A stretch of DNA of 64,000 nucleotides from Escherichia coli. Its GTDB lineage: Bacteria > Pseudomonadota > Gammaproteobacteria > Enterobacterales > Enterobacteriaceae. Made by a program: the position numbers and the translations under genes. Within the stretch, counting starts at the first letter, position 1; each line of letters begins with the position of its first letter. This document shows positions 1-64,000 of the stretch, piece after piece. Where the stretch lies: NCBI RefSeq assembly GCF_003790525.1, contig NZ_CP033635.1. One strand, given 5' to 3'. Below the pieces are notes generated by a model, which searched no databases, was not told the origin of the DNA, and saw only the letters and a program-made list of their open reading frames with translations.

Positions 1-797
1 ACCGAAACTCCGTGGTGTAGTGCGTTTGTTGGTGCGGTGTTCCCTGCGCCAGCGGGGATAAACCGTTGGTATTAACGGGAATGTAGTCACTCCAGGAGTG
101 TTCCCTGCGCCAGCGGGGATAAACCGGCGATCGTATTTTCCGCTACGTCGCTCAAATGGTGTTCCCTGCGCCAGCGGGGATAAACCGTCGTTGATGGTGT
201 GATGAGTGTACAAAAAAAAGTGTTCCCTGCGCCAGCGGGGATAAACCGACGACTGAATCCGGCGAGGCTATCAACTGGCCGTGTTCCCTGCGCCAGCGGG
301 GATAAACCGCCGCACACGTCGAGCTGGTGGGGATTAATGCTGTGTTCCCTGCGCCAGCGGGGATAAACCGCAGTAAACGTTCGCGCGTTCTCGCGCTCAC
401 GAGTGTTCCCTGCGCCAGCGGGGATAAACCCTCTGTGTATTCGCTACCAGCCAGCACCGGTACGTGTTCCCTGCGCCAGCGGGGATAAACCGCAGGGTAA
501 CTGGCTGCTCCTCAACCATTCCGCGTGTTCCCCGCGCCAGCGGGGATAAACCGGGGTTTTAGCGACCGGACCAGAGTACGCAACAGTGTTCCCCGCGCCA
601 GCGGGGATAAACCGTTGCGCCTTAAGTTCCTTAACTTCCTCTGTATGTGTTCCCCGCGCCAGCGGGGATAAACCGGGAGTGATGAATTGGAAGTAACGGA
701 TAACCGCGTGTTCCCTGCGCCAGCGGGGATAAACCGGACGCACTGGATGCGATGATGGATATCACTTAGAGTTCCCCCCGCCCCTGCGGTAGAACTC
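1..797 (+). CRISPR. Type I-E CRISPR array, iap-proximal (distal) end; 13 repeats in window including a degenerate terminal repeat; truncated by window start
   Basis: 29-bp repeat GTGTTCCC(T/C)GCGCCAGCGGGGATAAACCG at a strict 61-bp period starting at 37,98,159,220,281,342,403,464,525,586,647,708; 32-bp unique spacers; degenerate repeat GAGTTCCCCCCGCCCCTGCGGTAGAACTC at 769-797; positions 1-36 are the end of a further repeat plus one spacer. Confidence 0.97.
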
Positions 798-819
798 CCA
801 GCTCCCATTTTCAAACCCA

Positions 820-1857
820 TCAAGACGCCTTCGCCAGCTCTTTCACCAGAGGTAGCATTATCCGCATAACGTCACGGCAGCGACGTTCTATTCTTCCAGG
901 AAGTGCCTTATCAATATGTTGTTGATTATCCAGTCTTACGTCATGCCAGCTATTTCCCGCAGGGAATGCAGCTGTTTTTGCGCGTTGCTGATAACCATCC
1001 TTATTTCCAAGATTCCAGTTGGTCGCCTCCACCGAAAGTACCGCAATACCGGCTTTGTCGAAAACTTCGGCGTCATTACAACAGCCAGTACCCTTCGGAT
1101 AATTTTTATTCAAACCCGGATTGGTCGTTGCGGCAATTCCATGACTACGCGCAATTGCCAGCGCCCTGTCGCGCGTTAATTTCCTTACTGCTTCAGGGGT
1201 TTTTACACCGCTGTTGAAATACAATTTATCGCCAACAATTAAGTTATCGAGATTAATCACCAGCAGTGTATTTTTCTTTTCGGAGTCACTCATCCGCTTG
1301 AGTAAATTCTCAGCGCCTAATTTCCCTTCCTCTTCGCCGCTGGTCGCCACAAATCGAATACCATACTCGGTAGGCGTATTTTTCAGGCGTTCTGCCAATT
1401 CCAGCATGACACCTAAACCTGCGGCGTTATCATCCATTCCTTGTAACGTCAGCCCGCCGAGATTGGCATCGGCGTCAGCATCGCTCAGCGGGGCGTAAGT
1501 ATCCAGATGCGCCATAATGATGATCTGCTGCGGCGCTTTGCCTTCATGAGCGGCAATCACCGTACTTCCCGTCACGTTATGCCAGCTCTTGCGATTATCG
1601 CGGGCGGTATAAATATACCGACTATTAAATGTCCGAATATCACTGCGATAACCCATTTGCTGAAACTGTTGGCGAATATAATCGGCAGATAACATTTCTG
1701 CTGGAGTTCCGGTCATGCGTCCCGGAAAGAAAGTAGCAATATGTCGTGCCTGGGTATTAGCAAAATCGCCAGGTTTAGGTGACGAGGCGTGTACGGGGAG
1801 AATAAAGCATACGCCGAGCGCCAGGGCAGCGGTACGGTGGCGCAATGCGGAAAACAT
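820..1857 (-). CDS. iap: Alkaline phosphatase isozyme conversion aminopeptidase
   Basis: 345-aa ORF, N-terminus MFSALRHRTAALALGVCFILPVHA with signal peptide; recognised as E. coli Iap; lies next to the CRISPR array as in E. coli. Confidence 0.93.
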   Translation of the reverse strand: MFSALRHRTAALALGVCFILPVHASSPKPGDFANTQARHIATFFPGRMTGTPAEMLSADYIRQQFQQMGYRSDIRTFNSRYIYTARDNRKSWHNVTGSTVIAAHEGKAPQQIIIMAHLDTYAPLSDADADANLGGLTLQGMDDNAAGLGVMLELAERLKNTPTEYGIRFVATSGEEEGKLGAENLLKRMSDSEKKNTLLVINLDNLIVGDKLYFNSGVKTPEAVRKLTRDRALAIARSHGIAATTNPGLNKNYPKGTGCCNDAEVFDKAGIAVLSVEATNWNLGNKDGYQQRAKTAAFPAGNSWHDVRLDNQQHIDKALPGRIERRCRDVMRIMLPLVKELAKAS

Positions 1858-2108
1858 AGTGAGTCCTTAAATACCATGCAAATTTTTTTACCGCCATAGT
1901 ATGAAACTGCCGCTGCGCTAAAACAATTTCAAATCTTCCTAAACGCCCGAAATCCGGTGCCTTAAGCACTTTTTGATATTAGCTTTGCCAAATCGTTATT
2001 CCGTTAAGGAACTACTCATTCTAATTGGTAATTTCATTCGTTCTCTTACGCTCCCTATAGTCGAAACATCTGATGGCAAGAAAATAGCGGTATTGCAAAG
2101 GAACGGTT

Positions 2109-3017
2109 ATGGATCAAATACGACTTACTCACCTGCGGCAACTGGAGGCGGAAAGCATCCACATTATTCGCGAGGTGGCGGCAGAATTCTCAAATCCGGT
2201 GATGCTCTACTCTATCGGTAAAGATTCCAGCGTCATGCTGCATCTGGCGCGCAAGGCGTTTTATCCAGGTACGCTGCCTTTCCCGTTGCTGCATGTCGAT
2301 ACCGGCTGGAAATTCCGCGAGATGTATGAGTTCCGCGATCGTACGGCGAAAGCCTACGGCTGCGAGCTGCTGGTGCATAAAAACCCGGAAGGCGTGGCGA
2401 TGGGGATTAATCCATTCGTACACGGCAGCGCGAAACATACCGATATTATGAAAACTGAAGGCCTGAAACAGGCGCTGAACAAATACGGTTTTGATGCCGC
2501 CTTCGGTGGTGCGCGCCGTGACGAAGAGAAATCCCGCGCTAAAGAGCGAATCTACTCTTTCCGTGACCGCTTCCATCGCTGGGATCCGAAAAATCAGCGC
2601 CCGGAGCTGTGGCACAACTACAACGGGCAAATTAACAAAGGCGAAAGCATCCGCGTCTTCCCGCTCTCTAACTGGACCGAGCAGGATATCTGGCAATACA
2701 TCTGGCTGGAAAATATCGACATTGTGCCGCTGTATCTCGCTGCGGAACGTCCGGTTCTGGAACGCGACGGTATGTTGATGATGATTGATGACAACCGTAT
2801 CGACCTGCAACCGGGCGAAGTGATTAAAAAACGGATGGTGCGTTTCCGTACGCTGGGCTGCTGGCCGCTGACCGGTGCGGTGGAGTCAAATGCACAAACA
2901 CTGCCGGAGATCATCGAAGAGATGCTGGTTTCCACCACCAGTGAACGTCAGGGCCGCGTGATTGACCGCGACCAGGCGGGGTCTATGGAGCTGAAAAAAC
3001 GTCAGGGGTATTTTTAA
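2109..3017 (+). CDS. cysD: Sulfate adenylyltransferase subunit 2
   Basis: 302-aa ORF, ATG at 2109, recognised CysD sequence; followed closely by cysN. Confidence 0.95.
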
Positions 3018-3018
3018 G

Positions 3019-4446
3019 ATGAACACCGCACTTGCACAACAAATCGCCAATGAAGGCGGCGTCGAAGCCTGGATGATTGCGCAACAACATAAAAGCCTGC
3101 TGCGTTTTCTGACCTGTGGTAGCGTCGATGACGGCAAAAGTACCCTGATTGGTCGCCTGCTACACGATACCCGCCAAATCTACGAAGATCAGCTCTCATC
3201 GCTGCATAACGACAGTAAGCGTCACGGCACCCAGGGCGAAAAGCTGGATCTGGCACTGCTGGTGGACGGCCTGCAAGCTGAGCGCGAACAGGGCATCACT
3301 ATTGATGTGGCCTACCGCTATTTCTCTACCGAGAAGCGTAAATTTATTATCGCCGACACCCCAGGGCACGAGCAGTACACCCGCAATATGGCGACTGGCG
3401 CATCGACATGTGAACTGGCGATCTTACTGATCGATGCCCGTAAAGGCGTGCTCGATCAAACCCGTCGTCACAGTTTTATCTCCACACTGTTGGGGATCAA
3501 ACATCTGGTCGTGGCGATCAACAAAATGGATCTGGTGGATTACAGTGAAGAGACGTTCACCCGTATTCGTGAAGATTATCTGACTTTTGCCGGGCAGCTG
3601 CCGGGTAATCTGGATATCCGCTTTGTGCCGCTCTCCGCACTGGAAGGCGACAACGTGGCTTCGCAAAGTGAAAGTATGCCGTGGTACAGCGGTCCGACAC
3701 TGCTCGAAGTGCTGGAAACCGTGGAGATCCAGCGAGTGGTGGATGCACAGCCTATGCGCTTCCCGGTGCAGTACGTTAACCGCCCGAATCTCGATTTTCG
3801 TGGCTACGCCGGAACGCTGGCATCCGGTCGCGTGGAAGTCGGGCAACGTGTAAAAGTGTTGCCCTCTGGTGTGGAATCAAACGTCGCGCGGATCGTGACT
3901 TTTGATGGCGATCGCGAAGAAGCCTTTGCCGGAGAAGCGATCACCCTGGTGCTGACGGATGAGATCGACATCAGCCGTGGCGATCTGCTGCTGGCGGCAG
4001 ACGAAGCGTTACCGGCTGTGCAGAGCGCGTCGGTGGATGTGGTATGGATGGCGGAACAGCCGCTTTCCCCAGGCCAGAGTTACGACATCAAAATTGCCGG
4101 TAAGAAGACGCGTGCTCGTGTTGATGGCATTCGTTATCAGGTTGATATCAATAACCTTACCCAACGCGAAGTTGAAAACCTGCCGCTGAACGGCATCGGC
4201 CTGGTAGATCTCACCTTTGACGAGCCGCTGGTGTTAGATCGTTATCAGCAAAACCCGGTTACCGGTGGGCTGATTTTTATCGATCGCCTGAGTAATGTGA
4301 CCGTAGGTGCCGGTATGGTGCACGAACCAGTTAGCCAGGCAACTGCTGCGCCATCTGAATTCAGTGCATTCGAACTGGAATTGAATGCCCTGGTTCGCCG
4401 CCATTTCCCGCATTGGGGTGCGCGCGATTTACTGGGAGATAAATAA
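3019..4446 (+). CDS. cysN: Sulfate adenylyltransferase subunit 1 (GTPase)
   Basis: 475-aa ORF with GTPase motifs ([18 protein letters not shown]); start 1 nt after cysD stop. Confidence 0.95.
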
Positions 4447-5051
4447 TGGCTCTGCATGACGAAAACGTCGTCTGGCATAGCCACCCAGTCACTGTGCAAC
4501 AACGCGAGCTACACCACGGTCATCGTGGTGTAGTGCTGTGGTTTACCGGCCTCTCCGGGTCCGGTAAATCAACGGTCGCCGGGGCGCTGGAGGAGGCGTT
4601 ACATAAACTTGGCGTCAGTACGTATCTGCTGGATGGCGACAACGTTCGCCACGGATTATGCAGCGATCTCGGTTTTAGCGATGCCGACCGTAAAGAGAAT
4701 ATCCGTCGCGTCGGTGAAGTGGCGAATTTGATGGTTGAAGCCGGACTGGTGGTGCTGACCGCATTTATCTCGCCACACCGCGCCGAACGCCAGATGGTTC
4801 GCGAACGCGTAGGAGAAGGGCGCTTTATCGAAGTGTTTGTCGATACGCCGCTGGCGATTTGCGAAGCCCGCGATCCAAAAGGCTTATATAAGAAAGCGCG
4901 TGCCGGTGAACTGCGTAACTTTACGGGAATAGATTCTGTTTACGAAGCGCCTGAATCGGCAGAAATTCATCTCAATGGTGAACAATTAGTAACAAATTTG
5001 GTACAGCAATTATTAGATCTGTTGAGACAGAACGATATTATCAGATCCTGA
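4446..5051 (+). CDS. cysC: Adenylylsulfate (APS) kinase
   Basis: 201-aa ORF with P-loop GLSGSGKST; ATAATGG stop/start overlap with cysN. Confidence 0.95.
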
Positions 5052-5100
5052 GACACCACCGGGTTTCCATGCCCGGTTCGTCAAAGTAACAGGATCAAAT

Positions 5101-5424
5101 ATGCGTAATAGCCATAACATTACACTAACAAATAACGACAGCCTTACTGAGGATGAAGAAACCACATGGTCACTGCCTGGTGCCGTGGTCGGTTTTATCT
5201 CATGGTTATTTGCGCTGGCGATGCCGATGTTGATTTATGGCTCTAACACGCTGTTCTTCTTTATCTACACCTGGCCTTTCTTTCTGGCACTGATGCCTGT
5301 CGCGGTAGTGGTGGGGATTGCGCTGCATTCATTGATGGACGGAAAGCTACGCTACAGTATTGTTTTCACCCTGGTGACAGTAGGCATTATGTTTGGCGCA
5401 CTGTTTATGTGGCTACTGGGCTAA
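5101..5424 (+). CDS. ygbE: Inner membrane protein YgbE (DUF3561)
   Basis: 107-aa hydrophobic ORF in the conserved position between cysC and ftsB. Confidence 0.85.
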   Translation: MRNSHNITLTNNDSLTEDEETTWSLPGAVVGFISWLFALAMPMLIYGSNTLFFFIYTWPFFLALMPVAVVVGIALHSLMDGKLRYSIVFTLVTVGIMFGALFMWLLG

Positions 5425-5617
5425 TTTGTACTTTCTTGTCTCCTCTGTTCATAATTCAAACCGTAACTAATAATGAGATTATGTTCTGCACGCCCTGGGT
5501 ATACGTAACAATGGACAAATGTGGTACATTTGCCCGCGTTGTCGCGGTATCCCCAACAGAGGATGTAGAGTCGTCTTCGGATGCATGGGATGATGATGCC
5601 GTTTTTCAGGGGGCAGG

Positions 5618-5929
5618 ATGGGTAAACTAACGCTGCTGTTGCTGGCTATTCTGGTCTGGCTACAGTATTCGCTGTGGTTCGGTAAGAACGGTATACATGA
5701 CTATACCCGCGTCAATGATGATGTGGCGGCACAGCAAGCTACAAACGCTAAACTTAAAGCGCGAAACGATCAACTTTTTGCCGAAATTGACGATCTCAAT
5801 GGCGGCCAGGAGGCGCTCGAAGAGCGTGCGCGTAATGAACTCAGCATGACCAGGCCGGGCGAAACTTTTTATCGTCTGGTGCCTGACGCGTCGAAGCGCG
5901 CACAGTCTGCGGGGCAAAACAATCGATAA
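5618..5929 (+). CDS. ftsB: Cell division protein FtsB
   Basis: 103-aa ORF, N-terminal TM segment then coiled coil; recognised FtsB sequence. Confidence 0.93.
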
Positions 5930-5947
5930 ATCAGCCCAGGAATTAAC

Positions 5948-6658
5948 ATGGCAACCACTCATTTGGATGTTTGCGCCGTGGTTCCGGCGGCCGGATTTGG
6001 CCGTCGAATGCAAACGGAATGTCCTAAGCAATATCTCTCAATCGGTAATCAAACCATTCTTGAACACTCGGTGCATGCGCTGCTGGCGCATCCCCGGGTG
6101 ACACGTGTCGTCATTGCCATAAGTCCTGGCGATAGCCGTTTTGCAAAACTTCCTCTGGCGAATCATCCGCAAATCACCGTTGTAGATGGCGGTGATGAGC
6201 GTGCCGATTCCGTGCTGGCAGGTTTGAAAGCCGCTGGCGACGCGCAGTGGGTATTGGTGCATGATGCCGCTCGTCCTTGTCTGCATCAGGATGACCTCGC
6301 GCGATTGTTGGCGTTGAGCGAAACCAGCCGCACGGGAGGGATCCTCGCCGCACCAGTGCGCGATACGATGAAACGTGCCGAACCGGGCAAAAATGCCATT
6401 GCTCATACCGTTGATCGCAACGGCTTATGGCACGCGCTGACGCCGCAATTTTTCCCTCGTGAGCTGTTACATGACTGTCTGACGCGTGCTCTAAATGAAG
6501 GCGCGACTATTACTGACGAAGCCTCGGCGCTGGAATATTGCGGATTTCATCCGCAGTTGGTCGAAGGCCGCGCGGATAACATTAAAGTCACGCGCCCGGA
6601 GGATTTGGCGCTGGCCGAATTTTACCTCACCCGAACCATCCATCAGGAGAATACATAA
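5948..6658 (+). CDS. ispD: 2-C-methyl-D-erythritol 4-phosphate cytidylyltransferase
   Basis: 236-aa ORF, recognised IspD; overlaps ispF start. Confidence 0.95.
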
Positions 6659-7137
6659 TGCGAATTGGACACGGTTTTGACGTACACGCCTTTGGCGGTG
6701 AAGGCCCAATTATCATTGGTGGCGTGCGCATTCCTTACGAAAAAGGGCTGCTGGCGCATTCTGATGGCGACGTGGCGCTCCATGCGTTGACCGATGCATT
6801 GCTTGGCGCGGCGGCGCTGGGGGATATCGGCAAACTGTTCCCGGATACCGATCCGGCATTTAAAGGTGCCGACAGCCGCGAGCTGTTGCGCGAAGCCTGG
6901 CGTCGTATTCAGGCGAAAGGTTATGCCCTCGGCAACGTCGATGTCACTATCATCGCTCAGGCACCGAAGATGTTGCCGCACATTCCACAAATGCGCGTGT
7001 TTATTGCCGAAGATCTCGGCTGCCATATGGATGATGTTAACGTGAAAGCCACTACTACGGAAAAACTGGGATTTACCGGACGTGGGGAAGGGATTGCCTG
7101 TGAAGCGGTGGCGCTACTCATTAAGGCAACGAAATGA
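6658..7137 (+). CDS. ispF: 2-C-methyl-D-erythritol 2,4-cyclodiphosphate synthase
   Basis: 159-aa ORF, recognised IspF. Confidence 0.95.
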
Positions 7138-8163
7138 TTGAGTTCGATAATCTCACTTACCTCCACGGCAAACCGCAAGGCACCGGGCTGCTGAAAGCGA
7201 ATCCGGAAGACTTTGTGGTGGTGGAAGATTTGGGCTTTGAGCCTGATGGTGAAGGTGAGCATATTCTGGTTAGAATCCTCAAAAACGGCTGCAATACCCG
7301 TTTTGTGGCGGATGCACTGGCGAAATTCCTGAAAATTCATGCCCGTGAAGTCAGCTTCGCTGGGCAAAAAGATAAACATGCTGTTACGGAACAGTGGTTA
7401 TGCGCTCGCGTGCCGGGCAAAGAGATGCCCGATCTGAGCGCCTTTCAACTGGAAGGCTGCCAGGTGCTGGAGTATGCGCGGCACAAGCGCAAGCTGCGTT
7501 TAGGGGCGCTGAAAGGTAACGCCTTTACCCTGGTACTACGCGAAGTGAGCAATCGCGATGACGTTGAACAACGTCTGATCGATATTTGCGTAAAAGGTGT
7601 ACCGAACTACTTCGGTGCCCAACGTTTTGGGATTGGCGGTAGCAACTTGCAGGGCGCGCTGCGCTGGGCGCAAACCAATACTCCGGTGCGCGATCGCAAT
7701 AAACGGAGTTTTTGGTTGTCGGCAGCCCGCAGTGCGTTGTTTAATCAGATTGTTGCTGAGCGCCTCAAAAAAGCAGACGTTAATCAAGTTGTTGACGGCG
7801 ATGCGCTACAATTAGCCGGACGTGGTAGCTGGTTTGTTGCAACCACCGAAGAAGTGGCGGAATTACAGCGTCGCGTCAACGATAAAGAGCTAATGATAAC
7901 CGCCGCATTGCCGGGCAGTGGCGAATGGGGAACTCAGCGTGAAGCGCTGGCATTCGAACAAGCAGCTGTCGCCGCAGAAACTGAATTACAAGCTTTACTG
8001 GTGCGCGAAAAAGTTGAAGCCGCGCGCAGAGCGATGCTGCTGTATCCGCAACAATTAAGCTGGAACTGGTGGGATGACGTCACCGTAGAAATCCGTTTCT
8101 GGCTTCCGGCGGGTAGTTTTGCAACCAGCGTTGTCAGGGAACTTATCAACACAACAGGTGATT

Positions 8164-8183
<20 letters not shown>
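7134..8183 (+). CDS. truD: tRNA pseudouridine(13) synthase
   Basis: 349-aa ORF, recognised TruD; 4-bp overlap with ispF. Confidence 0.93.
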
Positions 8184-9545
<1,362 letters not shown>

Positions 9546-9684
9546 AACGTGAGGAAATACCTGGATTTTTCCTGGTTATTTTGCCGCAGGTCAGCGTATC
9601 GTGAACATCTTTTCCAGTGTTCAGTATGGTGCCTTGCACGGTAATTATGTCACTGGTTATTAACCAATTTTTCCTGGGGGATAA

Positions 9685-10824
9685 ATGAGCGCGGGAAGCC
9701 CAAAATTCACCGTTCGCCGCATTGCGGCTTTGTCACTGGTTTCGCTATGGCTGGCAGGCTGTTCTGACACTTCAAATCCACCGGCCCCGGTCAGCTCCGT
9801 TAATGGCAATGCGCCTGCAAATACCAATTCTGGTATGTTGATTACGCCGCCGCCGAAAATGGGGACGACGTCTACAGCGCAGCAACCGCAAATTCAGCCG
9901 GTACAGCAGCCACAAATTCAGGCCACTCAACAACCGCAAATCCAGCCGGTGCAGCCAGTAGCTCAGCAGCCGGTACAGATGGAAAACGGACGCATCGTCT
10001 ATAACCGTCAGTATGGGAACATTCCGAAAGGCAGTTATAGCGGCAGTACCTATACAGTGAAAAAAGGCGACACACTTTTCTATATCGCCTGGATTACTGG
10101 CAACGATTTCCGTGACCTTGCTCAGCGCAACAATATTCAGGCACCATATGCGCTGAACGTCGGTCAGACCTTACAGGTGGGGAATGCTTCCGGTACGCCA
10201 ATCACTGGCGGAAATGCCATTACCCAGGCCGACGCAGCAGAGCAAGGAGTTGTGATCAAGCCTGCACAAAATTCCACCGTTGCTGTTGCTTCGCAACCGA
10301 CAATTACGTATTCTGAGTCTTCGGGTGAACAGAGTGCTAACAAAATGTTGCCGAACAACAAGCCAACTGCGACCACGGTCACAGCGCCTGTAACGGTACC
10401 AACAGCAAGCACAACCGAGCCGACTGTCAGCAGTACATCAACCAGTACGCCTATCTCCACCTGGCGCTGGCCGACTGAGGGCAAAGTGATCGAAACCTTT
10501 GGCGCTTCTGAGGGGGGCAACAAGGGGATTGATATCGCAGGCAGCAAAGGACAGGCAATTATCGCGACTGCAGATGGCCGCGTTGTTTATGCCGGTAACG
10601 CGCTGCGCGGCTACGGTAATCTGATTATCATCAAACATAATGATGATTACCTGAGTGCCTACGCCCATAACGACACAATGCTGGTCCGGGAACAACAAGA
10701 AGTGAAGGCGGGGCAAAAAATAGCAACCATGGGTAGCACCGGAACCAGTTCAACACGCTTGCATTTTGAAATTCGTTACAAGGGGAAATCCGTAAACCCG
10801 CTGCGTTATTTGCCGCAGCGATAA
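9685..10824 (+). CDS. nlpD: Murein hydrolase activator lipoprotein NlpD (LysM + M23 domains)
   Basis: 379-aa ORF, lipobox LAGC, Q/P-rich linker, LysM and C-terminal M23 region; recognised NlpD. Confidence 0.95.
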
Positions 10825-10886
10825 ATCGGCGGAACCAGGCTTTTGCTTGAATGTTCCGTCAAGGGATCACGGGTAGGAGCCACCTT

Positions 10887-11879
10887 ATGAGTCAGAATAC
10901 GCTGAAAGTTCATGATTTAAATGAAGATGCGGAATTTGATGAGAACGGAGTTGAGGTTTTTGACGAAAAGGCCTTAGTAGAAGAGGAACCCAGTGATAAC
11001 GATTTGGCCGAAGAGGAACTGTTATCGCAGGGAGCCACACAGCGTGTGCTGGACGCGACTCAGCTTTACCTTGGTGAGATTGGTTATTCACCACTGTTAA
11101 CGGCCGAAGAAGAAGTTTATTTTGCGCGTCGCGCACTGCGTGGAGATGTTGCCTCTCGCCGCCGGATGATCGAGAGTAACTTGCGTCTGGTGGTAAAAAT
11201 TGCCCGCCGTTATGGCAATCGTGGTCTGGCGTTGCTGGACCTGATCGAAGAGGGCAACCTGGGGCTGATCCGCGCGGTAGAGAAGTTTGACCCGGAACGT
11301 GGTTTCCGCTTCTCAACATACGCAACCTGGTGGATTCGCCAGACGATCGAACGGGCGATTATGAACCAAACCCGTACTATTCGTTTGCCGATTCACATCG
11401 TAAAGGAGCTGAACGTTTACCTGCGAACCGCACGCGAGTTGTCCCATAAACTGGACCATGAACCAAGTGCGGAAGAGATCGCAGAGCAACTGGATAAGCC
11501 AGTTGATGACGTCAGCCGTATGCTTCGTCTTAACGAGCGCATTACCTCGGTAGACACCCCGCTGGGTGGTGATTCCGAAAAAGCGTTGCTGGACATCCTG
11601 GCCGATGAAAAAGAGAACGGTCCGGAAGATACCACGCAAGATGACGATATGAAGCAGAGCATCGTCAAATGGCTGTTCGAGCTGAACGCCAAACAGCGTG
11701 AAGTGCTGGCACGTCGATTCGGTTTGCTGGGGTACGAAGCGGCAACACTGGAAGATGTAGGTCGTGAAATTGGCCTCACCCGTGAACGTGTTCGCCAGAT
11801 TCAGGTTGAAGGCCTGCGCCGTTTGCGCGAAATCCTGCAAACGCAGGGGCTGAATATCGAAGCGCTGTTCCGCGAATAA
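10887..11879 (+). CDS. rpoS: RNA polymerase sigma factor RpoS (sigma-38), full length
   Basis: ORF track start 10851 trimmed to ATG 10887 ([11 protein letters not shown]...), 330 aa; codon 33 is GAG (Glu). Confidence 0.96.
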
Positions 11880-11895
11880 GTAAGCATCTGTCAGA

Positions 11896-11930
11896 AAGGC
11901 CAGTCTCAAGCGAGGCTGGCCTTTTTCTTT
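11896..11930 (+). terminator. Rho-independent terminator downstream of rpoS
   Basis: GC-rich hairpin AAAGGCCAGTCTCAAGCGAGGCTGGCCTTT followed by a T-tract. Confidence 0.8.
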
Positions 11931-11998
11931 TATTTGGGAGTCGGTGTGTTTTGTCGCCTGGATAAGACACGTCAGCGTCCCACCCGGCAATCAACATC

Positions 11999-12439
11999 CT
12001 ATTTGCTCATCATCTTGCGCACCAGCTGCATAAACAGCTCCTGCTCTTCTGCACTCAAACGCCCCAAAAATTCCTCATCCACACTGTCACCAATCGGTAT
12101 CGCCGCAGCAAGTACCTTTTCTCCTTCGGCAGTCAGCCAGACAAAGCGTCGCCGCTTATCAGCAGAGTCATGTTCTCGTCTGACTAAGCCACGATTTTCC
12201 ATTCGTGCCAACATTTCTGCCAGCGTTGCTTTGGTGCTGACGGCTGCTTCTATCAGTGCCACCTGTTCGATACCAGGTTTATCAGCAATGGCGCGCATCA
12301 CCGCGTACTGTGGTTTGGTCAGATCAGGTAACTCGTGCTGCCAGCGAGCCGTGTGCTGCTGAAAAAGCTGTCGTAACTGATGGAACGCTTTATTTCGTAA
12401 CGCCATGTAAACTCCGGGCAAACTATCTGCCGCTATCAT
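11999..12439 (-). CDS. MarR/SlyA-family transcriptional regulator
   Basis: 146-aa ORF with winged-helix region typical of the MarR family; divergent from the decarboxylase operon. Confidence 0.85.
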   Translation of the reverse strand: MIAADSLPGVYMALRNKAFHQLRQLFQQHTARWQHELPDLTKPQYAVMRAIADKPGIEQVALIEAAVSTKATLAEMLARMENRGLVRREHDSADKRRRFVWLTAEGEKVLAAAIPIGDSVDEEFLGRLSAEEQELFMQLVRKMMSK

Positions 12440-12521
12440 AGCGGTTTTTCAGTGACGAAGAAGATGTTGTTACTTTTCAGCGCTTGCCGCGATGAAAACA
12501 GAGGCGTATTTTAATAATAAC

Positions 12522-12535
12522 GTTCGTATACGAAC
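12522..12535. promoter_or_regulatory. Perfect 14-bp palindrome GTTCGTATACGAAC, candidate operator for the adjacent MarR-family regulator
   Basis: Read directly; sits about 18 bp upstream of the ATG at 12553 inside the divergent intergenic region. Confidence 0.4.
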
Positions 12536-12552
12536 AATTTAGAGAGTAAGCA

Positions 12553-13146
12553 ATGAAACTGATCGTCGGGATGACAGGGGCTACCGGTGCGCCTCTTGGG
12601 GTGGCATTACTGCAAGCGCTGCGGGAGATGCCGAATGTCGAGACTCATCTGGTGATGTCGAAGTGGGCGAGAACCACCATTGAACTGGAAACGCCTTACA
12701 GCGCTCGCGATGTTGCTGCCCTCGCAGACTTCAGCCATAACCCGGCGGATCAGGCGGCGACCATCTCCTCAGGTTCCTTTCGTACCGACGGCATGATCGT
12801 TATTCCGTGCAGTATGAAAACGCTCGCCGGTATCCGTGCCGGTTACGCCGATGGCCTGGTGGGGCGCGCGGCGGACGTCGTGCTCAAAGAAGGCCGCAAA
12901 CTGGTGCTGGTGCCGCGTGAAATGCCGCTTAGCACAATCCATCTCGAAAATATGCTCGCACTTTCGCGCATGGGCGTGGCGATGGTGCCGCCGATGCCTG
13001 CCTTTTATAACCATCCCGAAACGGTAGATGACATTGTCCACCACGTGGTAGCCCGCGTGCTGGATCAATTTGGCCTCGAACATCCTCACGCCAGGCGCTG
13101 GCAAGGATTGCCGCAGGCCCGGAATTTTTCTCAGGAGAATGAATAA
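12553..13146 (+). CDS. UbiX/Pad1-family flavin prenyltransferase, B subunit of a non-oxidative hydroxyarylic acid decarboxylase system
   Basis: 197-aa ORF, N-terminus MKLIVGMTGATGA typical of the UbiX/PAD1 flavoprotein fold; translationally coupled (ATAATGG) to the UbiD-like gene; ecdB/kpdB/bsdB-type. Confidence 0.88.
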   Translation: MKLIVGMTGATGAPLGVALLQALREMPNVETHLVMSKWARTTIELETPYSARDVAALADFSHNPADQAATISSGSFRTDGMIVIPCSMKTLAGIRAGYADGLVGRAADVVLKEGRKLVLVPREMPLSTIHLENMLALSRMGVAMVPPMPAFYNHPETVDDIVHHVVARVLDQFGLEHPHARRWQGLPQARNFSQENE

Positions 13147-14573
13147 TGGCATTTGATGATTTACGCAGCTTTTTACAGGCGCTCGACGACCATGGGCAAT
13201 TGCTGAAAATCAGCGAAGAGGTGAACGCAGAACCGGATCTGGCAGCCGCAGCCAACGCCACCGGGCGTATCGGCGACGGCGCGCCCGCGCTGTGGTTTGA
13301 CAATATTCGCGGCTTTACCGATGCCCGCGTGGCGATGAACACCATCGGTTCCTGGCAGAACCACGCGATTTCCCTCGGCCTGCCGCCAAATACCCCGGTT
13401 AAAAAACAGATCGATGAGTTTATCCGCCGCTGGGACAACTTCCCGATAGCCCCGGAACGCCGAGCCAATCCAGCCTGGGCGCAGAACACCGTCGATGGCG
13501 AAAAGATTAACCTGTTCGATATCCTGCCGCTGTTTCGTTTAAACGACGGTGATGGCGGTTTCTATCTCGACAAAGCGTGCGTGGTTTCCCGCGATCCGCT
13601 CGACCCGGATAACTTCGGCAAGCAGAACGTCGGTATCTACCGCATGGAAGTGAAGGGCAAACGTAAGCTCGGCCTGCAACCGGTGCCGATGCACGATATC
13701 GCGCTGCATCTGCATAAAGCGGAAGAGCGCGGTGAAGATCTGCCGATTGCCATCACCCTCGGTAACGATCCGATCATCACCCTGATGGGGGCCACGCCGC
13801 TGAAATATGATCAGTCCGAGTACGAAATGGCGGGCGCGCTGCGCGAAAGTCCGTACCCGATTGCCACCGCCCCACTGACCGGTTTTGATGTACCCTGGGG
13901 CTCGGAAGTGATCCTCGAAGGGGTTATCGAAAGTCGTAAACGTGAAATCGAAGGGCCGTTCGGTGAGTTTACCGGGCACTACTCCGGCGGGCGCAACATG
14001 ACCGTGGTGCGCATCGATAACGTCTCTTATCGCAGCAAACCCATTTTTGAATCGCTCTATCTCGGGATGCCGTGGACGGAAATCGACTACCTGATGGGGC
14101 CAGCCACCTGCGTGCCGCTGTATCAGCAACTGAAAGCCGAGTTCCCGGAAGTGCAGGCGGTAAACGCCATGTACACCCACGGCCTGCTGGCGATTATCTC
14201 CACCAAAAAACGCTACGGTGGCTTTGCCCGCGCGGTGGGCCTCCGTGCGATGACCACGCCACACGGTCTGGGCTATGTGAAGATGGTGATTATGGTCGAT
14301 GAAGACGTTGATCCGTTCAACCTGCCGCAGGTGATGTGGGCGCTCTCTTCGAAAGTGAACCCGGCAGGGGATTTGGTGCAGTTGCCGAATATGTCCGTGC
14401 TGGAACTCGACCCTGGCTCAAGTCCGGCGGGGATCACCGACAAGCTGATTATCGACGCCACCACGCCTGTCGCCCCGGACAACCGTGGTCACTACAGTCA
14501 GCCGGTGGTGGATTTACCGGAAACCAAAGCCTGGGCTGAAAAACTGACCGCTATGCTGGCCGCACGTCAATAA
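13146..14573 (+). CDS. UbiD-family decarboxylase, C subunit of a hydroxyarylic acid decarboxylase
   Basis: 475-aa ORF of UbiD size and sequence character; in operon between UbiX-like and small-subunit genes; ecdC/kpdC/bsdC-type. Confidence 0.88.
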   Translation: MAFDDLRSFLQALDDHGQLLKISEEVNAEPDLAAAANATGRIGDGAPALWFDNIRGFTDARVAMNTIGSWQNHAISLGLPPNTPVKKQIDEFIRRWDNFPIAPERRANPAWAQNTVDGEKINLFDILPLFRLNDGDGGFYLDKACVVSRDPLDPDNFGKQNVGIYRMEVKGKRKLGLQPVPMHDIALHLHKAEERGEDLPIAITLGNDPIITLMGATPLKYDQSEYEMAGALRESPYPIATAPLTGFDVPWGSEVILEGVIESRKREIEGPFGEFTGHYSGGRNMTVVRIDNVSYRSKPIFESLYLGMPWTEIDYLMGPATCVPLYQQLKAEFPEVQAVNAMYTHGLLAIISTKKRYGGFARAVGLRAMTTPHGLGYVKMVIMVDEDVDPFNLPQVMWALSSKVNPAGDLVQLPNMSVLELDPGSSPAGITDKLIIDATTPVAPDNRGHYSQPVVDLPETKAWAEKLTAMLAARQ

Positions 14574-14583
14574 GGAGAACAAG

Positions 14584-14820
14584 ATGATTTGTCCACGTTG
14601 TGCTGATGAACAGATTGAAGTGATGGCGAAATCGCCGGTAAAAGATGTCTGGACGGTCTACCAGTGCCAGCATTGCCTCTATACCTGGCGCGATACCGAA
14701 CCGCTGCGCCGCACCAGCCGCGAACATTATCCCGAAGCGTTCCGCATGACGCAGAAAGATATTGATGACGCGCCGATGGTGCCGAGCATCCCGCCGCTGC
14801 TGGCGGAAGGTAAGTGTTAA
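14584..14820 (+). CDS. Small zinc-ribbon subunit (D) of the hydroxyarylic acid decarboxylase
   Basis: 78-aa ORF with CPRC...CQHC motif, 10 nt after the UbiD-like gene. Confidence 0.8.
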   Translation: MICPRCADEQIEVMAKSPVKDVWTVYQCQHCLYTWRDTEPLRRTSREHYPEAFRMTQKDIDDAPMVPSIPPLLAEGKC

Positions 14821-14821
14821 T

Positions 14822-14857
14822 AAAAAAGTGCCGGGTAGAGGCTTTGCTTTACCCGGC
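14822..14857. terminator. Bidirectional hairpin terminator between the convergent decarboxylase operon and pphB
   Basis: Hairpin GCCGGGTAGAGGCTTTGCTTTACCCGGC flanked by A-run on the + side (T-run on the - strand) and T-rich sequence on the other side. Confidence 0.6.
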
Positions 14858-14861
14858 CACG

Positions 14862-15518
14862 TTATTTAATTTTATAAAACGATAACCGTCTGCTTTCCGG
14901 CGAGCCGGTATCAATATAAACCTGATTGGCAAATGTCTGGATGTTATCAAACATCATATGTCCAAAGATAAAACAGTCGGCACCGTTTATTTCTTTTAAC
15001 TCTCCCTTGAATGATTTCTGCACGCGATCAACAGGCCAGAGTAATTCGCTTTCTGCTATTTCTTTACCAAACTGATATTCATCACCCGGATAATCCGCAT
15101 GTGCGATGACATATTTTATTCTGTCGTTAGTGATTTCAATAATATGTGGAAGATTATGAAAACGTAGCAACAGGTCTATTGCTTCTTTTTGTTCCGTATC
15201 ACTTAACTCAAAGAACCAGTCGCCACCGCTGGCAAGCCACATATTGCCATCGCCGGTCGCGAACGCATCCAACGCCATCGCTTCATGGTTGCCTTTAACC
15301 GATGTAAACCAGGGCTGGTTTAACAGGCGCAGCACGTTAAGACTCTCCGGCCCACGATCGATGTTATCGCCTACCGAAATAAGTAAGTCGGTTTCAGGGC
15401 AAAAAGAGAGTTGATGTAAGCGGGATTGTAATAATTGATAGTCACCATGAATATCACCAACGGCCCATATATGGCGATAGTGATGGACATTGATTTTTTG
15501 ATAGCGTGTAGATGGCAT
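14862..15518 (-). CDS. pphB: Serine/threonine protein phosphatase 2
   Basis: 218-aa ORF with metallophosphatase motifs GDIHGD, GDNIDRG, GNHE; recognised PphB. Confidence 0.92.
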   Translation of the reverse strand: MPSTRYQKINVHHYRHIWAVGDIHGDYQLLQSRLHQLSFCPETDLLISVGDNIDRGPESLNVLRLLNQPWFTSVKGNHEAMALDAFATGDGNMWLASGGDWFFELSDTEQKEAIDLLLRFHNLPHIIEITNDRIKYVIAHADYPGDEYQFGKEIAESELLWPVDRVQKSFKGELKEINGADCFIFGHMMFDNIQTFANQVYIDTGSPESRRLSFYKIK

Positions 15519-15623
15519 GGTTTTACCCTGTAAAATAAGATTTCCTATTATACAGGGTATTTTTATTTGATTCGTCAGTTGTCGTTAATATTCCCGATAG
15601 CAAAAGACTATCGGGAATTGTTA

Positions 15624-18185
15624 TTACACCAGACTCTTCAAGCGATAAATCCACTCCAGCGCCTGACGCGGAGTGAGTGAATCTGGGTCCAGGTTTTCCA
15701 GTGCCTCGACCGCAGGCGAAGTTTCTTCCGGTACGGATAGCAAAGACATTTGTGTACCATCCACTTGCGTAGCAGCGGCGTTCGGCGAAATGCTTTCCAG
15801 CTCACGCAGTTTTTGCCGTGCGCGCTTAATAACCTCTTTTGGCACGCCTGCCAGCGCTGCAACCGCCAGGCCGTAGCTTTTGCTTGCCGCGCCATCCTGC
15901 ACGCTATGCATAAAGGCAATGGTGTCGCCGTGCTCCAGCGCATCGAGATGCACGTTGGCGACGCCTTCCATTTTCTCCGGCAGTTGGGTCAGCTCGAAAT
16001 AGTGGGTAGCAAACAGCGTCAACGCTTTGATCTTATTTGCCAGATTTTCCGCGCATGCCCACGCCAGCGACAGACCATCGTAAGTGGACGTTCCACGCCC
16101 AATCTCGTCCATCAACACCAGACTGTATTCGGTGGCGTTATGTAAAATATTGGCGGTTTCGGTCATCTCCACCATAAAGGTTGAACGTCCGGAAGCCAGA
16201 TCATCCGCGGCACCTACGCGGGTAAAGATGCGATCGATCGGGCCAATCTCGACTTTTTGCGCCGGTACGTAGCTGCCGATATAGGCCATCAGCGCAATCA
16301 ACGCGGTCTGGCGCATATAGGTACTTTTACCGCCCATGTTCGGACCGGTGATGATCAACATGCGGCGCTGCGGCGACAGGTTCAGCGGGTTGGCGATAAA
16401 CGGCTCATTCAGTACCTGTTCAACCACCGGATGGCGGCCTTCGGTAATGCGAATGCCAGGTTTATCAATAAAGGTCGGGCAGGTGTAGTTCAGGGTATAG
16501 GCCCGTTCCGCCAGGTTCACCAGCACGTCGAGTTCCGCCAGCGCGCTCGCGCTCTGTTGCAACGCTTCCAGATGCGGCAACAGCAAGTCGAACAGCTCTT
16601 CATAAAGTTGTTTTTCCAGAGCCAGTGCTTTGCCTTTTGAGGTGAGAACTTTATCTTCGTACTCTTTCAGCTCCGGAATAATGTAACGCTCGGCGTTTTT
16701 CAGCGTCTGGCGGCGCATGTAGTTAATCGGTGCCAGATGGCTTTGCCCACGGCTGATCTGAATGTAGTAGCCGTGCACTGCATTAAAGCCAACTTTCAGC
16801 GTGTCCAGGCCGGTACGTTCACGCTCGCGGACCTCCAGACGCTCCAGATAATCGGTCGCGCCGTCAGCCAGCGCGCGCCACTCATCCAGCTCTTCGTTAT
16901 AGCCCGGTGCGATAACACCACCGTCGCGTACCAGCACTGGCGGTGTGTCGATGATTGCTCGCTCCAGCAGATCGCGCAGCTCGGCAAACTCGCCCATTTT
17001 TTCACGCAGCGCCTGTACCGGAGCGCTATCGACATTTTCTAATAGTGCACGCAGCTCCGGCAGTTGCTGGAAAGCGTGACGCATACGGGCCAGATCGCGT
17101 GGGCGAGCAGTTCGTAAAGCCAGACGTGCCAGAATACGTTCCAGGTCGCCGACCTGACGCAGTACCGGCTGCAGCTCGGCGGTGAAATCCTGCAATGCGC
17201 CAATAGTTTGCTGGCGCTCAAGCAACACGCGGGTATCGCGCACTGGCATATGCAGCCAGCGTTTCAGCATACGGCTGCCCATCGGCGTGACGGTGCAGTC
17301 GAGCACAGAAGCCAGCGTATTTTCCGCACCACCCGCCAGATTCTGGGTGATTTCCAGATTACGACGCGTCGCGGCATCCATAATGATGCTGTCCTGCTCA
17401 CGTTCCATGGTGATAGAACGAATATGCGGCAGGGTCGTGCGTTGGGTATCTTTCGCATACTGCAACAGACAACCGGCAGCACAAAGTCCGCGCGGCGCGT
17501 TCTCGACGCCAAAACCGACCAGATCGCGAGTGCCAAATTGCAGATTCAACTGCTGGCGCGCGGTGTCGATTTCAAACTCCCACAGCGGGCGACGGCGCAG
17601 TCCGCGACGACCTTCAATCAGCGACATCTCGGCGAAATCTTCTGCATACAACAGCTCTGCCGGATTAGTGCGTTGCAGCTCTGCCGCCATCGTTTCGCGG
17701 TCAGCCGGTTCGCTCAGGCGAAAACGCCCGGAACTGATATCCAGCGTCGCGTAGCCGAAACCTTTGCTGTCCTGCCAGATAGCCGCCAGCAGGTTATCCT
17801 GACGCTCCTGCAACAGCGCTTCATCGCTGATGGTGCCCGGCGTAACGATACGCACAACTTTGCGCTCAACCGGACCTTTGCTGGTCGCCGGATCGCCAAT
17901 TTGTTCGCAGATGGCAACGGACTCGCCCTGATTCACCAGTTTGGCGAGGTAGTTTTCCACCGCATGGTAGGGGATCCCCGCCATCGGGATCGGCTCTCCC
18001 GCTGAAGCACCGCGTTTGGTCAGTGAAATATCCAGCAGTTGCGAGGCGCGTTTTGCATCGTCATAAAATAGTTCATAAAAATCACCCATCCGGTAAAACA
18101 GCAGGATCTCGGGATGCTGGGCTTTCAGCTTGAGATATTGCTGCATCATGGGCGTATGGGCATCGAAATTTTCTATTGCACTCAT
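15624..18185 (-). CDS. mutS: DNA mismatch repair protein MutS
   Basis: 853-aa ORF, N-terminus [18 protein letters not shown], Walker [10 protein letters not shown]; recognised MutS. Confidence 0.97.
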
Positions 18186-18431
18186 GGGGTTATGTCCGGT
18201 TCCCTGATATTAAATGGGGTGTGATGGTTTTTATTTTCGTTGTAATCACATAAGGCGCACATGATACCGGAGTTAATCATTTCAGGGGAAGAAGCGAACG
18301 GCGAGTTCTTGATGGTGATTCCGGGAAAGATGCTGTTTTGCAGCTTTTGCGTGATGCTTATGAAGCAAGTACGCAAAATTGCGTCGGTTGAATAAACCTC
18401 CTCCTTCAGAGCCATAGTCCCCTTTCAAATT

Positions 18432-18454
18432 AAGTTGTAATATAAATACACCTT
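18432..18454. promoter_or_regulatory. Imperfect 11-1-11 inverted repeat AAGTTGTAATATAAATACACCTT, putative NsrR operator upstream of ygbA
   Basis: Half-sites match in 8 of 11 positions; located 18 bp upstream of the ygbA ATG; ygbA is a known NsrR regulon member. Confidence 0.45.
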
Positions 18455-18471
18455 AAGAGTATGGAGGCAGC

Positions 18472-18816
18472 ATGTCCGGCAAGCGTATCTCTCGTGAAAA
18501 ACTGACGATTAAAAAAATGATCGATCTTTATCAAGCGAAATGCCCGCAGGCGTCAGCGGAGCCGGAGCATTACGACGCGCTGTTTGCCTACGCGCAAAAG
18601 CGGCTGGATAAATGTGTGTTCGGCGAAGAGAAACCAGCCTGTAAGCAGTGTCCGGTGCACTGTTACCAGCCAGCAAAGCGTGAAGAGATGAAACAGATTA
18701 TGCGTTGGGCCGGGCCGCGAATGCTGTGGCGTCATCCGATCTTAACCGTGCGTCATCTCATCGATGACAAGCGTCCGGTGCCGGAGTTGCCAGAAAAATA
18801 TCGTCCAAAGAAATAA
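18472..18816 (+). CDS. ygbA: Uncharacterised protein YgbA (nitrosative-stress regulon)
   Basis: 114-aa cysteine-rich ORF, divergent from mutS as in E. coli. Confidence 0.85.
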   Translation: MSGKRISREKLTIKKMIDLYQAKCPQASAEPEHYDALFAYAQKRLDKCVFGEEKPACKQCPVHCYQPAKREEMKQIMRWAGPRMLWRHPILTVRHLIDDKRPVPELPEKYRPKK

Positions 18817-18854
18817 ATCTGCCGGAGAGCCATACTCTCCGGCAAATAAGGCGT

Positions 18855-19283
18855 TTACGCTTTGGTGGCAATCAGGATGGCTGATGCTTTGATCAATGCA
18901 ATAACGCGCGAGCCAGTGGTGAGTTTCATTTCATCCTGACTTTCATTTGTTACCACTGCCACAATTTCAAAACCCGCATCCGTTTTGATATGGACAGTGG
19001 CGTTCACTGCGCCTTCGGTGATTGTCGACACGCTGCCAGCAAACTGGTTGCGAGCAGAGAATTTCAGTCCACAGTCTTCCGTTGCCAGTGTTACCCACGG
19101 GGCTTTAATCAGGGCAATCGCTTCTTTCCCTTTTGCCAGACCAAGAGCCTGCTGGCTGCTGTGTGTAACAATTGCCACCAGCTTTGCACCACCTGCCAGC
19201 GTCAGTTCTACTTCATCATTCACAGCGCCCATTGCTACTGCGCTAACTGTTCCGGTTAATTGATTTCTTGCTGAAACTGCCAT
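18855..19283 (-). CDS. Tandem Mop/TOBE-domain (di-Mop) molybdate-binding protein
   Basis: Two internal ~65-aa repeats each beginning SARNQ.. and ending ..ALIKA; likely start ATG at 19283 preceded by AAGGAGG; longest ORF extends to 19322, 5 nt after the fhlA stop. Confidence 0.8.
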   Translation of the reverse strand: MAVSARNQLTGTVSAVAMGAVNDEVELTLAGGAKLVAIVTHSSQQALGLAKGKEAIALIKAPWVTLATEDCGLKFSARNQFAGSVSTITEGAVNATVHIKTDAGFEIVAVVTNESQDEMKLTTGSRVIALIKASAILIATKA

Positions 19284-19327
19284 ACTGCCTCCTTTCATTG
19301 AATGTTGATCGAGTATAACCACATCTG

Positions 19328-21406
19328 TTAAATCAATGCCGATTTATCAATTCCCAGTCGCTTCATCCGTGACAGCAGAGTCGTGCGTTTCAGCCCCAGA
19401 CGTTGCGCAGCGCCTTTAGGCCCGGCAACCACGCCGTTTGTTTCTTTCAGCACGCGAACAATCAACTGATATTCATCTTCGCCCTCCTGGGCGACAACCG
19501 TTGCGGCAGGCGGCGTTTCAGGTTCTGGTAAAGCAATATCTGGCAATGACAGCTGCAGCACGTTGCCGCGTGTTAGCAATACCGCGCGCTCGATGACGTT
19601 TTCCAGCTCACGCACGTTGCCCGGCCATTCCATGTTGCTCAGGATGCGCAGCGTCTCGGCAGGAATGCTGTCGATATTGCGCCCCAGACGACGGGCAATT
19701 TTGAAGGTAAAGGCTTTCGCCAGCAGCGGAATATCTTCCGGACGCTCGCGTAGTGGCGGCAGGTGGATCGGGAATACGTTCAGGCGGTAATAGAGATCAC
19801 TACGGAACTCTCGGTCGGCGACCATTTTTTTCAGATCGCGGTTAGTCGCGGCAATTAAACGTACGTCCGTCTGAATGATTTTGTTGCTGCCGAGGCGTTC
19901 AAACTCCTGTTCCTGTAATACACGCAGCAACTTCGGCTGTAACTCCAGCGGCATATCGCCCACTTCGTCGAGGAACAGGGAGCTTTTATCCGCCAGTTCA
20001 AAACGACCAATGCGCTGGGCGCTGGCACCGGTAAAAGCCCCACGCTCATGACCAAACAGATCGCTCTCCAGCAATCCGGCAGGCATCGCCGCGCAGTTCA
20101 TTTTTACCATGCGGCGATTATTACGCCCACTGAGATTATGGATAGCACGGGCAATCAGCTCTTTACCCGTGCCAGTTTCACCGAGGATCAGCACGGTACT
20201 GTCACTTTGCGCCACCATTTCAACTTGTTTAAGCACGCTGTACATGGCTTCGCTGCGGCCAATAATCTCGCCAAATTCACTATCAACATTGTTGAGCTGC
20301 TCGGTCAGGGCGAGGTTTTCATCAACCAGCCGTTCTTTCAGACGATGGATTTCCTGATAGGCGAGGGCGTTATCGACAGCGATTGCCACACGTTCGGCAA
20401 TCTGGCGCAGTAAATTCAGATTGGTAGTGGTAAACACTTTCTCTTCGCATTGCGCCAGTTTCAGCACGCCCAGCATGGTGTCGCCAGACATCAGCGGTAA
20501 CAGGCACAAGGTTTGAATCTGGTTGCCCCAGGTGTCGAACAACATGCGTTCATAGGGGGCTAAATCGTCCCGCTCGTGGAGATTAATCAACAGCATCTCT
20601 TTACTTTTGAAGACGCGTTCGGTGAGGGTTCCGGCTTCATCGACTTCGCTCTGTTCGTGGGCGGGATGCTGTTTATCAAGATAGTGAGTGGAGTAGATGT
20701 TGAGTTTGTTTTTACGGTGGCTGCGTAAGACGATGCTGATATCGTCAATGTCGAAGTAGTAATGGATTTCTTTGGCGACTTCGCTGACCAGTTCGTCCAT
20801 ATCCAGGCGGGAAAGCACCGCGTTGGTAATGGCAACCAGGATGCGGAAGTTATCGCGCTCCCGGCATAACAACTCATAGTCGACATTGTTAACGACGCGG
20901 CTCTGGATTTGTTCGGTGACGACCGAAACGATCTGCGTAAATGTTTGCAGACGATTGAACTCTTTTTCGCTCCAGGGGCGATCGTCATAACGAATAAATT
21001 CACAGCCACCAAAAATATGCCCTTCCGCCGCCAGTGGCATCAGGCAATAGTGACCAAATTTGGGGTATAGTCCACCTGCGGCCAGCTGCGGCCAGGTTTC
21101 ACAAAATTCTTCGTAACTGCAATGCAGCGTATCAGGGCGCGACAAAATGCTGCGTACCGGACCGTGTGCCAGAACAGTTTCGTCTTCATATTTAATGGGG
21201 GTGTCTTTTTCACGCGACGCGTAATAAGACGCACGTTGAGTCTGCGCTTGCCACAACACAATAGCCGCGTTGTCGGCGAGCGCAGAACGCTTTACCAGTT
21301 GCGAAAGAGCCTCACACAGCGAGGCCAGATCGGGCTGCTGCAATAGTGTCCGAGTGATGTCGAACAACCCTTGTTGTCCGAGATCACTCATCGGTGTATA
21401 TGACAT
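19328..21406 (-). CDS. fhlA: Formate hydrogenlyase transcriptional activator (sigma-54 enhancer-binding protein)
   Basis: Start trimmed to MSYTPMSDLGQQ (692 aa); AAA+ sigma-54 activator motifs [15 protein letters not shown]-terminal HTH. Confidence 0.95.
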   Translation of the reverse strand: MSYTPMSDLGQQGLFDITRTLLQQPDLASLCEALSQLVKRSALADNAAIVLWQAQTQRASYYASREKDTPIKYEDETVLAHGPVRSILSRPDTLHCSYEEFCETWPQLAAGGLYPKFGHYCLMPLAAEGHIFGGCEFIRYDDRPWSEKEFNRLQTFTQIVSVVTEQIQSRVVNNVDYELLCRERDNFRILVAITNAVLSRLDMDELVSEVAKEIHYYFDIDDISIVLRSHRKNKLNIYSTHYLDKQHPAHEQSEVDEAGTLTERVFKSKEMLLINLHERDDLAPYERMLFDTWGNQIQTLCLLPLMSGDTMLGVLKLAQCEEKVFTTTNLNLLRQIAERVAIAVDNALAYQEIHRLKERLVDENLALTEQLNNVDSEFGEIIGRSEAMYSVLKQVEMVAQSDSTVLILGETGTGKELIARAIHNLSGRNNRRMVKMNCAAMPAGLLESDLFGHERGAFTGASAQRIGRFELADKSSLFLDEVGDMPLELQPKLLRVLQEQEFERLGSNKIIQTDVRLIAATNRDLKKMVADREFRSDLYYRLNVFPIHLPPLRERPEDIPLLAKAFTFKIARRLGRNIDSIPAETLRILSNMEWPGNVRELENVIERAVLLTRGNVLQLSLPDIALPEPETPPAATVVAQEGEDEYQLIVRVLKETNGVVAGPKGAAQRLGLKRTTLLSRMKRLGIDKSALI

Positions 21407-21479
21407 TTTGTTCTTCCAGGAAAGCACCGCAAAGCGGTGCAAAAGGTCATTGACTAACTATAGGAGATTTAGAATTTTA

Positions 21480-22490
21480 TTAGCATATACGCGGAAGCGG
21501 TTCGGCGTGTGGTAAATCGAGGGTTCGTTTCACGCCATACAGACCGGCAAGACGAACACCTTTACGTTCCACCACTTCACCAATCAGCGCCGCGTCTTTC
21601 CCCAGTGGATGGGAATGTAACGCTGCCAGCACTTGCTCTGCCGCGTTGCGTTCAACGGCGATCACCAGTTTGCCTTCGTTGGCAAAGTTAAGGGCGTCCA
21701 GTCCCAGCAGCTCGCAAACGCCACGCACAGCAGGTTTAACCGGCAGTGCCGCTTCTGAAAGTTCAATACCACAACCGCAGGCTGCCGCGAACTCATGTAC
21801 CACCGCGTTTACACCACCACGGGTGGCATCACGCAGCGCTTTCACGCCGGGAATGTCACGCAGCGTCTGAATAAGCGGCGTTAGTACCGCACAGTCGCTG
21901 ACCAGTTCGCCATCCAGCCCCAGCTGCTCACGCAGGTTAAGGATAGTCGCCCCGTGGTCGCCGAGAGTTCCACTCACCAGCAGAACATCGCCTGCGGTTA
22001 GCGTTTGTGCGCCCCAGTGAATATTCGCCGGAATTGCGCCCATGCCAGCGGTGTTGATAAACAGTTTATCTGCCGCGCCGCGCTGCACCACTTTAGTGTC
22101 GCCAGTAACGATGGCAATGCCTGCCGCGCGGGCGGTTTCTGCCATGCTGGTCACTACGGCTTTCAGTGTCTCCATCGGCAATCCTTCTTCGAGGATAAAG
22201 CCACAGGAGAGATAGCGCGGAATAGCGCCACTGACCGCAACGTCATTCGCGGTGCCGCAAATCGCCAGCTTGCCGATATTACCGCCAGGGAAGAACAGCG
22301 GGTCAATAACGTAACTGTCGGTGGAGAACGCCAGACGGTCGCCTTCCGCTACCAGCTGCGCCAGATCAAGACGTGCCTGATCTTCCTGCTCTGCCAGCCA
22401 CGGGTTGGCAAAGGCTTCCATAAACAGGCTGTTGATTAATTGCTGCATCGCCTGGCCGCCGCTACCGTGGGCGAGTTGGATATTATTCAC
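21480..22490 (-). CDS. hypE: Hydrogenase maturation protein HypE
   Basis: 336-aa ORF, N-terminus MNNIQLAHGSGG; recognised HypE. Confidence 0.95.
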   Translation of the reverse strand: MNNIQLAHGSGGQAMQQLINSLFMEAFANPWLAEQEDQARLDLAQLVAEGDRLAFSTDSYVIDPLFFPGGNIGKLAICGTANDVAVSGAIPRYLSCGFILEEGLPMETLKAVVTSMAETARAAGIAIVTGDTKVVQRGAADKLFINTAGMGAIPANIHWGAQTLTAGDVLLVSGTLGDHGATILNLREQLGLDGELVSDCAVLTPLIQTLRDIPGVKALRDATRGGVNAVVHEFAAACGCGIELSEAALPVKPAVRGVCELLGLDALNFANEGKLVIAVERNAAEQVLAALHSHPLGKDAALIGEVVERKGVRLAGLYGVKRTLDLPHAEPLPRIC

Positions 22491-23608
22491 GCTTCACTCT
22501 CCTGCTGACGATACTGATACCACGCGGCGCACGCTCCTTCGGAGGAAACCATCAGCGCACCAAACGCGGTTTGAGGATTACAGGTGTTACCAAACAGCGG
22601 GCATTGATGCGGCTTACATTTGCCCGTTAATACTTCGCCACAACGTGCGCGCGGGTCATCGCAGACCTGCTGCGGTGCCGGGCGGAAATGCGCTTCGGCA
22701 TCGAATCGTTGATAATCCGGCGTCAGGTGTACACCAGAAGATTCAATCACGCCTAAGCCGCGCCATTCGCTGTCGCCGTTGACACAGAACACATCGGCAA
22801 TCGCCTGTTGCGCCAGCAGGTTACCGGCATCCGGCACCACCCGACGATACTGATTCTCTACCTTGCTGTGGGCCGCTATTTTCTGCTCCACCAGCATGAC
22901 CACGCCTTGCAGTAGATCAAGCGGTTCGAAACCAGCCACCACCAGCGGACGATGAAAATCGCTGGCGATAAAATTATAGGCATCAGTGCCGATCACCATA
23001 CTGACGTGGCCGGGCGCGAGGAACGCGTCGATACCGTTATCCGGCTGTTCCAGCAAACTGCGCAGTGTTGGGATGAGCGTAATGTGCTGGCAGAAGAAGT
23101 AAAAATTCTGCACATCGCGGGCTTTTGCCTGTTGCAGAGTGATGGCGGTGGTCGGCATGGTGGTTTCAAAACCCAAGCCGAAGAACACCACTTTGCGGGT
23201 TGGATTCTCCTGCGCCAGTTTCAACGCATCCATCGGCGAGTAAACGATGCGCACATCGGCACCGCGTGCCTTTGCCTGTAACAGCGAACCCTGTTTCCCT
23301 GGTACGCGCATGGCGTCGCCAAAGGTACAGAAGATGACTTCCGGATGGCTGGCAATCTCCACGCAGGTGTCGATTCTACCCATCGGCAGTACACACACCG
23401 GGCAACCGGGACCGTGGATAAACTCAACGTTTTCCGGCAGCAACTGGTCGAGGCCGAATTTAAAAATGGCGTGGGTATGACCGCCACACACTTCCATAAT
23501 CCGCAGAGGGCGTTCGGCGGTGTAAGAGAGATGTGAAGCACGTTCGCGCAGATGCTCAATTAACTGCATCACCTGTTCCGGCGCGCGATATTCATCAACA
23601 AAACGCAT
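22487..23608 (-). CDS. hypD: Hydrogenase maturation protein HypD
   Basis: 373-aa ORF with CGGxH and CPVC motifs; overlaps hypE and hypC. Confidence 0.95.
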   Translation of the reverse strand: MRFVDEYRAPEQVMQLIEHLRERASHLSYTAERPLRIMEVCGGHTHAIFKFGLDQLLPENVEFIHGPGCPVCVLPMGRIDTCVEIASHPEVIFCTFGDAMRVPGKQGSLLQAKARGADVRIVYSPMDALKLAQENPTRKVVFFGLGFETTMPTTAITLQQAKARDVQNFYFFCQHITLIPTLRSLLEQPDNGIDAFLAPGHVSMVIGTDAYNFIASDFHRPLVVAGFEPLDLLQGVVMLVEQKIAAHSKVENQYRRVVPDAGNLLAQQAIADVFCVNGDSEWRGLGVIESSGVHLTPDYQRFDAEAHFRPAPQQVCDDPRARCGEVLTGKCKPHQCPLFGNTCNPQTAFGALMVSSEGACAAWYQYRQQESEA

Positions 23609-23880
23609 TATTTTTCCTCGCCATACAACAGCGCACCGACATCCGGCTCAACGTCAAACATGTTTTGTAAGGCGTCGAGAGTGTCGCGCGCTTCGGCTTC
23701 ATTAATTACGCTCATGGCAAAGCCAACGTGAACCAGTACCCACTGGCCTACGCGTGGCTGACCGTTTTCATCGCAGCTGCCGACTAACGTTAAATCGACA
23801 TCGCGCTGAATGCCGCAGACGTCGACTTTCGCCTGGTTGCCGTCAATGGTGCGGATCTGGCCGGGAACGCCTATGCACAT
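23608..23880 (-). CDS. hypC: Hydrogenase maturation chaperone HypC
   Basis: Start trimmed to [14 protein letters not shown] (90 aa), the invariant HypC N-terminus. Confidence 0.92.
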
Positions 23881-24743
23881 CGCTGTGTCTCCAGCCAGTT
23901 CAGCCACTGGTCCATCCCTTCGCCGCTGGTGGCGGAAATAAGGATGATTTCAATTTCTGGATTGACTTCGCGGGCGCAGGCGATGCACTTCTCAACGTCA
24001 AAGTTGAGATACGGCAGCAGGTCAACTTTGTTGAGCAGCATCAGTGAGGCGGCGGCAAACATATGTGGATATTTCAGCGGTTTGTCTTCACCTTCGGTAA
24101 CGGAAAGCACCGCCACTTTGTGTTTTTCACCGAGATCGAAGCTCGCCGGACATACGAGGTTGCCAACGTTTTCGATAAACAGAATACCGTTATCGTCCAG
24201 TGGCAGGCGCGGCGCGGCGTCGGCGATCATCTGTGCGTCAAGATGGCAACCTTTACCGGTATTCACCTGAATCGCTGGTGTGCCGGTAGCACGAATGCGT
24301 GCGGCATCGTTCACGGTTTGCTGATCGCCTTCAATAACCGCGCACGGAACGCTGTCTTTCAGGCGCATTAAGGTTTCCGTCAGCAGGGTGGTTTTACCGG
24401 AACCAGGGCTGGAAACCAGGTTGAGCACCAGTTGCTTGCGGGCAGCAAAGCGCGCGCGGTTGCGTTCAGCCAGACGGTTGTTTTTGTCCAGCACGTCAAT
24501 TTCGACTTCCAGCATCCGACGCTGGCTCATGCCCGGCGCGTGAGTGCCCGCTTCGCCATGACCGTAATGCAGGTCGCCTTCTTCAGTCTGGCTGGGGGTA
24601 AATTCAGGCGCTTTAATGCCGGTGATTTTCATCTTCGGGCGTGCCGCCGGGGCAAATGGCGCGCTACGAAACGCGGAATGAGGGTTATGTTCATCACCCT
24701 CAATATAGAGGTTGCCTTCACCGCAACCGCATGTTGTACACAT
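23871..24743 (-). CDS. hypB: Hydrogenase nickel-incorporation GTPase HypB
   Basis: 290-aa ORF, N-terminal [10 protein letters not shown] metal-binding motif, P-loop GSGKTT. Confidence 0.95.
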
Positions 24744-24746
24744 CGC

Positions 24747-25097
24747 TCACTCCTGGTCTATTTCTATCCGCCGAATCTGTAAACCGTCGTCTGCCACAAT
24801 CTGTAGCATGTCACCATGACACTGTGGACAGCGGCGGACGCGCTGGGTCAGTAGCGTCACATACTGTTGGCATGTTTCACACCAGCATTCGGCCTCTTGT
24901 TCTTCGAGGTGCAGTTTACAACCTTCCGCCATGCTGCCGCGGCAAACCAGATCAAAACAAAAGGCAAGAGAGCTGGTTTCGACACAAGAAAATGCGCCAA
25001 TTTTGAGCCAGACCCCAGTTACGCGTTTTGCGCCGTGTTTTGCGGCCTGCTGTTCGATCAATTCCAGTGCCCGTTGGCAGAGGGTTATTTCGTGCAT
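24747..25097 (-). CDS. hypA: Hydrogenase nickel-incorporation protein HypA
   Basis: Start trimmed to MHEITLCQ (116 aa); zinc-finger CxxC...CxxC. Confidence 0.93.
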   Translation of the reverse strand: MHEITLCQRALELIEQQAAKHGAKRVTGVWLKIGAFSCVETSSLAFCFDLVCRGSMAEGCKLHLEEQEAECWCETCQQYVTLLTQRVRRCPQCHGDMLQIVADDGLQIRRIEIDQE

Positions 25098-25124
25098 ATC
25101 GCCTCCCATTAACTATTGCCAGCT

Positions 25125-25141
25125 ACAAGCAATAATTGTGC
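25125..25141 (-). promoter_or_regulatory. Candidate sigma-54 (-24/-12) promoter for the hyp operon
   Basis: Minus-strand reading TGGCACAATTATTGCTT matches the TGGCAC-N5-TTGCW consensus, upstream of hypA. Confidence 0.6.
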
Positions 25142-25256
25142 CAGTGTTGATTATCCCTGCGGTGAATAATGTCGATGATGTCGAAATGACACGTCGACAC
25201 GGCGACGAAATTCATCTTTAGCTTAAAAATCTCTTTAATAACAATAAATTAAAAGT

Positions 25257-25273
25257 TGGCACAGAAAATGCTT
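25257..25273 (+). promoter_or_regulatory. Sigma-54 (-24/-12) promoter of the hyc operon
   Basis: TGGCACAGAAAATGCTT, GG and GC elements correctly spaced, about 40 bp upstream of hycA. Confidence 0.7.
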
Positions 25274-25308
25274 AAAGCTGGCATCTCTGTTAAACGGGTA
25301 ACCTGACA

Positions 25309-25770
25309 ATGACTATTTGGGAAATAAGCGAGAAAGCCGATTACATCGCACAGCGGCATCGTCGCCTACAGGACCAGTGGCACATCTACTGTAATTCGCT
25401 GGTTCAGGGGATCACGTTATCGAAAGCGCGCCTGCATCACGCCATGAGCTGCGCGCCGGACAAAGAACTCTGTTTCGTCCTTTTTGAACATTTTCGTATT
25501 TATGTCACCCTGGCGGATGGCTTTAACAGCCACACCATCGAGTATTACGTCGAAACAAAAGAGGGTGAAGACAAACAGTGGATTGCGCAGGCGCAACTGA
25601 GCATTGACGGCATGATTGATGGCAAGGTCAACATCCGCGATCGGGAACAGGTTCTGGAACACTATCTCGAAAAAATCGCTGGCGTTTACGACAGCTTATA
25701 TACCGCCATTGAAAACAATGTGCCGGTGAATTTAAGCCAACTGGTAAAGGGACAAAGCCCGGCAGCATGA
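25309..25770 (+). CDS. hycA: Formate hydrogenlyase regulatory protein HycA
   Basis: 153-aa ORF, recognised HycA. Confidence 0.93.
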   Translation: MTIWEISEKADYIAQRHRRLQDQWHIYCNSLVQGITLSKARLHHAMSCAPDKELCFVLFEHFRIYVTLADGFNSHTIEYYVETKEGEDKQWIAQAQLSIDGMIDGKVNIRDREQVLEHYLEKIAGVYDSLYTAIENNVPVNLSQLVKGQSPAA

Positions 25771-25894
25771 GCTGAGGCTTTGCCCGTTTTGCAGGCGTTA
25801 CGCCTGTTTGGGGATGGGCGTGTCGATGAGTGTCGAAAATGACATTTCATCGGCATGTTTTCGTCAAAAATGACAATCACCTGAGGAATGCCTG

Positions 25895-26506
25895 GTGAAT
25901 CGTTTTGTAATTGCTGACTCCACGCTCTGTATCGGCTGCCACACTTGTGAGGCTGCCTGTTCAGAGACGCATCGCCAGCACGGCCTGCAATCAATGCCGC
26001 GCCTGCGAGTGATGCTCAATGAAAAAGAATCTGCGCCGCAGCTCTGTCACCACTGTGAAGATGCGCCCTGTGCGGTGGTTTGCCCGGTTAACGCCATCAC
26101 CCGCGTTGATGGGGCCGTGCAGTTGAATGAAAGTCTGTGCGTAAGCTGCAAACTGTGCGGCATCGCCTGCCCGTTTGGCGCAATTGAATTTTCCGGCAGC
26201 CGTCCGCTGGATATTCCGGCAAACGCCAATACCCCGAAAGCGCCACCGGCACCGCCTGCTCCGGCGCGTGTCAGCACATTGCTTGACTGGGTGCCAGGTA
26301 TTCGCGCGATCGCCGTCAAATGTGACCTTTGTAGTTTTGATGAACAAGGTCCGGCCTGCGTGCGGATGTGCCCGACTAAAGCCCTGCATCTGGTGGATAA
26401 CACCGATATCGCCCGCGTCAGCAAACGTAAGCGTGAGCTGACTTTTAACACGGACTTTGGCGATCTCACCTTGTTTCAGCAGGCTCAAAGTGGAGAGGCT
26501 AAATGA
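25895..26506 (+). CDS. hycB: Formate hydrogenlyase 4Fe-4S ferredoxin subunit HycB
   Basis: 203-aa ORF with multiple CxxCxxCxxxCP motifs; GTG start with upstream GAGG. Confidence 0.93.
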   Translation: MNRFVIADSTLCIGCHTCEAACSETHRQHGLQSMPRLRVMLNEKESAPQLCHHCEDAPCAVVCPVNAITRVDGAVQLNESLCVSCKLCGIACPFGAIEFSGSRPLDIPANANTPKAPPAPPAPARVSTLLDWVPGIRAIAVKCDLCSFDEQGPACVRMCPTKALHLVDNTDIARVSKRKRELTFNTDFGDLTLFQQAQSGEAK

Positions 26507-28329
26507 GCGCAATTTCCCTGATCAATAGCGGCGTGGCGTGGTTTGTCGCCGCCGCTGTTCTGGCATTTCTCTTTTCTTTTCAAAAGGCGCTAAGCGGCTG
26601 GATAGCCGGAATTGGCGGCGCGGTTGGTAGCCTGTATACGGCAGCCGCGGGCTTTACTGTGCTGACTGGCGCGGTTGGCGTGAGCGGTGCGCTGTCGCTG
26701 GTAAGCTACGATGTGCAAATCTCTCCGCTTAACGCGATTTGGCTGATTACGCTCGGTCTGTGCGGTCTGTTTGTCAGCCTCTACAACATTGACTGGCATC
26801 GCCACGCGCAGGTGAAGTGCAACGGCTTGCAGATCAATATGTTGATGGCTGCCGCCGTCTGCGCCGTCATTGCCAGCAACCTCGGCATGTTCGTGGTAAT
26901 GGCCGAAGTCATGGCCTTGTGTGCGGTGTTCCTCACCAGCAACAGCAAAGAGGGCAAACTGTGGTTTGCGCTGGGGCGTCTTGGCACTCTGCTGCTGGCG
27001 ATTGCTTGCTGGCTGCTGTGGCAGCGTTACGGCACGCTGGATCTGCGCCTGCTGGATATGCGTATGCAACAGTTGCCGCTCGGTTCCGATATCTGGCTGC
27101 TCGGTGTGATTGGCTTTGGCCTGCTGGCCGGGATTATTCCGCTGCACGGCTGGGTGCCGCAGGCACATGCTAACGCCTCTGCGCCAGCTGCCGCGTTGTT
27201 TTCCACGGTAGTCATGAAAATTGGCCTGCTGGGCATTTTAACCCTGTCACTGCTGGGCGGTAATGCACCGCTGTGGTGGGGGATCGCACTGCTGGTACTC
27301 GGCATGATCACCGCATTCGTCGGCGGTCTGTATGCGTTGATGGAACATAATATCCAACGTCTGCTGGCTTACCACACCCTGGAGAATATCGGCATTATCC
27401 TGCTGGGGCTGGGCGCTGGCGTAACGGGTATCGCGCTCGAACAACCGGCGCTGATTGCCCTTGGTCTGGTCGGTGGTCTGTACCATCTGCTTAACCATAG
27501 CCTGTTCAAAAGCGTGCTTTTCCTCGGGGCGGGGAGCGTCTGGTTCCGTACCGGTCATCGCGATATCGAAAAACTCGGTGGTATTGGCAAGAAAATGCCG
27601 GTTATCTCCATCGCCATGTTAGTCGGGCTGATGGCAATGGCTGCGCTGCCGCCACTGAACGGGTTTGCCGGGGAATGGGTTATCTATCAATCCTTCTTCA
27701 AACTGAGCAATAGTGGCGCGTTTGTTGCCCGTCTTCTCGGGCCGCTGCTTGCCGTGGGGCTGGCAATTACCGGTGCGCTGGCGGTGATGTGTATGGCGAA
27801 AGTTTATGGCGTTACTTTCCTCGGCGCGCCGCGTACCAAAGAGGCCGAAAACGCCACCTGTGCGCCGCTCCTGATGAGCGTAAGCGTAGTGGCACTGGCG
27901 ATTTGCTGCGTAATTGGCGGTGTTGCTGCGCCGTGGCTACTGCCGATGCTCTCTGCTGCTGTACCTCTGCCGCTGGAGCCTGCTAACACCACCGTTTCTC
28001 AACCCATGATCACGTTGCTGCTGATTGCCTGCCCGCTGCTGCCATTCATCATTATGGCGATTTGCAAAGGCGATCGTTTGCCGTCGCGTTCCCGCGGCGC
28101 GGCCTGGGTGTGCGGCTACGATCATGAAAAATCAATGGTGATTACCGCTCACGGTTTTGCCATGCCGGTGAAACAGGCGTTTGCGCCGGTGCTGAAACTA
28201 CGCAAATGGCTGAATCCGGTGTCGCTGGTGCCGGGCTGGCAGTGCGAGGGGAGTGCGTTGCTGTTCCGCCGGATGGCGCTGGTTGAACTGGCGGTGCTGG
28301 TGGTGATTATTGTTTCACGAGGAGCCTGA
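26503..28329 (+). CDS. hycC: Formate hydrogenlyase membrane subunit HycC (NuoL-like)
   Basis: 608-aa polytopic membrane ORF. Confidence 0.93.
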   Translation: MSAISLINSGVAWFVAAAVLAFLFSFQKALSGWIAGIGGAVGSLYTAAAGFTVLTGAVGVSGALSLVSYDVQISPLNAIWLITLGLCGLFVSLYNIDWHRHAQVKCNGLQINMLMAAAVCAVIASNLGMFVVMAEVMALCAVFLTSNSKEGKLWFALGRLGTLLLAIACWLLWQRYGTLDLRLLDMRMQQLPLGSDIWLLGVIGFGLLAGIIPLHGWVPQAHANASAPAAALFSTVVMKIGLLGILTLSLLGGNAPLWWGIALLVLGMITAFVGGLYALMEHNIQRLLAYHTLENIGIILLGLGAGVTGIALEQPALIALGLVGGLYHLLNHSLFKSVLFLGAGSVWFRTGHRDIEKLGGIGKKMPVISIAMLVGLMAMAALPPLNGFAGEWVIYQSFFKLSNSGAFVARLLGPLLAVGLAITGALAVMCMAKVYGVTFLGAPRTKEAENATCAPLLMSVSVVALAICCVIGGVAAPWLLPMLSAAVPLPLEPANTTVSQPMITLLLIACPLLPFIIMAICKGDRLPSRSRGAAWVCGYDHEKSMVITAHGFAMPVKQAFAPVLKLRKWLNPVSLVPGWQCEGSALLFRRMALVELAVLVVIIVSRGA

Positions 28330-28331
28330 GA

Positions 28332-29255
28332 ATGAGTGTTTTATATCCGTTAATTCAGGCGCTGGTGTTATTTGCCGTTGCGCCGCTGCTCTCCGGTATA
28401 ACCCGCGTGGCGCGCGCCCGCTTGCATAACCGTCGCGGGCCGGGCGTGTTGCAGGAGTATCGCGACATTATCAAACTGCTGGGTCGCCAGAGCGTTGGCC
28501 CGGATGCCTCCGGCTGGGTGTTCCGCCTGACGCCGTATGTGATGGTGGGCGTCATGCTGACTATCGCCACTGCGCTGCCGGTGGTGACCGTCGGTTCTCC
28601 GCTGCCGCAACTGGGCGATTTGATCACCTTACTGTATCTCTTCGCCATCGCGCGTTTCTTCTTTGCCATTTCTGGTCTGGATACCGGTAGCCCGTTTACC
28701 GCTATCGGCGCGAGCCGTGAAGCGATGCTTGGCGTGTTGGTTGAACCGATGCTGCTGCTTGGTCTGTGGGTCGCCGCACAGGTTGCCGGTTCCACCAACA
28801 TCAGCAACATCACCGACACCGTTTATCACTGGCCACTGAGCCAGAGCATCCCGCTGGTGCTGGCGCTTTGTGCCTGTGCGTTCGCCACTTTTATCGAAAT
28901 GGGCAAACTGCCGTTCGACCTGGCGGAAGCCGAGCAGGAGTTGCAGGAAGGTCCGCTCTCTGAGTACAGCGGCAGCGGTTTTGGCGTCATGAAATGGGGC
29001 ATCAGCCTGAAACAGCTGGTGGTGTTGCAGATGTTCGTCGGGGTGTTTATTCCGTGGGGACAAATGGAAACCTTCACCGTCGGTGGGCTGCTGCTGGCAC
29101 TGGTGATTGCCATCGTCAAACTGGTGGTCGGCGTACTGGTTATCGCGCTGTTCGAAAACAGCATGGCCCGTCTGCGTCTTGATATTACTCCGCGCATTAC
29201 CTGGGCTGGGTTTGGCTTTGCATTTTTAGCGTTCGTCTCCTTGCTGGCGGCGTGA
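28332..29255 (+). CDS. hycD: Formate hydrogenlyase membrane subunit HycD (NuoH-like)
   Basis: 307-aa membrane ORF. Confidence 0.93.
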   Translation: MSVLYPLIQALVLFAVAPLLSGITRVARARLHNRRGPGVLQEYRDIIKLLGRQSVGPDASGWVFRLTPYVMVGVMLTIATALPVVTVGSPLPQLGDLITLLYLFAIARFFFAISGLDTGSPFTAIGASREAMLGVLVEPMLLLGLWVAAQVAGSTNISNITDTVYHWPLSQSIPLVLALCACAFATFIEMGKLPFDLAEAEQELQEGPLSEYSGSGFGVMKWGISLKQLVVLQMFVGVFIPWGQMETFTVGGLLLALVIAIVKLVVGVLVIALFENSMARLRLDITPRITWAGFGFAFLAFVSLLAA

Positions 29256-29272
29256 TTAAAGAGAGTTTGAGC

Positions 29273-30982
29273 ATGTCTGAAGAAAAATTAGGTCAACATT
29301 ATCTCGCCGCGCTGAATGAGGCATTTCCGGGCGTCGTGCTGGACCACGCCTGGCAGACCAAAGATCAGCTAACCGTCACCGTGAAGGTGAACTACCTGCC
29401 GGAAGTGGTGGAGTTTCTCTACTACAAACAAGGGGGCTGGCTGTCGGTGCTGTTTGGTAACGACGAACGCAAACTGAATGGTCATTACGCCGTTTACTAC
29501 GTGCTGTCGATGGAGAAGGGCACCAAATGCTGGATAACCGTGCGCGTCGAAGTTGACGCCAACAAACCGGAATATCCGTCCGTGACACCGCGCGTTCCGG
29601 CGGCGGTGTGGGGCGAGCGCGAAGTGCGCGATATGTACGGTTTGATTCCGGTAGGGCTTCCGGATGAACGTCGTCTGGTGCTGCCGGATGACTGGCCGGA
29701 TGAACTTTATCCGCTGCGTAAAGACAGCATGGATTATCGTCAGCGTCCGGCACCGACTACCGATGCTGAAACCTACGAGTTCATCAACGAACTGGGCGAC
29801 AAGAAAAACAATGTCGTGCCGATTGGTCCGCTGCACGTCACTTCTGACGAACCGGGTCACTTCCGTCTGTTCGTCGATGGCGAAAACATTATCGACGCCG
29901 ACTACCGCCTGTTCTATGTCCATCGCGGCATGGAAAAACTGGCGGAAACCCGCATGGGTTACAACGAAGTGACCTTCCTCTCTGACCGTGTGTGCGGGAT
30001 CTGCGGCTTTGCTCACAGCACCGCCTACACCACGTCGGTGGAAAACGCGATGGGTATTCAGGTGCCAGAACGTGCGCAGATGATCCGCGCCATTCTGCTG
30101 GAGGTGGAACGCCTGCACTCGCATCTGCTCAACCTCGGCCTGGCCTGTCACTTTACCGGCTTCGACTCCGGCTTTATGCAGTTCTTCCGCGTGCGTGAAA
30201 CCTCCATGAAAATGGCAGAGATCCTTACCGGTGCACGTAAAACCTACGGCCTGAACCTGATCGGCGGGATTCGTCGCGATCTGCTGAAAGACGACATGAT
30301 CCAGACCCGCCAGCTGGCACAACAGATGCGTCGTGAAGTGCAGGAGCTGGTGGATGTGCTGCTGAGCACACCGAACATGGAACAACGCACCGTCGGCATT
30401 GGTCGTCTGGACCCGGAAATCGCTCGCGACTTCAGTAACGTTGGCCCGATGGTCCGTGCCAGCGGTCATGCCCGTGATACCCGTGCCGATCACCCGTTTG
30501 TTGGTTATGGCCTGCTGCCAATGGAAGTCCACAGCGAGCAGGGCTGCGACGTTATTTCCCGTCTGAAAGTGCGTATCAACGAAGTCTATACCGCGCTGAA
30601 TATGATCGATTACGGTCTGGATAACCTGCCGGGCGGCCCGCTGATGGTGGAAGGCTTTACCTACATTCCGCACCGTTTCGCGCTGGGCTTTGCCGAAGCG
30701 CCGCGCGGCGACGATATCCACTGGAGCATGACCGGCGACAACCAGAAGCTGTACCGCTGGCGCTGCCGTGCGGCGACCTACGCAAACTGGCCGACCCTGC
30801 GCTACATGCTGCGCGGCAACACCGTTTCCGATGCGCCGTTGATTATCGGTAGCCTGGACCCTTGCTACTCCTGTACCGACCGCATGACCGTGGTCGATGT
30901 ACGTAAGAAGAAGAGCAAAGTGGTGCCGTACAAAGAACTCGAGCGCTACAGCATTGAGCGTAAAAACTCGCCGCTGAAATAA
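29273..30982 (+). CDS. hycE: Hydrogenase 3 large subunit HycE
   Basis: Start trimmed to MSEEKLGQHYL (569 aa); NiFe large-subunit motifs including RVCGICGFAH and C-terminal DPCYSCTDR. Confidence 0.95.
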   Translation: MSEEKLGQHYLAALNEAFPGVVLDHAWQTKDQLTVTVKVNYLPEVVEFLYYKQGGWLSVLFGNDERKLNGHYAVYYVLSMEKGTKCWITVRVEVDANKPEYPSVTPRVPAAVWGEREVRDMYGLIPVGLPDERRLVLPDDWPDELYPLRKDSMDYRQRPAPTTDAETYEFINELGDKKNNVVPIGPLHVTSDEPGHFRLFVDGENIIDADYRLFYVHRGMEKLAETRMGYNEVTFLSDRVCGICGFAHSTAYTTSVENAMGIQVPERAQMIRAILLEVERLHSHLLNLGLACHFTGFDSGFMQFFRVRETSMKMAEILTGARKTYGLNLIGGIRRDLLKDDMIQTRQLAQQMRREVQELVDVLLSTPNMEQRTVGIGRLDPEIARDFSNVGPMVRASGHARDTRADHPFVGYGLLPMEVHSEQGCDVISRLKVRINEVYTALNMIDYGLDNLPGGPLMVEGFTYIPHRFALGFAEAPRGDDIHWSMTGDNQKLYRWRCRAATYANWPTLRYMLRGNTVSDAPLIIGSLDPCYSCTDRMTVVDVRKKKSKVVPYKELERYSIERKNSPLK

Positions 30983-30991
30983 GGAATCGCC

Positions 30992-31534
30992 ATGTTTACC
31001 TTTATCAAAAAAGTCATCAAAACCGGCACGGCGACCTCGTCTTATCCGCTGGAGCCGATTGCGGTTGATAAAAACTTCCGTGGTAAGCCAGAGCAGAACC
31101 CGCAGCAGTGCATCGGCTGCTCGGCCTGCGTCAATGCCTGCCCGTCAAACGCCTTAACGGTTGAAACTGACCTCGCCACAGGAGAGCTTGCCTGGGAGTT
31201 TAATCTCGGGCGCTGCATCTTCTGTGGACGCTGCGAAGAAGTTTGCCCGACGGCGGCGATCAAACTGTCGCAAGAGTACGAACTGGCGGTGTGGAAGAAA
31301 GAAGACTTCCTGCAACAGTCCCGCTTCGCGCTGTGCAACTGTCGCGTCTGCAATCGTCCTTTCGCCGTCCAGAAAGAGATCGACTACGCCATTGCGCTGC
31401 TTAAGCACAACGGCGACAGCCGCGCGGAAAACCACCGCGAAAGCTTTGAGACTTGCCCGGAATGTAAGCGCCAGAAATGCCTGGTGCCGTCCGACCGTAT
31501 TGAACTGACTCGCCATATGAAAGAGGCCATCTGA
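30992..31534 (+). CDS. hycF: Formate hydrogenlyase iron-sulfur subunit HycF
   Basis: 180-aa ORF with two 4Fe-4S cysteine clusters. Confidence 0.93.
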
Positions 31535-32301
31535 TGAGCAATTTATTAGGCCCCCGTGACGCTAACGGCATTCCGGTCCCGATGACGGTGGATGAATCCA
31601 TCGCCAGCATGAAGGCGTCGTTACTGAAAAAAATCAAACGTTCTGCCTACGTTTACCGCGTGGACTGCGGCGGCTGCAACGGCTGTGAAATCGAAATTTT
31701 CGCCACGCTTTCGCCGCTGTTCGATGCAGAACGCTTCGGCATTAAAGTCGTCCCGTCACCGCGTCATGCGGATATTTTACTGTTTACCGGCGCGGTCACC
31801 CGTGCAATGCGATCCCCTGCGCTGCGTGCGTGGCAGTCCGCGCCGGACCCGAAAATCTGTATCTCCTACGGTGCCTGCGGTAACAGCGGCGGGATCTTCC
31901 ACGATCTCTACTGCGTGTGGGGCGGTACGGATAAAATCGTCCCGGTAGATGTCTACATCCCTGGCTGCCCGCCAACGCCAGCCGCTACGCTATACGGCTT
32001 TGCAATGGCGCTCGGCCTGCTGGAGCAGAAAATTCACGCCCGTGGCCCGGGTGAGCAGGATGAACAACCGGCGGAAATCCTTCATGGCGATATGGTGCAG
32101 CCGCTGCGTGTGAAAGTGGATCGCGAAGCACGCCGCCTGGCGGGTTATCGTTACGGTCGCCAGATTGCCGATGATTTCCTGACGCAATTAGGGCAGGGCG
32201 AAGAACAGGTTGCACGCTGGCTGGAAGCGGAAAACGATCCGCGTCTGAACGAGATTGTCAGCCATCTGAATCATGTTGTTGAAGAGGCGCGTATCCGATG
32301 A
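31534..32301 (+). CDS. hycG: Hydrogenase 3 small subunit HycG
   Basis: 255-aa ORF, NuoB-like cysteine motifs. Confidence 0.93.
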
Positions 32302-32708
32302 GTGAAAAGGTGGTGTTCAGTCAACTGAGCCGTAAATTTATTGATGAGAACGATGCCACGCCCGCCGAGGCGCAGCAGGTGGTCTATTACAGCCTGGCGA
32401 TTGGTCACCACCTTGGGGTTATCGATTGCCTGGAAGCGGCGCTCACCTGCCCGTGGGATGACTATCTGGCATGGATTGCCACTCTGGAGGCGGGCAGCGA
32501 AGCCCGCCGTAAAATGGAAGGCGTGCCGAAGTACGGTGAGATCGTCATCGACATTAACCATGTGCCGATGCTGGCTAACGCATTCGATAAAGCCCGGGCA
32601 GCGCAAACTTCGCAGCAGAAAGAATGGAGTACCATGCTGTTAAGTATGCTGCATGATATTTATCAGGAAAATGCCATCTATTTGATGGTGAGGAGATTGC
32701 GTGACTGA
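32298..32708 (+). CDS. hycH: Formate hydrogenlyase maturation protein HycH
   Basis: 136-aa ORF, recognised HycH. Confidence 0.92.
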
Positions 32709-33171
32709 CGTTTTACTCTGTGTTGGCAATAGCATGATGGGCGATGATGGCGCAGGCCCGCTGCTGGCGGAAAAGTGCGCCGCCGCGCCGAAAGGTAACT
32801 GGGTGGTGATTGACGGCGGTAGCGCACCGGAAAACGATATCGTCGCCATCCGTGAACTGCGCCCGACACGACTGCTGATTGTCGACGCCACGGATATGGG
32901 GCTAAACCCCGGCGAGATCCGCATCATCGACCCGGATGACATCGCCGAGATGTTTATGATGACTACCCATAACATGCCGCTGAACTACCTTATCGACCAG
33001 TTGAAAGAAGACATTGGCGAAGTGATTTTCCTCGGCATCCAGCCGGATATCGTCGGCTTTTACTACCCGATGACCCAGCCGATTAAAGATGCGGTGGAAA
33101 CCGTTTATCAACGTCTGGAAGGCTGGGAAGGGAATGGCGGCTTCGCGCAGTTAGCGGTGGAAGAAGAGTAG
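32701..33171 (+). CDS. hycI: Hydrogenase 3 maturation endopeptidase HycI
   Basis: 156-aa ORF, N-terminus [20 protein letters not shown]. Confidence 0.93.
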   Translation: MTDVLLCVGNSMMGDDGAGPLLAEKCAAAPKGNWVVIDGGSAPENDIVAIRELRPTRLLIVDATDMGLNPGEIRIIDPDDIAEMFMMTTHNMPLNYLIDQLKEDIGEVIFLGIQPDIVGFYYPMTQPIKDAVETVYQRLEGWEGNGGFAQLAVEEE

Positions 33172-33195
33172 TTTTTCAGTAAGGAATTCAGGGAA

Positions 33196-33969
33196 TTGAA
33201 CATCAGAACAGGGATGTGCGCTTTTTTATTGAGCTTAGTGCTGCCTGCACAGGCCACCAGCTTTACCGAATATCTGCCGATGAGTGACAGCGAATACGCG
33301 CAAAAGCGGGCGCTTAAACCTCTCCTGACCATGCCTTATGATGCCGAGCAAAACTGGCATTTTAGAAAAGTGGGCGTTGCTGGCGTGACGCTTGAGAAGA
33401 TGCCAAATGAAGAGGATTACTGGCAATTAACTGCTAAAGACCGCACCGGTAAATCCTGGAAGGTGCCTGTGGGTTTGCTGGCAAATATGGCGGGCAAAGG
33501 GCAGTTCTATCGTGCCGATCTGGATCGTAACGGCATTCAGGATCTGGTTATCTGGTTACCAAGTGCTGGTAATGGTCTGGCTCCTTATGCACATTTAATC
33601 CTTATGACGTTCACGCGCGATGGTCGTCCCTGTGTCTTTGAACCTTGGGGATTCTACACCGCAAGCAAAACTGGCGTAGATGATTTGCTGGATTTGCAAG
33701 GCAATGGCCACACGCAATTGCTGGATATGCAGTTTGATTCCGGTTACTGGATAACCAGTCTGTATCAGGTAAAAGACGCCAAATGGCAGCGTGTTCACGG
33801 CTGGTTTGGCAAGTTAAGCTATCCCGCGCTCACGCGTTTTACTTATACCCCCAACCGTAAACTCGTCCTCAAACCCATCGCCGGGCGCGACCCGCAAACG
33901 GAAGATCTGGCACTGACGCAGCGTTGCTTGATAAAGGGGGATGTTCTTGATGGGGTGAACCAGCTCTGA
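33196..33969 (+). CDS. Hypothetical secreted (periplasmic) protein, family unknown
   Basis: 257-aa ORF; Sec-type signal peptide MNIRTGMCAFLLSLVLPAQA then TSF (TTG start at 33196, alternative ATG at 33214); Trp-rich; two D-x-D/N-x-N-G-like motifs (DLDRNGIQD, DLQGNGHTQ); not recognised as a named E. coli protein. Confidence 0.65.
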   Translation: MNIRTGMCAFLLSLVLPAQATSFTEYLPMSDSEYAQKRALKPLLTMPYDAEQNWHFRKVGVAGVTLEKMPNEEDYWQLTAKDRTGKSWKVPVGLLANMAGKGQFYRADLDRNGIQDLVIWLPSAGNGLAPYAHLILMTFTRDGRPCVFEPWGFYTASKTGVDDLLDLQGNGHTQLLDMQFDSGYWITSLYQVKDAKWQRVHGWFGKLSYPALTRFTYTPNRKLVLKPIAGRDPQTEDLALTQRCLIKGDVLDGVNQL

Positions 33970-33985
33970 TGCCAAACGCCAGATT

Positions 33986-34049
33986 GCCCGATGCGCAACG
34001 CTTATCGGGCCTTGTAGGCCGGATAAGGCGTTCACGCCGCATCCGGCAA
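33986..34049. repeat. REP/BIME-type repetitive extragenic palindromic element
   Basis: GCCCGATGCGCAACGCTTATCGGGCC..GTAGGCCGGATAAGGCGTTCACGCCGCATCCGGCA, two inverted REP-like units. Confidence 0.8.
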
Positions 34050-34055
34050 TGTTAC

Positions 34056-36946
<2,891 letters not shown>

Positions 36947-37031
36947 CGGATTTTATCCTGTTATCAGTAGGGTAGATGTAGTTGTTATCAGTCGACGTGA
37001 CGGAAAAATGCCGATGCTGAAACGGAATTAG

Positions 37032-37043
37032 GAAACCGGTTTC
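37032..37043. promoter_or_regulatory. Perfect 12-bp palindrome GAAACCGGTTTC, candidate AscG (LacI/GalR-family) operator; second imperfect copy GTGAAACCGGTCAC at 37106-37119
   Basis: Both read directly in the ascF-ascG divergent intergenic region; half-site resembles GalR/LacI-family operators. Confidence 0.45.
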
Positions 37044-37205
37044 ACAAAATCATGAATAGTTGTCACTAAATAAGCAAGAGAGTTAATTGTTCATTTTTTA
37101 TATTTGTGAAACCGGTCACCTGAATATTTTTCCCGCCGATTGCGCAAGGACAATCGGCAAACGGTGCAGTACACTGCGTTGATTGCGTGTAAAGGGATGA
37201 AAATG

Positions 37206-38216
37206 ATGACGACGATGCTGGAAGTGGCGAAGCGCGCCGGGGTTTCAAAAGCGACCGTTTCCCGCGTGCTTTCAGGTAATGGCTACGTCAGCCAGGAGAC
37301 TAAAGATCGCGTGTTTCAGGCGGTAGAAGAGAGCGGTTACCGCCCAAATTTGCTGGCCCGCAATCTGTCGGCGAAAAGTACCCAGACGCTGGGGCTGGTA
37401 GTGACTAACACGCTTTACCACGGCATTTATTTTAGTGAACTACTGTTTCATGCCGCGCGAATGGCGGAAGAGAAAGGGCGGCAGTTGCTATTGGCAGATG
37501 GTAAACACAGCGCCGAAGAAGAGCGCCAGGCGATTCAGTATCTGCTGGATCTGCGCTGCGACGCGATCATGATTTATCCGCGCTTTTTAAGCGTGGATGA
37601 AATTGATGACATCATTGACGCGCACAGTCAGCCGATAATGGTGCTTAATCGCCGCCTGCGCAAAAATAGCAGCCATAGCGTCTGGTGCGATCATAAACAG
37701 ACCAGCTTTAACGCCGTGGCAGAGTTGATAAACGCCGGGCATCAGGAGATTGCTTTCCTTACCGGCTCGATGGATTCCCCCACCAGCATTGAACGTCTTG
37801 CCGGGTATAAAGACGCGCTGTCGCAGCATGGTATTGCGCTCAATGAAAAACTTATCGCTAACGGTAAATGGACGCCTGCCAGCGGGGCCGAAGGGGTAGA
37901 AACGTTGCTCGAACGTGGGGCTAAATTTAGCGTGTTAGTTGCCAGTAACGACGATATGGCGATAGGTGCGATGAAAGCGTTGCACGAGCGCGGCGTAGCG
38001 GTGCCAGAGCAGGTGTCAGTTATCGGATTCGATGATATCGCTATTGCCCCCTACACCGTTCCGGCGCTCTCCAGCGTAAAAATTCCGGTAACTGAGATGA
38101 TTCAGGAAATTATTGGACGGCTGATTTTTATGCTCGATGGTGGGGATTTCTCACCGCCGAAAACCTTCAGCGGAAAACTGATCCGCCGCGGCTCCCTCAT
38201 TGCTCTTTCGCAATAA
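37206..38216 (+). CDS. ascG: LacI-family repressor of the asc operon
   Basis: Start set to MTTMLEVAKRAGVSKATVSRV (336 aa; HTH at N-terminus); upstream alternative starts possible. Confidence 0.88.
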   Translation: MTTMLEVAKRAGVSKATVSRVLSGNGYVSQETKDRVFQAVEESGYRPNLLARNLSAKSTQTLGLVVTNTLYHGIYFSELLFHAARMAEEKGRQLLLADGKHSAEEERQAIQYLLDLRCDAIMIYPRFLSVDEIDDIIDAHSQPIMVLNRRLRKNSSHSVWCDHKQTSFNAVAELINAGHQEIAFLTGSMDSPTSIERLAGYKDALSQHGIALNEKLIANGKWTPASGAEGVETLLERGAKFSVLVASNDDMAIGAMKALHERGVAVPEQVSVIGFDDIAIAPYTVPALSSVKIPVTEMIQEIIGRLIFMLDGGDFSPPKTFSGKLIRRGSLIALSQ

Positions 38217-38364
38217 ACATTGTCATCACATGTCATCGTCACTAGTGTCGATGACATCGTTTTTCCTGCATTACAGAATTTAATTTCTTTAAATAACAGT
38301 AAATTAAAAACTGGCATGATTTGTGAATGTATCGGCGCATTAACTGTCATTGCTGGAGAATTTG

Positions 38365-38892
38365 ATGAACCGTTTCATCATTGCTGACGCGAGTAAATGT
38401 ATTGGTTGCTGTACCTGTGAAGTGGCGTGCGTGGTTTCTCATCAGGAGAATCAGGACTGTGCATCGCTGACCCCGGAAACTTTTTTACCGCGAATCCATG
38501 TCATTAAAGGTGTGAACATTTCTACGGCAACAGTCTGCCGTCAGTGTGAAGATGCACCGTGTGCTAACGTCTGCCCGAATGGTGCTATCAGCCGTGATAA
38601 AGGGTTTGTTCATGTGATGCAGGAACGTTGCATTGGTTGCAAAACCTGCGTTGTGGCTTGCCCGTATGGCGCGATGGAAGTGGTGGTACGTCCGGTGATT
38701 CGCAACAGCGGCGCGGGGCTGAATGTACGGGCTGACAAAGCCGAAGCCAATAAATGCGACCTCTGTAACCATCGTGAAGACGGCCCGGCGTGTATGGCGG
38801 CTTGCCCGACCCATGCGCTGATTTGTGTCGATCGTAATAAACTTGAACAACTGAGCGCAGAAAAACGTCGCCGTACGGCGCTGATGTTCTAA
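38365..38892 (+). CDS. hydN: Electron transport protein HydN (4Fe-4S ferredoxin-type)
   Basis: Start trimmed to [22 protein letters not shown] (175 aa); four Fe-S cysteine clusters. Confidence 0.92.
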
Positions 38893-39044
38893 AAATCTTA
38901 CAGAACTGTTCTGGCATCAAAGGAATTCCCGGAAATATTCGTAGAATACGAAGCGGGCAGTATCGCCGACCTGTGACTGCCGGATGCGACGCTGTCGTGT
39001 CCGGCAGGGCGGGTTACGAAATTCATGATGGCGGGAATAACTCA

Positions 39045-41285
39045 ATGGCAAAAAACATATCTTGCGGTGTCCAACTGCGTATTCGTGGCAAAGTGCAGGG
39101 CGTCGGTTTTCGTCCGTTTGTCTGGCAACTGGCACAGCAATTAAATCTTCACGGCGATGTCTGTAATGACGGCGATGGCGTAGAAGTCCGGCTGCTGGAA
39201 GCCCCGGAAACGTTTCTTGTTCAATTGCATCAGCACTGCCCGCCGCTGGCGCGTATTGATAGCGTCGAGCGTGAGCCGTTTATCTGGTCACAACTGCCCA
39301 CTGAGTTCACTATCCGCCAGAGCACAGGCGGCACCATGAATACGCAAATTGTCCCGGATGCCGCCACTTGCCCTGCTTGCCTTGCCGAAATGAATACCCC
39401 GGGCGAGCGGCGTTATCGTTATCCGTTTATCAACTGTACCCACTGCGGCCCGCGTTTCACCATTATTCGCGCGATGCCTTACGACCGCCCGTTTACCGTG
39501 ATGGCGGCGTTTCCGCTGTGTCCGGCTTGTGACAAAGAGTACCGCGACCCGCTCGATCGTCGCTTCCACGCCCAGCCGGTGGCCTGCCCGGAGTGTGGCC
39601 CACATCTTGAATGGGTAAGTCATGGTGAACATGCAGAACAAGAGGCGGCATTACAGGCGGCTATCGCACAGTTAAAAATGGGCAACATTGTCGCCATCAA
39701 AGGGATTGGCGGATTTCATCTCGCCTGCGATGCGCGTAACAGTAACGCGGTGGCGACACTACGGGCACGTAAACATCGCCCGGCGAAACCGCTGGCGGTC
39801 ATGTTGCCAGTGGCTGACGGTTTACCAGACGCTGCGCGCCAGTTGCTTTCCACGCCCGCCGCGCCGATTGTGCTGGTGGATAAAAAATACATACCTGAGC
39901 TTTGTGATGATATCGCCCCTGGCCTTAACGAAGTTGGGGTGATGTTGCCTGCGAACCCGCTCCAGCATTTGCTGTTACAGGAACTGCAATGCCCGCTGGT
40001 GATGACCTCCGGCAACCTGAGCGGTAAACCACCAGCTATCAGCAACGAACAGGCGCTGGCGGATTTGCAGGGCATTGCCGACGGATTCTTGATACATAAC
40101 CGCGACATCGTGCAGCGGATGGATGATTCGGTGGTGCGCGAAAGCGGCGAAATGCTGCGCCGTTCGCGGGGGTATGTGCCGGATGCGCTGGCTTTGCCTC
40201 CGGGCTTTAAAAATGTTCCGCCTGTGCTGTGTCTCGGCGCGGATCTGAAAAATACCTTCTGCCTGGTGCGCGGTGAACAAGCGGTGTTGAGTCAGCATCT
40301 GGGCGATTTAAGTGACGATGGCATCCAGATGCAGTGGCGCGAAGCGTTACGCCTGATGCAAAACATCTACGATTTTACCCCGCAATACGTTGTGCATGAC
40401 GCACATCCGGGCTATGTCTCCAGCCAGTGGGCGCGCGAAATGAATCTGCCGACGCAAACGGTGCTGCATCATCATGCCCACGCGGCGGCGTGTCTGGCAG
40501 AACATCACTGGCCACTGGAGGGCGGTGATGTCATTGCTTTGACGCTCGACGGTATCGGTATGGGGGAGAACGGCGCTTTGTGGGGCGGCGAGTGTCTGCG
40601 GGTGAACTATCGCGAATGCCAGCACCTGGGCGGCTTGCCAGCGGTGGCGCTTGCTGGGGGCGATTTGGCTGCAAAGCAGCCGTGGCGTAACCTGCTGGCG
40701 CAGTGCCTGCGCTTTGTGCCGGAGTGGCAGAATTACCCTGAAACGGCAAGTGTGCAACAGCAAAACTGGAGCGTGCTGGCGCGGGCCATTGAGCGTGGAA
40801 TTAACGCGCCGCTGGCGTCATCGTGTGGGCGTTTGTTTGATGCTGTGGCGGCGGCACTGGGCTGTGCGCCAGCCACGTTAAGTTATGAAGGTGAAGCGGC
40901 TTGTGCTCTGGAGGCGCTCGCAGCTTCATGCGACGGAGTGACGCATCCGGTGACGATGCCGCTGGTGGACAATCAACTGGATCTCGCCACTTTCTGGCAG
41001 CAGTGGCTGAACTGGCAGGCACCGGTTAATCAACGCGCGTGGGCGTTTCATGATGCGCTGGCGCAGGGTTTTGCCGCGTTGATGCGTGAGCAGGCCACGA
41101 TGCGCGGTATCACTACGCTGGTATTTAGCGGTGGGGTTATTCATAACCGATTGCTGCGTACACGCCTGGCGCATTATCTCGCTGATTTCACATTACTCTT
41201 TCCGCAGAGTTTACCGGCGGGTGATGGCGGCTTGTCTCTGGGGCAGGGGGTTATTGCTGCGGCGCGCATCCTGCATGCTGCATAG
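39045..41285 (+). CDS. hypF: Carbamoyltransferase HypF (hydrogenase maturation)
   Basis: Start set to [25 protein letters not shown] (acylphosphatase domain), two zinc-finger CxxC pairs, YrdC and Kae1-like regions; exact start uncertain. Confidence 0.92.
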
Positions 41286-41363
41286 TGGCGGATGTGGCGT
41301 AACTAAGCGTTAAAAGTAGCGCGGACAGTCCCCTCGCCCTTTGGGCGAGGGAGAAAACCATGC

Positions 41364-42497
41364 CTACATCGGCAACGTTTTCAACAATCCAAACGCCTCT
41401 TTCATCCGATCCTCACTGACCACAAAGGCGCGAAGCTGGTCAGCATCGTCAACACCGCGCGCAACCATTCCCTGGCGTTCGGTATTAATTTGCCAGCGTA
41501 AATCCTGACGCTGGGTTTCGCCTGCCAGATGCAGCGGTAATTCTGGCGTTTTGATTTTCACCAGCATCGCCGGGAGTTTCAGCGGCGTGTTATTGCCGAG
41601 AAGATTTTTTGCCAGCACCATTGCGCTAAGTTGAATCGGCTGGAGGAACGGCAATACCTGACCGTTAATTTCCGCGCAATCGCCCAGCGCATAAATATCG
41701 GCATTACTGGTTTGCAGATAACTATCGACGCAAACGCCACGATTAATCGTCAGCCCGGCGCGTCGTGCCAGGGCGGTTTCCGGGCGCAGTCCGGTGGCGG
41801 CAATTACCGCATCCACTTCAATGCAGCGCTGGCATTCCAGCGTTGCCAGAATGCCAGAATCCGTTTTTTCCAGTCCCTGCAACTGAGATTTTAACAGCAG
41901 ATGAACGCCCATCTCCGTCAACCGATGCTGCAAGCGGCTGCTTACTTCCGGTGGCATTAACGACGCCAGAATACTGGCAGCGTTGTCGATCAGCGTGACC
42001 GCTTTGCCTGCCCGACAAAAATCCATCGCCAGCTCGCTACCAATCAAGCCACCGCCAACAATCAACACGCGTCGGGCATCCCGCAGTTGCGTTTCACAGG
42101 CGCGATACTCTTGCTGACTATTTAACGTCAGCATTAACTCACGCCCGGGCACTGGCGGGACAAAGGCGCTGGCACCGGTTGCCAGCACTAACTTGTCGTA
42201 TTGCCACTGATTATTCTGACTTTTCACCACATGGGCTTCGGCATCGATATCCGTTACCCAGGTGTGCGGAAACAGGCGCAGATTAAACTGCTCGGCAAAT
42301 TCACCTGCCGTCTGGCGGGTAAGGTCGTCGGCACGTTGCCCCTGACTGATAACATGGCTGAGGTCAGGTTTGTTGTACTCATCCATGCTGTCGGCGGCAA
42401 TCAGAGTTAATGGAATACTGGCGTCCTGTTTGCGAATATTTTTCACCAGTTGGCGGGCGGCGAAGCCCGAACCAATGATCACAATGCTGTTGCTCAT
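41364..42497 (-). CDS. norW: NADH:flavorubredoxin reductase
   Basis: 377-aa ORF with FAD/NAD Rossmann motifs ([18 protein letters not shown]). Confidence 0.95.
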
Positions 42498-43933
42498 TTT
42501 GCCTCCGATGCCAGTTCGTCAAAGACGTCTTTGCCGAGAGAGCATTCCGGGCACAGGAAGTTATCCGGGACTTCACTCCACGGCGTTCCTGGCGCAACGT
42601 CCTGCATTGGCTCACCTTTTGCCGGATCGTAAATCCACTGGCAGACGCTGCATTGCATCCGTGGGCCGAGGTCAGCCGTCGTGGTGGCAGAGGTTTCTTC
42701 TTTAACTACCGTATTCACCGTGCTCTGCGGCAGCGGCGCGAGCGCCCACTGACGGGCGATTTCGCGACCGTGTTCACGACATAACTCCAGAGCGTCCTGG
42801 TCTGGTCGCCATTTGGCTTTCAGGCTAAGCGACATTTCGAAACCCGCATCCTGCAGGCGCGTGGAAAGACGATCCACCGCACCGCCGCTCCAGCCGTGAG
42901 AGCCGAAAGCGCTGGCGCGTTTGTTACGGAAGCGTAATCCGGTCATCTCCTCCACCAGCCCGGCGATTTTCGGCATCATCACATTATTCATCGTAGAGGT
43001 GCCGACCAGCATGCCTTTTGAGCGGAAGACATTGGTCAGGATTTCGTTTTTATCGCTTCGGGCGACGTTGAAAATTTTCACCGCCACGCGTGGGTCGGTT
43101 TCCGCAATCCCCTGGGCGATAGCGTCAGCCATCATGCGGGTGTTATTCGACATGGTGTCGTAGAAAATGGTGATTCTGTCTTCCTGATAATCCGCCGCCC
43201 ATTTCAGGTACAGCTCGACAATTTGCGTCGGGTTATCGCGCCATACCACGCCGTGAGAGGTCGCTATCATATCGACTGGCAAGTTAAAGCCCAGGATCTC
43301 GGTAATTTTCGGCGTTACCAGGCGGCTGAACGGCGTCAGGATATTGGCGTAGTAACGCTGGCACTGCTCGAAAAGCTCCGTCTGATCCACTTCATCGTTG
43401 AACAGATGCTCGTCGCAGTAGTGCTGACCGAAAGCATCGTTACTGAACAGCACCGCGTCGCCTGTCAGGTAAGTCATCATGCTGTCCGGCCAGTGCAGCA
43501 TTGGCGTTTCGACAAAAATGAGCTGTTTGCCGTTGCCGATATCCAGCGTGTCGCCAGTTTTCACCACATTAAAATTCCACTCCGGATGATGGTGATGACC
43601 ATTTATCGAGTCGATAGCGTTGGCAGTACAGTAGATCGGCGTATCGGGAATTTGTGCCATCAGTTCGGTCAGCGCCCCGGCGTGGTCCTCTTCAGCATGG
43701 TTAATTACGATGTAATCGATATCTGCCAGATCGATTTCATTACGCAGGTTCTGCACAAATTCGCGGCTGAATTTATGGTCGACGGTGTCGATCAGCACGT
43801 TTTTTTCTTCACGGATGAGGTAGCTGTTGTAGCTGCTGCCGCGCAGCGTTTTATATTCTGTACCGTGAAAATCACGCACTTCCCAGTCACGTTGACCAAC
43901 CCAATGAATGTTATTTTTCACCACAATAGACAT
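42494..43933 (-). CDS. norV: Anaerobic nitric oxide reductase flavorubredoxin
   Basis: 479-aa ORF: metallo-beta-lactamase-like domain, flavodoxin domain, C-terminal rubredoxin CxxC...CPxC. Confidence 0.95.
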
Positions 43934-43980
43934 AGCAACCTCAATTTATTCAGCGTGTTCTAAAAAGATGTCTTGCTAAT

Positions 43981-43997
43981 TGCAGATTGCGTGCCAG
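43981..43997 (-). promoter_or_regulatory. Sigma-54 (-24/-12) promoter of norVW
   Basis: Minus-strand reading CTGGCACGCAATCTGCA, GG-N10-GC spacing, about 45 bp upstream of the norV ATG. Confidence 0.75.
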
Positions 43998-44051
43998 TTT
44001 TTTATCTGATTGATTTTTATGTATAAATTAATTCATGCTCATTAATGAGTA

Positions 44052-44107
44052 GTCAAAATGACTATTAATCAAATGGTCGATATGACAATATCTATAGTCA
44101 AATTGAC
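44052..44107. promoter_or_regulatory. Three NorR enhancer binding sites (GTCA-N3-TGAC) in the norR-norV divergent region
   Basis: GTCAAAATGAC (44052-44062), GTCGATATGAC (44076-44086), GTCAAATTGAC (44097-44107). Confidence 0.85.
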
Positions 44108-44119
44108 AGTGAGGCAAAG

Positions 44120-45634
44120 ATGAGTTTTTCCGTTGATGTGCTGGCGAATATCGCCATCGAATTGCAGCGTGGGATTGGTCATCAGGATCGTTTTCAGCGC
44201 CTGATCACCACGCTGCGTCAGGTGCTGGAGTGTGATGCCTCTGCGTTGCTACGTTATGACTCGCGGCAGTTTATTCCGCTTGCCATCGACGGGCTGGCGA
44301 AGGATGTACTCGGTAGACGCTTTGCGCTGGAAGGGCATCCACGGCTGGAAGCGATTGCCCGCGCCGGGGACGTGGTGCGCTTTCCCGCAGACAGCGAATT
44401 GCCCGATCCCTATGACGGTTTGATTCCCGGGCAGGAGAGTCTGAAGGTTCACGCCTGCGTTGGTCTGCCATTGTTTGCCGGGCAAAACCTGATCGGCGCA
44501 TTGACGCTCGACGGGATGCAGCCCGATCAGTTCGATGTTTTCAGCGACGAAGAGTTACGCCTGATTGCCGCGCTGGCGGCGGGAGCGTTAAGCAATGCGT
44601 TGCTGATTGAGCAACTGGAAAGCCAGAATATGCTGCCGGGCGATGCCGCGCCGTTTGAAGCGGTGAAACAGACGCAGATGATCGGTCTGTCGCCAGGCAT
44701 GACGCAATTGAAAAAAGAGATTGAGATTGTGGCGGCGTCCGATCTCAACGTCTTAATCAGCGGTGAGACGGGAACCGGTAAGGAGCTGGTGGCGAAAGCG
44801 ATTCATGAAGCCTCGCCAAGGGCGGTGAATCCGCTGGTCTATCTCAACTGTGCCGCACTGCCGGAAAGTGTGGCGGAAAGTGAGTTGTTCGGGCACGTGA
44901 AAGGGGCGTTTACTGGCGCTATCAGTAACCGCAGCGGGAAGTTTGAAATGGCGGATAACGGCACGCTGTTTCTGGATGAGATCGGCGAGTTGTCGTTGGC
45001 ATTGCAGGCCAAGCTGCTGCGGGTGTTGCAGTATGGCGATATTCAGCGCGTTGGCGATGACCGCAGTTTGCGGGTCGATGTGCGCGTGCTGGCGGCGACT
45101 AACCGTGACTTACGCGAAGAGGTACTGGCAGGGCGATTTCGCGCTGACTTGTTCCACCGCCTGAGCGTGTTTCCACTTTCAGTGCCGCCGCTGCGTGAGC
45201 GGGGCGATGATGTCATTCTGCTGGCGGGGTATTTCTGCGAACAGTGCCGCCTGCGGTTGGGGCTCTCCCGCGTGGTATTAAGTGCCAGAGCGCGAAATTT
45301 ACTGCAACACTACAATTTTCCGGGGAACGTTCGTGAACTGGAACATGCTATTCATCGGGCGGTAGTGCTGGCGAGAGCCACTCGCAGCGGCGATGAAGTG
45401 ATTCTTGAAGCGCAACATTTTGCTTTTCCTGAGGTGACGTTGCCGCCGCCAGAAGCGGCGGCGGTGCCTATCGTTAAGCAAAACCTGCGTGAAGCGACAG
45501 AAGCGTTCCAGCGTGAAACCATTCGTCAGGCACTGGCACAAAATCATCACAACTGGGCTGCCAGCGCACGGATGCTGGAAACCGACGTCGCCAACTTGCA
45601 TCGGTTGGCGAAACGTCTGGGGCTGAAGGATTAA
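44120..45634 (+). CDS. norR: Anaerobic nitric oxide reductase transcription regulator (sigma-54 activator with GAF domain)
   Basis: 504-aa ORF; AAA+ motifs GETGTGKE and GAFTGA; C-terminal HTH. Confidence 0.95.
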
Positions 45635-46596
45635 ATAATCCCGGCCTGATAGAAATCCTGCAGGTTAATTGCGCCGGTGAGTTTGCCGTTTTCATCCACT
45701 ACCGGTGCGGCGGTGATTTTGCGTTTCATCAGGATTTCTTTGGCGTCGATGGCACGGCTTTGCGATTGCAACGTGGTGCCGCCGACCGTCATCGCTTCAT
45801 TGACTGGCGTGGTGAGTGCGCCGCCGCCAACCAGCCAGCGACGTAAATCACCGTCGGTAAAGACGCCTTGTACCTGTTGCTGAGCGTCACATACCGCCAC
45901 CAGCCCCAGACCGGTGCGGCTGAGTTCCAGCATCGCATCCATCACGCTGGCGGTTAACGCTACCTGCGGAATAGCGTCATCACGGCGCATCAGATGATGC
46001 ACTTTATTCAGCAAGCGAGCGCCCAGTGCCCCGGCTGGGTGGGAGCGGGCAAAATCTTCTTCATTAAAACCACGCGCCTGCATGACTGCCATCGCCAACG
46101 CGTCGCCCATCATCAGGGTATTCACGGTGCTGGAGGTCGGCGCAAGATGCATCGGGCAGGCTTCGCGTTCTACGGAGATATCCAGCACCGCTTTCGCCGC
46201 CAGGCCCAGCGGTGACGTCGGTTTGCCGGTCATCGCCAGCAGCGCGATAGATTTATCTTCCAGACGCGGAATAATCAGATCCAGTTCCTTCGCGCCACCG
46301 GAGTAAGAGATAAACAGCATCACATCGCGGCTTTCGATCATCCCCAGGTCGCCGTGCAATGCCTCTGCCGGATGGACAAAAAAGGCAGGAGTGCCGGTGC
46401 TGGCAAGCGTTGCGGCGATTTTCTTACCAATGTGGCCCGATTTGCCAATTCCCGAAACCACCACTTTGCCTTCGCAGTGCAGGATGATATTGGCGGCGCG
46501 AACAAAATCATCGCCCAGACGTTCCGGTAAACGGCTTGCTTCCTGTAACTCCAGCATTAACGTCTGACGTCCCGCGTTCAGTAGTGCTTCACTCAT
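45631..46596 (-). CDS. gutQ: Arabinose 5-phosphate isomerase (SIS + CBS domains)
   Basis: 321-aa ORF, recognised GutQ; overlaps srlR stop. Confidence 0.92.
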
Positions 46597-47362
46597 TGCT
46601 CTCTCCGGTTATGATCACATCGATCCCTTTCTTTTCCAGCGCCTGACGAAACGCCGGATCGATACCTACGTCGGTAATTAGCTTATCGACGCTTTCAAGA
46701 CTACAAACCACGTTGGGGCTTTTACGACCAAACTTCGATGAGTCAGCCATCAAAATCACTTCGCGCGCGGCATTACACATCGCCTTACTGACGGTATAGA
46801 CCTCGTTGAAGGTGGTTACGCCCGCATTGAGATCGATGCCGTCGGTGCCCATAAACAATTTATCGAAGGTGAAATGCTCGAAGGCATTCTCTGCCAGTTG
46901 CCCGTGAAATGAGGCCGATTTTTTACGAAATGTTCCGCCTGGCATCAGGATAGTTTGTTCGTTATCCAGTTCGGATAGCGCATTGACGATATGCAGGCTG
47001 TTGGTCATCACTGTGATGTTATTAAAGCGCGAGAGCAGGGGAACCATCTGCAAAACGGTACTGCCAGCATCAAGAATGATCGAATCGCCATCATGGATAA
47101 AACTAACGGCAGCTTCTGCAATCAGCTCTTTCTTGTGGGTGTTGATGAGTGTTTTATGATCGATAGGCGGATCGGATTCCTCTTTATTCAACACCACTCC
47201 GCCATAAGTACGAATGACGGTTCCGGCATGTTCCAGAATGACCAGATCTTTGCGAATGGTTGTTCCTGTGGTGTCAAAGTATTGCGCCAATTCTTCAACC
47301 GAGCATTTACCCTGCTTTTGCAGATACTCCAGAATGGCGGCCTGACGCTGACGAGGTTTCAT
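46589..47362 (-). CDS. srlR: Glucitol operon repressor (DeoR family)
   Basis: 257-aa ORF with N-terminal HTH. Confidence 0.93.
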
Positions 47363-47428
47363 GGGCGTGATTACCTGATTTAGGTTTCAAAATGATAACT
47401 TCGCAAGCAAGTAACATTCACAACGAAA

Positions 47429-47788
47429 TTATCCACGTTTCAGTTTAAGCGCCAATGATAGAGCATTCTGTGATAGTGGATCATGGGGAAAGATCACATC
47501 GGGCTGTAAATCACCCGCATGCATACCGGTAATTGCGGGAATTTTTTGCGGTCGGGCGAAGACGGTCAGTCCTTTCATAAACAAGGTGTCGACGATGCGC
47601 TGCTGATCGTCCAGGGCGATGGCGACCACGACCCGCGGTTTAAAGCGCCCGCTGGAACGGCCCACGCCAACCCGCCCTTGCTGGCATAGTGTGTCGAAGG
47701 CACGGTTAAAACGAGAAATTTGCCAGCCGCCTAAAGCCAGTTGCGCACACCAGGCGATAACGGCGACGGTGATGAGTGCGGATACCAT
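47429..47788 (-). CDS. gutM: Glucitol operon activator
   Basis: 119-aa ORF with N-terminal TM segment in the conserved operon position. Confidence 0.9.
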   Translation of the reverse strand: MVSALITVAVIAWCAQLALGGWQISRFNRAFDTLCQQGRVGVGRSSGRFKPRVVVAIALDDQQRIVDTLFMKGLTVFARPQKIPAITGMHAGDLQPDVIFPHDPLSQNALSLALKLKRG

Positions 47789-47818
47789 AACTTCTCCGTA
47801 ATGTAGTGGCGGAAGTCC

Positions 47819-47848
47819 TGTAGGCCTGATAAGCGTAGCGCATCAGGC
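47819..47848. repeat. REP element between srlD and gutM
   Basis: GTAGGCCTGATAAGCGTAGCGCATCAGGC matches the classical E. coli REP consensus. Confidence 0.8.
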
Positions 47849-47893
47849 ATTCTATTAGTCGCGCGGAGATCCTTAAAAGATCTCCGCTGTTGA

Positions 47894-49048
<1,155 letters not shown>

Positions 49049-49058
49049 GTTTCAGCCT

Positions 49059-50596
<1,538 letters not shown>

Positions 50597-50834
50597 TTAT
50601 TGTTTTATTACCAAACGGCAATCTAATCTAATCAGATTGAAAGATTTAAAAGTGTTATTTTGATCGCAAAATGAAAGATAAATATTTTATTTTGAAAGTT
50701 TATATAAAGAAGGTAGTGAGGAGAATGAGTTGAGTTATGTAAAGTCCGTATCGGGCAGTGACTACCGCTTCCTTGTGCGGGGCGGGATGCTTTACCATAC
50801 TTGCCCCTGGTTGAATCTGTTAAATGGACCCCTC

Positions 50835-51920
50835 ATGTTCAAGCGTCGTTATGTAACATTGCTTCCCCTTTTTGTGTTGCTTGCCGCCTGTAGCAGCAAG
50901 CCAAAACCTACTGAGACTGAAACGACCACCGGAACGCCGTCTGGCGGCTTCCTGCTTGAGCCGCAGCACAATGTGATGCAGATGGGCGGTGACTTCGCCA
51001 ATAACCCGAATGCCCAGCAGTTCATCGACAAAATGGTGAACAAACACGGTTTCAATCGTCAGCAGTTGCAGGAAATTCTCTCCCAGGCGAAACGTCTGGA
51101 TTCGGTACTGCGGCTGATGGATAACCAGGCACCAACCACATCGGTGAAACCGCCATCAGGTCCGAACGGCGCATGGCTGCGTTATCGCAAAAAATTTATT
51201 ACGCCGGACAACGTGCAGAATGGTGTGGTTTTCTGGAATCAGTATGAAGATGCGTTGAATCGCGCGTGGCAGGTGTATGGCGTACCGCCGGAAATTATCG
51301 TCGGGATTATCGGCGTTGAAACCCGTTGGGGGCGCGTGATGGGGAAAACCCGTATCCTCGATGCGCTGGCAACGCTGTCATTTAACTACCCACGCCGCGC
51401 GGAATATTTCTCTGGCGAGCTGGAAACCTTCCTGTTAATGGCGCGCGACGAGCAGGACGATCCGCTCAATCTGAAAGGTTCCTTTGCCGGGGCGATGGGC
51501 TACGGACAGTTTATGCCGTCGTCTTACAAACAATATGCGGTAGATTTCAGCGGCGACGGGCATATCAACCTGTGGGATCCGGTTGATGCCATTGGTAGTG
51601 TGGCGAACTATTTCAAAGCGCACGGCTGGGTGAAAGGTGATCAGGTTGCGGTAATGGCAAACGGTCAGGCTCCAGGCTTGCCAAATGGCTTCAAAACCAA
51701 GTACAGCATTTCGCAGCTTGCCGCGGCAGGTTTAACGCCACAGCAGCCGCTGGGCAACCATCAACAAGCCAGCCTGCTGCGTCTGGATGTTGGAACAGGT
51801 TACCAGTACTGGTACGGTCTGCCGAACTTCTACACCATTACCCGTTATAACCACAGCACCCATTACGCAATGGCGGTCTGGCAGTTAGGACAAGCCGTGG
51901 CGCTGGCGCGCGTGCAGTAA
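50835..51920 (+). CDS. mltB: Membrane-bound lytic murein transglycosylase B
   Basis: Start trimmed to MFKRRYVTLLPLFVLLAACS (lipoprotein signal, 361 aa); ORF track start at 50730 is an upstream extension. Confidence 0.92.
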   Translation: MFKRRYVTLLPLFVLLAACSSKPKPTETETTTGTPSGGFLLEPQHNVMQMGGDFANNPNAQQFIDKMVNKHGFNRQQLQEILSQAKRLDSVLRLMDNQAPTTSVKPPSGPNGAWLRYRKKFITPDNVQNGVVFWNQYEDALNRAWQVYGVPPEIIVGIIGVETRWGRVMGKTRILDALATLSFNYPRRAEYFSGELETFLLMARDEQDDPLNLKGSFAGAMGYGQFMPSSYKQYAVDFSGDGHINLWDPVDAIGSVANYFKAHGWVKGDQVAVMANGQAPGLPNGFKTKYSISQLAAAGLTPQQPLGNHQQASLLRLDVGTGYQYWYGLPNFYTITRYNHSTHYAMAVWQLGQAVALARVQ

Positions 51921-52064
51921 CTCTTTGCAAGAGGGGGGCGTGAGCTTCCCTCTGGCTAATCAGCTTTTTTCTGAATCCTCCTCGTAAAATTGCAACGCCA
52001 ACACCATCTTCCTGACGAAAGTGCTATCTTGTCCGGCATAAATTTTTGACTGACAGAGGTTGTG

Positions 52065-52538
52065 ATGACTGACAGTGAACTGATGCAGTTAAGCGAACAG
52101 GTTGGGCAGGCGCTGAAAGCCCGTGGCGCAACCGTAACAACTGCTGAGTCTTGTACCGGTGGTTGGGTAGCGAAAGTGATTACCGATATTGCCGGTAGCT
52201 CCGCCTGGTTTGAACGCGGATTTGTCACCTACAGTAACGAAGCCAAAGCGCAAATGATCGGCGTACGTGAAGAGACGCTGGCGCAGCATGGCGCGGTGAG
52301 TGAACCCGTCGTGGTGGAAATGGCGATAGGCGCACTGAAAGCGGCTCGTGCTGATTATGCCGTGTCTATTAGTGGTATCGCCGGGCCGGATGGCGGCAGT
52401 GAAGAGAAGCCTGTCGGCACCGTCTGGTTTGCTTTTGCCACCGCCCGCGGCGAAGGTATTACCCGCCGGGAATGCTTCAGCGGTGACCGTGATGCGGTGC
52501 GTCGTCAGGCTACTGCGTATGCATTGCAGACCTTGTGA
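52065..52538 (+). CDS. pncC: NMN amidohydrolase PncC (CinA C-terminal domain), apparently 8 codons shorter than the K-12 protein
   Basis: ATG at 52065 (MTDSELMQLSEQ...), 157 aa ending ...ALQTL then TGA; a second in-frame stop 8 codons later at 52560-52562. Confidence 0.88.
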   Translation: MTDSELMQLSEQVGQALKARGATVTTAESCTGGWVAKVITDIAGSSAWFERGFVTYSNEAKAQMIGVREETLAQHGAVSEPVVVEMAIGALKAARADYAVSISGIAGPDGGSEEKPVGTVWFAFATARGEGITRRECFSGDRDAVRRQATAYALQTL

Positions 52539-52558
52539 CAACAATTTCTACAAAACAC

Positions 52559-53703
<1,145 letters not shown>

Positions 53704-53723
53704 TCGTCTTGTTTGATACACAA

Positions 53724-53753
53724 GGGTCGCATCTGCGGCCCTTTTGCTTTTTT
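53724..53753 (+). terminator. Rho-independent terminator/attenuator between recA and recX
   Basis: Hairpin GGGTCGCATCTGCGGCCC followed by TTTTGCTTTTTT. Confidence 0.8.
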
Positions 53754-53771
53754 AAGTTGTAAGGATATGCC

Positions 53772-54272
53772 ATGACAGAATCAACATCCCTTCGCCCGGC
53801 ATATGCTCGCCTGTTGGATCGTGCGGTACGCATTCTGGCGGTGCGCGATCACAGTGAGCAAGAACTGCGACGTAAACTCGCGGCACCGATTATGGGCAAA
53901 AATGGCCCGGAAGAGATTGATGCCACGGCAGAAGATTACGAGCGCGTTATTGCCTGGTGCCATGAACATGGCTATCTTGATGACAGCCGATTTGTTGCGC
54001 GCTTTATCGCCAGCCGTAGCCGCAAAGGTTATGGACCTGCGCGTATTCGTCAGGAACTGAATCAGAAAGGTATTTCCCGCGAAGCGACAGAAAAAGCGAT
54101 GCGTGAATGTGACATCGACTGGTGCGCACTGGCGCGCGATCAGGCGACGCGAAAATATGGCGAACCTTTGCCAACTGTCTTTTCAGAAAAAGTTAAGATC
54201 CAGCGTTTTCTGCTCTATCGTGGCTATCTGATGGAAGATATCCAGGATATTTGGCGAAATTTTGCCGACTGA
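53772..54272 (+). CDS. recX: RecA regulator RecX
   Basis: 166-aa ORF, recognised RecX. Confidence 0.93.
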
Positions 54273-54400
54273 ACGCATACGGTATTTTACTTCCCAGTCA
54301 AGAAAACTTATCTTATTCCCACTTTTCAGTTACCAGCCGGGCGGTTAACGACACGCAACGGCTGGTGGCGATATTTCGTTAGCTTGATTTCAGGATAATT

Positions 54401-57031
54401 ATGAGCAAGAGCACCGCTGAGATCCGTCAGGCGTTTCTCGACTTTTTCCATAGTAAGGGACATCAGGTAGTTGCCAGCAGCTCCCTGGTACCCCATAACG
54501 ACCCAACTTTGTTGTTTACCAACGCCGGGATGAACCAGTTCAAGGATGTGTTCCTTGGGCTCGACAAGCGTAATTATTCCCGCGCTACCACTTCCCAACG
54601 CTGCGTGCGTGCGGGTGGTAAACACAACGACCTGGAAAACGTCGGTTACACCGCGCGTCACCATACCTTCTTCGAAATGCTGGGCAACTTCAGCTTCGGC
54701 GACTATTTCAAACACGATGCCATTCAGTTTGCATGGGAACTGCTGACCAGCGAAAAATGGTTTGCCCTGCCGAAAGAGCGTCTGTGGGTTACCGTCTATG
54801 AAAGCGACGACGAAGCCTACGAAATCTGGGAAAAAGAAGTAGGGATCCCGCGCGAACGTATTATTCGCATCGGCGATAACAAAGGTGCGCCATACGCATC
54901 TGACAACTTCTGGCAGATGGGTGACACTGGTCCGTGCGGCCCGTGCACCGAAATCTTCTACGATCACGGCGACCACATTTGGGGTGGCCCTCCGGGAAGT
55001 CCGGAAGAAGACGGCGACCGCTACATTGAGATCTGGAACATCGTCTTCATGCAGTTCAACCGCCAGGCCGATGGCACGATGGAACCGCTGCCGAAGCCGT
55101 CTGTAGATACCGGTATGGGTCTGGAGCGTATTGCTGCGGTGCTGCAACACGTTAACTCTAACTATGACATCGACTTGTTCCGCACGCTGATCCAGGCGGT
55201 AGCGAAAGTCACTGGCGCAACCGATCTGAGCAATAAATCGCTGCGCGTAATCGCTGACCACATTCGTTCTTGTGCGTTCCTGATCGCGGATGGCGTAATG
55301 CCGTCCAACGAAAACCGTGGTTATGTACTGCGTCGTATCATTCGTCGCGCAGTGCGTCACGGTAATATGCTCGGCGCGAAAGAAACCTTTTTCTACAAAC
55401 TGGTTGGTCCGCTGATCGACGTTATGGGCTCTGCGGGTGAAGACCTGAAACGCCAGCAGGCGCAGGTTGAGCAGGTGCTGAAGACTGAAGAAGAGCAGTT
55501 TGCTCGTACTCTGGAGCGCGGTCTGGCGTTGCTGGATGAAGAGCTGGCAAAACTTTCTGGTGATACGCTGGATGGTGAAACTGCTTTCCGTCTGTACGAC
55601 ACCTATGGCTTCCCGGTTGACCTGACGGCTGATGTTTGTCGTGAGCGCAACATCAAAGTTGACGAAGCTGGATTTGAAGCAGCAATGGAAGAGCAGCGTC
55701 GTCGTGCGCGCGAAGCCAGCGGCTTTGGTGCCGATTACAACGCAATGATCCGTGTTGACAGTGCATCTGAATTTAAAGGCTATGACCATCTGGAACTGAA
55801 CGGCAAAGTGACCGCGCTGTTTGTTGATGGTAAAGCGGTTGATGCCATCAATGCAGGCCAGGAAGCTGTGGTCGTGCTGGATCAAACGCCATTCTATGCG
55901 GAATCCGGCGGTCAGGTTGGTGATAAAGGCGAACTGAAAGGCGCTAACTTCTCCTTTGCGGTGGAAGATACTCAGAAATACGGCCAGGCGATTGGTCACA
56001 TCGGTAAACTTGCTACGGGTTCTCTGAAAGTGGGCGACGCGGTGCAGGCTGATGTTGATGAGGCTCGTCGCGCCCGTATTCGTCTGAATCACTCCGCAAC
56101 GCACCTGATGCACGCTGCGCTGCGCCAGGTTCTGGGTACTCATGTATCGCAGAAAGGTTCACTGGTTAACGACAAAGTGCTGCGCTTCGACTTCTCACAC
56201 AACGAAGCGATGAAACCAGAAGAGATTCGTGCGGTCGAAGACCTGGTGAACGCACAGATTCGCCGTAACTTGCCGATCGAAACCAACATCATGGATCTCG
56301 AAGCGGCGAAAGCGAAAGGTGCGATGGCGCTGTTTGGCGAGAAGTATGATGAGCGCGTACGCGTGCTGAGCATGGGTGATTTCTCCACCGAGTTGTGTGG
56401 CGGTACTCACGCCAGCCGCACTGGTGATATTGGTCTGTTCCGCATCATCTCTGAATCGGGTACTGCTGCAGGCGTTCGTCGTATCGAAGCGGTAACCGGA
56501 GAAGGCGCTATCGCCACCGTTCATGCAGACAGTGATCGCTTAAGCGAAGTCGCGCATCTGCTGAAAGGCGATAGCAATAATCTGGCTGATAAAGTGCGTT
56601 CAGTACTGGAACGTACGCGTCAGTTGGAAAAAGAGTTACAACAGCTTAAAGAACAAGCTGCCGCACAGGAGAGCGCAAATCTTTCCAGTAAGGCAATTGA
56701 TGTTAATGGTGTTAAGCTGTTGGTTAGCGAGCTTAGCGGTGTTGAGCCGAAAATGTTGCGTACCATGGTTGACGATTTAAAAAATCAGCTGGGGTCGACA
56801 ATTATCGTGCTGGCAACGGTAGCCGAAGGTAAGGTTTCTCTGATTGCAGGCGTATCTAAGGACGTCACAGATCGTGTGAAAGCAGGGGAGCTGATTGGTA
56901 TGGTCGCTCAGCAGGTGGGCGGCAAGGGTGGTGGACGTCCTGACATGGCGCAAGCCGGTGGTACGGATGCTGCGGCCTTACCTGCAGCGTTAGCCAGTGT
57001 GAAAGGCTGGGTCAGCGCGAAATTGCAATAA
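54401..57031 (+). CDS. alaS: Alanine--tRNA ligase
   Basis: 876-aa ORF, N-terminus [16 protein letters not shown]; recognised AlaRS. Confidence 0.97.
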
Positions 57032-57265
57032 TATAAGCGTCAGGCAATGCCGTGGACTCGCTTCACGGCATTCGCATTAACGCTATCGACAACGATAAAG
57101 TCAGGTTGAAGTTGTGTATATCGGCTAAACTTAGGTTTAACAGAATGTAATGCCATGACTGCTTAGATGTAATGTGTTTGTCATTGCTTACTTTTTGGCG
57201 TTATATGATGGATAATGCCGGGATACAGAGAGACCCGACTCTTTTAATCTTTCAAGGAGCAAAGA

Positions 57266-57451
57266 ATGCTGATTCTGACTCGTCGAGTTGGTGAGACCCT
57301 CATGATTGGGGATGAGGTCACCGTGACAGTTTTAGGGGTAAAGGGCAACCAGGTACGTATTGGCGTAAATGCCCCGAAGGAAGTTTCTGTTCACCGTGAA
57401 GAGATCTACCAGCGTATCCAGGCTGAAAAATCCCAGCAGTCCAGTTACTAA
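57266..57451 (+). CDS. csrA: Carbon storage regulator CsrA
   Basis: 61-aa [64 protein letters not shown]. Confidence 0.98.
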
Positions 57452-57676
57452 TCTTTCCGCGTCTCATCTTTATCGGTGAGACGCACCCTCAAAATTTCTC
57501 TTTCACTCCATTGTCTTTTCGCTTTACTCCCGTTCATTCAACTTAAGTCTCCATTTTTTTGCATTACTGCTATCTGTCAGACCTCCGTTTTTCTGTTGAT
57601 AAAACACTCTTTTTGACGTTTTTACAGACTAATTGAGCGTGAAGTGTGCAAACGATAAAAGTGTGGGAAAAATTGT

Positions 57677-57704
57677 TTGACTTATAAGTCTCAGAAAGTA
57701 ATAT
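57677..57704 (+). promoter_or_regulatory. Candidate sigma-70 promoter of the tRNA-Ser/tRNA-Arg operon
   Basis: -35 TTGACT, 16-bp spacer, -10 TAATAT, then GC-rich discriminator GTGCGCC typical of stable-RNA promoters. Confidence 0.55.
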
Positions 57705-57766
57705 GTGCGCCACGCAGCGACGATGAGCGATAAACAAGTTCTTCGAAGCACTCGTAAGAGGCGTGT

Positions 57767-57859
57767 GGTGAGGTGGCCGAGAGGCTGAAGGCGCTCCCCT
57801 GCTAAGGGAGTATGCGGTCAAAAGCTGCATCCGGGGTTCGAATCCCCGCCTCACCGCCA
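57767..57859 (+). tRNA. serV: tRNA-Ser (anticodon GCU)
   Basis: 93-nt sequence GGTGAGGTGGCCGAGAGGCTGAAGGCGCTCCCCTGCTAAGGGAG...CGCCTCACCGCCA with long variable arm and encoded CCA. Confidence 0.95.
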
Positions 57860-57862
57860 TTT

Positions 57863-57939
57863 GCATCCGTAGCTCAGCTGGATAGAGTACTCGGCTACGA
57901 ACCGAGCGGTCGGAGGTTCGAATCCTCCCGGATGCACCA
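57863..57939 (+). tRNA. tRNA-Arg (anticodon ACG), copy 1
   Basis: 77-nt GCATCCGTAGCTCAGCTGGATAGAGTACTCGGCTACGAACCGAGCGGTCGGAGGTTCGAATCCTCCCGGATGCACCA. Confidence 0.95.
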
Positions 57940-58003
57940 TCTCTTACTTGATACGGCTTTAGTAGCGGTATCAAAAAATCTGCAGTAAAGTAAGTTTCCC
58001 GAT

Positions 58004-58080
58004 GCATCCGTAGCTCAGCTGGATAGAGTACTCGGCTACGAACCGAGCGGTCGGAGGTTCGAATCCTCCCGGATGCACCA
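58004..58080 (+). tRNA. tRNA-Arg (anticodon ACG), copy 2
   Basis: Identical 77-nt sequence. Confidence 0.95.
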
Positions 58081-58142
58081 TCTCTTACTTGATATAGCTT
58101 TAGTGGCGGTATCAATATCAGCAGTAAAATAAATTTCCCGAT

Positions 58143-58219
58143 GCATCCGTAGCTCAGCTGGATAGAGTACTCGGCTACGAACCGAGCGGTCGGAGGTTCG
58201 AATCCTCCCGGATGCACCA
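58143..58219 (+). tRNA. tRNA-Arg (anticodon ACG), copy 3
   Basis: Identical 77-nt sequence. Confidence 0.95.
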
Positions 58220-58282
58220 TCTCTTACTTGATATGGCTTTAGTAGCGGTATCAATATCAGCAATAAAATAAATTTTCCCGAT

Positions 58283-58359
58283 GCATCCGTAGCTCAGCTG
58301 GATAGAGTACTCGGCTACGAACCGAGCGGTCGGAGGTTCGAATCCTCCCGGATGCACCA
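58283..58359 (+). tRNA. tRNA-Arg (anticodon ACG), copy 4
   Basis: Identical 77-nt sequence. Confidence 0.95.
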
Positions 58360-58473
58360 TCTTCTCCGTAATCTTCAGCAATGAAGATATCGAAGAGGTA
58401 GCGGTATTAACCGCAGGCACCAGGGAGGATAACGCCGGCCAGCAACGGCCCGAAGGGCGAACGCCAGTGAGTC

Positions 58474-58499
58474 ATCCTCCCGGATGCACCATCTTCTCC
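58474..58499 (+). repeat. Direct repeat of the tRNA-Arg 3' end (18 nt) plus 8 nt of downstream flank
   Basis: ATCCTCCCGGATGCACCATCTTCTCC repeats the sequence at 58342-58367 (end of tRNA-Arg copy 4 and its 3' flank). Confidence 0.85.
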
Positions 58500-58638
58500 A
58501 AAAAATTTCCTTCAAAAATATCTCATTTCTAAATAACTACTTTATCCATTTCCTGAATTTTCTTCTCCTTCGCCATCAGCGACAAAATCAAGCAATTACG
58601 CTAAAGTAGCGTCATATTTTTCGACTTGCGAGAAGACC

Positions 58639-59205
58639 ATGTACGAGCGTTATGCAGGTTTAATTTTTGATATGGATGGCACCATCCTGGATACCGAGCC
58701 TACGCACCGTAAAGCGTGGCGCGAAGTATTAGGGCACTACGGTCTTCAGTACGATGTTCAGGCGATGATTGCGCTTAATGGCTCGCCCACCTGGCGTATT
58801 GCTCAGGCAATTATTGAGCTGAATCAGGCCGATCTCGACCCGCATGCGTTAGCGCGTGAAAAAACAGAAGCAGTAAGAAGTATGCTGCTGGATAGTGTCG
58901 AGCCGCTTCCTCTTGTTGAAGTGGTGAAAAGTTGGCATGGTCGTCGCCCAATGGCTGTAGGAACGGGGAGTGAAAGCGCCATCGCTGAGGCATTGCTGGC
59001 GCACCTGGGATTACGCCGTTATTTTGACGCCGTCGTCGCTGCCGATCACGTCAAACACCATAAACCCGCGCCAGACACATTTTTGTTGTGCGCGCAGCGT
59101 ATGGGCGTGCAACCGACACAGTGTGTGGTCTTTGAAGATGCCGATTTCGGTATTCAGGCGGCCCGTGCAGCAGGCATGGACGCTGTGGATGTTCGCTTGC
59201 TGTGA
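58639..59205 (+). CDS. yqaB: HAD-family sugar phosphatase YqaB
   Basis: 188-aa ORF with HAD motif I FDMDGT; recognised YqaB. Confidence 0.92.
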   Translation: MYERYAGLIFDMDGTILDTEPTHRKAWREVLGHYGLQYDVQAMIALNGSPTWRIAQAIIELNQADLDPHALAREKTEAVRSMLLDSVEPLPLVEVVKSWHGRRPMAVGTGSESAIAEALLAHLGLRRYFDAVVAADHVKHHKPAPDTFLLCAQRMGVQPTQCVVFEDADFGIQAARAAGMDAVDVRLL

Positions 59206-59630
59206 GTGAAGCGTTATCGCTTTTCTCGTTGTTTGCCAGTAGTTTTCTCAGCGCTACACTATTACCCGGCAACTCCGAAGTCGTGCTGGTGGCAATGTTG
59301 CTTTCCGGGATCAGTCATCCCTGGGTTTTAGTTTTAACAGCAACAATGGGTAATAGCCTTGGAGGGTTAACTAACGTTATCCTTGGGCGTTTCTTTCCAT
59401 TGCGTAAAACATCGCGCTGGCAAGAGAAAGCTACCGGCTGGCTGAAACGCTATGGTGCAGTCACGCTATTATTAAGCTGGATGCCCGTGGTTGGCGATTT
59501 ACTGTGTCTGTTAGCGGGATGGATGCGCATCTCGTGGGGACCGGTAATCTTTTTTTTGTGCCTTGGTAAAGCGTTACGCTATGTTGCAGTTGCAGCAGCT
59601 ACCGTTCAGGGCATGATGTGGTGGCACTAA
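59202..59630 (+). CDS. yqaA: DedA/SNARE-associated family inner membrane protein YqaA
   Basis: 142-aa membrane ORF overlapping the yqaB stop. Confidence 0.9.
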   Translation: MSEALSLFSLFASSFLSATLLPGNSEVVLVAMLLSGISHPWVLVLTATMGNSLGGLTNVILGRFFPLRKTSRWQEKATGWLKRYGAVTLLLSWMPVVGDLLCLLAGWMRISWGPVIFFLCLGKALRYVAVAAATVQGMMWWH

Positions 59631-59675
59631 TTGTAGGCCTGCACATATGGTCACCATTACAGTTATGCTAATTAA

Positions 59676-61259
<1,584 letters not shown>

Positions 61260-61264
61260 CAGAA

Positions 61265-61340
61265 AAGAAAAAGGCCACTCGTGAGTGGCCAAAATTTCAT
61301 CTCTGAATTCAGGGATGATGATAACAAATGCGCGTCTTTC
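61265..61340 (-). ncRNA. micA: Small regulatory RNA MicA (SraD)
   Basis: Minus-strand reading GAAAGACGCGCATTTGTTATCATCATCCCTGAATTCAGAGATGAAATTTTGGCCACTCACGAGTGGCCTTTTT matches MicA including its terminator hairpin; divergent from luxS. Confidence 0.92.
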
Positions 61341-61408
61341 ATATACTCAGACTCGCCTGGGAAGAAAGAGTTCAGAAAATTTTTAAAAAAATTACCGGAG
61401 GTGGCTAA

Positions 61409-61924
61409 ATGCCGTTGTTAGATAGCTTCACAGTCGATCATACCCGGATGGAAGCGCCTGCAGTTCGGGTGGCGAAAACAATGAACACCCCGCATGGCGA
61501 CGCAATCACCGTGTTCGATCTGCGCTTCTGCGTGCCGAACAAAGAAGTGATGCCAGAAAGAGGGATCCATACCCTGGAGCACCTGTTTGCTGGTTTTATG
61601 CGTAACCATCTTAACGGTAATGGCGTAGAGATTATCGATATCTCGCCAATGGGCTGCCGCACCGGTTTTTATATGAGTCTGATTGGTACGCCAGATGAGC
61701 AGCGTGTCGCTGATGCCTGGAAAGCGGCAATGGAAGACGTGCTGAAAGTGCAGGATCAGAATCAGATCCCGGAACTGAACGTCTACCAGTGTGGCACTTA
61801 CCAGATGCACTCGTTGCAGGAAGCGCAGGATATTGCGCGTAACATTCTGGAACGTGACGTGCGCATCAACAGCAACGAAGAACTGGCGCTGCCGAAAGAG
61901 AAGTTGCAGGAACTGCACATCTAG
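61409..61924 (+). CDS. luxS: S-ribosylhomocysteine lyase (AI-2 synthase)
   Basis: 171-aa ORF, N-terminus [14 protein letters not shown], metal-binding HTLEH motif. Confidence 0.97.
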
Positions 61925-61950
61925 TCAGTAAACTATCTTCACAATTAATT

Positions 61951-61985
61951 GAAAAAAGCCAGTTCAAATGAACTGGCTTAGTTGT
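61951..61985. terminator. Bidirectional terminator between convergent luxS and emrB
   Basis: Hairpin AAGCCAGTTCAAATGAACTGGCTT preceded by an A-run (T-run on the minus strand). Confidence 0.7.
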
Positions 61986-61987
61986 AC

Positions 61988-63526
61988 TTAGTGCGCACCG
62001 CCTCCGCCGCCACCTGCGCCAAATGGCGGTTTAGCAAACCACACCAGCCCCAGCAAGACGAGGAATATCCCGGCTGACATCCAGAAGATCTCATTGGCGG
62101 AAATAATCAGCCCCTGATTGGTGATCTGCTGGGCAATCCAGCCTGATGCCTGCTGTTGCGTCATCCCAAGCCCTTCCAGTTGACTGTACATCGCCTGGGC
62201 ATTCGGGTTGAACGGGTTTACCGACTCAGTCAACTGCGCATGGTGCAGCGACTCGCGGTTGGTCCACATAGTCGTGGTTATCGATGTGCCGATAGACCCC
62301 GCCAGCGTTCGCGTAAAGTTGGAGAGGCTCGATGCTGCCGCCAGTCGTTCCGGTGGCAAACCGGACAGCGTAATGGTGGTTAGCGGCATAAAGAAGCAGG
62401 CCACCGCAAAACCCTGGATAAACTGCGGCCAGGCCGACGCGCCAAAATCCATACCCGGTTCAAAGGTATAGGCACGCCAGTAGAAGCAGACGGCATACAT
62501 AATAAAGCTGAAGGTTACCAGTCGGCGCATATCCAGTTTATGCGCGAAGCGGCCGATAATCGGCGACAGGATCACCGGAATAATCCCTACCGGTGCAGAG
62601 GCCAGCCCTGCCCACGTCGCCGTGTAACCGTAGACCTCCTGCAACAACTGCGGCAGCAGAACAATCGCGCCGAAGTAGAGCATATACGCGAGGCTGATAC
62701 ACAAGCAGCCGATGGTGAAGTTGCGCGACTTAAACAACGACAGATCGACTATCGGGTTATCGTCGGTCAGCTCCCAGACAATCAGGAAGCAGATAGCCAC
62801 CACCGCCACCACGGTGAGGATGATAATTTCCTGTGATGAGAACCAGTCCAGCTCTTTACCGCGGTCGAGCATAATCTGCAGGCTGCCGATACCAATAACC
62901 AGCAGTGCCAGCCCCACGGCATCAATCCGCCGCCGTTCGGTGCGGGTTTCACGTCCGCGCAGAGTTTGCAGTGTCATCAACACCACCGCCACGCCAATCG
63001 GCACGTTGATGAAGAATATCCAGCCCCAGTGGTAATTATCACTGATATAACCGCCGAGGATCGGACCGCAAATTGGCGCAACAATCACCGTCATCGACCA
63101 CAACGCCAGCGCGATCGAGCGTTTGGCTGGCGGGTAGTTATTCAGCAATAGACTTTGCGAAAGCGGGATCAGCGGCCCGGCGACAATCCCCTGAATCACG
63201 CGGAAGAAGATCAGCATATTCAGGCTGCTGGAGACACCACACGCCCACGACGCAATAGCAAAGGCGATGGTTGACCAGAGGAACAATTTCACTTCCCCGA
63301 CGCGCTTTGCCAGCCAGCCGGTAAGCGGGATCGAGATGGCATTCGCCACCCCGAAAGAAGTGATTACCCACGTTCCCTGGCTGAGCGATGAGCCCAGATT
63401 CCCGGCGATAGTGGGGATCGCCACGTTAGCAATGGTGGAGTCCAGCACCTGCATGAATGTCGCCAGTGACAGCGCAATCGTCATAATGACCAGTTGCGCG
63501 CCTTCCAGCGGTTTTTGCTGTTGCAT
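61988..63526 (-). CDS. emrB: Multidrug efflux MFS transporter EmrB
   Basis: Start trimmed to MQQQKPLEGAQL (512 aa); 14-TM MFS with glycine-rich C-terminus. Confidence 0.95.
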   Translation of the reverse strand: MQQQKPLEGAQLVIMTIALSLATFMQVLDSTIANVAIPTIAGNLGSSLSQGTWVITSFGVANAISIPLTGWLAKRVGEVKLFLWSTIAFAIASWACGVSSSLNMLIFFRVIQGIVAGPLIPLSQSLLLNNYPPAKRSIALALWSMTVIVAPICGPILGGYISDNYHWGWIFFINVPIGVAVVLMTLQTLRGRETRTERRRIDAVGLALLVIGIGSLQIMLDRGKELDWFSSQEIIILTVVAVVAICFLIVWELTDDNPIVDLSLFKSRNFTIGCLCISLAYMLYFGAIVLLPQLLQEVYGYTATWAGLASAPVGIIPVILSPIIGRFAHKLDMRRLVTFSFIMYAVCFYWRAYTFEPGMDFGASAWPQFIQGFAVACFFMPLTTITLSGLPPERLAAASSLSNFTRTLAGSIGTSITTTMWTNRESLHHAQLTESVNPFNPNAQAMYSQLEGLGMTQQQASGWIAQQITNQGLIISANEIFWMSAGIFLVLLGLVWFAKPPFGAGGGGGGAH

Positions 63527-63542
63527 CACACGCACCTCTGGA

Positions 63543-64000
63543 TTAGCCAGCGTTAGCTTTTACGATATCGTCGATCAGTTTATTGACAGGTGCCAAGCTG
63601 ATTTCACGCGCGGTGCTTACCGCTACCGGTGTGGAACGTACTTTATTTGCCAGTACCTGACCGTCACGGTTAGTGGTATTGACGCTCACCAGCGTGGACA
63701 AACCGATACGCAGCGGGTATTGCTCGAGCTGTTTCTGGTCCAGTTCAATACGAACAGGCAGACGCTGAACGACTTTGATCCAGTTACCGGTGGCGTTTTG
63801 CGCCGGAAGCAGTGAGAACGCGCTACCTGTGCCCATATCCAGACCAACCACTTTACCGGTGTATTTCACATCATCGCCGTAAATATCGGTGGTGATGGTG
63901 ACCGGTTGACCGATACGCATATTGGCAATCTGCGTCTCTTTAAAGTTGGCATCCACCCACATATTGGTGGCTGGAACGACCGCCATCAGCGGCGTCGTTG
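63543..64000 (-). CDS. emrA: Multidrug efflux membrane fusion protein EmrA, C-terminal part only (runs off the window end)
   Basis: Open frame continues to position 64000; C-terminal sequence ...LAPVNKLIDDIVKANAG; immediately upstream of emrB. Confidence 0.9.
   Translation of the reverse strand, partial: TTPLMAVVPATNMWVDANFKETQIANMRIGQPVTITTDIYGDDVKYTGKVVGLDMGTGSAFSLLPAQNATGNWIKVVQRLPVRIELDQKQLEQYPLRIGLSTLVSVNTTNRDGQVLANKVRSTPVAVSTAREISLAPVNKLIDDIVKANAG

Follow-up and report, generated by a model that had tools for sequence, protein, structure and literature searches.

A probable strain-private W158* substitution trims the C-terminal end of PncC upstream of recA in an Escherichia coli genome

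Introduction

The enzyme that deamidates NMN in Escherichia coli, PncC, is encoded by a non-essential gene whose complete loss would merely shift NMN recycling. In the reference strain K-12 MG1655, the pncC coding sequence (b2700) measures 498 nt, that is, 165 codons plus the stop, and carries TGG (Trp) at codon 158. Mutagenesis of CinA from A. tumefaciens (AtCinA) has defined catalytic and substrate-binding residues, namely S31, C32, Y58, K63, T105/G106, and R145 (PMC5384747), that correspond to conserved residues of E. coli PncC. For genes that acquire a premature UGA followed by C, the relevant background is that bacterial termination is inefficient with C at position +4, especially at UGA, and that tRNA-Trp misreads UGA in E. 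coli (PMC5289835). A search of the literature for E. coli UGA-C read-through rates returned mostly eukaryotic work, the only usable material being the review-type statements of the latter source (PMC5289835).

Here we examine pncC in a 64,000-nucleotide stretch of E. coli DNA (the whole of which we call the window), where the gene ends eight codons earlier than in K-12 and immediately upstream of the recA promoter. We compare the locus with K-12, with its close relative SMS-3-5, with thousands of complete E. coli genomes and with deposited proteins and metagenomes, and we weigh a genuine nonsense mutation against a consensus error, a recoding signal, and a change acting on recA.

Results

A premature TGA at codon 158 of pncC

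The mltB - pncC (ygaD) - recA gene block occupies positions 50835-53703 of the window on the plus strand. Translation of 52065-52565 shows that the pncC frame opens with the ATG at 52065 and runs for 157 residues, up to ...AYALQTL, before a TGA at 52536-52538, so that the truncated open reading frame (52065..52538, plus strand) comprises 157 codons plus the premature stop where the SMS-3-5 and K-12 annotations have a 165-aa protein. Past this TGA, the same frame encodes QQFLQNT and meets another TGA 8 codons on, at 52560-52562, which is followed by a T; this organization of the two stops is precisely the one that a first-pass annotation had read from the sequence. The segment 52539..52562 (plus strand), with the QQFLQNT codons and the native TGA, is therefore the former 3' end of the gene, now untranslated, and the truncated gene encodes an NMN deamidase devoid of residues 158-165 (WQQFLQNT). 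The base 3' of the new TGA is a C, which makes the stop tetranucleotide UGA-C.

The same annotation had given K-12 PncC 165 aa, with TGG at the codon of the first stop, and the 498-nt MG1655 coding sequence bears this out. SMS-3-5 PncC has likewise 165 aa and TGG at codon 158. In a three-way alignment of the window, SMS-3-5, and K-12, position 52538 is the sole mismatch between window and SMS-3-5 in 701 nt, with K-12 also carrying G, and it is the sole window/SMS-3-5 mismatch across 24 kb. On the plus strand, the window thus has A at 52538 where every comparator has G, a change that turns the Trp codon 158 (TGG) into TGA.

Close kinship of the window with SMS-3-5

Over its entire length the window is colinear with the SMS-3-5 chromosome (NC_010498.1, 2887636-2951635, reverse complement), with 0 indels and only 4 substitutions in 64,000 bases, from which it follows that its source is a very close SMS-3-5 relative. 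This colinearity also indicates, by correspondence with the direct_repeat annotated as 'CRISPR' in the SMS-3-5 record (2950900-2952209), that the start of the window (1-736) lies inside the CRISPR array adjoining iap.

The other three substitutions fall in hycA, ascF, and hydN. At 25644, a CGC to CGG transversion in hycA is synonymous (R112R), and the window allele occurs in 0 of 5,406 complete E. coli genomes. At 36672, on the minus strand, ascF codon 92 reads GTG (Val) in the window and GAG (Glu) in SMS-3-5 (E92V); here SMS-3-5 is the odd one, since the window allele is common (its exact 61-mer is found in 682 records). At 38410, a C to T change in hydN (R16C) yields an allele present in 0 of 5,424 complete E. 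coli genomes. Classified by effect, and with pncC W158* at 52538 included, the four differences are one synonymous, two missense, and one nonsense, as is usual for genomes that separated recently. Some three private SNPs in 64 kb are also within what is normal for a clonal group, and one nonsense change among three is unremarkable.

As a separate observation, hydN (38365-38892, plus strand) carries its R16C substitution within the first ferredoxin-type motif, which changes from CIGCRTC to CIGCCTC. The exact HydN R16C protein is very common elsewhere, in at least 1000 contigs, with names from Shigella sonnei and flexneri, and R16C looks like a recurrent change.

These comparisons bear directly on the possibility, also raised in the first-pass annotation, that sequencing or assembly consensus erroneously placed an A at 52538 in a strain that truly has TGG and a 165-aa PncC, which we consider unlikely, though clearly the most serious competitor of a genuine mutation. 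In favour of an error, the hycA and hydN substitutions, two of the remaining three, are like the A in pncC singletons among complete E. coli genomes. However, the differences are clean substitutions without a single indel over 64 kb, unlike typical long-read consensus errors, and some three private SNPs in this length are what isolates of one clonal group normally show.

The TGA allele among E. coli genomes, metagenomes, and orthologues

For a change of one base, the informative statistic is how frequent the allele is, and we therefore used as a probe a 61-mer centred on 52538. It had matches in 5,419 of 5,426 complete RefSeq E. coli genomes, each at 98.4% identity (one mismatch) and none at 100%, so that the A allele is found in 0 of the 5,419 complete genomes covering the site; the source genome of the window lies outside this surveyed set. 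A metagenome scan gave 0 matches to the exact 41-mer containing TGA. When the same 41-mer was relaxed to NNN at codon 158, it recovered 39 metagenome contigs, all of them (39/39) with TGG. The idea that K-12 and other strains might also have TGA at this codon, named in the first-pass annotation as the observation that would overturn its proposal, is thus contradicted by TGG in 5,419 genomes and in the 39 metagenome contigs, and the G to A nonsense change cutting off the last 8 residues that it had proposed is supported both by the alignment with K-12 and SMS-3-5 and by this population survey. The uniqueness of the A among 5,419 genomes and 39 contigs, together with the absence of the source genome from the searched set, is also what a consensus error would look like.

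Outside E. coli, the PncC orthologues of Citrobacter, Salmonella (including Salmonella bongori), E. albertii, and E. marmotae are all 165 aa long and conserve the QQFLQNT tail, with residue 158 being Trp or, in E. albertii and E. marmotae, Arg. We also sought natural family members ending at position 157 or 158 and found a single candidate of 158 aa (P0150), which was rejected as a naturally short PncC because it is a partial, heavily miscalled sequence.

These data argue strongly against PncC being naturally 157 aa long or the UGA being a maintained recoding site (programmed read-through or selenocysteine insertion), a reading to which we give almost no credence. It draws on the leaky nature of UGA-C and on the downstream frame, which stays open for 7 codons up to the native stop. 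Nevertheless, a stop at codon 158 occurs in 0 of 5,419 E. coli genomes, where a maintained site would be conserved, and the orthologues of the four taxa mentioned above, all 165 aa long, carry Trp or Arg there. A natural length of 157 aa was rejected on the evidence of K-12 and SMS-3-5, the 5,419 genomes, and the orthologues taken together.

Deposited 157-aa proteins and an apparent recurrence of the allele

An exact-sequence look-up in a collection of 15 billion proteins retrieved the identical 157-aa protein from NCBI under three accessions (WP_121831914.1, AYW29305.1, and RLY44036.1), annotated as E. coli nicotinamide-nucleotide amidase and, compared as proteins alone, the same in sequence as the window product. 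These records most likely derive from the window's own source genome, and the two GenBank protein records (AYW29305.1 and RLY44036.1) may represent one isolate. The occurrence of the same protein under two GenBank accessions and a RefSeq WP number speaks against the A being a consensus error.

The look-up also listed 44 contigs, from which the 157-aa form could appear to be recurrent in nature, but inspection of these contigs led us to reject recurrence, as none of them supports the TGA allele. Nearly all of the other 157-aa contigs (L007-L014 and L055-L062) simply stop inside codon 158; such contig ends are over-represented because an exact-sequence look-up selects partial genes, a selection artefact. 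In one Logan contig (SRR12067198_323; L006/L054), the sequence runs from TTGTG into an Illumina adapter, AGATCGGAAGAGC, and this fusion generates a false TGA and, with it, the semblance of a 157-aa PncC among the collected proteins. The adapter fused after ...CCTTGTG at the 3' end of that contig reads AGATCGGAAGAGCG. A scaffold of an ENA metagenome (ERZ28663712 scaffold_4930; L005/L063), from an E. coli that differs from the window by about 2.6%, carries another allele, with TGG to TAG at codon 158 and CAA to TAA at codon 160; the change sits 33 nt from the scaffold end, and this TAG allele could be either a truncation that arose separately or an error at the end of the contig. Since the other 157-aa contigs retrieved are contig ends, adapter, or the TAG allele, support for TGA is limited to the NCBI records. 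No independent contig with TGA followed by CAACAA was found in the Logan, ENA, and JGI collections, and this lack of a read-derived TGA-CAACAA contig counts in favour of the error explanation.

What the truncation removes

Residues 1-157 of the window PncC match the SMS-3-5 and K-12 allele exactly, and the 157-aa product still carries the Pfam CinA domain PF02464, as do all its close homologues. In an alignment of 47 diverse single-domain CinA/PncC proteins, the invariant or near-invariant positions, including E28, S29 (near-invariant), C30, G32, G33, Y56, K61, G104, R142, and R146 among others, all lie before residue 158. The Ser/Lys catalytic dyad and the substrate-binding residues are accordingly present in the window product (S29, C30, Y56, K61, S103/G104, and R142), as counterparts of the residues established in AtCinA (PMC5384747). 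Past position 157 the family sequence is variable, although nearly all members of the alignment run for 5-15 residues more, with an amphipathic pattern.

An AlphaFold2 model of full-length PncC (mean pLDDT 95.7, pTM 0.91) superposes on solved CinA structures with a TM of ~0.9 and places the last helix at residues 142-162, with a pLDDT of ~97 at residues 151-160. The window product ends at 157, short of the complete C-terminal helix of the CinA/PncC fold, which extends to 162. According to the model, it lacks the last ~1.5 turns of this helix (5 residues, including W158, F161, and L162) and a 3-residue tail. The main product of the allele would therefore be a 157-aa PncC with the entire CinA/PncC catalytic core, and the predicted structure suggests that this protein has probably lost some stability but not its activity. 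The functional cost could even be close to nil, given that Trp158 is replaced by Arg in E. albertii and E. marmotae and that the tail of the family is variable.

Because the lost codon specified Trp, misreading of the new stop would restore exactly the wild-type enzyme: a small fraction of ribosomes would read through UGA-C via tRNA-Trp and synthesize the 165-aa PncC, terminating at the native TGA-T. A little wild-type PncC may thus still be made.

A further open reading frame of 74 aa (52348-52572, plus strand), in the +1 frame relative to pncC and ending in ...NNFYKTLDTV, overlaps the 3' half of the gene. Its tail recurs in 168-aa database entries named 'PncC' (P0007, P0151, and P0155). The two in which the junction is visible (P0151 and P0155) look like frameshifted gene calls and not a real alternative product.

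The recA promoter is unchanged

The recA coding sequence (52642..53703, plus strand, mapped from the SMS-3-5 annotation) shows no differences from SMS-3-5. A promoter scan of 51900-52750 found one sigma-70-type site, with 11 of 12 matches, formed on the plus strand by the -35 hexamer TTGATA (52559..52564), a 16-nt spacer, and the -10 hexamer TATAAT (52581..52586). The native pncC TGA constitutes bases 2-4 of the -35 hexamer, which is identical in K-12 and SMS-3-5, and the scan therefore agrees with the first-pass annotation in locating the second pncC stop within the recA -35. The motif CTGT-N8-ACAG has a single match in the entire window, at 52565-52580, which we take to be the recA SOS box; it forms the core of the LexA (SOS) box TACTGTATGAGCATACAGTA (52563..52582, plus strand), identical to that of K-12, which lies between the -35 and -10 hexamers and overlaps them. 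With a hexamer spacing within 16-18 nt and an overlapping SOS box, the site has the features of a LexA-repressed sigma-70 recA promoter. The sequence from 52539 through the recA start is identical to those of K-12 and SMS-3-5, with the -35, the SOS box, and the -10 all intact. The tight packing of pncC and recA emphasized in the initial reading is thus real, but it is a universal arrangement and no peculiarity of this strain: a pncC stop inside the recA -35 is the normal gene arrangement of every E. coli examined, visible in the K-12 annotation.

Between pncC and recA we detected no intrinsic-terminator-like site. Displacement of the pncC stop by 24 nt upstream would exert no polar effect on recA, Rho-dependent polarity being implausible because too little untranslated RNA (24 nt) is added.

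Position 52538 itself precedes the -35 hexamer by 21 nt, at about -55 from the presumed recA transcription start. The substitution might accordingly matter for recA and not for PncC, with a G to A change in an A/T-rich would-be UP-element region tuning basal recA expression and the truncation being a tolerated side effect. The proximity to the -35 would fit such an effect, as would the base change, which makes the already A/T-rich stretch CAACAATTTCTACAAAACAC slightly more so, and the conservation across genera of the DNA encoding the PncC tail, compatible with a dual coding and promoter constraint. In contrast, nothing indicates a contact of the RNA polymerase alpha subunit at 52538, the core promoter and the LexA box are unchanged, and the allele, a singleton, gives no indication of having spread or recurred, all of which makes this explanation very improbable. 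We hold in equally low regard a combined version, in which a real and selected mutation would have a dual effect, yielding the 157-aa PncC with a little of the 165-aa form and, at the same time, an altered UP-like recA element at about -55. Were it true, NAD salvage capacity would be linked with the basal recA level in this lineage.

Discussion

We conclude that position 52538 has probably undergone a real, strain-private, single-base G to A transition that introduces the W158* change into PncC, the product of a non-essential gene. On either of the two leading explanations, W158* is nothing out of the ordinary, being a mutation private to the strain or else an error of base calling, and the resulting 157-aa PncC, already deposited and named in RefSeq, is ordinary, already-known biology. 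Its importance hardly extends past careful annotation: the gene is best recorded as a pncC allele with a truncated C terminus, or else verified in the reads. The allele could nonetheless offer a natural experiment on whether PncC depends on the end of its C-terminal helix for stability, and a chromosomal read-out of tRNA-Trp read-through at UGA-C. The pncC stop within the recA -35 offers, for its part, a tidy case of overlap between coding and promoter sequence.

Compared with PncC of K-12 (YgaD, b2700; NMN aminohydrolase, PF02464), the window gene is the same gene, in the same position between mltB and recA and with the same catalytic residues, and differs in a product that lacks WQQFLQNT (TGG to TGA) and has a predicted last helix 5 residues shorter. 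In its stop tetranucleotide, the window pncC resembles the leaky UGA-C signals of E. coli, such as that of prfB (CUU UGA C). Its P-site codon, however, is UUG where prfB has the slippery CUU, and we saw no Shine-Dalgarno-like stimulator upstream, which led us to reject a prfB-like +1 frameshift; the window UGA-C site is also non-conserved, so that any read-through would be incidental and not programmed. Finally, the recA promoter with its LexA SOS box is the same as that of K-12 through the pncC tail, the native pncC stop lying inside the -35 there too, and the sole difference between them is the base ~21 nt upstream of the -35 hexamer.

Follow-up and report, generated by a model that had tools for sequence, protein, structure and literature searches.

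A tRNA 3' end that is repeated just downstream of a tRNA array raises the question of whether a mobile element once integrated there, whether a tRNA gene has decayed there, or whether the repeat belongs to something else. We addressed this question at the csrA / serV-argV-argY-argZ-argQ / yqaB locus of Escherichia coli SMS-3-5, to which the window (the whole stretch of 64,000 nucleotides analyzed) belongs. A first-pass annotation of this DNA had interpreted the repeat as the footprint of site-specific integration or excision, or of a decayed extra tRNA unit. We conclude with good confidence that the second copy of the repeat is the 3' end of a 132-nt module, and that this module is a short, terminal, and partly decayed member of the RtT family (Rfam RF00391).

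The tRNA-Arg array and its direct repeat

The description of the array as four identical 77-nt tRNA-Arg(ACG) genes in units of about 140 bp was confirmed by ARAGORN, Rfam, sequence identity, and spacing. The four gene sequences are identical (4/4), each scores 67.1 bits with the Rfam tRNA model, and they start 141, 139, and 140 nt apart. The tRNA-Ser gene, with which this operon begins, lies outside the coordinates given in the first-pass annotation. The features of the operon are as follows.

57677-57704, + strand: candidate operon promoter, TTGACT / 16 nt / TAATAT, about 60 nt upstream of tRNA-Ser (consensus scan only)
57767-57859, + strand: tRNA-Ser(GCU), serV, first gene of the operon (ARAGORN; Rfam tRNA, 56.8 bits; RefSeq annotation of the identical SMS-3-5 record)
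57863-57939, + strand: tRNA-Arg(ACG) copy 1 (ARAGORN; Rfam tRNA)
58004-58080, + strand: tRNA-Arg(ACG) copy 2, after a plain 64-nt spacer, 57940-58003 (ARAGORN; Rfam tRNA)
58143-58219, + strand: tRNA-Arg(ACG) copy 3, after a plain 62-nt spacer, 58081-58142 (ARAGORN; Rfam tRNA)
58283-58359, + strand: tRNA-Arg(ACG) copy 4, after a plain 63-nt spacer, 58220-58282 (ARAGORN)
58360-58491, + strand: RtT-like module, short form, terminal copy, 132 nt, composed of trailer, hairpins, and tRNA 3' fragment (decomposition into units)
58474-58491, + strand: copy of the last 18 nt of tRNA-Arg, from the final two T-loop bases to CCA, ATCCTCCCGGATGCACCA (direct-repeat comparison, unit decomposition)
58492-58499, + strand: copy of the 8-nt trailer TCTTCTCC, completing the 26-nt repeat (direct-repeat comparison)
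58492-58590, + strand: C-rich, G-poor tract (C 27 / G 4 in 99 nt), candidate Rho-utilisation region (composition count)
58598-58621, + strand: intrinsic-terminator-like site, ACGCTAAAGTAGCGT then CATATTTTT, the sole such site between the module and yqaB (consensus scan)

The 26-mer ATCCTCCCGGATGCACCATCTTCTCC is found exactly twice, at 58342-58367 and 58474-58499, as had been reported for a 26-bp repeat of the tRNA 3' end and its flank about 115 bp downstream; 100 shuffles of the sequence gave zero matches. The first copy consists of the last 18 nt of tRNA-Arg copy 4 followed by the 8-nt trailer, and the ends of the remaining three tRNA-Arg genes show 3 mismatches to the 26-mer, all within this trailer. 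The second copy begins 114 nt past the end of the last tRNA. The bracketed segment, said to be about 100 bp long and without a gene, proved to be 106 bp (58368-58473), with no ORF of at least 20 aa except frames continuing across the tRNA genes and repeats. Likewise, no credible ORF was found in or around 58360-58491. This 132-nt stretch directly follows tRNA-Arg copy 4 on the same strand, and the direct repeat exists because its 3' end matches that of the tRNA exactly, in both the final 18 nt and the trailer that follows.

Predicted fold of the module and its probable relation to RtT

The predicted layout of the module starts in the trailer, continues with two hairpins (P1 and P2), and leads to a long stem, P3, in which GCACCAGGGAGGAT would pair with the 18-nt copy of tRNA-Arg. 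P3 would imitate the stacked acceptor and T stems of the tRNA, leaving ACCA single-stranded, and would enclose P4, P5, and P6 at the position of the T loop.

58371-58388, + strand: P1 hairpin, ATCTTCA / GCAA loop / TGAAGAT (fold)
58401-58414, + strand: P2 hairpin, GCGGT / ATTA / ACCGC (fold, pairing alignment)
58417-58430, + strand: P3 5' strand, GCACC-A-GGGAGGAT, predicted to pair with the tRNA-derived 3' strand at 58474-58487 (fold)
58434-58446, + strand: P4 remnant, GCCGG-CCA-GCAAC (alignment; unpaired cells at these pairs)
58448-58458, + strand: P5 hairpin, GCCC-GAA-GGGC, conserved more strongly than any other family element (fold, alignment, HMM match)
58459-58473, + strand: degenerate P6 region and junction GAACGCCAGTGAGTC (alignment)

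The SMS-3-5 module folds at -53.5 kcal/mol (z = -3.8), and a second fold gave -66.1 kcal/mol (z = -6.5). In the module alignment, 94.8% of cells are paired, compared with 27-47% when the partners are slid. For P3, the figure is 97% (18 sequences), and GCACC-A-GGGAGGAT with ATCCTCCC-GG-A-TGC makes 13 predicted pairs that resemble the coaxial acceptor and T stems of tRNA-Arg. It should be noted that this complementarity might be inherited from the stems of the tRNA itself and is therefore no proof of a functional RNA structure. Changes on both pairing sides were seen in P1, P2, and P6. P1 is kept in other genera with a different sequence (both-side changes at 2 pairs), loci L137 and L138 and that of E. 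cloacae have GCGA/TCGC as the counterpart of P2, and P6 reads GCC-GCAA-GGC or GGC-GCA-GCC in internal copies (both-side changes at 2 of 3 pairs). The SMS-3-5 copy retains P5 and the junction; its P6 is lost and its P4 is damaged, differing by two substitutions and a 1-nt deletion from the GTTGC-GCCA-GCAAC of K-12, while all of these elements are intact in internal copies from K-12 and other genera. Identity between genera is 80-95% for the core and 59-91% for the plain spacers.

The link to RtT was established for the SMS-3-5 module only through the better-preserved copies of K-12. The Rfam RtT model gave no match to the SMS-3-5 copy alone at E <= 10; with the K-12 copies it gave 22.8, 31.0, and 29.2-33.5 bits (E = 1.6e-4 to 0.07), all below its gathering score of 45 bits, in an alignment that covers the P4-P5-P6-junction region. 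A 19-nt module pattern retrieved elements after tRNA-Lys, tRNA-Pro, and tRNA-Arg(CCG) in other genera, and these score 70-101 bits with the same model. In most members with a checkable upstream tRNA, the 3' end of the element equals the last 18-19 nt of that tRNA, and each element has a complementary 5' strand whose sequence changes with the host RNA. An HMM built from the RtT cores of other tRNAs matches 58433-58477, and our own model of the Arg module, R1, has one match in the window, at 58360-58499. Since the comparison loci were picked with a core-containing pattern, the nhmmer and R1 E-values are not independent tests and were set aside.

Could the module instead be a fifth tandem unit of spacer and tRNA-Arg in which mutations have built up everywhere but at the 3' end? 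The spacing of the repeat, 132 nt, keeps it in register with the 139-141-nt period of the array, the plain-spacer motif GTAGCGGTAT recurs in the bracketed segment, and the P3 5' strand GCACCAG-GGAGG is similar to a fusion of two tRNA 5' strands, GCATCCG of the acceptor stem and GGAGG of the T stem. However, outside the shared 18 nt, the global alignment to spacer plus tRNA is no better than with shuffles (z = 1.4), and the 5' 59 nt of the tRNA aligned to the module core gave z = -0.4. No tRNA was called on the module by ARAGORN or the Rfam tRNA model. The middle of the bracketed segment is homologous to the RtT cores of unrelated tRNAs, and well-preserved copies of the module lie between functional tRNAs in other strains and genera. 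A decayed tRNA unit, one of the two origins first proposed, comes closer to the data than integration does, yet we consider it very unlikely.

If the RtT-like module behaves as rtT RNA does in tyrT, it would be co-transcribed with the tRNAs, its tRNA-like 3' end would be cut and trimmed by the tRNA 3'-processing enzymes, and a small tRNA-like RNA would be released. Both its processing and any function are inferred. The module is probably dispensable, as some strains are without any copy. By analogy with tyrT, the C-rich tract at 58492-58590 may act in termination. The intrinsic-terminator-like site downstream of it is a weak candidate because one such site was found against 1.6 expected by chance.

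Variation among strains and the question of mobility

Modules differ in number and position among E. coli strains. With T for a tRNA unit and M for a module, the order in K-12 is T M T T M T M (three modules, after argV, argZ, and argQ), and the arrangements TTTT M, T M T M T M T, and TT M are found in other strains; some strains, such as Br_167, have no module at all. The module unit measures 132-135 nt, up to four modules are found between tRNA genes in one operon, and strains 15.TR.026, E. coli C, and ZYB39 each have an operon with identical modules at two positions. The bracketed segment was detected in 5357 of 5426 E. coli genomes (98.7% of complete genomes), at 1-6 places per genome (median 3); these 12816 places, counted genome-wide rather than by operon position, are all chromosomal. 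Exact empty sites were identified at L002, L003, and L136, and also at L132, with the trailer variant TATTCTCC. The modules of the Arg operon have no annotation in RefSeq because their scores fall below the Rfam threshold.

What survives of the scar interpretation is the presence or absence, from strain to strain, of the unit enclosed by the repeats; this unit is not a one-off, but belongs to a conserved RtT-like family. In a tandem array, such presence and absence is explained by unequal homologous recombination. As tRNA units and modules share their ends, modules are gained, lost, or shifted by this process or by slippage, as the comparison between strains shows.

For integration, the scenario would be that an element carrying a copy of the tRNA-Arg 3' end integrated at the argQ T loop and subsequently disappeared, so that about 106 bp of its end remain between attL- and attR-like repeats. 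The identity blocks usually seen at tRNA integration sites of T-loop-type integrases run from the T loop to the 3' end and its flank; the 26-nt repeat has the same extent, and presence and absence of the unit coincide exactly with the repeat boundaries. However, a search across E. coli for strains with an island between the repeats, proposed in the first-pass annotation, found none in 5409 of 5425 genomes, where the operon flanks are joined within about 2 kb (operon span of about 450 to 1280 nt). Of the 16 genomes with unjoined flanks, the lowest-ranked one was inspected, and it sits at a record start. In addition, modules lie between the tRNA genes as well as after them, as many as four times per operon, and the family of the bracketed segment follows six other stable RNAs, always without a nearby integrase in the loci read.

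The other check proposed was for similarity to the attachment sites of integrative elements, and it gave no phage or viral-contig match to the bracketed segment. The phage matches cover whole tRNA-Arg genes only, and the segment was not found as a phage attachment site. Among the plasmid matches, records that are very large or of chromosome size prevail, all of them typed as non-mobilizable; three smaller Klebsiella records (14-128 kb) have partial matches and stand outside this negative result. No core of the Arg-ACG type was present among 2.9 million viral contigs. The core scan of these contigs returned 25 stretches, mostly chance matches in coding sequence. Six contigs contain a core and a tRNA 3' fragment of the Tyr or Lys type, some of these fragments being decayed or cut off, and two of the six show tRNA genes in view; one further contig has a Dickeya-type core copy and no tRNA fragment. 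The joined flanks, the intra-operon copies, the lack of an att match, and the family membership largely refute an integration scar, which we regard as extremely improbable.

We also considered that the module might be one copy of a structured element, mobile or selfish, whose P4-P5 core spreads between stable-RNA genes and elsewhere. The core follows tRNAs of six kinds as well as 5S rRNA genes, and in Alcanivorax and Pseudomonas it forms tandem 74-nt units that are interspersed and have no neighboring tRNA. Moreover, the Tyr and Lys forms have the core exactly inside the copy of the T loop (TTCGA, insert, AT). Against this, we saw neither a transposase or integrase nor a terminal inverted repeat or clear target duplication, every one of the E. 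coli places is chromosomal in the genome-wide count, and spread within an operon is explained by unequal recombination. Such an origin seems unlikely for the module. Also unlikely, and speculative, is that the Arg module is one face of a wider family in Gammaproteobacteria, found at the 3' sides of stable RNAs. Members of this family may have the hairpins AACGYYGC-loop-GCRRCG and then RCCCGAAGGGY, with tRNA-Tyr, -Lys, -Arg, -Pro, and 5S rRNA as hosts; the hairpins may each time be followed by a copy of the 3' end of the host RNA, with a strand complementary to that copy ahead of them. Such a family, if true, would imply a mobile or templated mechanism, or a factor that binds the core and acts on the 3' ends of stable RNAs.

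Comparison with known systems

The finding is modest, as the operon is well known in E. coli and this kind of element has been known since the work on tyrT. It does mean that a repeat of a tRNA 3' end inside a tandem tRNA array need not be the footprint of an integrated element and can mark an RtT-type module. The Arg form, a minihelix mimic with three hairpins, would be a minimal RtT and a route to the function of RtT, and strains with 0 to 6 copies offer natural knock-outs for effects on tRNA-Arg2 maturation or on the starvation response.

With the attL/attR pairs left at tRNA genes by T-loop-type tyrosine integrases, the locus shares the repeat of the tRNA 3' end and the presence/absence at its boundaries. 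Unlike them, it lacks an integrase, and more than 99.7% of E. coli genomes have no island there; a single operon can hold several copies, and their content is structured and conserved.

Spacer-derived RNAs are known from tRNA operons, for example the 3' external transcribed spacer of glyW-cysT-leuZ. Like these, the module would be a processing by-product, possibly persisting as a small RNA. However, spacers of the glyW-cysT-leuZ type are unique and base pair with sRNAs, whereas the Arg module is repeated and tRNA-like and has no known partner.

The closest known system is RtT, given in PMC3318445, with reference to Bosl & Kersten 1991, as the 178-bp repeats of the tyrT operon. A 2024 preprint (10.1101/2024.07.17.603846) states that how RtT acts is unknown. 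We found no papers on the Arg modules in the searchable literature, and an earlier account is possible, for example in the original operon sequencing papers. Both elements lie in tRNA operons, co-oriented with the genes, between and after tandem tRNA genes (tRNA, RtT, tRNA, RtT x3 in tyrT of K-12), and both vary in copy number. RtT of tyrT also ends with the terminal 18-19 nt, CCA included, of the tRNA before it, and has a 5' strand that pairs with this fragment; the P4 (CGTTGC..GCAACG), P5 (CCCGAAGGG), and P6 hairpins and the GAGTMATCC junction are shared as well by the internal Arg copies, of which the SMS-3-5 copy keeps P5 and the junction intact. In contrast, the Arg module is without the 5' half of the RtT model (GAUGAGAAcCUUCGaccaAGGUuCGAgucgAGCGaAGcgAGA), and approximately positions 23-57, the second T-arm-like piece, and a small hairpin are missing from it. 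It has P1 and P2 hairpins of its own instead, with tRNA-Arg(ACG) as host. Between the P3 5' strand and P4, the Arg-ACG form has AAC, and the Rfam alignment shows deletions and mispairs there. The Arg module further differs in its sub-gathering scores and in being known here at the DNA level.

The short architecture has parallels in units after tRNA-Lys in Citrobacter youngae and Pseudescherichia vulneris (L105, L111), where a GGATAAC junction runs straight into P4. These units are the best non-Arg matches of R1, at 61.6, 60.3, and 55.1 bits (the 60.3-bit match is partial, covers model positions 64-123, and is also in L105), and they differ from the Arg module in host tRNA and P3 sequence.

The tRNA operon and its direct repeat

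The window matches E. coli SMS-3-5 (NC_010498.1) at 100% identity, and the feature lies in the locus alaS-csrA / serV-argV-argY-argZ-argQ / yqaB-yqaA-gshA; its tRNA array is the already known argVYZQ cluster. The following genes were predicted by ARAGORN:

57767-57859, tRNA-Ser(GCU)
57863-57939, tRNA-Arg(ACG), copy 1
58004-58080, tRNA-Arg(ACG), copy 2
58143-58219, tRNA-Arg(ACG), copy 3
58283-58359, tRNA-Arg(ACG), copy 4

The first-pass annotation had described identical tandem tRNA-Arg(ACG) genes followed by a 26-nt repeat of the tRNA 3' end, and both ARAGORN and exact repeat matching confirmed this. The four genes are sequence-identical, with plain spacers of 64, 62, and 63 nt between them. 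The 26-mer ATCCTCCCGGATGCACCATCTTCTCC, composed of the final 18 nt of tRNA-Arg and a trailer of 8 nt, occurs exactly at 58342-58367 and 58474-58499 and in none of the shuffled sequences. The trailer downstream of argQ is TCTTCTCC in SMS-3-5 versus TATTCTCC in K-12, which is why the repeat identity is 26/26 rather than 25/26.

Copy number and arrangement of the module

In K-12, the spacers following argV and argZ are 198 nt long, compared with 62-64 nt for plain spacers, and the gap following argQ does not differ from that of SMS-3-5. When the operons were split wherever the tRNA 3' end occurs, two kinds of units emerged: T, a plain spacer plus tRNA (139-141 nt), and M, a module of 132-135 nt with the same terminal 18 nt as T.

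Unit arrangement of the operon in the strains compared
SMS-3-5: T T T T M
K-12: T M T T M T M
ZYB39: T M T T M T M T M
KE40: T M T M T M T + decayed M
AVS0970: T T M
RIVM_C039227: T M T T T'
Br_167: T T T T' (module-free)

These operons hold 2 to 5 tRNA-Arg copies, and module copy number and position differ between strains by whole units. In 15.TR.026, E. coli C, and ZYB39, one operon holds identical modules at two positions, which shows recent duplication of T+M blocks. Where a strain lacks the terminal module, its sequence is exactly that predicted by loss of one repeat unit (...GGATGCACCATCTTCTCCAAAAAATTTCC). Modules and tRNA units have their final 18 nt in common and similar trailers, and unequal homologous recombination or slippage would account for the whole-unit changes in copy number and position, the exact empty sites, and the identical duplicated blocks that were found.

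The 106-bp bracket between the two repeats was matched in 5357 of 5426 complete E. coli genomes, always on the chromosome, at 1-6 places each (median 3), and no annotated feature covered it at any of these places. The module is probably dispensable, since the other 69 complete genomes have no bracket match.

Some rearranged forms were also observed. A 102-nt hybrid spacer, consisting of the module trailer and a P1-like hairpin joined to a plain spacer, precedes the last tRNA-Arg at locus L002 (7056-7157; also L003, L007, and L008) and is apparently a deletion derivative of the module. Two enterobacterial assemblies (L137 and L138) contain a decayed module within the first spacer, and a BON-domain gene of 104 aa lies between their tRNA operon and yqaB (4707-5021 and 4570-4884, respectively).

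The repeat had initially been read as the scar of a site-specific integration or excision, or as a decayed extra tRNA unit. For the former, the two unique operon flanks (1567 + 1601 nt) were searched in 5425 E. coli genomes and matched as a single joined place in 5409, so the flanks are at most ~2 kb apart there. The matched spans listed range from 3621 to 4446 nt, a variation due solely to the number of T and M units. The flanks were unjoined in 16 genomes, and the only one viewed, the lowest-ranked (NZ_CM169491.1), has its match at the record start. In E. coli C, the extra DNA lies upstream of csrA and outside the tRNA operon: an IS3-family (ISSen4-like) element sits between csrA and alaS (L010, 1055-2175).

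As for attachment sites, the phage records matched whole tRNA-Arg genes only, save one misfiled Salmonella contig. Plasmid matches were mostly to chromosome-sized or very large records, all typed non-mobilizable; three smaller Klebsiella records matched partially. Across 2.9 million viral contigs, the core motif matched 25 stretches, none with an Arg-type core: six have a core of Tyr or Lys type with a tRNA 3' fragment after it (some are decayed or truncated), with tRNA genes in view in two of these contigs, and one is a Dickeya-type copy. We therefore rejected the integration scar, based on the joined flanks in 5409 of the 5425 genomes and on these phage, plasmid, and viral-contig matches.

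A simple decayed fifth tRNA unit was rejected as well. Outside the common 18 nt, global alignment of the module to a spacer plus tRNA was no better than shuffles (z = 1.4), as was that of the tRNA 5' part (59 nt) to the module core (z = -0.4).

Predicted structure and expression

The internal K-12 module is predicted to fold at -66.1 kcal/mol (z = -6.5), and the SMS-3-5 module at -53.5 kcal/mol (z = -3.8). P1 is a predicted GNRA-loop hairpin directly after the trailer, P2 a small hairpin, and P3 a 13-pair helix (GCACC-A-GGGAGGAT with ATCCTCCC-GG-A-TGC) within which three hairpins, P4, P5, and P6, are predicted. Since P3 encloses these hairpins and leaves ACCA unpaired, it is, in this model, a mimic of the stacked acceptor and T stems of tRNA-Arg, with the three hairpins in the place of the T-loop.

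In a set of 18 distinct Arg-type modules (E. coli, E. cloacae, Kosakonia, and further enterobacterial assemblies), pairing was found in 94.8% of the cells, versus 27-47% with the partners slid, and both-sided changes occur at P1, P2, and P6. P3 is nearly invariant in this set because the tRNA is invariant. It should be noted that the complementarity of the P3 strands in different hosts could derive from the stems of the tRNA itself and is thus no proof, on its own, of selection on the RNA. Between genera, identity is 80-95% for the module core, 59-91% for plain spacers, and 56-82% for the module 5' part.

The SMS-3-5 module, the ortholog of the K-12 copy following argQ, occupies the terminal position. 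It has no Rfam RtT match because its P4 carries two substitutions plus a deletion of 1 nt and its P6 is lost. In the other loci read, the most decayed copies are also terminal ones.

The module is likely co-transcribed with the tRNA operon. The sole promoter-like site lies upstream of serV (57677-57704), and no terminator-like site was found before 58598. On the yqaB side of the module, 58492-58590 (99 nt) is C-rich and G-poor (27 C, 4 G) and resembles a Rho-loading region, of which it is a candidate. As the module ends in a helix, ACCA, and a tRNA trailer, its 3' end would be processed by tRNA 3'-end enzymes. A small tRNA-like RNA would then be released, as is reported for the rtT RNA of tyrT (Bosl & Kersten 1991, as cited in PMC3318445 and 10.1101/2024.07.17.603846).

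Relation to RtT and the wider family

The K-12 tyrT operon has the layout tRNA-Tyr, RtT, tRNA-Tyr, RtT x3, and its repeats, labeled 'RtT sRNA' in RefSeq, score 133-137 bits against the RtT model (RF00391). Since about 1980, tyrT has been a known example of repeats terminated by a tRNA 3' end, and Rfam lists RtT as a family. The three K-12 Arg modules score 29.2-33.5, 31.0, and 22.8 bits (E = 1.6e-4 to 0.07) over the P4-P5-P6-junction region, below the gathering score of 45 bits. The Arg-ACG short form is below the Rfam threshold and without RefSeq annotation, and no publication on it was found in the openly readable literature searched.

A 19-nt core pattern (GCRRCGRCCCGAAGGGYGA) scanned over one genome per species matched at least 120 stretches. 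About half of the matches listed are chance occurrences in GC-rich coding DNA; the others listed lie downstream of tRNA-Tyr, tRNA-Lys, tRNA-Arg(ACG), tRNA-Arg(CCG), tRNA-Pro(UGG), and tRNA-Pro(CGG). The hosts listed for these tRNA-linked elements are Enterobacterales and other Gammaproteobacteria, with Arg(ACG) elements in E. cloacae and Kosakonia. Lys, Pro, and Arg(CCG) elements exceed the RtT threshold (70-101 bits). Most elements whose upstream tRNA was checkable end in its final 18-19 nt, and each contains, further upstream, a strand complementary to the tRNA fragment: GGGAGGAT for Arg-ACG, GGGGAAGGGT for Tyr, GCGGGGT or GTCGTGCGG for Lys, AGAGGAT for Pro, and CTGGAGGG for Arg-CCG. A covariance model built solely from Arg-type modules found a single site in the window (58360-58499) and also recovered the Lys, Pro, Arg-CCG, and Tyr elements, with E-values that are not independent, as the loci were preselected by pattern.

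The core was also observed in other settings. In Siccibacter, Superficieibacter, and Budvicia, the P4-P5 core lies directly downstream of complete 5S rRNA genes (L121, 205-345; L024, about 100-230; L112, L118, and L120), preceded by a copy of GAGAGTAGG and the strand GGCAGTT, and with the 5S 3' end repeated after it (AACTGCCAGGCAT). This is the RtT rule extended to 5S rRNA; Rfam at gathering thresholds did not report these copies. In Alcanivorax sp. 24 (L123-L130), Pseudomonas subflava (L122), L087, and L085, the core lies within a ~74-nt four-hairpin unit, which is found in tandem and is present at eight or more loci of one Alcanivorax genome. No tRNA was found near the two of these loci passing the tRNA check or near L087, and tRNA genes lie no more than about 1.5 kb from L085; the units look like an interspersed repeat family with an RtT core. 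In Dickeya oryzae, the core is followed by GAGTAACGCAGCCAACACACCTGCAAC at four loci of one genome (L055-L058; also L152), and no tRNA was detected near these four.

The Arg modules and tyrT RtT have in common ...AACGTTGC-loop-GCAACG-RCCCGAAGGGCGA-hairpin-GAGTAATCC, and in each the 3' end of its own tRNA comes next. Compared with RtT, the Arg-ACG module is a short form lacking ~35 model positions, in which AAC comes after the complementary strand and leads into P4. Short forms of a similar kind lie downstream of tRNA-Lys in Citrobacter youngae and Pseudescherichia vulneris. In Lys and Pro RtT units (L045, 314-480; L054, L062, and L110), an intrinsic-terminator-like hairpin and U run come straight after the tRNA 3' end, so the module there would sit past a terminator, whereas in the Arg-ACG form a GNRA hairpin lacking a U run takes that position.
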